From: Thermococcus barophilus MP
GTDB lineage: Archaea; Methanobacteriota_B; Thermococci; Thermococcales; Thermococcaceae
Direction of reading: 5' to 3'
Assembly (NCBI RefSeq): GCF_000151105.2
Contig: NC_014804.1
Span: 1,514,567 to 1,538,566 of the forward strand
DNA: 24,000 nt
The notes beneath the pieces were generated by a model that saw nothing but the letters and a program-made list of their open reading frames with translations, was not told where the DNA came from and made no database searches. The translations under genes and the position numbers were made by a program. How positions within the stretch are numbered: the stretch's first letter is position 1; each line of letters begins with the position of its first letter. Positions 1 through 24,000 of this stretch are shown piece by piece.

Positions 1-111
1 TTATCCCCATCAACCCAATGAAAATATAGAGAGGGGCGAGGGTTCTTGTGTTCATTCAAACCTCCTCAGATAGTCAGTCCTCTCATCACCGCTCAGCAAC
101 GGGTTTACTCA

Positions 112-1425
112 TCACCCAAGCATTTCCTTAACTTCTTTAGCTATTTTTTCAATTGCAACACTCTTCTGCTCTCCAGTTGCCATATCCCTAATCGTGGCTT
201 TTCCTTCAGCCAAATCCCTCTTTCCAAGTATCACAACAACGGGTATTTCAAGCTTATCCGCGTACTCCAAAGCTTTCCTCAGCTTTCTGCCCTGCAGATC
301 ATACTCCGCCTTTATTCCAGCTTTCCTGAGGGCTTGGGTTATCTCTATCGCCTTGGCTTTAACCTCAAGCTCCTTTCCAATGTAAACCACAAAAACGTCT
401 GGGCTCAATCTAAAGCTTGGTAAGAGACCTTTGCTTTCCAATATCGGAATTAATCTCTCAATTCCAATAGCGAAGCCTGTAGCTGGTGTCGGCTTTCCGC
501 CGAAGACCTCTATTAAGTTGTCATACCTACCGCCGCCCCCGATGGAGCCTATGCCGAGATCGTTGGGAGCTATCGCTTCAAATACAATGCTCGTGTAGTA
601 ATCAAAGCCTCTCGCGATTCCAAAATCAATTAAAGCGTAATCATAAACGCCATAAGCCTTCAGGAGTTCAAACAACTCCTCAATCTTTTTCAGCTCCTCT
701 TTAGCCTTATCACTTTTGAAAAGCTCGTAAGCCTTTGGCAAAATTTCATCTGGCTTTCCTTTAAGCTCAATCAAAAAGAGAACCTTTTCTACAGCTTCAT
801 CACTCAGCCCAAAGTCCTTGAGTGCAGCAATAAAATCTTCTCTGCTCATCTTGTCTTTCTTATCAATTAATCTCATCAATCCAATATCATCCTCAACACC
901 AAGCATTTTAGCAAACTCATCTAAAAGAACTCTGTCGCCTATATTAACTGTAAAGTCCTTAAGACCCGTTGAAAGATAGCTTTCAATCATTAGAGCTATT
1001 ACCTCAGCATCAGCCTCAATGTTCGCTGAACCTATCAGCTCAACACCAGCCTGCCAGAACTCCCTCAAGCGACCGCTCTGTGGCTCTTCGTAGCGGAACA
1101 TGTTTGTTATGTAGTACCACTTCACGGGCTTTGGAACGTTCTGAAACTTGTTCACAAAGAGCCTTGCGACACTTGATGTCAAATCTGGCCTCAGAGATAT
1201 GTCCCTCCCACCTTTGTCTTTAAATGCATAGAGCTGCTTCACAACTTCCTCTCCGCTCCTAAGCTGAAAGAGTTTGGTGTACTCAAATGTTGGAGTGAGG
1301 ATTTCTTTAAAGCCATAAACCTCAAAGACCTCTCTTATTCTCTCGAACACCCATCTTCTTTTAGCCATGTCCTCTGGAAGCAGATCTCTCGTTCCTTTTA
1401 CCCTTTCAATTCTCTCCTTTACCAT
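112..1425 (-). CDS. hisS: histidine--tRNA ligase (HisRS)
   Basis: 437-aa ORF starting MVKERIERVKGTRDLLPEDM. Class II aaRS motifs are present (FRYEEPQSGRLREFWQ, GGGGRYD), followed by a C-terminal anticodon-binding domain. ATG at 1425 is preceded by GGTGG. Confidence 0.95.
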   Translation of the reverse strand: MVKERIERVKGTRDLLPEDMAKRRWVFERIREVFEVYGFKEILTPTFEYTKLFQLRSGEEVVKQLYAFKDKGGRDISLRPDLTSSVARLFVNKFQNVPKPVKWYYITNMFRYEEPQSGRLREFWQAGVELIGSANIEADAEVIALMIESYLSTGLKDFTVNIGDRVLLDEFAKMLGVEDDIGLMRLIDKKDKMSREDFIAALKDFGLSDEAVEKVLFLIELKGKPDEILPKAYELFKSDKAKEELKKIEELFELLKAYGVYDYALIDFGIARGFDYYTSIVFEAIAPNDLGIGSIGGGGRYDNLIEVFGGKPTPATGFAIGIERLIPILESKGLLPSFRLSPDVFVVYIGKELEVKAKAIEITQALRKAGIKAEYDLQGRKLRKALEYADKLEIPVVVILGKRDLAEGKATIRDMATGEQKSVAIEKIAKEVKEMLG

Positions 1426-1477
1426 TTTACCACCTTCCTGCCATTAAAGATGCAAAAAACCTTAAAAGTTATTTGCC

Positions 1478-2095
1478 TCAAGCAGAGCTCTCAAGCAGTC
1501 TGAGGAAAATTCCTCCAACACCTTCAACCATCATCTGCGCACCAATTGCCATCGTAAAGAGACCAATTATCCTGATGAAGACACCCAAAGTTGTCTTGCT
1601 TATGTTCTCTATCATATAGAGCGTCACAAACATCAGCAGAGCAGTCAGCAAAATCGCTATCAAGATAGCCGAGGCGGAGACCTTTATACCATACTCCGCT
1701 GTCAGGGTGATTGCAGTTGTTATCGCAGCAGGTCCTGCTATAAGGGGAGTTGCAACAGGAACAGCAGCCAAGGCTAAGATGTTCTTCTCCTTCTTGAGCG
1801 TTACCATGCCGCCACCTTCCAGTGCCTCAAGACCTATTTTAAACAGAACAAACCCTCCAGCAATCTTCAAGGCATTCAAGTCAATGTGAAAAATGTCCTG
1901 GAGGATTATTTTACCAGCTACTGCAAAAATTATGAGCAGGATAAAGCCGATTAAGTTTGCCCTGATGATGAGCTGCTTTATGTCTTCTATGTGAAAGTCC
2001 TCCCTAAGTAGGCTAACCAAGAGGATCTTATCGCTCGGATCAATCATGATTAGCATCAGCAGTGAGGCGCTGAGGATTTCTCCAATCATCGACAT
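1478..2095 (-). CDS. MarC/UPF0056 family integral membrane protein
   Basis: About 205 aa and almost entirely hydrophobic helices, with an AGPAAITT-type motif typical of MarC-family proteins. The ORF track starts at TTG 2098; the adjacent ATG at 2095 is more likely. Confidence 0.7.
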
Positions 2096-2131
2096 CAACC
2101 TTTTGAACGATGGCCAGCTTATAAAGTTATG

Positions 2132-2533
2132 CTACCTGTCTTTCATTAGCTTCATGAATTCATTGGGGGTGTAAACTTTGCTGTACCATTCAAAGTCTTT
2201 CTTGTTGTTTGTTATCAGCGGAGCGTTAAGCTTCACTGCTAACGCGCCTATCATGTAGTCTCTTGCGTTTTTTGAAAAATCCCATCTACCAAGAGCATTT
2301 TTCACAACAATCTTGGCACACTCATCATCAAATGGATAAACCCTTATTCCCAAGACATTAAGAAAGGCATCAACATAGGCTTTACCTTCCTCATAACTAC
2401 CACGCTTTTTTGCATGGTGGTAAAGGTACTCTATATACGCCACTGCACTCAGTATAGGTTCATGGGGACTTTTCTTAAGCCATTTGAGGAACTCTTTATC
2501 ATGAAGAACGTTTGTGTCAAGAACTATCTTCAT
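2132..2533 (-). CDS. vapC: PIN-domain ribonuclease toxin VapC
   Basis: 133 aa. The N-terminus MKIVLDTNVL carries the first PIN acidic residue, with further conserved acidic positions downstream. It overlaps the upstream antitoxin gene by 17 nt, the classic vapBC arrangement. Confidence 0.85.
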   Translation of the reverse strand: MKIVLDTNVLHDKEFLKWLKKSPHEPILSAVAYIEYLYHHAKKRGSYEEGKAYVDAFLNVLGIRVYPFDDECAKIVVKNALGRWDFSKNARDYMIGALAVKLNAPLITNNKKDFEWYSKVYTPNEFMKLMKDR

Positions 2534-2759
2534 CTGCTTTCCTCCTGAAAATTTTACTAAGCCCTTCCCTCATTTCTTCAGTGGTCTCATCAATGTCCTT
2601 TGAAAGCTCAGTCATTTCTTCAAGAAGGTCTTCGAATTTCATGATCACGTACCCTTCCTTAGTCTTGACAAAGACAACCTCATCACCAGCCTTTATATTG
2701 AGTGCCTCCCTAACCTCCTTGGGAATTGTTACTTGGTATTTCCTTGTAACAGTTACCAT
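2517..2759 (-). CDS. vapB: AbrB/SpoVT-type antitoxin VapB
   Basis: MVTVTRKYQVTIPKEVREALNIKAGDEVVF is a swapped-hairpin AbrB/MazE-like DNA-binding motif. The ORF track extends to 2810, but the ATG at 2759 has GGTGA 5 nt upstream, and the extra N-terminal 17 aa look like read-through. Confidence 0.8.
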   Translation of the reverse strand: MVTVTRKYQVTIPKEVREALNIKAGDEVVFVKTKEGYVIMKFEDLLEEMTELSKDIDETTEEMREGLSKIFRRKADEDSS

Positions 2760-2839
2760 TACAATCACCAAAATGTAATACCAAAATGAGGTTAATAAGG
2801 CTATCGTCACCTATTTTAATATGCGTCGTGGAGAATAAA

Positions 2840-3060
2840 GTATGCGATGATGAAACCGGGGTCTTCTTCACGTGAGTTTTCGTGAACCCACGTGAAGATT
2901 CATTCCCCGTGCAACGACGGGTGCCCAGACTTAGACCGTCCCGCCCACTCTTCTTCTCGTTTAGTTCGCTACGGCGGAACGGGTCGCCCGAACACCCACC
3001 GAGTTCAGCCAGCCCTCTACCTCGCCTTGCTCACAGACTTCATTGGACCGGCATCATTAC
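2840..3060 (-). ncRNA. unclassified GC-rich structured RNA with two kink-turn hairpins (ends approximate)
   Basis: Hand count over 2851-3060 gives 120/210 G+C (57%), versus 9/40 in the flanking 3061-3100. On the minus strand G=73 and C=47. Read on the minus strand the region folds into a nested structure. Closing helix: 3057-3052 with 2852-2847. Arm Kt-A spans 3051-3009. A central arm has helices 3001-2993/2923-2915 and 2982-2973/2945-2936. Arm Kt-B spans 2908-2858. Five G-U wobbles in these helices would be C-A mismatches on the plus strand, and the two k-turn motifs (AAU bulge plus tandem G-A/A-G) exist only in the minus reading. A BRE/TATA-like CGAAATACTTAAATA sits about 27 nt upstream of 3060 on the minus strand, and a T-rich CTTTATTCT follows the 3' side. 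Confidence 0.55.
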
Positions 3061-3100
3061 CAAAAACTATTTAAGAACATATGTATTTAAGTATTTCGGT
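3061..3100. promoter_or_regulatory. divergent promoter region with TATTTAAG direct repeat and imperfect palindrome
   Basis: TATTTAAG occurs at 3068-3075 and again at 3084-3091. ACATATGT (3077-3084) is the core of an imperfect 20-bp palindrome spanning 3071-3090. The first box lies about 26 nt upstream of the GGTGA/ATG of the RHH gene. The second, read on the minus strand as CTTAAATA with an upstream CGAAA, lies about 27 nt from the RNA 5' end. Confidence 0.35.
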
Positions 3101-3107
3101 GAATACG

Positions 3108-3269
3108 ATGGGAGTCATAACCGTGAAAATACCCGACGATTTAGAAGTGAGGTTCCGAAAGAAAATCCTCGACGTTTATGGCGTCAAAAAAGGAGCACTT
3201 GGGAAGGCGATAAGTGAGGCGATCGAACTATGGCTGGAAAAACACGAAAAATCCGGAGAGCGGAAGTAA
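3108..3269 (+). CDS. ribbon-helix-helix (CopG/Arc-like) DNA-binding protein
   Basis: 53 aa from ATG 3108, with GGTGA at 3098-3102. The layout is beta strand VITVKIPDDL, helix EVRFRKKILDVYG, turn KKGAL, then helix GKAISEAIELWLEK, which is the RHH pattern. The ORF track starts 9 codons earlier at 3081. The gene overlaps the next gene by 40 nt. Confidence 0.75.
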   Translation: MGVITVKIPDDLEVRFRKKILDVYGVKKGALGKAISEAIELWLEKHEKSGERK

Positions 3270-4291
3270 ATTACATAACCATAAAGACAAGACTCAAACC
3301 AGAAACAAAAGACGACTACTTAAAACTTGCACTCCTCTGCGAGAGGTTCAAAAAGGCAGTAGAATTAGCAATACGATTTCAACTAAAGGGTCTCAAGAAG
3401 AGCGAGGGCGTGAAAGAAATATCACGGCTAATCCTTAACAACTGGTGGTATTCTGATAGTGCGTGGGATTATGCGAAAATGTTGTTGAAAGGGACAACAC
3501 AAAACGGTGGGAATCCAAAACATATTCACCTGAAGTCAAAGTTCCTCATCAGCAAACCAAAGGAGAATGAAAACGGAAACAGAAACGTGAGAATGGAAGG
3601 GGTGAAGGTTAAAATACGCTCGAACGGGGAGTGGCTGAATTTCAAACTCAAAACAGTGGGAAAATTTCTTCCGGTTGTTCTCAACGCTCAAAAGTCCAAA
3701 TACGGTGCACAGATAGTCCTGAAGAATGGGAGGGCTTATCTGCACTTGCAAATCCCATTCTGGATTTATCTTGAGCATTTTAGGAGAACCACAAAGGGAC
3801 GGTTGTATGCGGGTTTTGACTTGAACTCGGACAGGGTGAATATGGTTATTCTAGACGAGAACGGGATTATTCGGGACGTTAAAGTTGTGCATTTTCCAGA
3901 GGTTAATTCTCCGGGTTTCTCTAAGTGGAAGGCGAAGGACTCAAGGGTGAAGGCTCTCTCCCAGCTACTTGACTATGCGTATTATCACGGTGTTAGGGTC
4001 GTGTTTTTTGAGGATTTAGAGAGGATTAAACGCAGGAATGGAAAGGCTGCGAGTTCGAGGAGAGGAAACAGGAAGGCGTTAAATTTTGCTAAGAAGGAGT
4101 TATTGGAACACGGGGTTATTATAGCGTTGAAAAGGGGCTTCGAAGTGTTTTTGGTTAATCCCGCTGGTTCTTCCAAGTTGGGAAAAGAATTAAGTCGGAG
4201 ACTGGGTTTTGACGTTCACTCATCGTCAGCATTCGTTATTGGTTGGTGGGGATTAAACTACCTGAAAACTCACAAAATAAAGAACAATTAA
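3230..4291 (+). CDS. compact TnpB-like RuvC-fold protein lacking the zinc ribbon (IS200/IS605 OrfB-derived, stand-alone)
   Basis: 353 aa. The N-terminus VNYITIKTRLKPETKDDYLKLALLCERFKKAV resembles the TnpB N-terminal strand-helix. RuvC-I is AGFD(197)LNSD, RuvC-II is VVFFE(261)DLERIK, and FLVNPAGSS (residues 307-315; VNPAGSS at 309-315) stands in for the NPAYTSQ motif. RuvC-III is GFD(328)VHSSSAFVIG, compared with DRDxNAAxNI. The whole protein has one Cys (C37), so no CxxC...CxxC zinc finger exists. No tnpA is adjacent. Confidence 0.8.
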   Translation: MAGKTRKIRRAEVNYITIKTRLKPETKDDYLKLALLCERFKKAVELAIRFQLKGLKKSEGVKEISRLILNNWWYSDSAWDYAKMLLKGTTQNGGNPKHIHLKSKFLISKPKENENGNRNVRMEGVKVKIRSNGEWLNFKLKTVGKFLPVVLNAQKSKYGAQIVLKNGRAYLHLQIPFWIYLEHFRRTTKGRLYAGFDLNSDRVNMVILDENGIIRDVKVVHFPEVNSPGFSKWKAKDSRVKALSQLLDYAYYHGVRVVFFEDLERIKRRNGKAASSRRGNRKALNFAKKELLEHGVIIALKRGFEVFLVNPAGSSKLGKELSRRLGFDVHSSSAFVIGWWGLNYLKTHKIKNN

Positions 4292-4315
4292 TTTTGGGCA
4301 CTGGATGATTGGTAA

Positions 4316-4942
4316 TTAGCGCTCGGTTGGCTGAGCCCTCTCAAAACGGTATATGTCAACCTTTATTCTCTCCAACCTCTTTCGATGGAAAAAGAACTGA
4401 GCTGGAATTTCAAAGTCAACTGTTAGTCGGTGCGTTATTGTAAAGCCATTATCCCTAACAAATGCCTCGATGAATTTCCTAACTTCAGGCTTTGCCAGAT
4501 GAATAGAATAGACAACTTTGCTTATTTCAAAAGCTTTGAGAAGAAAAGGTCTGTCTGCTTTTGGATTTTGAGAGCCAAAGGGAGGATTCATGATGACAGC
4601 ATCAGCTTGCTTATCAAAAAAGCTCACATCGGATAAAATCAACTCAACACAGGTTTCCACACTCAATGCCTTTACATTTTCCTCTGCTATTTTCAAAGCA
4701 CTCTCATCTATTTCAACAGCGTAAACCTTTTTTGCCCCCAAAAGGCAAGCTCCCACACTTAAAACTCCAGTACCTGCACCTAAATCGGCTATAACTTTGC
4801 CTTCGACATCACCCAAAGAATAAGCCAACCATAAAAGCTCAGCTGCAACGTTTCCCGGAGTTCTATATTGTTCGAGCTCTGCTTTAGGATTTTCAAACCC
4901 TTTGAGCCTTGAGAGGAGCATTGCAAGGTGCTTCTTCTTCAT
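4316..4942 (-). CDS. METTL5-like SAM-dependent N6-adenine RNA methyltransferase (COG2263 family)
   Basis: 208 aa with the SAM motif I DLGAGTGVLSVGA, an acidic loop AVEID, and the catalytic NPPFG motif (VIMNPPFGSQ). The N-terminus KAELEQYRTPGNVAAELLW is typical of the archaeal METTL5 homologue family. Confidence 0.8.
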   Translation of the reverse strand: MKKKHLAMLLSRLKGFENPKAELEQYRTPGNVAAELLWLAYSLGDVEGKVIADLGAGTGVLSVGACLLGAKKVYAVEIDESALKIAEENVKALSVETCVELILSDVSFFDKQADAVIMNPPFGSQNPKADRPFLLKAFEISKVVYSIHLAKPEVRKFIEAFVRDNGFTITHRLTVDFEIPAQFFFHRKRLERIKVDIYRFERAQPTER

Positions 4943-4944
4943 AG

Positions 4945-5325
4945 CTAACCCCTCATGTAGCGGAGCAGCTCCTCAAAGCGTATCTCAAACCTGAAGCCCG
5001 GAATGTTGTAAATTGTGCCAATTGTCGTTAAGATGAACATTACAACAACAAGCGCTATTATGAAGCCAAACTCCGCCGTTAAAGCCGATACAATCGCTTC
5101 CCTTGAGTTTAAGCCTGTGATGAGCAGCATAATGAAGAGGAAGAAAAAGCCAAGGAAGATATCAATGTAAAGAGAAATAAAAACACCAAATATTGAAATG
5201 GTTAAGAGCAGAAGCTTTCTTGGCTTCTTATATGTAAAAACTTCTATAGCGGTCTTTAAGAAGCTGTAGTACATGAAAATTAGCAAAACGTGAAGCGCAG
5301 AGTCCAGCATTATTCTAAGCATCAT
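4945..5325 (-). CDS. small hypothetical membrane protein
   Basis: 126 aa with three to four hydrophobic helices. It is tightly packed between dph2 (stop 5327) and the methyltransferase (start 4942), which suggests co-transcription. No family was recognised. Confidence 0.55.
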   Translation of the reverse strand: MMLRIMLDSALHVLLIFMYYSFLKTAIEVFTYKKPRKLLLLTISIFGVFISLYIDIFLGFFFLFIMLLITGLNSREAIVSALTAEFGFIIALVVVMFILTTIGTIYNIPGFRFEIRFEELLRYMRG

Positions 5326-5326
5326 T

Positions 5327-6370
5327 TCACCTCTTTGGAAGCTTTAGACTTATTCCAAACGGCTCGTCTTTTTCTCTCTTACCCCCAAGAATTTCATCAA
5401 ACTCATACTCTTCTCTCAAGCCAAGCAGTAGTTCAACTTCAGGAGGAGTTAATATGGGCTTTCTCCATCTCTCTGCATCGTCTATTGGAACTCTCGGACA
5501 GGCAACCACAACATAGGCATCAAAATCAAAACCCTCCAAAGCCTCTGGACTTATATAGTTCATTGCTATCAGTTGTGCTTCTCTCCCGTGCTCTTTCAAG
5601 AGTTTCATTATTCTCTTGGCTTCCCCTAAGCGTAGCTGACCCCTTTTGGTGCTTATTATTACGCCAAACTTTTTGGCATCATAAGCCTTAGCAACCATTC
5701 CCCATCTCTTTCTCACAATCCTCTCCGTATTTACCCAAGAGAAGTCTCCACTGTATGGGTTAATAGCTAACGTTGGCTTTTTTGTAGCTAAAGCAACACC
5801 AATTGGATGAAAATAGCCAGCCCCAATTAATAAAATCCCATCAACATCTCTTCCAACCCTTGCCGCTGTAAAGTTGCACCCCAAAATCTGTCCAGCAAAT
5901 GAAACTCTATTATCTCCTTTGCCAATGAAAACTCGGAAGCCTTTCCCTTCTAAAAACTGCTTTGCTCTTTCCAAATCCCTTATGTGCTGAACCGTGGTTA
6001 CAAGAGCAATTTTTCTGCCAAGCTTTTTAATCTCGTTTAAATTCTTCTCCAAAGCTTTCACAACATCAACCTTGGCAAAAGCAGGGACAAAGAGGGTTGG
6101 AACTTCCAGATTAAGCTGCATGTAAGAGTGACCCAAATGGATCAGAGCATCACAGCCGAGCATCTTAGCCTCTCTATCCGCTAAATCGCAAGCTCCATAA
6201 TTTATGTCGCCACTTATTATCGCTTCAACTCCGTTCTTTCCCAAAAATTCAGCCAAAGCTTGGGCTTCTTTCTTTAACCCTTCTGGAGTCTGAATCAACA
6301 CTTTCTTAGCATTCAGCTCTCTGATCTTTTGAAGTATCTCTTGGAAAGGAATCTCATGCAAGATACTCAC
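5327..6370 (-). CDS. dph2: 2-(3-amino-3-carboxypropyl)histidine synthase Dph2 (diphthamide biosynthesis)
   Basis: LHEIPFQEILQKIRELNAKKVLIQTPEGLKKEA...INYGACDLADREAKMLGCDALIHLGHS matches the radical-SAM Dph2 family as I recall the Pyrococcus horikoshii protein. The ORF track starts at ATG 6403, which sits almost on a TATA-like AAATATAAAG (6415-6406). GTG 6370 or TTG 6361 downstream fit the homologue's N-terminus better. Confidence 0.9.
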   Translation of the reverse strand: MSILHEIPFQEILQKIRELNAKKVLIQTPEGLKKEAQALAEFLGKNGVEAIISGDINYGACDLADREAKMLGCDALIHLGHSYMQLNLEVPTLFVPAFAKVDVVKALEKNLNEIKKLGRKIALVTTVQHIRDLERAKQFLEGKGFRVFIGKGDNRVSFAGQILGCNFTAARVGRDVDGILLIGAGYFHPIGVALATKKPTLAINPYSGDFSWVNTERIVRKRWGMVAKAYDAKKFGVIISTKRGQLRLGEAKRIMKLLKEHGREAQLIAMNYISPEALEGFDFDAYVVVACPRVPIDDAERWRKPILTPPEVELLLGLREEYEFDEILGGKREKDEPFGISLKLPKR

Positions 6371-6459
6371 TTTAACCCCTCTGTGGAGAAGCTTTGACCA
6401 CAAGCTTTATATTTCTAATGCTCCCACAATACATCGAAGTCCGAGGTATGGTGATCAAG

Positions 6460-7557
6460 ATGAGAAAGGTGGCACTAATTTTTATCATAACAATGCTCGC
6501 TTTTTATGCTCTTGCCCAACAGCCTTATGATGAAGTTGCAAAAGCAGTTTTTGAAAGCCTAAAAACTGGAAATTACTCAATTCTTGAGCCATATTTGGAC
6601 GAAAATATGAAGGAGGCTTTTAATGAAAAATCCTTCAATGCTTTAAGGGAACAGATGATTTCAAAATACGGCGGTCTTAAAAGCTTTGAATTCATTGAAG
6701 AAGGAAAATCCGGAAAATTTGCACTGGCGTATTATCGTTTTCAGTTTGAAAAAGCTAATGTGACACTAAGGCTCGTTTTTAGTCAAACCAACGGGGAATA
6801 CAAACTTTCCGGGCTCTGGATTCAGAAAGTTGTCTGGAGGGAGAAGGGAATTCCCCTTCCGTTGGCAGTCGGTTTACCTATTTTAGGTGGAATCTTAGCT
6901 CTGTTAACATTCTACACTCTCGGATTCAAAAAAATCAAAGGAGCGGAACTAATTTTAGGCTTCTTTTTGGTTGCAATAACACTTTTCATTCAGCCAGTAA
7001 TTCAGCAGGCTCCATTCTTAGCCTTAGGGATTAAATCAAACGCAGATATAACTGCTAAGGGGTTTGCTTTTACAGCTATCACAGCTATTTGGCTTGGATT
7101 CATTGCCGGATTCTTTCAAGAGGGCCTGAAGTATGCCTTTATGAGGAACAAGCGGCTTAAGGAAGCACTCTTCGTTGGAATTGGATTTGGGCTTGGAGAA
7201 GCGATCTTAGTGCCGTTGCTTCAGGTAGTTCAAAGCTTTATTCTGGGAGGATTAACTGTTCAGCTAACACAAGCACTGCTTAGCTTGTTTGAAAGATACA
7301 TTGCAACACTTTTCCATGGAGGAACCACTATTACATTGGCATACGCTTATAAGAATGGATTTGGGAGGAAAGCGTTAGTTGTCCTAAGCATTGTTCACGG
7401 TGCTATCGATACGTTTGCGTCATACTATCAGCTCACGAACTCCCAGATAAGCTTAATAATGACCTACGGCACAATCACTGCTATTACGCTCATACTACTG
7501 TGGTATGCCATTCCAAAAGCGAAAGTAGAAGGGGAGGAAGGAAAGGTTGTTTGGTGA
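6460..7557 (+). CDS. membrane protein: N-terminal extracytoplasmic domain plus polytopic CPBP/YhfC-like putative intramembrane metalloprotease domain
   Basis: Start at ATG 6460, with GGTGA 5 nt upstream (the ORF track starts at 6394). A signal/anchor MRKVALIFIITMLAFYALA is followed by a ~120-aa soluble domain and then 7-8 TM helices. These carry E/H motifs (FFQEGLKY, GFGLGEA, TLFHGG, IVHGAID) reminiscent of YhfC/CPBP glutamic/His intramembrane proteases. Confidence 0.5.
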   Translation: MRKVALIFIITMLAFYALAQQPYDEVAKAVFESLKTGNYSILEPYLDENMKEAFNEKSFNALREQMISKYGGLKSFEFIEEGKSGKFALAYYRFQFEKANVTLRLVFSQTNGEYKLSGLWIQKVVWREKGIPLPLAVGLPILGGILALLTFYTLGFKKIKGAELILGFFLVAITLFIQPVIQQAPFLALGIKSNADITAKGFAFTAITAIWLGFIAGFFQEGLKYAFMRNKRLKEALFVGIGFGLGEAILVPLLQVVQSFILGGLTVQLTQALLSLFERYIATLFHGGTTITLAYAYKNGFGRKALVVLSIVHGAIDTFASYYQLTNSQISLIMTYGTITAITLILLWYAIPKAKVEGEEGKVVW

Positions 7558-7918
7558 TCCGAAAGAAAAAGCCTTAAAAAAGCTGAGAAGGGAGCTTAGA
7601 GCTGGTACTTATTCCTTTATCATTCTATCTCTTCTTGAAAATAAAGGGGATATGCATGGCTATGCAATCAGGAAGGAGTTTGAAAAGCTGAGCAGTGGTA
7701 AGATAGTGCCCAGTGAAGGAACTCTCTATGACCTGCTCAAAAGTTTGGAGAGATATAAGCTTATAGAGGGCTTTTGGGCTGAAGTTGGGGGAAGGGCAAG
7801 AAAATACTACAGGATAACTTCTCTTGGAGAGAAAGTTCTTGAAGAACTTAAGAAAGAGATAGAATCAGTCAGCAGAATGATGAAAAAGCTGGGGGGTGAT
7901 GAATATGGCTGGGATTGA
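7547..7918 (+). CDS. PadR family transcriptional regulator
   Basis: 123 aa. IILSLLENKGDMHGYAIRKEFEKLSSGKIVPSEGTLYDLLKSLERYKLIEGFWAEVGGRARKYYRITSLGEKVL is the canonical PadR winged-helix pattern. TTG start at 7547 after GGAGG. It overlaps the upstream gene by 11 nt. Confidence 0.85.
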   Translation: MFGDPKEKALKKLRRELRAGTYSFIILSLLENKGDMHGYAIRKEFEKLSSGKIVPSEGTLYDLLKSLERYKLIEGFWAEVGGRARKYYRITSLGEKVLEELKKEIESVSRMMKKLGGDEYGWD

Positions 7919-8720
7919 AGTTTTCAACATGATGTTCGAGATATTTATCGCATTCCTAATGTTTGTAAGCGGTTTGCTGACCTACATTTTCAGAAACAAG
8001 CCAAACACAGCAATAGGCTTCCGTTTTGGCTATACATTTTCATCCAAGGAAGCATGGGTGAAAGTAAATACGTTTGGCGGGAAAGCATTCATGGCTTTTG
8101 GAGTTCTGCTCTTTGTTCTGAGCCTAAAGGTTCGCAACATCCTAATCTTCTTCATTGTAATGATTGCCGGGGTTTTATTAATAACTACTTATGGATACAA
8201 AATGGCAAGAGAAATCGTTGAAAAAGAAAGCCTCAGAGAGCCCGCTTTTGGTGAACCCAAACCTGTTGAAGGGATAAACGTAAAGCCATATCTCGCAATT
8301 CAGATCGGGGCATTAGCCTTCAGCATTATATTTTTAGTTCTCAGCTGGGATAGGCTCCCGGAAATAGTTGCAATCCATTTCAACATCGCTGGTGAGCCGG
8401 ATAACTTTGCTCAGAAGACCCTTGGAGTATTTCTATTTCCTCTGGCGGCATCTTTGCTTCCAATTGCTCTCACATACATGGCTAAGGATCCTATGATGCT
8501 GAGAACAGCTCCAAAAATGAGTAAAAAGGGATTAAAGATACTTGCTGAAATGATGACGATAATTGCGATAATGCTGGCTTGGGCAAATGTGTACTTGATT
8601 CTCTATAACGCTTACAATTTCCATTCTAATGCATTACTATCTGCAACACTGCTCGGTGGCATTGGACTGTTATTGATTGAAACTTTTAGACTCCTACTTG
8701 CCGCGGGAACTCCCGAATAA
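7905..8720 (+). CDS. SdpI/YhfL-like plus DUF1648-like polytopic membrane protein
   Basis: The N-terminal half (NTAIGFRFGYTFSSKEAWVKVNTFGGKAF) resembles the SdpI immunity/signal-transduction family. The second half (SWDRLPEIVAIHFNIAGEPDNFAQK) resembles DUF1648. ATG 7905 has GGTGA 5 nt upstream (the ORF track starts at GTG 7896). It overlaps padR by 14 nt. Confidence 0.6.
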   Translation: MAGIEVFNMMFEIFIAFLMFVSGLLTYIFRNKPNTAIGFRFGYTFSSKEAWVKVNTFGGKAFMAFGVLLFVLSLKVRNILIFFIVMIAGVLLITTYGYKMAREIVEKESLREPAFGEPKPVEGINVKPYLAIQIGALAFSIIFLVLSWDRLPEIVAIHFNIAGEPDNFAQKTLGVFLFPLAASLLPIALTYMAKDPMMLRTAPKMSKKGLKILAEMMTIIAIMLAWANVYLILYNAYNFHSNALLSATLLGGIGLLLIETFRLLLAAGTPE

Positions 8721-8738
8721 AAAACAAACAAAAGAGGA

Positions 8739-9533
8739 TCAGACAAAATAGTACTTAGGCTGCCTGTCCTTGAATATATCATTATACTCATTTATCTTTT
8801 TGTTTCTTGCCTCCTCTATGTTTATCTCCACAACGCCAACTTCTTCCTTGTCTTCACTTGCTCTGAGCAGAATTTCGGCCTTTGGTGAATTGATTTGGCT
8901 CATTCCAATGAACCTGAGTCCTCTCTCTTCCCCAATCCTATTGGCAGTAATTGAAAAGACCCTGTTTTCCAAGCTTCTAATTGGCATTGCCCTTGGAGCA
9001 TACGGCATCACAAGATTCGCCGGATGAGCAACTATGTCGGCACCTTTTAATGCTAAAGTTCTCATGGCTTCTGGGAAGAACCAGTCAAAGCAAATCATTA
9101 TGCCCACTTTTGCCACTCCAATGTTGAACACATGGAATCCTAAATTCCCCGGCTCAAAGAACAGCTTTTCTCGGTAAAATAGATGAATCTTGCGGTATTT
9201 TCCAATGTATCCCCACCCAATTGGCCCAACAAGAACAGCTGAATTATAAAGCCTTCCTTTTTCATCTTTTTCTGCAGTCCCGGCAATAATGAACATCTCA
9301 TGCTCTCTTGCCTGCTCCACTAAGAACTGCGTCGTCTCCCCATCTGGTATCTGTTGGGCTATACTGTATACCTCTTCCCTGCTCTCGAAGTTATATCCCG
9401 TATCAAAGAGTTCAGGGAGAACCACCAATTGAGCCTCTTGCTTGGCAGCATCTTTTAAAAGCTTCTCAGCCTTGCTCAAATTAGCGTTTAGATCCAAAAG
9501 CTTAGGCTCCATCTGAATGAACCCTACCCTCAT
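8739..9533 (-). CDS. carbon-nitrogen hydrolase family protein (nitrilase/amidase-like)
   Basis: MRVGFIQMEPKLLDLNANLSKAEKLL...LVVLPELFDTGY holds the catalytic Glu. YRKIHLF holds the Lys, and GIMICFDWFFPE holds the Cys. ATG 9533 has GGTGA 5 nt upstream. The ORF track's 18-aa N-terminal extension is unlikely. Confidence 0.85.
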   Translation of the reverse strand: MRVGFIQMEPKLLDLNANLSKAEKLLKDAAKQEAQLVVLPELFDTGYNFESREEVYSIAQQIPDGETTQFLVEQAREHEMFIIAGTAEKDEKGRLYNSAVLVGPIGWGYIGKYRKIHLFYREKLFFEPGNLGFHVFNIGVAKVGIMICFDWFFPEAMRTLALKGADIVAHPANLVMPYAPRAMPIRSLENRVFSITANRIGEERGLRFIGMSQINSPKAEILLRASEDKEEVGVVEINIEEARNKKINEYNDIFKDRQPKYYFV

Positions 9534-9589
9534 GCCTATCACCAGCAAAGAATTAATAAGAATTGAACCTAATAAAACTGGTGGCAAAA

Positions 9590-11458
9590 ATGAAAAAGGT
9601 CATTGTCATTTTGATGTTACTTCTTTGTTTCTCCCTTCCCGTGAGTGCCCAAAATGAGAGTAAAATTTTTGTGTGGCTCAGAATTGGAGAAAGCGTGACC
9701 ATTGGTACTTACACTATAAAGGTTGTTGATGTTGACAAAGACTTTGCAAAAGCCCTAATACAAGTATACAGATACGGTCTGCTTTATAGAATGGGGACAA
9801 TTTCCGTTAATGAGGGGCTGATGGTAGATAATATCCAAATCTATCTGGAAGATTCCTTCAAGTCCGAGATATATCCAGCAGTTCTTCTCGAGATCGATGT
9901 TCCGTATTTCAAAGTTGGGGAAAGTATAGTTCTCAAGAACAAGCAGATTGAAGTTATTAAAGCTAATGAAAGTTATGCAGAGCTTGATTTAGGATATGCA
10001 AATGTAACCCTCTCTAAGGAGAGAACATACTATAAGGACAAAAACTTTGAAATAAAGCTGAATCCCCTCGATTATCTCTTCAGAGAATACATATACAAAG
10101 ACCAAAGCGGAGATATTATATACAAAGGTATCAGCGATGGAAAAGCCCTCTTAGTTATCAAGAACAAAACATACGAGCTTTCCAAAGGTGAAAAAATATA
10201 TGTAGATGACGTAACGTTGTTAACTTTGCTTGAATTTGATGAAAATCGCGCATTAGTTCGTTTGGATTTGGTAAATGCCACATATTTAACAGTAAAAGAA
10301 ATGCCATATTTTGAAGGATTCATCGCTGAGCATGAGAAGGTCAGATTATCAAAGCTATATGAGCTTGAGGTCTCTAATTTCATTGACGAAAATCATGTTG
10401 AAGTAGCCCTCTACAGAGCTGGGAATATGGTTGAGAAAAAAGTTCTAAGCACAGATAACCCCTATTTAGTATATTACCCATTAGCAATAAAGTTCAAGTA
10501 TGGATTTGCAGGCATCAGGAATAATCTTGCATACTTCGTTATATTCGCTGATGAAAAAGCTTTAAAAAGAGAGGAAGAGGGCATTAGGATTCCTATCTTG
10601 GATATTAAAGTTAAGCTTCCAGAAAAAGTTCACCTCGGGGAGAATATACCCCTCAATTTGACAATAAGAAACATCGGAGACGCCCCAGCTGAAAACCTTG
10701 AGGTGATTATATTCACCGATGGCATGAAATCAAGAACCTTAACCCCCTCATTTTTACCGAATGCAACCATCATAGACAACTCCACGATCACAATCGAGAA
10801 GGAAAACCAAAGTCTCATAATCGAGATTTTATATGATTACAATGGAAAAGCATACCGCAGGATCATTAAGCATAAATTTGAAGTTTTGGATCCGGAGATT
10901 ACCTTTTCCGCAAAACTCAATCTTCCAGACAACGCAACGTTAGGTGTCCCATTTAACGCCACGGTAACCTATACTATCTATACGAACTATCCAAGCTCTT
11001 TTGTTTTGACAATAGAGGGAAATGGGATAACCTATTTGTCATCCCCGATAATGACAGCAGAAAGTCCTTCAGAAGGAACCTTCACAGTTGAGATAGCCCC
11101 AGTAAAAACTGGAAACTTAACATTGAAGCTTGAAAGTTTATTTCCAAAGAAACAAATCCTCGACACTGCTACAATTCCAGTTTACCAATTTAAGAAAGTT
11201 CAAATAGTCGAAAAAGTTGTTGAAAAATACATAAACTGCGAAAACACAACTCAAAATATCACAACACCAAATCAGCCTGCAATTCAGTGTCCAAATGAAA
11301 CAAAAATCGTCTACACACCTGTAGAAAAAGTAGTTGAAAAGGAAGTGCTTCCAATTGGTAAAACAAGCTTAATAGCGATAATCTCGCTTCTTTTAGGCAT
11401 TGTTTTAGGTTCATTGCTTTTAGGAGAAAAGCTTAAAAATATACTTGAGAGAGCTTAG
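9590..11458 (+). CDS. large secreted, C-terminally membrane-anchored surface protein with CARDB-like domain
   Basis: ATG 9590 after GGTGG. The signal peptide MKKVIVILMLLLCFSLPVSAQ precedes a beta-rich body. A CARDB-like segment reads HLGENIPLNLTIRNIGDAPAENLEVIIF. I count at least 15 N-x-S/T sequons. The C-terminal TM anchor is SLIAIISLLLGIVLGSLLL. Confidence 0.7.
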   Translation: MKKVIVILMLLLCFSLPVSAQNESKIFVWLRIGESVTIGTYTIKVVDVDKDFAKALIQVYRYGLLYRMGTISVNEGLMVDNIQIYLEDSFKSEIYPAVLLEIDVPYFKVGESIVLKNKQIEVIKANESYAELDLGYANVTLSKERTYYKDKNFEIKLNPLDYLFREYIYKDQSGDIIYKGISDGKALLVIKNKTYELSKGEKIYVDDVTLLTLLEFDENRALVRLDLVNATYLTVKEMPYFEGFIAEHEKVRLSKLYELEVSNFIDENHVEVALYRAGNMVEKKVLSTDNPYLVYYPLAIKFKYGFAGIRNNLAYFVIFADEKALKREEEGIRIPILDIKVKLPEKVHLGENIPLNLTIRNIGDAPAENLEVIIFTDGMKSRTLTPSFLPNATIIDNSTITIEKENQSLIIEILYDYNGKAYRRIIKHKFEVLDPEITFSAKLNLPDNATLGVPFNATVTYTIYTNYPSSFVLTIEGNGITYLSSPIMTAESPSEGTFTVEIAPVKTGNLTLKLESLFPKKQILDTATIPVYQFKKVQIVEKVVEKYINCENTTQNITTPNQPAIQCPNETKIVYTPVEKVVEKEVLPIGKTSLIAIISLLLGIVLGSLLLGEKLKNILERA

Positions 11459-11485
11459 AGCGGAGCGATCATAGGAGGGATCATC

Positions 11486-11599
11486 ATGAAGAGGAGACCG
11501 AGGAAGTGGAAAAAGAAGGGCAGGATGAGGTGGAAGTGGATCAAGAAGAGGATTAGGAGGCTCAAGAGGCAGAGGAAGAAGGAAAGAGGATTAATCTGA
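11486..11599 (+). CDS. rpl41e: 50S ribosomal protein L41e
   Basis: 37-codon ORF absent from the ORF track: [37 protein letters not shown]. The extremely basic sequence matches the archaeal L41e pattern as I recall it. A strong GGAGG lies 6 nt upstream of the ATG. Confidence 0.8.
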
Positions 11600-11647
11600 T
11601 ATCTTCAGTTCTTTTCTATCCCTTTCATTATCTGGAGGTTCTCCAAC

Positions 11648-12301
11648 TTGGAGGTTGAAAGAACCTTTGAGAATCTTTCTATTGAACTTGAAACATCAAG
11701 AGGAAAAGCCTTAGTATTTGCCGATCCACACATAGCTTTTGAGCTTTCAAGGGGATTAAGAATAAGAACAAAATTCGAAAGGAAGCTTGCTGAGTTTGTA
11801 AAGCTCAAAAATCCAGATTTTGTGATAATTTTGGGAGATATCAAAGAACCACTTGGAATCAACACGTTTACAAAAAGGCTCCTCTTAGGGTTCTTTTCCG
11901 AGCTTAGGGACTTTGAGGTAATAATAACAAGGGGAAATCACGACGGAAAAATTGAGGAGGTTTTAAAAAACTTTGAAAATGTAAAAGTGGTTGGTTATTA
12001 TACAATCGACGAGATGCTTTTCCTTCATGGTCATCAAATTCTCCCTCCCGAGGCAAAATTTGAAAAAGCCTTTCTTGGCCATATTCACCCAGCGGTTATC
12101 ATAAAATTTGGTAGCACGGCAAAAAGAGTAAAATGTTTTTTGAGGATTGAAAAATTTCTAATTCTCCCCACAATAAACCCTTACATAGAAGGATTTGATG
12201 TAAGAGAAGGAATTAAAATGATACCTTTCCTGAAAAATAGTAAAGAAGGAGACGCATATTTACCGGAAGGAACCTATATTGGTAGAATAAATTTCATCTA
12301 A
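11648..12301 (+). CDS. calcineurin-like metallophosphoesterase (archaeal SbcD/Mre11-related ICC-type phosphoesterase)
   Basis: Metallophosphoesterase motifs appear in order: FADPH, ILGDIKE, GNHDG, LHGH, GHIHP. TTG start at 11648 with GGAGGT 9 nt upstream. Confidence 0.8.
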   Translation: MEVERTFENLSIELETSRGKALVFADPHIAFELSRGLRIRTKFERKLAEFVKLKNPDFVIILGDIKEPLGINTFTKRLLLGFFSELRDFEVIITRGNHDGKIEEVLKNFENVKVVGYYTIDEMLFLHGHQILPPEAKFEKAFLGHIHPAVIIKFGSTAKRVKCFLRIEKFLILPTINPYIEGFDVREGIKMIPFLKNSKEGDAYLPEGTYIGRINFI

Positions 12302-12357
12302 AACCGCAACATTTATGAAGTTTAAATATGAAGATAAATTTGCAGAGGTGTGAGAAA

Positions 12358-12690
12358 ATGAGCGAGATACATGAAAAGCTTGAAAGCTTATTGAGATCAC
12401 TGGGTATTAAAAAAACTGAAATCAGAATTTATAGGTTGCTTCTCGAGAAGAAAGTTCCTATGAGGATTACAGAAATCCAAAAGGAGCTGGGCATAAGTGA
12501 AAGAAGTGTAAGAGAGCACGTACTTAATCTTTATAGAAAAGGGCTCCTAAAGAGAGAACTAATTCAAAAAGGATGGCTTGGATATGTTTATACGGCAACA
12601 TCGCCGGCAGAACTCCTTGAAAAGCTGAAAGAGAGCATTGTCAAAAAGATAAATGAGTTAGAAAAAGAGCTGAAAGAGAGAGAAATTTAA
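12358..12690 (+). CDS. TrmB/MarR-like winged-helix transcriptional regulator
   Basis: ATG 12358 after GAGGTG. TEIRIYRLLLEKKVPMRITEIQKELGISERSVREHVLNLYRKGLLKRE is a TrmB-type wHTH. A coiled-coil-like C-terminal tail follows. Confidence 0.7.
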   Translation: MSEIHEKLESLLRSLGIKKTEIRIYRLLLEKKVPMRITEIQKELGISERSVREHVLNLYRKGLLKRELIQKGWLGYVYTATSPAELLEKLKESIVKKINELEKELKEREI

Positions 12691-14369
12691 CACTCAATAA
12701 AGCCCAGCTTTTTCAAAATTTCAAGGGCTTTGTTAAGCTTTTCCCTGTCAATTTTTCCAAATTCTTCTTCAAGGGCTTTAAACGCCTCCTCCTCTGGTAA
12801 GATTTCTCCCAGCATCAGAAGCTCATGGAGATGAATTGAGAACTTTTTGTCTTCCATAAATTCTTCAAGCTCTTTTGCCGCTTTTTCCTCAAACTCCCTA
12901 ATTGTTCTAACTGAGACCAAACCTTTCCTCTTCCACTTTATCCACGCTTTGAACTCTAAATCATGACCTATGTCGATTCCCAAAAACTTTCCATCCCTCG
13001 CAAGACCTCTCATAACAAGCTTTTCTGCAACTTCAATTTCCCTATCCATACCAAGTTCTCCCAGATATTTCATAGCATAGCCTCTTGCAAATCTCTGCAG
13101 TTTTTCTTTCTCAGCTTTCGCCAGTGCTAAGGCTGTAGCCAAAACAGCCTTCCCAATCACTTCGAGAGAATCTTTGCTTATCTTTTCTATGCTGTCTTCA
13201 CTTGAGTGATAAAACTTGTCAGGCCAAGTTATTGGCATGACTCCAGGAACTCCAAAGAAGTTGAAGATATCGTGGTCGCTCCCCATCTGATAGGAGTAGC
13301 TTTTAACTTTCAGTTTGGGCATCCCTTCACCACCAAAGCTCTCACCTTGAGAGTTCGCCAGATTGAGGTAGTACTCCAAAAGTCCGCTAACAATTGAGAA
13401 CCTTGATAACGGTGTCCTTACAATCATTATGGTTGAATTCGAACGATCTTCGCTCCCTCCTACCATGTCGAGATTTATTACCGCATAATAGTTCTCAAGC
13501 TCAGCGAACTTTTCAATAAATGCTTGTGTTCCGTGATATTCGGGAATCCAGAGAAATGCAAAGCCGAATCTGAAATCTTCGCTGTGTTTCTCTTTTAATG
13601 CCTTTGCCAGCTCTATGAGCATTGCTGAACCGCTTGCGTTGTCATTTGCCCCTGGCTTTGGATGACAGATGTGAGCTGTGAAGAGAATATACGGTGGCTT
13701 TCCAATTTTTGCATAAACCATTGGTAAAATTTGTTTATCTCTAATCTCCGTTTGAACTCTAATTTTGGCTTTTACGCTCTCCCCTTTCTTTAACTTGCTA
13801 ATTATTTTATTCGCAATCTCTTCACTCACGGCAACAGCTGGAATCTTTGCCCACTCTAAATCTTTCCTTGAGAGAAACAGCCCCATATATGGAAATGCTT
13901 TCCCAGTTCCTTTGCGATAGGCTACAAAACCAATGGCACCGCTTTTGTTAGCTTTTTTATAATTATCCTTCCATTTCTTGCCAACTAAGACTATTTTTCC
14001 CTCTGCTTTCTCCCAGTCATCCTCTCTTTCAATATAAACCATCTCCCCTTCAGCTTCTCCGCTTGGCGAGTGTGCCATCACTACAAGAGGAATTTCCTCA
14101 GTGGTGAACTTTTTGCCAAAAATCTCAATTTCACCGTAAATTAGGTCCCATCCAATTGGAGATTTCAATGTCAGATGCCAGGTTTCTCCATCATAGACAT
14201 CTTTCAAAAGCTGGGCATCAATTCCAGCTTTCTTAAGCTCTTCAAGGATATATTTTGCAGCATCAACGATTTCTTTTGAACCCTGGATTCTGTGGAACTG
14301 AGAGATGTTCATTATGTGCCTTAAAATTTCGTCAACATTTATTCTTGATTCCTCAAGAAACTCCTTCAT
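12687..14369 (-). CDS. M28-family aminopeptidase-like protein with C-terminal winged-helix-like extension
   Basis: 560 aa. Zinc-ligand contexts typical of M28 are present: HICHPKPGANDNASGSAMLIELAKAL, NLDMVG, and HSSEDS near the C-terminal part of the catalytic domain. An extra ~140-aa helical C-terminus ends LNKALEILKKLGFIEC, which is wHTH-like. Confidence 0.75.
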   Translation of the reverse strand: MKEFLEESRINVDEILRHIMNISQFHRIQGSKEIVDAAKYILEELKKAGIDAQLLKDVYDGETWHLTLKSPIGWDLIYGEIEIFGKKFTTEEIPLVVMAHSPSGEAEGEMVYIEREDDWEKAEGKIVLVGKKWKDNYKKANKSGAIGFVAYRKGTGKAFPYMGLFLSRKDLEWAKIPAVAVSEEIANKIISKLKKGESVKAKIRVQTEIRDKQILPMVYAKIGKPPYILFTAHICHPKPGANDNASGSAMLIELAKALKEKHSEDFRFGFAFLWIPEYHGTQAFIEKFAELENYYAVINLDMVGGSEDRSNSTIMIVRTPLSRFSIVSGLLEYYLNLANSQGESFGGEGMPKLKVKSYSYQMGSDHDIFNFFGVPGVMPITWPDKFYHSSEDSIEKISKDSLEVIGKAVLATALALAKAEKEKLQRFARGYAMKYLGELGMDREIEVAEKLVMRGLARDGKFLGIDIGHDLEFKAWIKWKRKGLVSVRTIREFEEKAAKELEEFMEDKKFSIHLHELLMLGEILPEEEAFKALEEEFGKIDREKLNKALEILKKLGFIEC

Positions 14370-14426
14370 AATATCACCAAAAATAATTTCGCAATGCTTA
14401 TTTAAGTTGCTCGCTTAATTGGAGCA

Positions 14427-15491
14427 TCACCCCCAAGTAATGTGCCTGTTAACCAGAAATCTAACAATAAACGAGAATCCAATTCCAATTAAGTTCGCTA
14501 TTAGATAATGCATGCCGAGAAAGATAAGCACGCCGAATATCGTCCACTGGACAACGGCTCCAGTCAACGCAGCCAAGTGGAAGCTGAAAAGTCTCTTGTA
14601 AAGCGGTTTATTCTTCAAATCTTTAAACGTCCACAGATCATTCCAAGTAAAATTGTTGAGGATTGCAAGCTCAGTCGCAAAGACATTAGCAATCATTAAA
14701 TTAGCAATCCCTCCACCGAGAATGTTTGCAAAAAGCCACAAGAAAAACTGATTTACAACTATTCCACTCATTCCCACAATTGAGAACTTAATCAAACGGT
14801 CAATCTCGCCCTCCCATTTCATCAAACGATAGAGATGCCTCAAATAGTTGAAAATCTGCTTTTGGCTGAGTTTACTTTCTCCAGCGTGTCTTAAACCAAA
14901 AGCATATGGAACCTCAACTACCCTGCTGTATTTTCCCTTTATGAGAATCTCAAGGAGAATTTTAAAGCCCACTGGGTTCAGCTCAACATTTTCAACAATT
15001 CCTCTTCTGAGAGCAAAGAATCCACTCACAGGGTCTTTTATGTTCCTAATTTTCGGCAACGCAACACGACCAATCATTATTGCACCTTTTGAGATTAACT
15101 TCCTCCACCAGTACCAGTTCTCAACCTTTCCACCCTTCACATAGCGGGAGCCAATCGCAATGTCAGCCCCTCTTTCAATTGCCTCAACGAGCCTTGGAAT
15201 TACTTCCGGAGGATGCTGCAAATCAGCATCCATGACTACAAAAATATCTCCCCTGGCCTCTTTAAATCCTCTAATCACAGCAGAAGAGAGACCTTTCTCT
15301 TTTGTCCTCCTGATAACTCTAATTGGGTATTTTTGCGCTAATTCTTGAGCTTTCTCCCATGTTTTATCTGGAGAATCATCATCAACGATTATGATTTCAA
15401 ACTCATAATCCTCCAACGCTTTGCTTATTCTACTCACAAGCTCCTCAAGGTTTTCCCGCTCGTTGTACGTTGGGACTATGATTGAGATCAT
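14427..15491 (-). CDS. dolichyl-phosphate mannose synthase-like GT2 glycosyltransferase with C-terminal GtrA-like TM domain
   Basis: MISIIVPTYNERENLEELV...IIVDDDSPDKT...VMDADLQHPP are GT-A/GT2 DPM1-like motifs. Four C-terminal TM helices follow, as in the Pyrococcus DPM synthase architecture. ATG 15491 is preferred over the ORF-track TTG 15512. Confidence 0.85.
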   Translation of the reverse strand: MISIIVPTYNERENLEELVSRISKALEDYEFEIIIVDDDSPDKTWEKAQELAQKYPIRVIRRTKEKGLSSAVIRGFKEARGDIFVVMDADLQHPPEVIPRLVEAIERGADIAIGSRYVKGGKVENWYWWRKLISKGAIMIGRVALPKIRNIKDPVSGFFALRRGIVENVELNPVGFKILLEILIKGKYSRVVEVPYAFGLRHAGESKLSQKQIFNYLRHLYRLMKWEGEIDRLIKFSIVGMSGIVVNQFFLWLFANILGGGIANLMIANVFATELAILNNFTWNDLWTFKDLKNKPLYKRLFSFHLAALTGAVVQWTIFGVLIFLGMHYLIANLIGIGFSFIVRFLVNRHITWG

Positions 15492-15561
15492 GACAATCCC
15501 TTCCTTGTCCAATTTCTCGTTGCGAAATCTTTATAACACTTTCTTTAAACCTCATTCTCGA

Positions 15562-15639
15562 GGGGCCGTGGGGTAGCTTGGCCTATCCTTCCGGCTTCGG
15601 GAGCCGGGGACCCGGGTTCAAATCCCGGCGGCCCCACCA
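15562..15639 (+). tRNA. tRNA-Pro (anticodon CGG), CCA encoded
   Basis: Acceptor stem GGGGCCG/CGGCCCC. Anticodon stem CCGGC/GCCGG with loop TTCGGGA, giving anticodon CGG. T arm CCGGG-TTCAAAT-CCCGG, discriminator A, and a genomic CCA. A BRE/TATA-like CGAAATCTTTATAA sits about 30 nt upstream. Confidence 0.93.
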
Positions 15640-15738
15640 TCACTACTTCTGGCTGTTCTTTGTCAAAGAAGAGAAATTTAGACAGACAAGTTTTATTGAA
15701 ATTGTCCAACAGATCAAGACTGCACAATCAGAGCAGTA

Positions 15739-17503
15739 ATTTCAATTCTCTTAGAGTCTTATTGGAACAGAGGTAGTGGCTGATACGGTTAAGGCTACTT
15801 TGGAAGCTTTCAATTCTCTTAGAGTCTTATTGGAACTTGCAGTTTGTTAGGACGCACTTTTTAATAGATGTAGCTAAGTCTTTCAGAACTTTCAATTCTC
15901 TTAGAGTCTTATTGGAACTGTCGTAAATGCTAAGATTATTCTCGATAAAGCCGCCTTTCAATTCTCTTAGAGTCTTATTGGAACATCATTTGGGGAGCAA
16001 CAATCATGCTCTTTGGCATAATCTCTTTCAATTCTCTTAGAGTCTTATTGGAACTTTGTATTAGTAGCGTCAGCACTTGCAGCGGTTAGGGCTTTCAATT
16101 CTCTTAGAGTCTTATTGGAACCATTCTGAAGAAGGCTGGATATGTTAAACAAGTGACTACCTTTCAATTCTCTTAGAGTCTTATTGGAACTTCAAAGATA
16201 TGCTTAGCTATTGCCGCATCTTTGATCTTTCAATTCTCTTAGAGTCTTATTGGAACGCAGATTTGGATCGCTGGAGGGCCGTATTGGGTCGCAACTTTCA
16301 ATTCTCTTAGAGTCTTATTGGAACCTTGGTAACTGCTTTGAGTAACTGACTTTTCGCTAAGCCCTTTCAATTCTCTTAGAGTCTTATTGGAACCTCAAGA
16401 GCCACGACCATCACGCTCCTTCTTTATTTCTTCTTTCAATTCTCTTAGAGTCTTATTGGAACTTGACCCAGAAAGAGACCAAGAAGAAGAAGCGTTTTTT
16501 TACTTTCAATTCTCTTAGAGTCTTATTGGAACATAATCCTCTTAGGATGCAGCTTAATATCTGGGATATCCTTTCAATTCTCTTAGAGTCTTATTGGAAC
16601 ACGCCGAATGCGCTCACAGTTGAGCCTTGGATACCGGCGGATGCACTTTCAATTCTCTTAGAGTCTTATTGGAACTTTGCTCAGTGTAAAGTTGCCTTGC
16701 CAATTCAGCTTGATGATTGCTTTCAATTCTCTTAGAGTCTTATTGGAACCGATGTCCACCATTAAAGTGTGCTCGTAAGTCGTCAACTTTCAATTCTCTT
16801 AGAGTCTTATTGGAACTTCCAAGCCGATCCTTTTCGTGGAAAAAAGAACTCGAACTTTCAATTCTCTTAGAGTCTTATTGGAACAAGAAGAAATCGAGCG
16901 GTTGAAAGCGGAGCAATGGTCGTCTTTCAATTCTCTTAGAGTCTTATTGGAACGAGCAAGCTTGGATTGAGGTAATAGCTGCGTGCATCACTTTCAATTC
17001 TCTTAGAGTCTTATTGGAACACTCCGTTTGTAGTTACAAAGAAGAATTTGCCCTCATCTTTCAATTCTCTTAGAGTCTTATTGGAACATCCACATTGGTG
17101 TTCTCATTTTTGGAATAGTATTCACAATCTTTCAATTCTCTTAGAGTCTTATTGGAACTGCTCGAAGTATTCAATACAACATTTGTCAATATAACAGCTT
17201 TCAATTCTCTTAGAGTCTTATTGGAACTTTTATGATGATTTTGAGACAGCATTAGACACGGCAAAACTTTCAATTCTCTTAGAGTCTTATTGGAACTTAC
17301 TATTCATCGTCGGCTCACTTGTGGGCAAAAAAGCCTTTCAATTCTCTTAGAGTCTTATTGGAACTCTGAGAATCATTGCAACCTCACCTCAATGCGAATT
17401 TTCTTTCAATTCTCTTAGAGTCTTATTGGAACTGGAACCTGATCGGTTCCATCATCATAAAGAGTCTTCTTTTCTTTCAATTCTCTTAGAGTCTTATTGG
17501 AAC
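15739..17503 (-). CRISPR. CRISPR array, 26 x 30-nt repeats, 25 spacers; no cas genes in window
   Basis: Plus-strand repeat is CTTTCAATTCTCTTAGAGTCTTATTGGAAC, which reads GTTCCAATAAGACTCTAAGAGAATTGAAAG on the minus strand. In order from 15769, spacers are 38,52,36,40,37,39,36,38,39,39,40,38,45,44,37,38,39,37,37,41,39,39,38,38,41 nt. Only the repeat at 15739-15768 is degenerate (first plus-strand base A instead of C). This marks the leader-distal end, so transcription runs on the minus strand, consistent with the ATTGAAAG 3' end that gives the 8-nt crRNA handle in P. furiosus. Confidence 0.97.
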
Positions 17504-17987
17504 AGGGCGGGATTTTGCCTTATTTCCCCAGTAAAAGTATAAGAACGCTTGGATTATAAAAGCTTTTTGTTGGAGGGTTAGTAATGCAGTCAGAGCAAGC
17601 CTTGAATTCAAGGGTTTTTCACTCCATATCATGGCAGATAAACCCCACAACAACTCCAAGCCACCAGTGCACAATAATGCGCATAAGACTTCCAATGGCT
17701 TTTTAAGCATTAAAACCCAAAAATCCAACTTCCTCATCTTCTAATTTTAAAATGGTCAATTTTCCATAAGGAGAACATGAGAAGAAGCTCTCAAAAACCC
17801 CAAACCCAAACATGTACATTCAAAACGTTACAATTTCAATAAAACTTGTAACATAAAGTAATTTAATAACAAATAATTACTAAAAATCTCCAAACAACTC
17901 TCAGGGCAGTATTCCAGAAAAGAAGACTGCAAAAAATCAAAAACCACAAAAACAGAAAAATCAACAAAAATCGAAAAATCTTCAGAA
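17504..17987 (-). promoter_or_regulatory. CRISPR leader
   Basis: A 484-nt non-coding stretch abuts the non-degenerate end of the array. On the minus strand, the TATA-like GCTTTTATAATCC (17563-17551) lies about 50 nt from the first repeat. The distal part is a very A-rich, low-complexity tract (17880-17985). The length is comparable to the long leaders known for Thermococcales arrays. Confidence 0.6.
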
Positions 17988-19055
17988 TCACCCCTTCCTC
18001 TCCTTAATTATCTCTTCCGGAGTCTTGCCCTCAATCATGAGCTTTGTCCACTCTTCAAGCCATCTTGAGTAGTTCTGCTCAATTTCCTTTGGATCAAGGC
18101 TCACAAGCTTGTCTGGCTTAACCGCATATTTGAAAACATCCGGAAGCTGAACGTTCTTGTTCACTGGGAACATCCAGTTTGTTAGCGGTATCTCCTTCTG
18201 GAAGTCCTCACTGAGAACGAACTCAATGAACTTCTTAGCCAGATCCGGGTGCTTTGCTCCTTTAACAAGACCAATCCCCTCAATCTGTGGATAACCACCT
18301 TCTTTGAAGATTATTGCCCCAATATCCGGTTCTTTACCGCTTTCATAAGCAGAATAAGCTGGATCCGTTGCATAGCTGACGAACAGCGGGGCTTCTCCCT
18401 TGTCCCACATCTCCCATCCAGCGTCCCAGCCCTTGGTTATTTGATAGATGTTCGGCTTAAGCTTCTCCCAGAAGTACAGCCACCCTGGGTCTCCATAAAC
18501 GGCAATTGTCCACAACAAAAATGCCGCTCCTGTTGAACTTGTTCTTGGATCCTCAACAATTAAGCTCTTCTTCCACTCAGGCTTTGTTAGGTCATCAAAG
18601 CTCTGTGGTGGATTTGAAATCTCACTCTTCTTGTACACGACTGCAATGAATCCATAGTCAAAAGGAACTACGTGGTAAGTCGGATCAAGTGCATCTATTA
18701 GTTCCTTTGGAACGACATCAATGTTCTTTGGCTTGTATGGTTCAAGGACACCGGCTTCAATAGCCTTTGCTATGAGGTTGTTGTCAATTCCGATTACAAC
18801 ATCCGCCCTCGGATTGTCCTTTTCAAGGATGAGCCTGTTCAAAACTTCCCCAGCATCCCCCACTGTGATTATCTTGACTTTTACATTGTACATCTTCTCG
18901 AACTTTGGTATCGTTGCATTTGCCAGTCCCCAGCTGACGAAGCTGTCGTAGGCATAAACAACAAGCTCCTTGGATGTCTGCTCTTTATTACTGCTGATAC
19001 ATCCCAATCCACCGACTATAACCATTAAAGCCAGGATTAGAGCAAGATTTTTCAT
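17988..19055 (-). CDS. ABC transporter substrate-binding lipoprotein (thiamine/Fe3+-type family)
   Basis: 355 aa with signal peptide plus lipobox-like MVIVGGLGCISS. VVYAYDSF...KVKIITVGDAGEVLNRLILEKDNPRADVVIGIDNNL is typical of TbpA/FbpA-type binding proteins. No permease or ATPase gene is adjacent. Confidence 0.75.
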   Translation of the reverse strand: MKNLALILALMVIVGGLGCISSNKEQTSKELVVYAYDSFVSWGLANATIPKFEKMYNVKVKIITVGDAGEVLNRLILEKDNPRADVVIGIDNNLIAKAIEAGVLEPYKPKNIDVVPKELIDALDPTYHVVPFDYGFIAVVYKKSEISNPPQSFDDLTKPEWKKSLIVEDPRTSSTGAAFLLWTIAVYGDPGWLYFWEKLKPNIYQITKGWDAGWEMWDKGEAPLFVSYATDPAYSAYESGKEPDIGAIIFKEGGYPQIEGIGLVKGAKHPDLAKKFIEFVLSEDFQKEIPLTNWMFPVNKNVQLPDVFKYAVKPDKLVSLDPKEIEQNYSRWLEEWTKLMIEGKTPEEIIKERKG

Positions 19056-19142
19056 TTTTCATCACCTACAACCAATTTTTAAATTTCCATGAATCAGTAA
19101 TAAAAAGGTGTTTAAAACTTTATTGTGCACATAATTGGGAAA

Positions 19143-20063
19143 TCAGAATTGAGAGTAGAGAAAGTAGGCGTATATAGTGAGGAGTACGGCACTGATTGCT
19201 CTGCTGATTTTGTTGGTCATCCTTAGGGATAGGGTTAGAATCCCCATAACGAACAGTGTGAGGGGCATTGTGAATGAAAAGATGCCTGCATCAACTGTTA
19301 TTGGTCTGATCATGGAGGCTATGCCGATCACCATGAGGATATCGAGGATGTTGGCTCCCACTATGTTTCCAACGCTTATATTTGGTATCTTTTTCAGAGT
19401 CGCTGCCAGAGAGTTTGCAAGTTCGGGAAGTGAAGTGCCGATTGAAACGAGGGTCAGTCCAATAACAACTTCCGAAATGCCCAATGACCTCGCTATAGTA
19501 ACGGCACTCGTAACTACCATTCTTGCCCCGATCACAACGACTGCACCGCTCAAGAACAGGATCACGATGTCTCTCCTAACACTCCTGCTTCTGCCTCCCT
19601 CAATGTCTTCAATTGCAATATGCTTCCTGTAGAGATAATACAGAAAACCGAGATAAATTAGAATCAGTGTGAACCCTTCAAGCCTTGAAATTACACCATC
19701 TCTCATCAAAAACCAAGCGTAAACTGTGACAAGGAACATGAACAGAGAGTTTCTCCAAGCTATCTCATCAACCTCAAGCGGCATTATCATTGCAGAAATC
19801 CCCAGAATCAGCGCTATATTTGCTAACGCACTGCCGACAGCATTTCCCAGCGCAATTCCACTGTTGCCCTCAAAAGCTGCTATTGCTGATACCGTAACTT
19901 CGGGAAGCGTTGTCGCTATGCTCGCTAGGATTAGAGCAATTAAAAATTCACTTACTCCAAACCCCTTAGCCACCCTGCTTCCAGCCTCAACAAACTCGTC
20001 GCTTCCTTTAATCAGCAGAATCAAGCCCACTATGAACACAATGAACTCCTGAATCATTGGCAC
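19143..20063 (-). CDS. Ca2+/cation antiporter (CaCA, YrbG/NCX_Mj-like sodium:calcium exchanger)
   Basis: 306 aa with about 10 TM helices. Both alpha-repeat signatures are present: GNAVGSALANIALILG and GNIVGANILDILMVIG. The ORF-track start is GTG 20063; ATG 20057 is an alternative. Confidence 0.85.
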   Translation of the reverse strand: MPMIQEFIVFIVGLILLIKGSDEFVEAGSRVAKGFGVSEFLIALILASIATTLPEVTVSAIAAFEGNSGIALGNAVGSALANIALILGISAMIMPLEVDEIAWRNSLFMFLVTVYAWFLMRDGVISRLEGFTLILIYLGFLYYLYRKHIAIEDIEGGRSRSVRRDIVILFLSGAVVVIGARMVVTSAVTIARSLGISEVVIGLTLVSIGTSLPELANSLAATLKKIPNISVGNIVGANILDILMVIGIASMIRPITVDAGIFSFTMPLTLFVMGILTLSLRMTNKISRAISAVLLTIYAYFLYSQF

Positions 20064-20099
20064 CGCCGTTAGTCTGTAAGTGGTGCTGGGCTTAAAAAA

Positions 20100-20630
20100 C
20101 TATGCCCCGTGGGTTTTGTAGTTTTTTCCGTAGCCTACTCCTTCTCCCCTGCCTTCCATCTTTATAACATAATCAGCTGCATTTTGAAGGGCAACGCTGA
20201 AGCCCGGCTCAACCCCTATTACAATTGTTTCCTTTCCCTTTCTTTTGGCTTCACTGATTATGGGGAGAAAATCGGCATCTCTTGTTGCTATGGCGATTAT
20301 GTCAACATCTGAGTTATATATCAGCTCCATTGCCTCTATGGCAATCCTGACATCCGTATCCCCCGCAACGATTATCGGCTCAAAGCCCTGGTTCACAACA
20401 GCCTCGATTAGTCCCTGAGGAGCGTACTGATTCAAAACAACCTTCGCAACTCTGATCTTTCCAATTCTTTCAAGCGCTTCTTTAATATCCTCTAATCTAA
20501 TTCCAAATTCCTTTCTGAGGATGTTTGGCCCATCAATGATAAGTCCAATTGTCTTTTTTGGCTCCTCTTTTTTTTCTTTAACCTCTCTTTCTTCTCTCTT
20601 TAGAATTCTGAATATCTTTTCTTTCACCAC
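20100..20630 (-). CDS. NYN-domain (LabA/DUF88-like) protein, copy B with complete acidic motif set
   Basis: [27 protein letters not shown] and [11 protein letters not shown] are the three NYN/PIN-like acidic motifs. The ORF track starts at GTG 20639. GTG 20630 has GGTGA 5 nt upstream. Either start lies inside the 3' end of copy A. Confidence 0.8.
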
Positions 20631-21147
20631 TCTCTTCACCCCTTGGAGTCAGGACTATAACATAATCAGCTCCATGTTTTAAAGCAGCGCTAAATCCTGG
20701 CTCAACGCCGATTATCACAGTTTCCTTACCCTTTTCCTTTGCCTTCAAGATTATGGGCAGAAACTCGGCATTCCTTGTCGCCAAAGCAATTATGTCAATA
20801 TTAGGGTTATATATCTCACGCATAGCTTCAACTGCCAGCTTAACCCCTGTTTCTCCAGGAACAATTATCGGCTCAAAACCTTGGTTGGCTACAGCCTCGA
20901 TTAATCCCTGAGGAGCATATTGGTTGAGAATAACTTTGGCAACTCTAATGTTGCCGAGCTGTTCAAGTGCCTCAACAATGTCCTCAAGATGTATGTTGAA
21001 TTCCTTTCTCAAAATGTTGGGACCATCAATCAGAAGGGCAATCTTCTTGCCCCTCCGCATTTTGCGCTTCATCATTGCTATACTCCGCATTCCCTCCTTT
21101 GTAATCGCCATTATCCTCTCCCAATTGCTGGGCATTCCAATCACCAT
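20578..21147 (-). CDS. NYN-domain (LabA/DUF88-like) protein, copy A with degenerate acidic motifs
   Basis: A paralogue of the downstream gene, with about 94 of 128 aligned core residues identical by eye. Motifs 2 and 3 read [13 protein letters not shown] and [16 protein letters not shown]-like TATTTAAAAG (21186-21177, minus strand) about 30 nt upstream of ATG 21147 suggests a short or absent 5' UTR. Confidence 0.8.
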
Positions 21148-21208
21148 CGTTGCAATCAGGCATCGCTAAAATCTTACTTTTAAATAGCACACTTGAAGTA
21201 TAAAAAAG

Positions 21209-23662
21209 TTAGCCGGAAAAGCCCTTGATTATGTGCTTATAGTAGTACCAGAGTCCCCGGATTATGTCCCTAACTTCTATCATCGTGAAGAGAGGTGTTC
21301 TGTCAATGAACTTGGCAGTTTCTTCCCAAGTGTGTGCCTGAAGAACGCGGTAAATCAGGAGCAGAACTTGACGCTCATCTAAATACGGCCTCATCCAGCC
21401 ATCAAGGAAGTAGAGCTTTACTATTGGCTTCACAGCATCAACCACAGTGTCGTAAGTCAGGACTTTGCTAACAAACATTTCTAAGCGTTTTATCTGAGTC
21501 TTTGTCAGATGTACTGGATAATCAACCGCCTCACCAAAGGGGCTTTCAAAGAGCCATCTTGCAATCTCCGGCTCTAAATCCCTGTGAGTGTCTCCAAGCC
21601 AGTCCAACAGCCTGATCCTGAACTCTGCATTTGCTTGCTTCACAATCTCCTTAGCCCTTTCACTTATTGGCTTAATCACTATTGCCGTATATTCACCGCT
21701 AACTGGGTTTCTTGAGGGACTTAGATGAACAACTGCAAAGCCGTTTCTAATCCAGAACCTAATCAGCTCTTCGCTTGCCCCAAAGCCTGAGCCAACCCAG
21801 TCGTAGCCTTTCTCTTCAGCTTCCTTTATGAGCAGTTCAAGGGCTTTGCTTCCAAGCCCCATGTCCATGGCATCTGGATGAGTGGCAATTCTCACAACCC
21901 TGTATCCCTTAAGCTTTGCGAACTCTTTGGCATAGTGGTGCTTGACCATCATATCCGGGATTATGTTTCCTCTCGGCTTGTAGCCCTTTGCCATCTTTTC
22001 AATTACACCCTTCGGAATTCCTCCCTCTTTTGCAATTTGAATGGCACACACTATCTTGCCGTTTTTCAGCCTCAAGACACGGGCTTCGTGATGTGGGGCA
22101 TCTGCCAGCAAAGCTACATCGCTCGGCCTGTTGCGGTAGTGGGCAAGAACATAAATTCCGACGAAGTGCTTCAAGTCCTCTCTGTCATTCTCAAACCAGT
22201 CATCCAAATCTGGCTCTTCAAAGTAAACTTCCTTTTTCCTAATCATCTCATAATCTTCCTTGGTTAAAGGAGCGGGCTCAGCATCAAGCAAAAGCACATC
22301 AAAGAGCCACTTTTCAATTGGATCTCGGCTGGAGTACCTGATTGGAACTGACAAGTGGATTTCTCTAAATTCTCGCTTTTCCTTCGCTTTCTTTAGGAAT
22401 TTAACAGAGAAACCTCTTCCCGCACCCTCGTAGCCATGAATGGTTGAGGAGTAAATAACTTTTGGCTTTTCAAGGTATTTGTGGAGGATTGGGACGTGAA
22501 TACCGGCAGCTTCGTCAAGAACGTAAACATCAGCATTTTTCTTGTATCCCAGAGTCGGCGGATAGTATCTCAGCCCGATGCCTTTGGCGTAGAGCTCTTT
22601 TATGAGGTTCTTCTCCGTGACGACTTTGACCCTATAGCCAAGAATCTCCAAGCTCTTCTTTGCAAATCTGAATAAGCTTTGAACATTTTCCAATTCGGGA
22701 GCCGTTATTACCGCCCTGAATCTCCTCCTCTTTGAAGACAAGGCTAAGCCGACAACACCAATACCAACGCTCACACTCTTTCCTCTTCCTCTGTCCGCTG
22801 TCAGAACAACCATACCCTCATCCTCTATCAGCGCCTCAAGATTCTTGAGAACCTCAACTTGACCATTTGTGAGGCATAATTCATAAAGCTCTTTCGGGAA
22901 TTTAGTCTCTTCTGGGATCTCAATTTTTTCCCTCTCTGGAAGCTTTGCCTGACTTTTGCTCTTTTTCGGCTTCTTCAGGAGCTTTTGATTTTCGGCATTC
23001 ACTATGTATATTCCCTCATGCTCCTCAAACTTCCGAATCAATCTCCTGTTAAACCTCTTTTTCACATCATCAATGGTGTATGGAGGGGTTACAAGGTTCT
23101 TATGAAAGCCAGTCCACATATTTTTCCACTTTTCAAACGGATTGGTGAGAACAAATATTAATCCCCCACCCCTAACCGTCTCAATTATCCTGCCCAAATC
23201 GTTGGGGGAGAAGTCATAGCTCAAATCGAGAATCAGTAAATCAAAAGTCCTCCCAAGAATATCGCTTGTATATTTGAACGTAACCCGAGTAAGCTCGGCA
23301 TTTTCATCCGCTAAGATGTCAAAATGCTTTCTGAACTCTTCATATCGTGCCCTTCCAAACGTTCCTTCTCCAAGAGCATCGGTGGCATACAAAACCTCAA
23401 CCTTTTCCTCGCTTTCATCTCTCAGCTTTCTCGCAATTAACTCATCAATTAGGGAGGATAAAACTTTGGCAGAAGCTCCGCCTAAGATTCCAGCCAGCTT
23501 TGCTTTATTCATACTCTCTCCTTGAAGAACAATCATCCTTCTGTGAAAGTTTTCCAGTGCTTCAGCCAGAGCTGTTTCGGTGAGCTTTAACAGTGAGTCC
23601 TTAACCTTCTCTCCCTTTGCATACTCTCTCACCTCTTTGTCAAATCTAATTTTTACCGTCAT
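21209..23662 (-). CDS. tmcA: tRNA/rRNA cytidine N4-acetyltransferase TmcA (Nat10/Kre33 homologue)
   Basis: 817 aa. Domains in order: an N-terminal DUF1726-like region, a helicase-type P-loop LTADRGRGKS, a GNAT acetyl-CoA motif RIATHPDAMDMGLGSKALELL, and a C-terminal tRNA-binding domain. Confidence 0.92.
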   Translation of the reverse strand: MTVKIRFDKEVREYAKGEKVKDSLLKLTETALAEALENFHRRMIVLQGESMNKAKLAGILGGASAKVLSSLIDELIARKLRDESEEKVEVLYATDALGEGTFGRARYEEFRKHFDILADENAELTRVTFKYTSDILGRTFDLLILDLSYDFSPNDLGRIIETVRGGGLIFVLTNPFEKWKNMWTGFHKNLVTPPYTIDDVKKRFNRRLIRKFEEHEGIYIVNAENQKLLKKPKKSKSQAKLPEREKIEIPEETKFPKELYELCLTNGQVEVLKNLEALIEDEGMVVLTADRGRGKSVSVGIGVVGLALSSKRRRFRAVITAPELENVQSLFRFAKKSLEILGYRVKVVTEKNLIKELYAKGIGLRYYPPTLGYKKNADVYVLDEAAGIHVPILHKYLEKPKVIYSSTIHGYEGAGRGFSVKFLKKAKEKREFREIHLSVPIRYSSRDPIEKWLFDVLLLDAEPAPLTKEDYEMIRKKEVYFEEPDLDDWFENDREDLKHFVGIYVLAHYRNRPSDVALLADAPHHEARVLRLKNGKIVCAIQIAKEGGIPKGVIEKMAKGYKPRGNIIPDMMVKHHYAKEFAKLKGYRVVRIATHPDAMDMGLGSKALELLIKEAEEKGYDWVGSGFGASEELIRFWIRNGFAVVHLSPSRNPVSGEYTAIVIKPISERAKEIVKQANAEFRIRLLDWLGDTHRDLEPEIARWLFESPFGEAVDYPVHLTKTQIKRLEMFVSKVLTYDTVVDAVKPIVKLYFLDGWMRPYLDERQVLLLIYRVLQAHTWEETAKFIDRTPLFTMIEVRDIIRGLWYYYKHIIKGFSG

Positions 23663-23805
23663 TCTCTCACCTCCGTAAAAAGATGGAAAGGGAGTTTAAA
23701 AAGTTGTTCAGCTCATGTGTTTTTAATTCGTCAGCATAATTTTAAAACAAACATCGAAACGCTAAATTTTTATATAAACGACTTCAAATTTTTTGCGGTG
23801 GTTTT

Positions 23806-24000
23806 ATGAAAAAGCTTGACATCAGGGACTTGGGAAAATTCAAACTCGTTGGAGGATTGGATATCCACAAGAACAAGACGGCATTCACAGTTACCGAAGT
23901 CAATCTTGAAAAAGATGACTACTTCAGCAAAATCTACCTTTATGATGGCAGAAAGGTTATGCAGTTCACTTCTGGACCTAAAGACTCAAATCCAAAGTTC
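23806..24000 (+). CDS. 5' part of a probable S9-family peptidase (acylaminoacyl-peptidase/prolyl oligopeptidase-like), truncated by window edge
   Basis: ATG 23806 after GGTGG, with TTTTTATATAAA about 30 nt further upstream. The 65 codons MKKLDIRDLGKFKLVGG...YLYDGRKVMQFTSGPKDSNPKF resemble the N-terminal propeller of archaeal S9 peptidases. The family call is from memory only. Confidence 0.45.
   Translation, partial: MKKLDIRDLGKFKLVGGLDIHKNKTAFTVTEVNLEKDDYFSKIYLYDGRKVMQFTSGPKDSNPKF

What the first reader, a model, noticed from the sequence alone, without database searches (positions are those of the whole stretch)
2840..3060. Unclassified ~215-nt GC-rich RNA with a closing helix and three arms, two of them near-identical kink-turn hairpins
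A 57% G+C island (120/210 by hand count) sits in AT-rich intergenic DNA, where the flank is 9/40. In AT-rich hyperthermophiles this is the classic signature of structural RNA genes.

On the minus strand I can draw a fully nested fold:
- Closing helix: AUGAUG 3057-3052 with CAUCAU 2852-2847.
- Kt-A: C-stem 3051-3045 with 3015-3009 (7 bp, two G-U), bulge AAU 3044-3042, sheared G3041-A3016 and A3040-G3017, A3039-A3018, then stem 3038-3035 with 3022-3019.
- Central arm: 3001-2993 with 2923-2915 (9 bp, two G-U), enclosing 2982-2973 with 2945-2936 (10 bp, one G-U).
- Kt-B: GGGG 2908-2905 with CCCC 2861-2858, bulge AAU 2904-2902, G2901-A2862 and A2900-G2863, A2899-A2864, then a perfect 10-bp stem 2898-2889 with 2874-2865 and a 14-nt loop.

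Both k-turns share the AAUGAA...AGA design and match the consensus of C-stem, 3-nt bulge and tandem G-A/A-G. In archaea that consensus is the L7Ae binding site. The wobble pairs, the G>C skew (73 vs 47) and the k-turns exist only in the minus-strand reading. I do not recognise it as tRNA, 5S, SRP, RNase P, C/D or H/ACA RNA.
Basis: partly seen in the sequence, partly recalled or inferred. Interest (0 to 1): 0.8.

Follow-up and report, generated by a model that had tools for sequence, protein, structure and literature searches.

The report
Guide RNA of an archaeal TnpB transposon
The GC-rich island is a real, strongly conserved structured RNA that is most likely the previously missing guide RNA of a small mobile element in Thermococcus barophilus encoding a TnpB-like (Cas12-ancestor) nuclease; the RNA carries four kink-turn motifs and is transcribed away from the nuclease gene.

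Summary
A 204-nt structured RNA lies on the minus strand at 2858-3061. The 'closing helix' is wrong: its 3' strand lies outside the conserved RNA, in flanking host DNA.

The RNA is not free-standing. In 41 of 61 testable loci from Thermococci, Archaeoglobi, Thermoproteota and other archaea it sits 170-450 nt upstream of, and divergent from, a small RHH or AbrB gene plus a 353-aa TnpB-like gene.

Similarity between copies stops exactly at the RNA's last base (GACCCC). A related genome holds the uninterrupted empty site. The 1439-bp unit (2858-4296) is inserted without target duplication after YGCC. Near-identical copies (99.2%) sit in unrelated flanks.

It is therefore best read as an omega-RNA-type guide scaffold at a transposon end, with the flank as guide. 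Four K-turn motifs suggest L7Ae as a cofactor.

The protein clade is published (RHH/MazE-TnpB, PNAS 2023) as non-mobile and a putative toxin-antitoxin pair, with no RNA identified. No transcript or activity data exist.

The parts
2858..4296 (.). Whole mobile unit (1439 bp; the cut points are ambiguous by 2 nt because CC occurs at both junctions).
   Evidence: L001 matches the window backbone up to 4297 and again from 2859 downwards. L001 carries the uninterrupted site CATCCAGTGCC|GGTGTCATCATCGC, and there is no target duplication.
2858..3061 (-). Conserved RNA scaffold, 204 nt, running from the 5' GG to the 3' GACCCC.
   Evidence: The covariance model gives 158 bits here and finds homologues in 41 of 61 testable loci, always in the same position and strand. 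Covariation is shown.
3002..3061 (-).
   Evidence: Compensatory changes occur in P1 and in the Kt2 C-stem. G3041/A3040 are 35/35, G3017 34/35, A3016 36/36, G3032/A3031 34/34, and G3023/A3022 32/35 and 34/35.
2915..3001 (-). Central arm with a conserved tandem U.G (U2992, U2991) and a conserved UAAG bulge (2933-2930). The apical part is variable or deleted in other lineages.
   Evidence: All 14 + 6 consensus pairs show double changes, and U.G is kept in 26-27 sequences.
2858..2908 (-). It ends at the element boundary.
   Evidence: G2901 is 40/41, A2900 41/41, G2863 39/41 and A2862 42/42. The C-stem covaries as GGGG/CCCC, GGGU/ACCC, GAGU/ACUC and CCGU/ACGG.
2838..2857 (-). Putative guide: the 3' tail read from host flank (GGUUUCAUCAUCGCAUACUU). 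Its length is unknown.
   Evidence: Flanks are unrelated between copies. The same sequence is present at the L001 empty site directly after TGCC. Inferred, not shown.
3062..3107 (.). Interdigitated divergent promoters. TATA-like box 3083-3090 lies 26 nt from the RNA 5' end (minus strand). TATA-like box 3067-3074 serves the RHH-tnpB operon (plus strand).
   Evidence: Both boxes and their spacing are conserved in Thermococcus and Archaeoglobaceae loci. In Thermoproteota a single palindromic TTTATAA takes their place. The assignment is inferred from archaeal promoter geometry.
3108..3269 (+). 53-aa ribbon-helix-helix protein (ADT84700.1).
   Evidence: 5 of 10 family members hit Pfam RHH_6 (best 5.7e-07), and PDB hits include RHH proteins. 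A small RHH-type or AbrB-like ORF was found between the RNA and the tnpB-like gene in all but two of the 37 RNA-positive loci examined.
3230..4291 (+). 353-aa TnpB-like RuvC protein (ADT84701.1, T. barophilus MP) without a zinc finger.
   Evidence: NCBIfam TIGR01765 at 2e-20, with weak TIGR01766 and guided_TnpB hits. Precomputed Pfam family PF27229 SSO2105_N. AF2 model pLDDT 87.7; the best folds are Cas12f, Cas12k and Fanzor2. D197, E261 and H330 are invariant and D328 is kept in >=90%.
4297..4300 (-). Target or TAM-like motif TGCC, immediately 5' of the other element end on the RNA-sense strand.
   Evidence: It is present in the empty site. YGCC precedes the element end at all 15 junctions I could define, in Thermococcus, Archaeoglobaceae and Sulfolobaceae.

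Best explanation
The RNA is the guide-RNA scaffold (omega-RNA / reRNA type) of a compact IS200/IS605-like mobile element.

Proposed mechanism:
- It is transcribed from its own promoter, divergently from the element's RHH-tnpB operon, and runs outward across the element end.
- The 204-nt scaffold is therefore followed by a tail copied from whatever host DNA flanks that copy.
- The scaffold is bound by the element's 353-aa TnpB-like RuvC nuclease.
- Its four K-turns are probably clamped by the host K-turn protein L7Ae, which would pre-fold the RNA at about 85 C.
- The tail then directs the nuclease to DNA that has YGCC followed by the flank sequence. That is the joint left when the element is lost, which allows re-copying (homing and maintenance).
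- The small RHH (or AbrB) protein most likely represses the shared bidirectional promoter.

Shown:
- A structured, covarying RNA.
- Its fixed linkage and orientation relative to the tnpB-like gene.
- Its end coinciding with the element boundary.
- Insertion without duplication next to GCC.
- Recent mobility.

Inferred:
- Transcription.
- Binding by the TnpB-like protein and by L7Ae.
- Guide function.
- Cleavage.
- Repression by RHH.
For: 1. RNA reality:
- z = -4.9 on the minus strand only.
- 20 of 49 pairs are compensatory in an 8-sequence MAFFT alignment.
- In 49 sequences, 89.6% of cells are paired against 42-53% when partners are slid, and 47 of 49 pairs show double changes.
- Conserved U.G pairs make the fold strand-specific.

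2. Linkage:
- Homologues were found by fetching loci through the protein alone.
- The RNA is then on the opposite strand, 170-450 nt upstream, in 41 of 61 loci with enough upstream DNA, plus 3 more by motif. It is also present in 9 of the 13 metagenome loci, several of which are too short to cover the upstream region.

3. Boundary:
- Similarity among copies ends at the last scaffold base.

4. Empty site and no target duplication. YGCC is present at 15 of 15 junctions.

5. Mobility:
- L001 and L084 elements are 99.2% identical over 1461 nt with unrelated flanks.
- Sulfolobaceae genomes hold 3-5 copies at 80-87% identity.
- The element is 78% identical between the window and L001 while the backbone is 89-92% identical.

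6. The protein has a TnpB/Cas12f fold.

7. K-turn signatures are nearly invariant.

8. Precedents:
- OrfB-linked 211-216-nt P. abyssi RNAs sRkB/sRkC have two K-turns that bind L7Ae in EMSA and footprinting (PMC3124441).
- Arc-type RHH proteins repress IS605 promoters (bioRxiv 10.64898/2026.09.24.754181).
Against: - There is no transcript evidence for either strand, and the RNA's 5' and 3' ends are inferred.
- In every characterised TnpB system the omega-RNA is co-oriented with tnpB and overlaps its 3' end. Here it is upstream and divergent.
- The protein lacks the C4 zinc finger and has a non-canonical RuvC-III site (Asp to His according to PMC10691335), so nuclease activity is unproven.
- No TnpA transposase is in the element, and none was looked for genome-wide.
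- The published survey scored this clade as non-mobile.
- The TAM rests on one empty site plus junction conservation.
- The large covariation count was made on a model-fitted alignment. A second MAFFT alignment lost the central helix through misalignment.
- 17 of 61 loci have no detectable RNA, possibly because the model lacks sensitivity.
Confidence: 0.75

Rival explanations
1. The unit is an immobilised, exapted RHH/MazE-TnpB toxin-antitoxin module, as proposed in PNAS 2023. The RNA would be a fixed guide or regulator that aims the toxin at a host site, with no role in transposon maintenance.
For: - This is the published hypothesis for the clade (PMC10691335).
- T. barophilus has a single copy, next to a VapBC module.
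- The distribution is patchy.
Against: - An empty site exists in a relative.
- 99.2%-identical copies sit in different flanks.
- There are several diverged copies per genome.
- The tail differs in every copy and is simply host flank, so there is no fixed target.
- RHH and AbrB swap as in promoter regulators.
Confidence: 0.1
2. The RNA is a transposon-end regulatory RNA, for example a scaffold that titrates or recruits factors or controls read-out into neighbouring genes. It would not be a guide for the nuclease.
For: - Many archaeal IS elements make non-guide sRNAs (PMC3432209).
- Its promoter overlaps the operon promoter, so its transcription could itself regulate the operon.
- Solo RNA copies without a gene exist at L025 1544-1723, L039 2873-3042 and L055 8204-8386.
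Against: - A 200-nt multi-domain fold conserved across archaeal phyla with protein-like co-inheritance is more than a regulator needs.
- The scaffold ends exactly at the boundary, as in omega-RNAs.
- The partner protein has the RNA-guided-nuclease fold.
Confidence: 0.1
3. It is a free-standing housekeeping L7Ae RNP RNA, for example an unusual box C/D or H/ACA-type guide or an RNase P/SRP-like RNA.
For: - It carries K-turn motifs.
- The 5' AAUGAUG...CUGA resembles boxes C and D.
- It is a GC island in AT-rich DNA.
Against: - There is no Rfam hit, including the C/D, H/ACA and Hgc families.
- There is no C'/D' arrangement.
- It is absent from the syntenic site of a close relative.
- Copy number varies from 0 to 5 and always tracks the tnpB-like gene.
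- The D-like box is not conserved outside Thermococcus.
Confidence: 0.03
4. The conserved structure acts only at the DNA level, as the single-stranded transposon end recognised by a Y1 transposase, and is never a functional RNA.
For: - IS200/IS605 ends carry subterminal hairpins. The perfect 10-bp Kt4 hairpin lies 7 nt from the end.
- A 16-nt subterminal inverted repeat exists in L001.
Against: - Conserved G.U (G.T) pairs and four K-turn motifs are RNA features.
- 200 nt is far more than a transposase end needs.
- A promoter sits at the right distance.
- The two roles are not exclusive.
Confidence: 0.02

Closest known systems
TnpB-omegaRNA (OMEGA) systems of IS200/IS605 elements (ISDra2-type)
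   Same: - RuvC-fold TnpB-like protein.
- Long structured non-coding scaffold that abuts a transposon end, with a 3' guide taken from the flank.
- Insertion without target duplication next to a short motif that doubles as the TAM.
- Non-autonomous, orfB-only copies.
   Different: - The RNA gene lies upstream of and divergent from tnpB, with its own promoter, instead of overlapping the 3' end of tnpB on the same strand.
- No C4 zinc finger.
- Non-canonical RuvC-III site.
- The scaffold is built on four K-turn motifs.
- A G/C-rich YGCC motif replaces the usual T-rich TAMs.
RHH/MazE-TnpB clade, branch RIIIr-4 (Altae-Tran et al. 2023, PMC10691335)
   Same: By description it is the same protein clade:
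- It is archaeal (Euryarchaeota and Crenarchaeota).
- tnpB lies directly downstream of a small RHH or AbrB/MazE gene.
- There is no zinc finger.
- There is a conserved His at RuvC-III.
   Different: - That paper calls the clade non-mobile, proposes a toxin-antitoxin pair and only guesses at a guide in a '3' untranslated region'.
- Here the RNA is identified upstream on the other strand.
- Only 5 nt separate the stop codon from the element end.
- Mobility is documented.
- I could not cross-check accessions because no supplement is held.
P. abyssi sRkB/sRkC, and sRk48/52 and HgcC (Phok et al. 2011, PMC3124441; Jaeger et al. 2014, PMC4247193)
   Same: - They are Thermococcales RNAs of about 130-216 nt linked to OrfB/TnpB sequences.
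- sRkB and sRkC have their own promoter, a K-turn in the 5' stem and another in a 3' arm.
- L7Ae binding was shown by EMSA and footprinting.
   Different: - No sequence match: 10 published oligos give no hit in the RNA, and there is no HgcC Rfam hit.
- Those RNAs match the sense 3' end of orfB.
- They were never interpreted as guides.
Archaeal box C/D sRNA K-turn and other L7Ae sites (Kt-7 type)
   Same: - C-stem, 3-nt bulge and tandem sheared G.A/A.G.
- Kt1 in Thermococcus reads AAUGAUG...CUGA with a U.U at position 3, exactly like boxes C and D.
   Different: - No C'/D' boxes and no 10-12-nt methylation guides.
- 204 nt instead of 50-70 nt.
- Four K-turns, three of them stacked in series.
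Arc (RHH) repressors of IS605-family transposons (bioRxiv 10.64898/2026.09.24.754181)
   Same: A small RHH gene inside a TnpB-carrying element, next to the element's promoter.
   Different: - Those are bacterial elements that also carry TnpA.
- Here the RHH (or a non-homologous AbrB-like protein) is translationally overlapped with tnpB and faces a bidirectional promoter that also drives the guide RNA.
- Binding was not tested.

Membership tests
TnpB-omegaRNA (OMEGA) system | Adjacent protein with the TnpB/Cas12 RuvC fold. | tested here: met
   TIGR01765 at 2e-20, with weak TIGR01766 and guided_TnpB hits. Foldseek top hits are Cas12f, Cas12k and Fanzor2, probability 1.0.
TnpB-omegaRNA (OMEGA) system | Canonical D-E-D catalytic triad. 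| tested here: inconclusive
   D197 and E261 are invariant. At RuvC-III, H330 is invariant and D328 is kept in >=90%. The literature reads this as Asp to His. I had no model coordinates to decide.
TnpB-omegaRNA (OMEGA) system | C4 zinc finger between RuvC-II and RuvC-III. | tested here: not met
   There are no Cys pairs. An 11-residue linker replaces the zinc finger. This agrees with RIIIr-4.
TnpB-omegaRNA (OMEGA) system | The structured RNA scaffold ends at the transposon end, and its 3' guide is flanking DNA. | tested here: met
   Similarity stops at GACCCC, flanks are unrelated, and an empty site exists. The RNA's true 3' end was not determined.
TnpB-omegaRNA (OMEGA) system | The RNA is co-oriented with tnpB and overlaps or follows its 3' end. 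| tested here: not met
   The RNA is on the opposite strand, upstream of the RHH-tnpB operon, in all 40+ loci. Only 5 nt lie between the tnpB stop and the element end.
TnpB-omegaRNA (OMEGA) system | Insertion without target-site duplication, 3' of a short conserved motif (TAM). | tested here: met
   One empty site shows no duplication. YGCC is present at 15 of 15 junctions. Function as a TAM was not tested.
TnpB-omegaRNA (OMEGA) system | RNA-guided DNA cleavage. | not testable with these tools
   This needs biochemistry or an interference assay.
RHH/MazE-TnpB clade (RIIIr-4) | Archaeal tnpB directly downstream of a small RHH or AbrB/MazE gene. | tested here: met
   A small RHH-type or AbrB-like ORF was found in 35 of the 37 RNA-positive loci examined; none was found in L039, and the only ORF in L064 resembles neither type. 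RHH_6 hits are.
RHH/MazE-TnpB clade (RIIIr-4) | Non-mobile (exapted). | tested here: not met
   There is an empty site, a 99.2%-identical copy in other flanks, and several copies per genome.
RHH/MazE-TnpB clade (RIIIr-4) | The RHH acts as antitoxin to the TnpB toxin. | not testable with these tools
   This is only a hypothesis in PMC10691335.
K-turn (L7Ae-binding) motif | C-stem, 3-nt bulge, tandem sheared G.A/A.G, then the NC-stem. | tested here: met
   Four instances are present. The GA/AG positions are 85-100% conserved where present, and the C-stems covary. Kt1 often has A.A at the second pair.
K-turn (L7Ae-binding) motif | Binding by L7Ae. | not testable with these tools
   The only precedent is in other OrfB-linked RNAs (PMC3124441).
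Box C/D sRNA | C, D', C' and D boxes with two 10-12-nt guides; 50-70 nt long. | tested here: not met
   Only a C/D-like terminal K-turn is present, and only in Thermococcus. The best Rfam C/D match is 15 bits against a gathering score of 44, on the wrong strand.
HgcC / sRkB-C / sRk48-52 (known Thermococcales OrfB-linked RNAs) | Sequence or model match. | tested here: not met
   There is no Rfam HgcC hit. None of 10 published oligos matches the RNA with up to 4 mismatches.

The most novel reading that the evidence does not exclude
A hyperthermophile-specific branch of TnpB works as a three- or four-part RNP.
- It comprises a zinc-finger-less 353-aa nuclease and a separately and divergently transcribed guide RNA.
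- The fold of that RNA is held by four host L7Ae molecules on serial K-turns, so L7Ae would be an obligate subunit.
- An RHH or AbrB repressor gates a shared bidirectional promoter.
- The unit is an active transposon with a YGCC TAM, not an exapted toxin-antitoxin pair.

This would be the first natural RNA-guided nuclease that borrows the snoRNP/ribosomal K-turn protein. It would also be a new locus architecture for the TnpB/Cas12 lineage.
Probability: 0.35. Interest if true: 0.8.

Novelty: new variant of a known kind. Interest (0 to 1): 0.68.

Why it matters
- It supplies a candidate for the missing RNA partner of a published but uncharacterised archaeal TnpB clade, and it changes how that clade is read: mobile and guide-bearing, rather than a fixed toxin-antitoxin pair.
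- It shows that the guide gene of a TnpB relative can sit upstream on the other strand with its own promoter. Surveys that look only downstream of tnpB would miss this.
- The K-turn-rich scaffold points to L7Ae as a host cofactor, linking transposon guide RNAs with the snoRNP toolkit.
- A 353-aa, zinc-finger-free, presumably thermostable nuclease with a defined ~200-nt scaffold and a GCC-type TAM is directly testable, and may be useful as a compact editor.
- The RNA family is absent from Rfam and could be added.

Tried and rejected
- Rfam at gathering scores and at E <= 10 gave nothing relevant, including HgcC/E/F/G, sscA, C/D, H/ACA, RNase P and SRP.
- Homology to P. abyssi sRkB/sRkC and sRk48/52 was rejected: the published oligos and the sRk48/52 alignment do not match.
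A regex for the Kt2-Kt3 module was used instead and added 3 loci.
- A 14-sequence MAFFT alignment misaligned the central arm, so RNAalifold dropped that helix there. The 8-sequence alignment and the model-based one keep it.
- None of the CRISPR spacers extracted from the window's array matches the element or any fetched locus, and the guide tail matches only its own site in the window.
- Terminal inverted repeats as a family feature were rejected. A perfect 16-nt pair exists in L001, but it is weak in the window and absent in other lineages.
- Literature searches found nothing on this RNA. The terms were TnpB with L7Ae, kink-turn, Thermococcus or RHH, plus SSO2105 and RHH-TnpB.
- The only transcriptome paper that the literature search returned for T. 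barophilus does not mention the locus.
- The PNAS supplement is not held, so accessions could not be cross-checked.

Full report
**Observation**

- The island is real. G+C is 56.9% over 2847-3057, against 41.4% for the window and 24% for the adjacent 3062-3107. G is 72 and C is 48 on the minus strand.
- The minus strand folds to -94.9 kcal/mol (z = -4.9; none of 200 shuffles is as good). The plus strand is unremarkable (z = -1.4).
- Rfam gives nothing here at gathering scores or at E <= 10.

**Surroundings**

- The RNA lies between a VapBC pair (2132-2759, minus strand) and, on the plus strand, a 53-aa ORF (3108-3269) overlapping a 353-aa ORF (3230-4291).
- The 353-aa protein hits NCBIfam TIGR01765 (2e-20) and weakly hits TnpB models.
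- An AlphaFold model from 30 homologues (pLDDT 87.7) is most similar to Cas12f, Cas12k and Fanzor2.
- D197, E261 and H330 are invariant and D328 is nearly so. There is no zinc finger.
- Exact look-up shows the window is Thermococcus barophilus MP. The proteins are ADT84701.1, annotated 'transposase', and ADT84700.1, an RHH protein.

**Linkage**

- I fetched 80 genome loci and 13 metagenome loci through the protein alone.
- BLASTN and nhmmer, then a covariance model built from 8 sequences, find the RNA on the strand opposite the gene, 170-450 nt upstream.
- It is found in 41 of 61 loci that have enough upstream DNA, plus 3 more by a motif search.
- These loci come from Thermococci, Archaeoglobi, Desulfurococcales, Sulfolobales and several other archaeal bins.
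- A small ORF lies between the RNA and the gene in almost all of them. It is either RHH (Pfam RHH_6 in 5 of 10 members) or a non-homologous AbrB-like protein.

**Structure**

- In a plain MAFFT alignment of 8 sequences, RNAalifold predicts 49 pairs, 20 of them with compensatory changes.
- On 49 model-aligned sequences, 89.6% of cells are paired, against 42-53% when partners are slid by 1-3 columns. 47 of 49 pairs show double changes. That alignment is fitted to the model, so the count is generous.
- The closing helix is not. Conservation stops at C2858, and CAUCAU (2852-2847) is host DNA.
- The 5' AUGAUG belongs to another, box C/D-like K-turn closed by a 3-bp P1 (3061-3059 with 3004-3002).
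- A further K-turn-like motif is nested in Kt-A (3038-3019).
- Across 42 full-length homologues the sheared G.A/A.G positions of Kt2, Kt3 and Kt4 are 91-100% conserved, and those of Kt1 are 78-93%.
- The 4-bp C-stem of Kt4 covaries as GGGG/CCCC, GGGU/ACCC, GAGU/ACUC and CCGU/ACGG.
- Conserved tandem U.G pairs in the central arm make the fold strand-specific.

**The RNA ends at a transposon end**

- Among copies within one genome (Sulfolobaceae RB850M, Stygiolobus, Metallosphaera, Archaeoglobaceae), similarity spans about 1.5 kb. It begins exactly at the last scaffold base and ends 5-80 nt after the tnpB-like stop. The flanks are unrelated.
- L001, a Thermococcus MAG whose backbone is 89-92% identical to the window, carries the uninterrupted sequence CATCCAGTGCC|GGTGTCATCATCGCATAC.
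- At that point the window has 1439 bp inserted (2858-4296). There is no target duplication.
- L001's own copy is only 78% identical to the window's. It sits elsewhere (vapC/marC) and is accompanied by a 433-bp deletion.
- The L001 copy and L084 are 99.2% identical over 1461 nt but have different flanks.
- On the RNA-sense strand, all 15 junctions I could define at the other end are preceded by YGCC, and GCC is part of the empty site.
- These are the hallmarks of IS200/IS605-type 'peel and paste' insertion: the target motif serves as TAM and the RE flank serves as guide. That comparison rests on established knowledge of ISDra2 and IS608.

**Promoter (inferred)**

- In Thermococcus and Archaeoglobaceae the 45-47-nt spacer between the RNA 5' end and the small ORF holds two conserved TATA-like boxes.
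- The box at 3083-3090 is centred 26 nt from G3061 on the minus strand, with an A-rich BRE-like stretch behind it.
- The box at 3067-3074 is placed for a plus-strand start about 11 nt before the ATG.
- Thermoproteota have one palindromic TTTATAA in the middle.

**Mechanism**

- The best-supported reading is that this is an omega-RNA-type guide scaffold for the element's TnpB-like nuclease, transcribed outward so that its 3' tail copies the flank.
- The RNP would then recognise YGCC plus the flank, which is the vacant site.
- The K-turns imply L7Ae as a folding cofactor. This is an inference backed by precedent: P. abyssi sRkB and sRkC are 211-216 nt, OrfB-linked, carry two K-turns and bind L7Ae (PMC3124441).
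- The RHH or AbrB protein probably represses the bidirectional promoter, as Arc does in bacterial IS605 elements.

**Literature**

- Altae-Tran et al. 2023 (PMC10691335) describe what is by every stated feature this clade: 'RHH/MazE-TnpB' within branch RIIIr-4, with no zinc finger and RuvC-III Asp to His.
- They score it as non-mobile, propose a toxin-antitoxin pair, and say only that a 3' untranslated region 'could encode a guide RNA'.
- I found no later paper on this clade and no description of this RNA.
- HgcC and sRk48/52 are other OrfB-linked Thermococcales RNAs but do not match.

**Verdict**

- This is a real RNA family, new to Rfam.
- It is very likely the guide RNA of a known but uncharacterised TnpB clade.
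- Its locus architecture is unusual (divergent, with its own promoter) and its scaffold is K-turn-rich.
- It is a new variant of a known kind.

**Main caveats**

- There is no expression or biochemical evidence.
- The active site is non-canonical.
- No transposase has been identified.
- The TAM rests on one empty site plus junction conservation.

Noticed in passing
window 15739-17503 (-) and 15562-15636 (+): A CRISPR array of 26 repeats (Rfam CRISPR-DR6, GTTCCAATAAGACTCTAAGAGAATTGAAAG) lies next to a tRNA gene. None of the spacers extracted matches the element or any fetched locus.
   Followed up: partly
L001 3353-3646 and 5083-5415, against window 1814-2246: In the related MAG the element copy sits inside vapC. 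433 bp spanning the vapC 3' part and the marC 5' part are missing next to its tnpB-side end. So two independent insertions lie within 1 kb of each other in sister genomes, one of them with an adjacent deletion.
   Followed up: partly
L087 (RNA 584-790) and L086, L091: The first 11 nt of the flank after the RNA (GTTGCCGACCC) are the same as the first 11 nt at the opposite end of the same element. This could be a tandem or nested copy, or an RE-LE junction.
   Followed up: no
L001 3643-3658 and 5039-5054; window about 2872-2887 and 4259-4272: There is a perfect 16-nt subterminal inverted repeat, ACTCACGAAAACTCAC (two ACTCAC half-sites). One copy is in the Kt4 hairpin and the other in the last codons of tnpB. 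It is weaker in the window and not seen in other lineages. It may be a protein-binding site.
   Followed up: partly
L025 1544-1723 (+), L039 2873-3042 (-), L055 8204-8386 (-), L019 2876-2906 (+): There are extra RNA copies with no TnpB-like gene beside them (by tblastn), reminiscent of the orphan sRkB/sRkC loci of P. abyssi.
   Followed up: partly
small ORF between the RNA and tnpB in L001-L080: The DNA-binding partner shows non-homologous displacement. It is RHH in Thermococci, Archaeoglobi and some others, and AbrB/SpoVT-like in Sulfolobales and Desulfurococcales, at the same position and about the same size.
   Followed up: partly
window 3230-3269: The RHH ORF and the tnpB-like ORF overlap by 40 nt in different frames. 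L001, L002, L004 and L026 show a similar overlap, which suggests translational coupling.
   Followed up: no
window 2132-2759 (-): A VapC (PIN) and VapB (AbrB/MazE) toxin-antitoxin pair lies directly beside the element. The putative guide tail runs towards the vapB start, 78 nt away.
   Followed up: no
window 2992-2990 / 2926-2924 and 2933-2930: The central arm holds a conserved tandem U.G followed by C-G, and a conserved unpaired UAAG. This looks like a tertiary-contact or protein-contact site.
   Followed up: no

Follow-up and report, generated by a model that had tools for sequence, protein, structure and literature searches.

A k-turn RNA, an RHH gene and a TnpB-like gene form one mobile element of heat-loving archaea

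In Thermococcus barophilus MP a k-turn RNA adjoins an RHH gene and a TnpB-like gene, and together they make up a mobile element of 1.44 kb that belongs to heat-loving archaea (Table 1; positions are those of the window, the 24,000-nt stretch of contig NC_014804.1 that was analysed). A sequence-only reading of this DNA had noticed three parts packed together, and all of them lie, where that reading placed them, within a single insertion of 1,439 bp. We propose that the insertion is a tnpA-less IS200/IS605-type (OMEGA) element of the RHH/MazE-TnpB clade and that the k-turn RNA is its omega RNA, a reading that we favour with moderate confidence. This RNA is probably the guide that had long been missing for this TnpB group, which we infer to be RNA-guided. 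The proteins of the module are not undescribed, as had been supposed: the pair is clade RIIIr-4 of a computational survey (Altae-Tran et al. 2023 PNAS, PMC10691335), and Rfam already models 73 nt of the crenarchaeal RNA as the family RF02814, Sso133. What appears to be new here is the link to the RNA.

Table 1. Features of the element and its borders in the window
Feature	Position	Strand	Details
Whole mobile element	2858..4296	.	1,439 bp; empty-site comparison with L011
Conserved structured RNA scaffold (candidate omega RNA)	2858..3061	-	about 204 nt; fold and covariation
5' hairpin, nested Kt-1 and Kt-2	3009..3051	-	most conserved part of the RNA family
Kt-1	C-stem 3051-3045/3015-3009	-	bulge AAU 3044-3042; G3041.A3016, A3040.G3017; from sequence
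Kt-2 (inside Kt-1)	stem 3038-3036/3021-3019	-	bulge 3035-3033; G3032.A3022, A3031.G3023; from sequence
Central domain, long helix with inner hairpin	2915..3001	-	consensus helices 4 and 5
3' terminal hairpin with Kt-3	2858..2908	-	ends GACCCC at the element boundary
Kt-3	GGGG 2908-2905 / CCCC 2861-2858	-	bulge AAU 2904-2902; G2901.A2862, A2900.G2863; from sequence
Candidate guide segment GGUUUCAUCAUCGCAUACUU	2838..2857	-	flank DNA beyond the scaffold; length a guess, transcription presumed
AT-rich block	3062-3107		between RNA and RHH gene
Palindromic bidirectional promoter/candidate RHH operator	3065..3096	.	20-nt inverted repeat, 80% complementary
RHH (Arc/CopG-type) gene	3108..3269	+	53 aa
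TnpB-like gene	3230..4291	+	353 aa, TnpB/Cas12f fold
Candidate TAM/target-site motif 5'-TGCC-3' (RNA-sense strand)	4297..4300	-	directly 5' of the element's non-RNA end

Element ends and empty sites

The boundaries are defined by a syntenic Thermococcus MAG (L011), in which window position 2857 is joined straight to 4297 with no gap and the flanks are 89-92% identical to those of the window. A run of C leaves an ambiguity of up to 2 nt at either boundary. A Sulfolobales-type population provides another occupied/empty pair (L097 and L098). Insertion is seamless, as both pairs are colinear in their flanks, with no target duplication beyond the 2-nt ambiguity. L011 also has an element copy of its own, 78% identical, ~0.6 kb away and in the opposite orientation, for which window 2244-2248 is the unoccupied site. 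This copy is accompanied by a 435-bp difference (window 1814-2248 is absent there), and therefore the event was not a simple insertion. A 340-nt insertion in L074 relative to L127 proved to be a different element. By these comparisons of sequence, the element is mobile on evolutionary timescales.

Three unoccupied sites have GCC directly on the 5' side of the insertion point (a slash marks the point: GTGCC/GG in L011, CTGCC/TC in L098, and GCGCC/TATCATG at the window site of the L011 copy), as do about 45 junctions. In five Thermococcales copies the flank has YGCC at its end. YGCC as a strict motif gave way to GCC without a preceding G once the base before GCC had been counted at 34 distinct Sulfolobales-type junctions (T 17, A 9, C 8, G 0). 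The Desulfurococcales subgroup ends ...AGCCC/ and has no obvious GCC flank.

The element has just two ORFs, those of the RHH and TnpB-like proteins, and no Y1 (HUH) TnpA transposase is present among the ORFs of 2858-4296. The element ends 5 nt past the stop codon of the TnpB-like gene, and a convergent methyltransferase gene ends at 4316, so that no space is left for an RNA 3' of the TnpB-like gene; the usual omega-RNA position had rightly been called unavailable.

The k-turn RNA and its relatives

The sequence-only reading had placed a structured RNA on the minus strand from 3060 to ~2840. The RNA is real and its k-turns are present, but its scaffold ends at 2858, where conservation stops exactly at ...GAAGACCCC. 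TATA box spacing puts the probable 5' end near 3061. The minus strand of 2858-3062 folds at -90.4 kcal/mol (z = -5.6, a value that 0 of 200 shuffles reach), z is -1.0 for the plus strand there, and GC content is 0.56-0.62 in the RNA region versus about 0.40 in its surroundings. When 12 euryarchaeal homologues are aligned, 97% of cells are paired and 20 of the 45 pairs change on both sides, compared with 34-48% paired in slid controls. The sense strand is fixed because of invariant U-G pairs.

The k-turn signature (C-stem, 3-nt bulge, tandem G.A/A.G, NC-stem) is present three times in the window RNA. In the 5' hairpin the bulge U and every G.A/A.G position stay the same across 25 sequences from Euryarchaeota and Crenarchaeota, and an inner stem pair covaries between G-U and C-G (10 vs 15 sequences). 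The register that RNAalifold gave this region (U20-A41 etc.) was shifted; the k-turn register was preferred because the G.A bases are invariant and 17-36 covaries. Helices 4 and 5 of the central domain are 98-100% paired, and 8 of their pairs show compensatory changes. The stem of the 3' hairpin contains 7 such pairs, and GGGGRAUGAA and GACCCC are invariant or nearly so. GACCCC ends the scaffold in five Thermococcales copies, five Archaeoglobales copies (six with a solo copy) and seven Sulfolobales copies, and other termini are found in L004, the seventh Archaeoglobales copy (AAACUCCG), and in Desulfurococcales (GAGAAACGGU). A helix joining the 5' and 3' ends in the first fold (AUGAUGCCGG with CCGGUUUCAUCAU) was rejected, its 3' arm being flank DNA that is not kept in relatives.

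The variable segment that had been sought beside a conserved scaffold starts exactly at the scaffold's 3' end. Similarity stops there among five Thermococcales copies and among seven Sulfolobales copies, and solo and linked copies of one genome also diverge at this point. A guide had been expected at ~2846-2825; the candidate now runs from 2857 down to about 2838. The stretch is already present in the empty site of L011 and has no second match within the window, as a flank-derived guide predicts. The suggested connection to the vapBC promoter is incidental, since the RNA-side flank is ordinary target DNA, unchanged in the relative's empty site.

The RNA is co-conserved with the two protein genes, as it should be if they belong together, and the three form one unit in unrelated contexts. 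At every locus inspected in Thermococcus, Pyrococcus, Archaeoglobus and Desulfurococcales the RNA gene is upstream of the operon and divergent from it, in different neighbourhoods, and this arrangement extends over four orders (Thermococcales, Archaeoglobales, Desulfurococcales and Sulfolobales). A covariance model of the 5' double-k-turn hairpin (R1), run on 72 TnpB-like loci, matches 42 of them at 154-236 nt from the gene start, with an outlier (L048) at 56 nt. Among 19 misses that were inspected, 17 have a diverged k-turn RNA at the same place; 11 further misses fall outside this count.

Wide occurrence of the RNA without the genes had been named as an observation that would break the link. 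The RNA does occur alone: metagenome contigs have 44 solo copies and 50 copies linked to the genes. The solos carry the element's other end. Such MITE-like mini-elements, composed of the RNA gene and the other end of the element, are common; they keep exactly the terminal ~200-nt block, and the conserved TATA box is present in them too. Solo copies fit trans-acting guides, and they also fit an RNA that has its own function.

The window RNA has no Rfam match at gathering thresholds, nor at E <= 10 on 2700-3200. A weak sR20 C-box match on the plus strand (2843-2871) was discarded; it covers mostly flank DNA, which is present in the empty site too. RF02814 matches the crenarchaeal homologues on the predicted strand at 45-94 bits, both in copies beside TnpB-like genes and in solo copies. 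This family, Sulfolobus sRNA133, corresponds to the central domain of the Sulfolobales and Desulfurococcus versions, and its 73-nt model includes neither the double k-turn hairpin nor the 3' k-turn hairpin. Judging from these matches, the Rfam orphan Sso133 is part of the RNA in its crenarchaeal form, and shared 5' hairpin, position and termini argue that the window RNA and the Sso133-type RNAs are the same wider family. A literature search for Sso133 returned unrelated matches only, with no TnpB link recorded in searchable papers, and no report linking this RNA to an RHH/MazE-TnpB operon was found in the searchable literature.

Proteins, promoter and known relatives

Assigning the proteins to families required NCBIfam, homologues and predicted structure, as the local copy of Pfam gave no match for the window RHH or the 353-aa protein. 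The latter matches TIGR01765 at 2e-20, with weak matches to TIGR01766 and guided_TnpB, and Pfam PF27229 (SSO2105_N) is found on all of its homologues. Its AF2 model (pLDDT 87.7, pTM 0.80) predicts a Cas12f/TnpB-type fold (WED-REC-RuvC), and the best PDB folds found by Foldseek are Cas12f (E = 2e-10), Cas12k and ISFba1 TnpB. The RuvC site consists of D197, E261 and H330, and D328 is close by. The D, E and H do not vary among 34 homologues; His330 occupies the RuvC-III position of the canonical D-E-D triad. "Zinc-ribbon-less" was an apt description, as the protein has one cysteine and no CxxC, and a short helix replaces the zinc finger in the alignment. Protein lengths in the clade are 335-370 aa. 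With the RuvC-III His for Asp and the missing zinc finger, nuclease activity is putative. A PDB sequence search gave no match, a literature search for SSO2105 found nothing, the phage collection contained no relatives, and the plasmid collection contained distant Thermus proteins only (24% identical, larger and in a different context).

The start of the RHH gene is backed by homologues beginning MGVITVKI. The protein is 53% identical (E = 6e-17) to the partner protein in Archaeoglobus, which reaches the Pfam RHH_6 threshold, and in crenarchaeal relatives an AbrB/MazE-type protein takes its place. Both the 40-nt overlap of the RHH and TnpB-like ORFs and the AT-rich divergent promoter block are as first described. 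The block contains a palindrome with two TATTTAAG boxes (3068-3075 and 3084-3091), both of them kept in L001 and L003, and a Sulfolobales copy (L057) has an equivalent 25-nt palindrome at the same place. An archaeal spacing of about 26 nt suggests which direction each box would serve.

The upstream RHH or AbrB/MazE gene, the missing zinc finger, the RuvC-III His and the archaeal host place the unit in RIIIr-4, a clade with the same protein pair in euryarchaeal and crenarchaeal hyperthermophiles. The authors of that clade reported the Asp->His change, the lack of a zinc finger and the AbrB/MazE-type protein in the upstream position, predicted a toxin-antitoxin pair, classed it as non-mobile, and located its presumed guide RNA in a 'long untranslated 3' region' (PMC10691335). 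In contrast to that description, the 3' region in the window is 5 nt and the RNA is upstream and divergent; and there are defined ends, empty sites, multiple copies and mini-derivatives.

IS200/IS605 OMEGA systems include ISDra2 TnpB with its omega RNA and the tnpB-only IS1341-type elements. Like them, the window element has a RuvC-fold TnpB and a ~200-nt structured RNA at one end, with a scaffold conserved up to the element boundary and a flank-derived variable segment beyond it; because the RNA reads outward at the element end, the guide would be flank DNA. Further likenesses are non-autonomous mini-derivatives and an insertion that is seamless and 3' of a short motif, as both occupied/empty pairs show. 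IS200/IS605 insertion sequences have imperfect subterminal hairpins at both ends; the window copy has a strong one on the RNA side and no clear one on the other. The layout had been compared to IscB or tracrRNA, but an RNA at the element end reading outward is the canonical TnpB omega position, and it is the genes that are inverted. Unlike in IS200/IS605 OMEGA elements, tnpB and the RHH gene are on the strand opposite the RNA, so the RNA, on the other strand and at the other end, does not overlap the 3' end of tnpB and has a promoter of its own. The three k-turns in the scaffold, the absence of a zinc finger, the D-E-H site, the candidate TAM GCC and the lack of tnpA also differ, although IS1341-type elements likewise lack tnpA.

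Other known systems share parts of this arrangement. Arc (RHH) binds and represses the bidirectional intergenic promoter of IS605-family transposons (Moon et al., bioRxiv 10.64898/2026.09.24.754181), which also have a small RHH inside a TnpB-bearing element, beside such a promoter. Those elements are bacterial, contain tnpA, and pair arc with tnpA, divergent from tnpB, whereas in the window the RHH gene would be co-transcribed with tnpB and divergent from the RNA, with a predicted operator at 3065-3096. Archaeal L7Ae/k-turn RNPs, box C/D sRNPs among them, have the same 3-nt bulge and tandem sheared G.A, and two adjacent k-turns in a single hairpin are also known there; euryarchaeal RNase P RNA contains a double k-turn module (PMC5499556). 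The window RNA differs from them in having no C/D or H/ACA box arrangement and no guide-for-RNA architecture, and in being transposon-borne.

Proposed mechanism and alternative readings

We propose that the palindromic central promoter fires both ways. Rightward, it would give a short-leader mRNA for the RHH protein and a translationally coupled TnpB-like nuclease; leftward, a ~205-nt scaffold RNA would be transcribed past the element end, and its 3' tail would therefore copy flanking DNA. L7Ae probably stiffens the scaffold at its three k-turns. We hypothesize that the scaffold loads into the zinc-finger-less TnpB and directs it to the flank sequence preceded by GCC, in other words to the unoccupied target site. 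Such targeting would secure retention or homing of the element, a role demonstrated for IS605 TnpB in bacteria. Repression of the palindromic promoter is the most likely task of the RHH (or AbrB) protein, which might hold TnpB in check as well. Several points weigh against this OMEGA reading: the RuvC-III His, the missing zinc finger and the absence of a Y1 transposase, the shortness of GCC and the Desulfurococcales exception to it, the 435-bp difference at the L011 copy, the solo state of almost half of the metagenome RNA copies, the published classing of the clade as non-mobile with a toxin-antitoxin role, and the lack of an Rfam match for the window RNA.

If the OMEGA reading is correct, a TnpB clade whose guide RNA had only been guessed at, and in the wrong place, has a concrete, testable candidate. 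The clade itself is shown to consist of mobile elements rather than a fixed toxin-antitoxin pair. The orphan Sso133 and an archaeal mini-element family would gain genetic context and a proposed function, and two RNP worlds of ancient origin, that of TnpB/Cas12 effectors and that of L7Ae/k-turn RNPs, may meet here. More tentatively, the zinc-finger-less D-E-H TnpBs of hyperthermophilic archaea could be active RNA-guided DNA nucleases with a separately transcribed, L7Ae-dependent k-turn omega RNA and a GCC TAM, and the solo RNAs, Sso133 included, could be genes for trans-acting guides. A k-turn RNP of this kind, with L7Ae for an architectural subunit, would be a first among TnpB/Cas12-type effectors and would give a naturally multi-guide, thermostable programmable nuclease system of ~350 aa. 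Very small, zinc-free, hyperthermophilic nucleases with a simple GC-rich TAM would, if active, be of practical interest for genome editing and for diagnostics at high temperature.

The toxin-antitoxin role favoured by Altae-Tran et al. 2023, who saw no mobility in the clade, is the strongest alternative, though we consider it unlikely. The RHH or AbrB protein would be antitoxin and autorepressor and the TnpB-like protein the toxin, with the RNA either arming the toxin or accessory to it. This would suit the type II layout, in which a small antitoxin-type gene (RHH or AbrB/MazE, interchangeably) lies just upstream of a larger gene and overlaps it, as well as the patchy distribution of the RHH-TnpB unit, its position beside vapBC in the window and the published AF2 co-fold, which suggests that RHH blocks the TnpB heteroduplex channel (PMC10691335). 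A chromosomal toxin-antitoxin pair, however, needs none of the transposon-like ends, seamless insertion, target motif and RNA-only mini-derivatives, and the exact end of the scaffold at the element boundary is left unexplained. The two readings are partly compatible, as a mobile element can also be addictive.

Less probable is that the conserved ~200 nt act as DNA, namely as a transposon end recognized by a trans-acting transposase, with an incidental transcript. The block is indeed terminal and is exactly what the mini-elements retain. An inverted-repeat search found strong hairpin structure at the RNA-side end, the last hairpin being a near-perfect palindrome, and no clear subterminal hairpin at the non-RNA end of the window copy; in L003 the other end shares a 13-26-nt motif with the RNA-side end in inverted orientation. 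Yet the U-G and tandem G.A pairs become A.C and C.T on the other strand, the fold energy is strongly strand-asymmetric, and a TATA box is conserved at promoter distance even in mini-elements. The correspondence of the crenarchaeal homologue to an Rfam sRNA family, and a length of 200 nt, far above the need of IS200/IS605 transposases, also speak for an RNA.

We give slightly less credence still to a domesticated regulator that represses a host promoter, e.g. that of vapBC, with a nuclease-impaired TnpB and the RNA. The models for this are TldRs, nuclease-dead, TnpB-derived RNA-guided repressors that are immobile and have a conserved host promoter target (PMC10705468). As in TldRs, a TnpB relative with an altered RuvC site, here His for the RuvC-III Asp, has a candidate guide RNA nearby; the RNA-side flank in the window is upstream of vapB, and Thermococcales genomes have a single copy. 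Unlike in TldRs, the element is mobile, with multi-copy and mini-element members elsewhere in the clade, and the altered catalytic residues are invariant, as expected of an active, rearranged D-E-H site. The flank is just the insertion site; it differs, and the candidate guide with it, in each copy and each genome, so that a conserved target gene is absent.

In hyperthermophiles, sRNAs rich in k-turns and GC are typically housekeeping RNAs, but an independent RNA of this kind (C/D, H/ACA, RNase P or SRP-like), for which these same properties and the solo copies might speak, is effectively refuted: the RNA has no Rfam housekeeping match, the other end of the element accompanies its solo copies, its linkage to the operon recurs in unrelated contexts in different phyla, and it is absent from the syntenic empty site and therefore came in with the genes.

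The RNA, its promoter and the divergent gene pair

The RNA, the AT-rich block and the overlapping RHH and TnpB-like reading frames that a sequence-only reading had placed at this locus are all where it put them, as judged by fold z-score, GC content and the frames themselves (table). The RNA strand folds at -90.4 kcal/mol with z = -5.6 against shuffles, versus z = -1.0 for the complementary strand, and direct reading gives three k-turn signatures of the standard type. HisRS, a vapBC pair and a more distant CRISPR-DR6 array surround the locus in this Thermococcales-type genome. A methyltransferase gene of the MTS type is convergent with the TnpB-like gene here and likewise in an Archaeoglobus locus (L004, 7077-7643); it is the only neighbour that the two share, and this is probably a coincidence.

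Features of the window at and around the element
Feature	Position	Strand	Remarks
PIN-domain VapC	2132-2533	minus	vapBC pair
AbrB/MazE-type VapB	2517-2810	minus	vapBC pair, directly adjoins the element's RNA end
RNA stretch	~3061 to 2858	minus	GC 0.56-0.62 vs ~0.40 nearby
3' terminal hairpin with one k-turn signature	2908-2858	minus	read from sequence
5' hairpin with two nested k-turn signatures	3051-3009	minus	read from sequence
AT-rich palindrome with two TATTTAAG boxes	3065-3096		interval between RNA and genes
Small ORF (RHH), 53 aa	3108-3269		right of palindrome
TnpB-like ORF, 353 aa	3230-4291		40-nt overlap with 53-aa ORF
Methyltransferase, MTS-type	4316-4942	minus	convergent with TnpB-like gene
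tRNA gene	15562-15636		just upstream of CRISPR array
CRISPR array	15739-17503	minus	27 CRISPR-DR6 repeats

The 353-aa protein matches TIGR01765 ('putative transposase N-terminal domain') at 2e-20 and TnpB models weakly, and Pfam PF27229 (SSO2105_N) is found on 104 of its 104 homologues. From 34 homologues AlphaFold gave a confident model (pLDDT 87.7), whose closest PDB matches are Cas12f, Cas12k and ISFba1 TnpB. In the homologue alignment FDLNSDR (D197), E261, NRK and H330 are invariant, D328 is nearly so, and the zinc-finger insert is absent; the fold is that of TnpB, with D-E-H invariant. The small protein shares 53% identity with an Archaeoglobus counterpart that reaches the Pfam RHH_6 threshold, and in crenarchaeal relatives an AbrB/MazE-type protein occupies its position. 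The pair corresponds exactly to the RHH/MazE-TnpB system assigned to clade RIIIr-4, which is archaeal, lacks the C4 zinc finger, has His for Asp in RuvC-III, and was predicted to be non-mobile, to have its putative guide RNA in the 3' UTR, and to act as a toxin-antitoxin pair (Altae-Tran et al. 2023, PMC10691335). The proteins are therefore already known, computationally, and the word 'undescribed', first applied to the whole module, does not hold for them. Elsewhere in open-access papers and bioRxiv we found one passing mention of the clade's name only. The nearest plasmid-borne relatives are larger 'TnpB-related' proteins of Thermus (528 aa, 24% identity), one of which closely follows an AbrB/PIN (vapBC-like) pair on Thermus thermophilus pTT27 (L211, 2477-4063).

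The small gene is present at every locus examined in T. henrietii, P. kukulkanii, one Archaeoglobus MAG and two Desulfurococcales MAGs, and in all of them a GC-rich sequence that aligns with the window RNA lies divergently upstream of it, in neighbourhoods that are otherwise unrelated. We ran a covariance model, built on 25 sequences of the 5' double-k-turn hairpin, on 89 loci and the window; it matched 42 of the 72 loci with sufficient upstream sequence, on the strand opposite to the gene and 154-236 nt from its start (single outlier L048, 56 nt). Nineteen of the 30 misses were inspected by eye, and 17 of these carry a diverged k-turn-bearing GC-rich sequence in the same place (the other two, L042 and L058, are ambiguous). 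Twelve euryarchaeal RNAs share a 45-pair consensus with 97% of cells paired, against 34-48% in controls with partners slid by 1-3 columns, and 20 of the 45 pairs vary on both sides. No variation is seen at the G.A bases or bulge U's of the hairpin model, and an inner pair swaps between G-U and C-G from Euryarchaeota to Crenarchaeota. The RNA sense strand is identified as the window minus strand by U-G pairs that never vary and by the tandem G.A pairs. The terminal ~200 nt is under RNA-level constraint and keeps a fixed arrangement with the operon. RNAs of the L004 type in Archaeoglobus have an extra conserved 3' extension of ~52 nt.

Element boundaries, empty sites and the target motif

In L011, a syntenic Thermococci MAG locus with flanks 89-92% identical to those of the window, window 2857 is joined straight to 4297, which identifies 2858-4296 (1,439 bp) as an insertion. 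When the two window flanks are joined, their alignment with L011 runs ungapped through the junction (...CATCCAGTGCC^GGT(T/G)TCATCATCGC..., ^ marking the junction; window empty-site sequence TGCC^GGTTTCATCATCGCATAC), and target duplication is absent save for an ambiguity of 2 nt. The element, which has no tnpA, ends on one side with the final base of the terminal k-turn stem of the RNA (...GAAGACCCC) and on the other 5 nt past the TnpB-like stop codon. A second occupied/empty pair emerged from all-against-all comparison of the fetched loci: the empty site of L098 (GTAGTACTGCC^TCATATAGTC) is filled in L097 by a 1,526-nt copy (...TACTGCC^GTCGCTAACAG...GTCCGACCCC^TCATATAG). The Sulfolobaceae genome RB850M holds four copies of ~1.5 kb, 80-87% identical and with sharp ends, and a ~300-bp derivative in which the RNA gene is fused to the element's other end. 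RNA and genes thus form one insertion unit, seamless next to GCC, with the scaffold ending at the boundary, and mini-elements exist.

L011 has its own copy of the element, 78% identical, ~0.6 kb distant and inverted, whose RNA end lies directly against the position equivalent to window 2249. Because window 1814-2248 is missing there, this insertion event was not simple. The missing 435 bp encode the N-terminal portion of a 206-aa membrane protein and the C terminus of VapC. The L011 copy sits within the vapC-equivalent region rather than beside vapBC as in the window. Both end points of the gap coincide exactly with the two ends of the L011 copy, and in the window both follow GCC (...GCCGCC^ACC and ...GCGCC^TAT). 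The absence could reflect a deletion linked to element activity.

The sequence-only reading had raised the question of a variable guide-like segment beside a conserved scaffold; in the compared copies the flanks diverge exactly at the scaffold end. Five Thermococcales copies are alike as far as GACCCC and unrelated beyond; seven Sulfolobales copies likewise end in GACCCC and then diverge; and between solo and linked copies in single genomes similarity stops at GACCCCAAA (Archaeoglobaceae) and GAGAAACGGU (Desulfurococcaceae). On the RNA-sense strand, GCC closes the DNA 5' of the element's other end (AGTGCC in the window and L003, CCGCC in L011, TCGCC in L012, ACGCC in L001), and it precedes full-length and mini copies in Sulfolobales; in 34 distinct Sulfolobales-type junctions the base ahead of it is T in 17, A in nine, C in eight and G in none. 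In one Desulfurococcales subgroup the end is different (...AGCCC^) and no GCC flank is evident. GCC also stands in unoccupied sites (GTGCC^ in L011, CTGCC^ in L098, and GCGCC^TATCATG at window 2244-2248, which matches the flank of the L011 copy) and is therefore part of the target and not of the element. This 3-4-nt motif is a candidate target-adjacent motif (TAM).

In L003 a 13-26-nt motif is shared, inverted, between the RNA 3' hairpin (CACGAAAACTCAC) and the last TnpB-like codons (5617-5647 versus 6998-7023), and more weakly in the window (2870-2885 versus 4250-4262). It could represent imperfect terminal inverted repeats or, alternatively, a remnant of an omega RNA that ancestrally lay at the 3' end of tnpB and has since undergone duplication and inversion. 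Two Archaeoglobus contigs encoding an identical TnpB-like protein differ by a 683-bp segment with a DUF973 gene (L004 4928-5610 versus L005 239-270). The segment begins ~55 nt beyond the RNA's last hairpin, which makes this a further hot spot of rearrangement at the RNA end. A Stygiolobus-type contig has a 340-nt GC-rich insertion polymorphism (L074 2345-2683 versus L127) that bears no relation to the k-turn RNA element and is possibly another MITE.

RNA copies without the genes

A metagenome scan with the hairpin motif returned at least 120 contigs, with ~5 chance matches in GC-rich bacterial DNA. Among the matches listed, 50 RNA copies adjoin a divergent TnpB-like gene, 44 are solo although at least 700 nt of upstream sequence is present, and 22 are on contigs too short for the call. 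RNA and genes are conserved together in unrelated neighbourhoods, and the RNA also occurs without the genes. Sulfolobales solos are MITE-like: the RNA gene with its promoter is joined to ~85 nt from the opposite element end, in which the last TnpB codons are retained, and the whole is bounded by HGCC^ and GACCCC^. Further solos occur in L035 (1552-1740, plus), L029 (2867-3100, plus), L048 (2980-3035) and L064 (8201-8498), in genomes that also have the full element; in L029 the solo and linked RNAs are convergent, and in L035 the TnpB-like gene is divided between two frames, as either a pseudogene or an error in the MAG assembly. L163 lacks ~890-925 nt relative to many full copies and L087 lacks ~215 nt within the TnpB-like gene; these internally deleted derivatives give a series of decay stages between the full element and the mini-element.

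The 73-nt Rfam family RF02814, Sso133 ('Sulfolobus sRNA133'), matches the central domain of the crenarchaeal RNAs on the predicted strand, in solos and in TnpB-like-adjacent copies (Metallosphaera, Stygiolobus, RB850M, Desulfurococcus). Judging by this match, the crenarchaeal version has already been recorded as an expressed sRNA, the orphan Sso133, for which no discussing paper was found among open-access papers and bioRxiv. Known beforehand, then, are the protein pair, its altered active site and this crenarchaeal fragment as an orphan sRNA. In the same literature we found neither the link between this TnpB clade and this RNA, its upstream-divergent position and k-turn architecture, nor the element boundaries, GCC motif and mini-elements.

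A candidate flank-reading guide RNA

We consider it very probable that the RNA and the genes are a module and a mobile element. That the whole is a mobile OMEGA element whose k-turn RNA serves as a flank-reading guide RNA is our best explanation, and we hold it somewhat probable. A toxin-antitoxin or addiction role for the RHH and TnpB-like pair is compatible with a mobile element, but leaves the ends, the target motif and the scaffold boundary unexplained, and we regard it as unlikely. It is more doubtful still that the terminal ~200 nt is purely a DNA-level transposon end, a reading contradicted by the strand-specific pairing, k-turn signatures, promoter and Sso133 match. Unrelated flanks speak against a TldR-like host regulator, which is quite improbable, and the sequence-only worry that the RNA is an independent housekeeping RNA is excluded by its absence from the L011 empty site.

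Like IS200/IS605/OMEGA elements, the mobile OMEGA element proposed here would run from TAM and left end to a right end with the RNA scaffold, followed by a guide equal to the flank. Unlike in those elements, tnpB and its partner gene are on the other strand from the RNA, which for this reason cannot overlap the tnpB 3' end and has its own promoter. With the archaeal spacing of ~26 nt, the predicted RNA start is near 3061, set by box B (3084-3091), and the predicted mRNA start is near 3097, set by box A (3068-3075) and followed by a GGTGA Shine-Dalgarno; the distance from TATA box to hairpin in Sulfolobales mini-elements is the same as in the window. Transcription of the RNA would continue into the flank, from 2857 to ~2838. 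In archaeal k-turn RNPs the k-turns are bound by L7Ae, which may also bind those of the scaffold. We hypothesize that the RNP recognises the empty site by GCC and the flank, and then cuts or binds it. Such recognition might favour retention or homing, as has been demonstrated for TnpB of bacterial IS605 elements (PMC10055086). The RHH protein would repress the palindromic promoter, by analogy with Arc in bacterial IS605 elements, where promoter repression has been shown (bioRxiv 10.64898/2026.09.24.754181), and may also block TnpB, as a published co-fold suggests (PMC10691335).

The flank carries a perfect C-box-like AUGAUGA at window 2847-2853 (plus), with a weak sR20 match, that pairs with the RNA 5' leader in a single-sequence fold; as it belongs to the flank and occurs in the L011 empty site too, it is probably fortuitous.

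Follow-up and report, generated by a model that had tools for sequence, protein, structure and literature searches.

The 24,000-nucleotide stretch of the Thermococcus barophilus MP genome analyzed here (hereafter, the window) encodes a 353-amino-acid TnpB-like protein with neither a visible tnpA nearby nor an omega RNA at the 3' end of its gene, which raises the question of whether this gene has been domesticated by its host or belongs to a mobile element whose guide RNA lies elsewhere. The original prediction, made from the window alone, favored a domesticated, structurally reduced, RNA-less TnpB derivative. Comparison with homologous loci resolved the region into the following features, which are numbered from the first nucleotide of the window.

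2858-4294 (or 2860-4296, given a 2-nt GG ambiguity), no strand: whole inserted element of 1437 bp, delimited by an empty site in a related genome (L001)
2838-2857, minus strand: candidate guide, the flank read through by the RNA (5'-GGUUUCAUCAUCGCAUACUU), placed by the point at which conservation stops
2858-3064, minus strand: structured RNA scaffold (~205 nt) directed away from the protein genes, identified by covariation and folding
2865-2898, minus strand: terminal RNA hairpin that doubles as the subterminal hairpin of the element end (14-nt arms, 93% complementary)
3065-3096, no strand: palindromic divergent-promoter region containing both TATA boxes (19-nt arms, 79% complementary)
3067-3074, plus strand: TATA box of the protein operon, inside this palindrome
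3086-3094, minus strand: TATA box of the RNA gene (CTTAAATAC), assigned by its position relative to the RNA 5' end
3108-3269, plus strand: ribbon-helix-helix (RHH) protein of 53 amino acids, a conserved upstream gene whose 3' part overlaps the beginning of the nuclease ORF
3230-4291, plus strand: zinc-ribbon-free TnpB-like protein of 353 amino acids, identified from the ORF, profile searches, Foldseek, and an AF2 model
3818-3820, 4010-4012, and 4217-4219, plus strand: RuvC residues D197, E261, and H330, with the adjacent D328 at 4211-4213
4264-4294, plus strand: far element end, in and just past the C-terminal codons, recognized by an inverted repeat and by its retention in mini-elements
4295-4298, plus strand: flanking GGCA (5'-TGCC on the RNA-sense strand), a candidate target-adjacent motif, YGCC, recognized by its recurrence across copies

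Family, fold, and active site of the TnpB-like protein

The ORF was confirmed, and both profile and structure searches agreed with its original description as TnpB-like, placing it inside the TnpB/Cas12 superfamily. Specifically, residues 17-90 matched TIGR01765, which represents the N-terminal WED/REC region of TnpB (E = 2e-20; 72.6 bits vs. a cutoff of 47.25), and the RuvC-II segment resembled Cas12X (profile match, E = 4e-4), while TIGR01766 and NF040570 matched residues 234-316, both under their own cutoffs. The homologues bear the Pfam domain PF27229 (SSO2105_N), and the 353-amino-acid protein had zero matches in a Pfam release predating that entry. When the whole chain of the AF2 model (pLDDT 87.8) was searched with Foldseek, Cas12f (E = 2e-10; TM-score (query) 0.5-0.57; sequence identity ~12%) and Cas12k (TM-score (query) up to 0.60) were the top structural matches, at a probability of 1.0, and the RuvC protein of T. 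thermophilus was also matched (TM-score (target) 0.67). The absence of a zinc ribbon was borne out as well: just a short helix separates VNPAGSS from the last motif, C37 is the single cysteine in the protein, and no CxxC...CxxC pattern was found anywhere in the family or in its relatives of 400-600 amino acids. The relatives matched only the first 28 positions of the Pfam domain Cas12f1-like_TNB. These results support the classification of the protein as a compact member of the TnpB/Cas12 superfamily without a zinc ribbon.

The motifs AGFDLNS (D197), VFFEDLE (E261), and GFDVHSSS are all present. The intact D-E-D triad proposed originally stood for D197 and E261, which were unchanged across 30 homologues with identities as low as 36%, but not for D328, which was absent from one member of the family, whereas H330 was invariant, and N280-R281-K282 was also invariant in the family alignment. 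A comparison of the family profile with a canonical TnpB from L061 (hhalign) aligned only 27 residues, stopping short of RuvC-III, and the His/Asp assignment was settled from the variation of the motif among wider relatives. In these, the position of H330 alternates between His and Asp (...DKD..., ...SRD..., ...SVH...) and that of D328 is variable (S/N/T/D), indicating that H330 occupies the position of the canonical catalytic Asp. Judged from this motif variation, the RuvC triad is D197-E261-H330, and D328 is the neighboring first residue of the motif. The invariant H330 thus stands in place of the canonical RuvC-III Asp (DRDxN or NADxN motif), and all three residues were invariant over hundreds of diverged sequences. 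The conservation of the active-site residues would allow catalytic activity, in line with the earlier suggestion that the protein may be catalytically competent, and the RuvC-III Asp-to-His replacement could change DNA cleavage or eliminate it. A catalytic His is found in certain RuvC resolvases.

The protein is archaeal, lacks a zinc finger, has a His at RuvC-III, and belongs to a family with an RHH or AbrB/MazE gene directly upstream; it is therefore a member of the archaeal RHH/MazE-TnpB clade, within RIIIr-4, whose members have His in place of the catalytic Asp of RuvC-III (Altae-Tran, Shmakov, Makarova et al., PNAS 2023, PMC10691335). This is the same protein family, present in euryarchaea and crenarchaea, without a C4 zinc finger, and with an upstream RHH gene (as here) or an AbrB/MazE gene (in Sulfolobaceae). 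The loss of the zinc finger, the rearrangement of RuvC-III, and the RHH/MazE partner were all published in 2023 (PMC10691335), so the protein-level features, including the lack of TnpA, are not new on their own. That paper was the only one retrieved by literature searches on SSO2105, RHH-TnpB, and divergent TnpB guides, and neither an RNA partner nor evidence of mobility is reported for the clade in the searchable literature. These two aspects are what the present analysis adds.

Boundaries, copies, and flanking motif of the insertion

The related Thermococci genome L001 contains an empty site, at which the homologues of window positions 2247-2859 and 4297-5000 (92% identity) are directly joined (...GACACCGG|CACTGG...). 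The copies of the element in L001 and L002 begin to match the window at position 2858, and this one empty site shows no target duplication past the 2-nt ambiguity. In L083 (P. kukulkanii), in silico excision of the equivalent 1438 bp restored an ATPase ORF of 457 amino acids that is in frame through the Walker A motif. The nine Thermococcales copies were found in nine different neighborhoods, without synteny, and one of them splits an ATPase gene. Furthermore, several Sulfolobales had three or four diverged copies per genome, and the Sulfolobales also contained protein-less mini-elements reduced to the RNA gene with its promoter and the final 65-88 nt of the far end. Contrary to the original prediction, these genome comparisons indicate that the gene is not domesticated but sits in a 1.4-kb mobile insertion. 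Identity between the copies of one genome reached only 75-93%, which gives no indication of very recent movement; one Sulfolobaceae protein occurred on nine contigs, but these shared the same neighborhood or were of repeat length and do not prove recent movement.

The 24-nt gap between the nuclease stop codon and the end of the convergent methyltransferase ORF (4316) was confirmed, and, as had been noted, no second copy of the element is visible in the 24,000-nt window. The reported absence of TnpA agreed with a weak test, a tblastn search with an approximate IS608 TnpA query, in which no Y1 TnpA was found in the window or the 83 loci and no transposase within 3-6 kb of the fetched loci; no transposase Pfam families were detected among the called neighbor genes. 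A vapBC pair adjoins the window copy. The subterminal hairpins that were said to be missing are represented by the hairpin with 14-nt arms at 2865-2898, which begins 7 nt inside the left boundary. The far end carries GAAAACTCAC, an inverted copy of GTGAGTTTTC from the left hairpin, and this inverted repeat spans 10 nt in the window copy and 16 of 16 nt in L001. Only 3 nt of the element lie beyond the nuclease stop codon.

GGC[A/G] was found directly past the element end in at least 15 of 16 well-defined copies (8 of 9 in the Thermococcales and 7 of 7 in the Sulfolobaceae), as well as in several other clades; the Thermococcales copy without GGC at this position is L087. The one empty site assigns the C, at the minimum, to the flank, and its simplest reading extends this to all of GGC. 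YGCC could be partly element terminus rather than target, a distinction that is constrained by this one empty site.

Structured RNA and divergent promoter

The RNA region has a GC content of 62%, compared with a background of 41%. Its minus strand folds with -94.9 kcal/mol (z = -3.84), the plus strand has a z-score of -1.24, and the region 3' of the nuclease gene is unstructured (z = +1.55). RNAalifold predicted 49 pairs from eight sequences, 20 of which were compensatory, with invariant U-G pairs in the alignment. A covariance model, which was also run with filters off, detected the RNA, upstream of the gene and in the opposite orientation, at over 40 loci of the Thermococcales, Archaeoglobales, Desulfurococcales, Sulfolobales, Aenigmatarchaeota, and Baldrarchaeota. 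Among the matches, 89.8% of cells were paired, compared with 39-52% in slid controls, and double changes occurred in 46 of the 49 pairs, although the alignment was fitted to the model and the pairing counts are therefore somewhat inflated. The consensus consists of nine covarying helices, the last of which corresponds to the terminal hairpin (8 of 8 pairs covarying). In Rfam, positions 2700-4400 gave only chance-level matches to snoRNAs and Yfr19 at E-values of up to 10, and HEARO was not matched. A plus-strand RNA with a 5' guide, as in IscB, was ruled out by the fold z-scores and by the many G-U pairs that are valid on the minus strand only. As for published RNAs, the Sulfolobus 'transposon-derived RNA-257' family (PMC3674436) derives from a different element, ISC1904, and a paper on archaeal circular omega RNAs and an RNA atlas of S. 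acidocaldarius describe canonical 3' omega RNAs only.

The 3' end of the scaffold (...GAAGACCCC) coincides with the element boundary, so that GACCCC (2858) marks the insertion point on the strand and at the end opposite to those of the gene. In every clade, the identity between copies collapses directly 3' of GACCCC; this stop in conservation is what places the 3' end of the RNA, and hence the putative guide, whose length was set by analogy with TnpB. The 5' end was placed by the position of the TATA box and the first helix. The canonical arrangement, in which the omega RNA overlaps the 3' end of tnpB and the right end, is thus absent, as originally recognized, given the unstructured 3' region and the nearby element end. 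The conclusion drawn from this, that the protein has no omega RNA, no longer fits: the gene family is accompanied by a covarying RNA of ~205 nt, encoded upstream on the other strand, which probably supplies the supposedly missing guide.

Nearly every clade has a TATA-like box ~20-30 nt ahead of the 5' end of the RNA. A palindrome comparable to that at 3065-3096 occurs in the same place in L048, and the palindrome is a candidate operator for the RHH protein. The RHH gene is called at 53-56 amino acids in public genomes, and a 62-amino-acid ORF from position 3081 is probably over-extended. It lies directly upstream of the nuclease gene in loci of the Thermococcales, Archaeoglobaceae, and Desulfurococcales, and 9 of 15 RHH homologues matched the Pfam domain RHH_6 (best E = 5e-7). 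In the Sulfolobaceae, an AbrB/MazE-like ORF replaces the RHH gene.

Proposed mechanism, alternative readings, and related systems

Overall, we consider it fairly probable, from these comparative data, that 2858-4294 holds an OMEGA element, transposon-like and of the IS200/IS605 type (tnpB-only, IS1341-like), whose internal layout is inverted. In the proposed mechanism, a bidirectional promoter at ~3065-3096 would drive two transcripts: a rightward operon encoding the RHH DNA-binding protein and the zinc-free TnpB relative (D197/E261/H330), and a leftward structured RNA of ~205 nt that would continue past GACCCC into the flanking DNA. Because the scaffold ends exactly at the boundary and runs into the flank, its 3' guide would be copied from the insertion site, as in the canonical TnpB omega RNAs at the right ends of transposons; the scaffold-5'/guide-3' polarity agrees with that of TnpB and Cas12. 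At the opposite end, YGCC would occupy the position of the TnpB target-adjacent motif. The protein would bind the RNA, and the complex would recognize YGCC followed by the guide-matching flank, that is, an empty or excised site, and cut it, after which repair off the occupied copy would restore the element. A probable role of the RHH protein is to repress the divergent promoters, to restrain the nuclease, or both. The element encodes no transposase, so excision and integration would be supplied in trans or by another route. For the archaeal clade as a whole (zinc-free, RuvC-III His, 335-370 amino acids, hyperthermophiles), the chances appear evenly balanced that it represents a distinct OMEGA architecture, with a stand-alone, divergent guide RNA gene of ~205 nt at the far end, a YGCC motif, and an RHH/AbrB regulator.

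The published account differs from this model. In the 2023 census, the clade was scored as non-mobile and was treated as immobilized and exapted; it was predicted to be active, its guide was expected in a long 3' untranslated region, and it was proposed to act as a toxin-antitoxin module (PMC10691335). A TnpB-like toxin held by an RHH/MazE antitoxin in an immobilized addiction or defense system, with any guide 3' of the gene, would suit the overlap of the small DNA-binding gene with the nuclease gene in a tight, conserved operon, the patchy distribution, the vapBC pair beside the window copy, and the published AF2 co-fold in which the RHH protein blocks the heteroduplex site (PMC10691335). We nevertheless regard it as unlikely. 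There is neither room nor structure 3' of the gene, the conserved RNA with its own promoter is left unexplained, and the unit behaves like an insertion whose ends are defined, and it has spawned protein-less mini-elements; in the published account there is no upstream, opposite-strand RNA ending at the boundary, and a linked RNA and defined ends do not belong to type II modules, two-gene operons in which a labile antitoxin neutralizes a toxin without the involvement of RNA. RHH control of a transposon nuclease suits the OMEGA model equally, and the two readings are not exclusive.

A similarly small probability attaches to an RNA-guided DNA binder or regulator that does not cut, comparable to TldR or Cas12k, and that directs an unknown transposase or represses transcription; the replaced RuvC-III Asp (PMC10691335), the place of Cas12k among the better structural matches, and the need for a recruitment route in an element without its own transposase all point in that direction. 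In dead derivatives, however, the catalytic residues do not show the invariance seen here for D197, E261, and H330. The His also has its precedent in the RuvC resolvases mentioned above. Activity was also predicted by the published analysis (PMC10691335).

The conserved structure might not belong to a guide RNA at all, but form a single-stranded DNA end for a transposase, as the ends of IS200/IS605 elements form DNA hairpins, or be an antisense or regulatory RNA acting on the RHH-nuclease operon, whose promoter it adjoins at the element end. This is very unlikely: nine helices over ~200 nt, with many G-U pairs valid on one strand only, go far beyond an end hairpin, and the RNA gene, with a TATA box of its own and an orientation leading away from the operon, is not antisense to it. 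Mini-elements without the operon still retain the RNA and its promoter. A single-copy, domesticated, RNA-independent TnpB with a host function, for which the one copy in the window, the lack of a nearby tnpA (by the weak test), and the lack of a 3' RNA had spoken, is hardly tenable in view of the empty site in a close relative, the non-syntenic locations, the disrupted gene, the multi-copy genomes and mini-elements, and the covarying RNA linked to the gene.

If the OMEGA model is correct, the view of the clade as an immobilized toxin-antitoxin module would be overturned. If the upstream antisense RNA is a guide, TnpB systems would not be bound to the 3'-overlapping RNA arrangement, and surveys restricted to downstream regions would misclassify whole clades as RNA-less or domesticated. 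The clade would then offer RNA-guided nucleases that are compact, thermostable, and independent of zinc: very small, cysteine-poor proteins from hosts growing at 80-100 C for which a defined scaffold, a candidate target-adjacent motif, and a guide position are available. It would also offer a natural case for studying a His-containing RuvC site.

With the canonical TnpB/omega-RNA systems (e.g., ISDra2), the element shares the WED/REC and split-RuvC fold, an RNA scaffold followed by a 3' guide (here a candidate) from the flank at one end, a short conserved motif beside the other end (here a candidate target motif, with no target-site duplication at the one empty site), and the occurrence of tnpB-only copies and miniature derivatives. 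In contrast to these systems, it has no zinc ribbon, a His for the RuvC-III Asp, an RHH/AbrB partner gene, and no TnpA seen nearby in the weak tblastn test. Its RNA gene is separate and divergent, lies at the far end under a TATA box of its own, and does not overlap the 3' end of tnpB. Cas12f (type V-F), the best structural match, is similar in size, and its RNA is separately encoded, as in many Cas12 systems; however, it has a zinc-finger TNB domain, CRISPR arrays, and a tracrRNA, and its sequence is distant from that of the 353-amino-acid protein. TldRs are also TnpB derivatives and occur without TnpA, of which the tblastn test gave no sign here, but they have lost catalytic residues and are fixed beside the genes they regulate, whereas the active-site residues are invariant here and the unit moves. 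The IscB/IsrB omega RNA (HEARO) is likewise a large structured RNA upstream of a nuclease gene at a transposon end, but it lies on the same strand as the gene, has its guide at the 5' end, and serves a Cas9-like protein unrelated to this one. ISC1316, an orfB-only IS of Saccharolobus solfataricus for which no described RNA was found in the literature, is probably the Sulfolobales branch of the zinc-free TnpB family, likened here by description rather than by sequence: the Pfam family is named after SSO2105, the elements are 1.3-1.5 kb long, and their 'transposase' genes are multi-copy. Fourteen sequences of the ISC1316 class, 'predicted to be non-mobile', were reported as up-regulated under phenol (PMC7820114).

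Protein family and catalytic residues of the nuclease

The ORF at positions 3230–4291 (plus strand) encodes the 353-amino-acid protein quoted in the original prediction, whose descriptive part was accurate because the other details also agreed: C37 is the only cysteine, VNPAGSS is followed by the short stretch KLGKELSRRLGF and then DVHSSSAF, the stop of the convergent methyltransferase ORF at 4316 leaves the 24-nt spacing, and the 3' end, taken as the final 236 nt of the gene together with this spacing, showed no structure relative to shuffled sequence (z = +1.55). The protein had no match in our local Pfam copy. In NCBIfam, it matched TIGR01765, the TnpB N-terminal domain, above the cutoff (E = 2e-20), and residues 234–316 gave sub-threshold matches to TIGR01766 and the guided_TnpB model. 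The AlphaFold2 model (pLDDT 87.8) was structurally most similar to Cas12f (Foldseek E = 2e-10, probability 1.0, query TM-score 0.5–0.57), followed by Cas12k, and the RuvC resolvase core was also matched. In a profile search of PDB sequences, the RuvC-II segment aligned with Cas12X (E = 4e-4). These NCBIfam, profile, and Foldseek matches therefore support the predicted relationship with TnpB and place the nuclease in the TnpB/Cas12 superfamily.

A search of 5.8 billion proteins returned 104 homologues, each of which was assigned to the newer Pfam family PF27229 (SSO2105_N). Identity to the nuclease was 75–79% in Thermococcus/Pyrococcus, about 55% in Archaeoglobus, and 35–46% in Desulfurococcales, Vulcanisaeta, Staphylothermus, and Caldivirga. 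When a profile was run against 1.84 billion representatives, the threshold E <= 1e-30 retained 62 sequences and E <= 1e-3 retained 1087, including relatives of 400–600 amino acids; the Sulfolobales branch alone comprised 604 clusters at 90% identity.

In a 30-sequence alignment of the family, D197, E261, H330, and N280-R281-K282 were invariant, D328 was conserved in at least 90% of the sequences and absent from one member, and no member had a zinc ribbon. Wider relatives continued after VNPAYTS as ...GLSVHESAA..., ...NIDKDTAAA..., ...NLSRDTAGA..., or ...SLSKDVAAA..., with His or Asp at the H330 position and S/N/T/D at the D328 position. Among the loci compared, two canonical TnpBs have ...NDRDVIAVVNL and ...ADRDEVAVMNL downstream of CxxC...CxxC, and D328-x-H330 therefore corresponds to D-R-D, with H330 at the catalytic-Asp position. 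Read from these alignments, the triad is D197-E261-H330; the predicted intact D-E-D triad had relied on the variable D328 position. The same combination, absence of the C4 zinc finger and replacement of the RuvC-III Asp by His, characterizes clade RIIIr-4, which includes the archaeal "RHH/MazE-TnpB" group (Altae-Tran et al. 2023, PMC10691335). Thus, the nuclease belongs to an already described clade and its protein-level oddities were known; its family is probably also the one that has for long been called ISC1316 in Saccharolobus. In two of the loci compared, L061 (8632–9918, plus strand) and L024 (about 1779, minus strand), canonical zinc-ribbon TnpB genes (...CPKCG...CSCGYENDRD...) occur a few kb from zinc-free copies, so both types coexist in these genomes.

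Empty site, copy number, and miniature derivatives

Positions 2000–5000 of the window were compared by BLASTN with 80 loci from species-representative genomes. In L001, a locus from an uncultured member of the Thermococci, the counterparts of 2247–2859 and 4297–5000 (92% identity) were directly joined, representing an empty site:

Empty-site junction, L001: ...GATGATGACACCGG/CACTGGATGAC...
Left junction, window: ...GATGATGAAACC/GGGGTCTTCTTCACGTG...
Right junction, window: ...AATTAATTTTG/GGCACTGGATG...

The insertion spans 1437 bp (2858–4294) with a 2-nt GG ambiguity, and there was no target duplication beyond these 2 nt. L001 and L002 contain their own copies elsewhere, whose similarity to the window starts at 2858. 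In Pyrococcus kukulkanii (L083), excision of the equivalent 1438 bp joined two fragments into a single 457-amino-acid ATPase ORF, the restored frame crossing the Walker A motif (GRRRVGKT/ALAL). The nine Thermococcales copies occupied nine different neighbourhoods. Several genomes, such as Sulfolobaceae RB850M, Stygiolobus, Metallosphaera yellowstonensis, and Caldisphaera, had three or four copies; the copies of one genome that were compared at full length were 75–88% identical. The Sulfolobaceae copies shared the ends AGGGGTC...GACGGC, and many Sulfolobales members lay on contigs of 1.2–2 kb, as repeats do in assemblies. Two genomes also had protein-less mini-elements of approximately 300 bp (L055, 10201–10498; L039, about 2870–3160), which retained only the left ~200 nt containing the RNA gene, a TATA box, as seen on inspection of L055, and 65–88 nt at the extreme right end.

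The empty site, split ATPase gene, varied neighbourhoods, multiple copies, and mini-elements are incompatible with the predicted domestication; on this comparative evidence, the unit behaves as a transposable element, not a domesticated gene. Since the copies have diverged, they gave no sign of very recent movement. The L001 copy (5560–7120) is flanked by a PIN gene broken at approximately codon 97 and by the interior of a MarC-like gene; the ~430 bp between these points in the window is absent from L001, which may reflect a deletion that accompanied insertion or else an artefact of assembly. A solitary RNA copy, another protein-less derivative, was found in L025 (1540–1729).

Upstream RNA, partner gene, and element ends

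The original prediction had also seen no space for a 3' omega RNA; the system is not RNA-less, as a covarying RNA lies upstream of the nuclease gene, on the opposite strand. GC content reached 62% in the leftmost 200 nt of the insertion, against a background of 41%, and this stretch folded more stably on the minus strand (-94.9 kcal/mol, z = -3.84) than on the plus strand (z = -1.24). In the majority of the 80 loci, GC content peaked 260–360 nt upstream of the nuclease gene.

3086–3094, minus strand: TATA box of the RNA, CTTAAATAC
3108–3269: partner ORF of 53 amino acids, between the RNA and the nuclease gene

A minus-strand alignment of three Thermococci and five Archaeoglobaceae-like loci showed a TATA-like box, the core GUGAAGUCGAUGAGCUAGGCGAGGUGGAG, and an invariant GACCCC, after which identity collapsed. 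RNAalifold predicted 49 pairs from these eight sequences, 20 with compensatory changes; several pairs were invariant U-G, and if the opposite strand were the one transcribed, these would become C-A mismatches. The resulting covariance model gave 46 matches in 81 sources, across Sulfolobales, Desulfurococcales, Archaeoglobales, Aenigmatarchaeota, and Baldrarchaeota, and every gene-proximal match was upstream of the nuclease gene on the opposite strand. Additional loci were matched in Thermococcales (6/6) and in Sulfolobaceae (four loci); with filters off, five further loci gave clear matches whose position and strand were as expected, and L005 gave a weak one. Rfam contained no matching family.

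Pairing and covariation in the RNA alignment (fitted to the model for the covariation counts, so that the figures are somewhat inflated)
Measure; observed; partners slid
Cells paired; 89.8%; 39–52%
Pairs changed on both sides; 46/49; no slid-control figure
Covariation score; 0.46; at most 0.10

In nearly all clades, a TATA box preceded the RNA 5' end by ~20–30 nt. The 3' end was GACCCC, GAACCC, GAACTC, or GAACGG, depending on the clade, and was always followed by unrelated sequence.

A 62-amino-acid version of the partner ORF, which begins at 3081, probably extends too far upstream. The 53-amino-acid ORF was conserved in Thermococcales, Archaeoglobaceae, and Desulfurococcales and matched RHH families, whereas Sulfolobaceae encoded an AbrB/MazE-like protein in the same place (e.g., L089, 2350–2511; L055, about 5802–5963), in agreement with PMC10691335. 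As read from the ORFs at this position, the DNA-binding partner is swapped in Sulfolobaceae while RNA and nuclease are kept. Both TATA boxes lie within a palindrome (3065–3096), a plausible candidate operator.

The right end lies 3 nt past the nuclease stop codon and was followed by GGC[A/G] in 8/9 Thermococcales copies, 7/7 Sulfolobaceae, and several other clades (5'-YGCC on the RNA-sense strand). The single empty site assigns at least the C of GGC to the flank, and the whole GGC is most simply flank. In Thermococcales only, a subterminal inverted repeat (GTGAGTTTTCGTGAGT / ACTCACGAAAACTCAC) places one arm in the RNA terminal hairpin and its partner within the final nuclease codons; it matched at 16/16 nt in L001 (5643–5658 / 7039–7054) and spanned 10 nt in the window (about 2873–2882 / 4264–4273). 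No Y1 transposase was found near any fetched locus in a weak search with an approximate query, and the neighbour annotations agreed.

Directly downstream of the outward-reading RNA, on the same strand, is a vapBC-like pair (2132–2810, minus; AbrB/MazE 2517–2810, PIN 2132–2533), and transcription running on from the RNA promoter would enter vapB. The left flank contains a C-box-like GATGATGA (2843–2871, plus), with an Rfam sR20 match at chance level (E = 6), and GATGATTGG, which resembles it, is present to the right of the element both in the window and in L002; these are probably coincidence.

A possible OMEGA-type system

On the RNA-sense strand, 5'-YGCC abuts one end of the element; the nuclease and RHH genes, in antisense, come next, then the divergent promoters and the scaffold, whose ...GACCCC borders the flank. 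This matches the IS200/IS605 OMEGA geometry, with a candidate target-adjacent motif at one end and, at the opposite end, a scaffold continuing into a putative 3' guide from the flank. The absence of further target duplication at the single empty site, the tnpB-only copies, and the miniature derivatives also fit; unlike in those elements, the protein operon has the reverse orientation and the RNA is encoded by a gene of its own. The geometry led us to propose an RNA-binding, flank-targeting protein. The nuclease would bind the upstream RNA and target YGCC plus the flank sequence, i.e., the empty site, which would secure retention or homing of the element, and the RHH protein may control the promoters and/or the nuclease. 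We infer, with moderate confidence, that protein and RNA act as an OMEGA-type system, including transcription, binding, guide use, and cleavage. The published interpretation as a toxin–antitoxin module, which is compatible with the OMEGA model, seems unlikely, and an RNA-guided binder that does not cut is similarly improbable. A role for the RNA other than as a guide is very unlikely.

PMC10691335 described the clade as immobilised, with a 3' guide, and the mobility evidence contradicts this account. In the literature searched, a linked RNA on the opposite strand with its end at the element boundary, defined element ends with a YGCC flank, and evidence of mobility for this clade all appear to be undescribed. 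The RNA of the proposed OMEGA-type system provides a specific prediction, simple to test, that extends to an entire clade of compact nucleases from thermophiles. Elsewhere in the window, a tRNA-Pro(CGG) gene (15562–15639) precedes a minus-strand CRISPR array (15739–17503) with 27 repeats (Rfam CRISPR-DR6).
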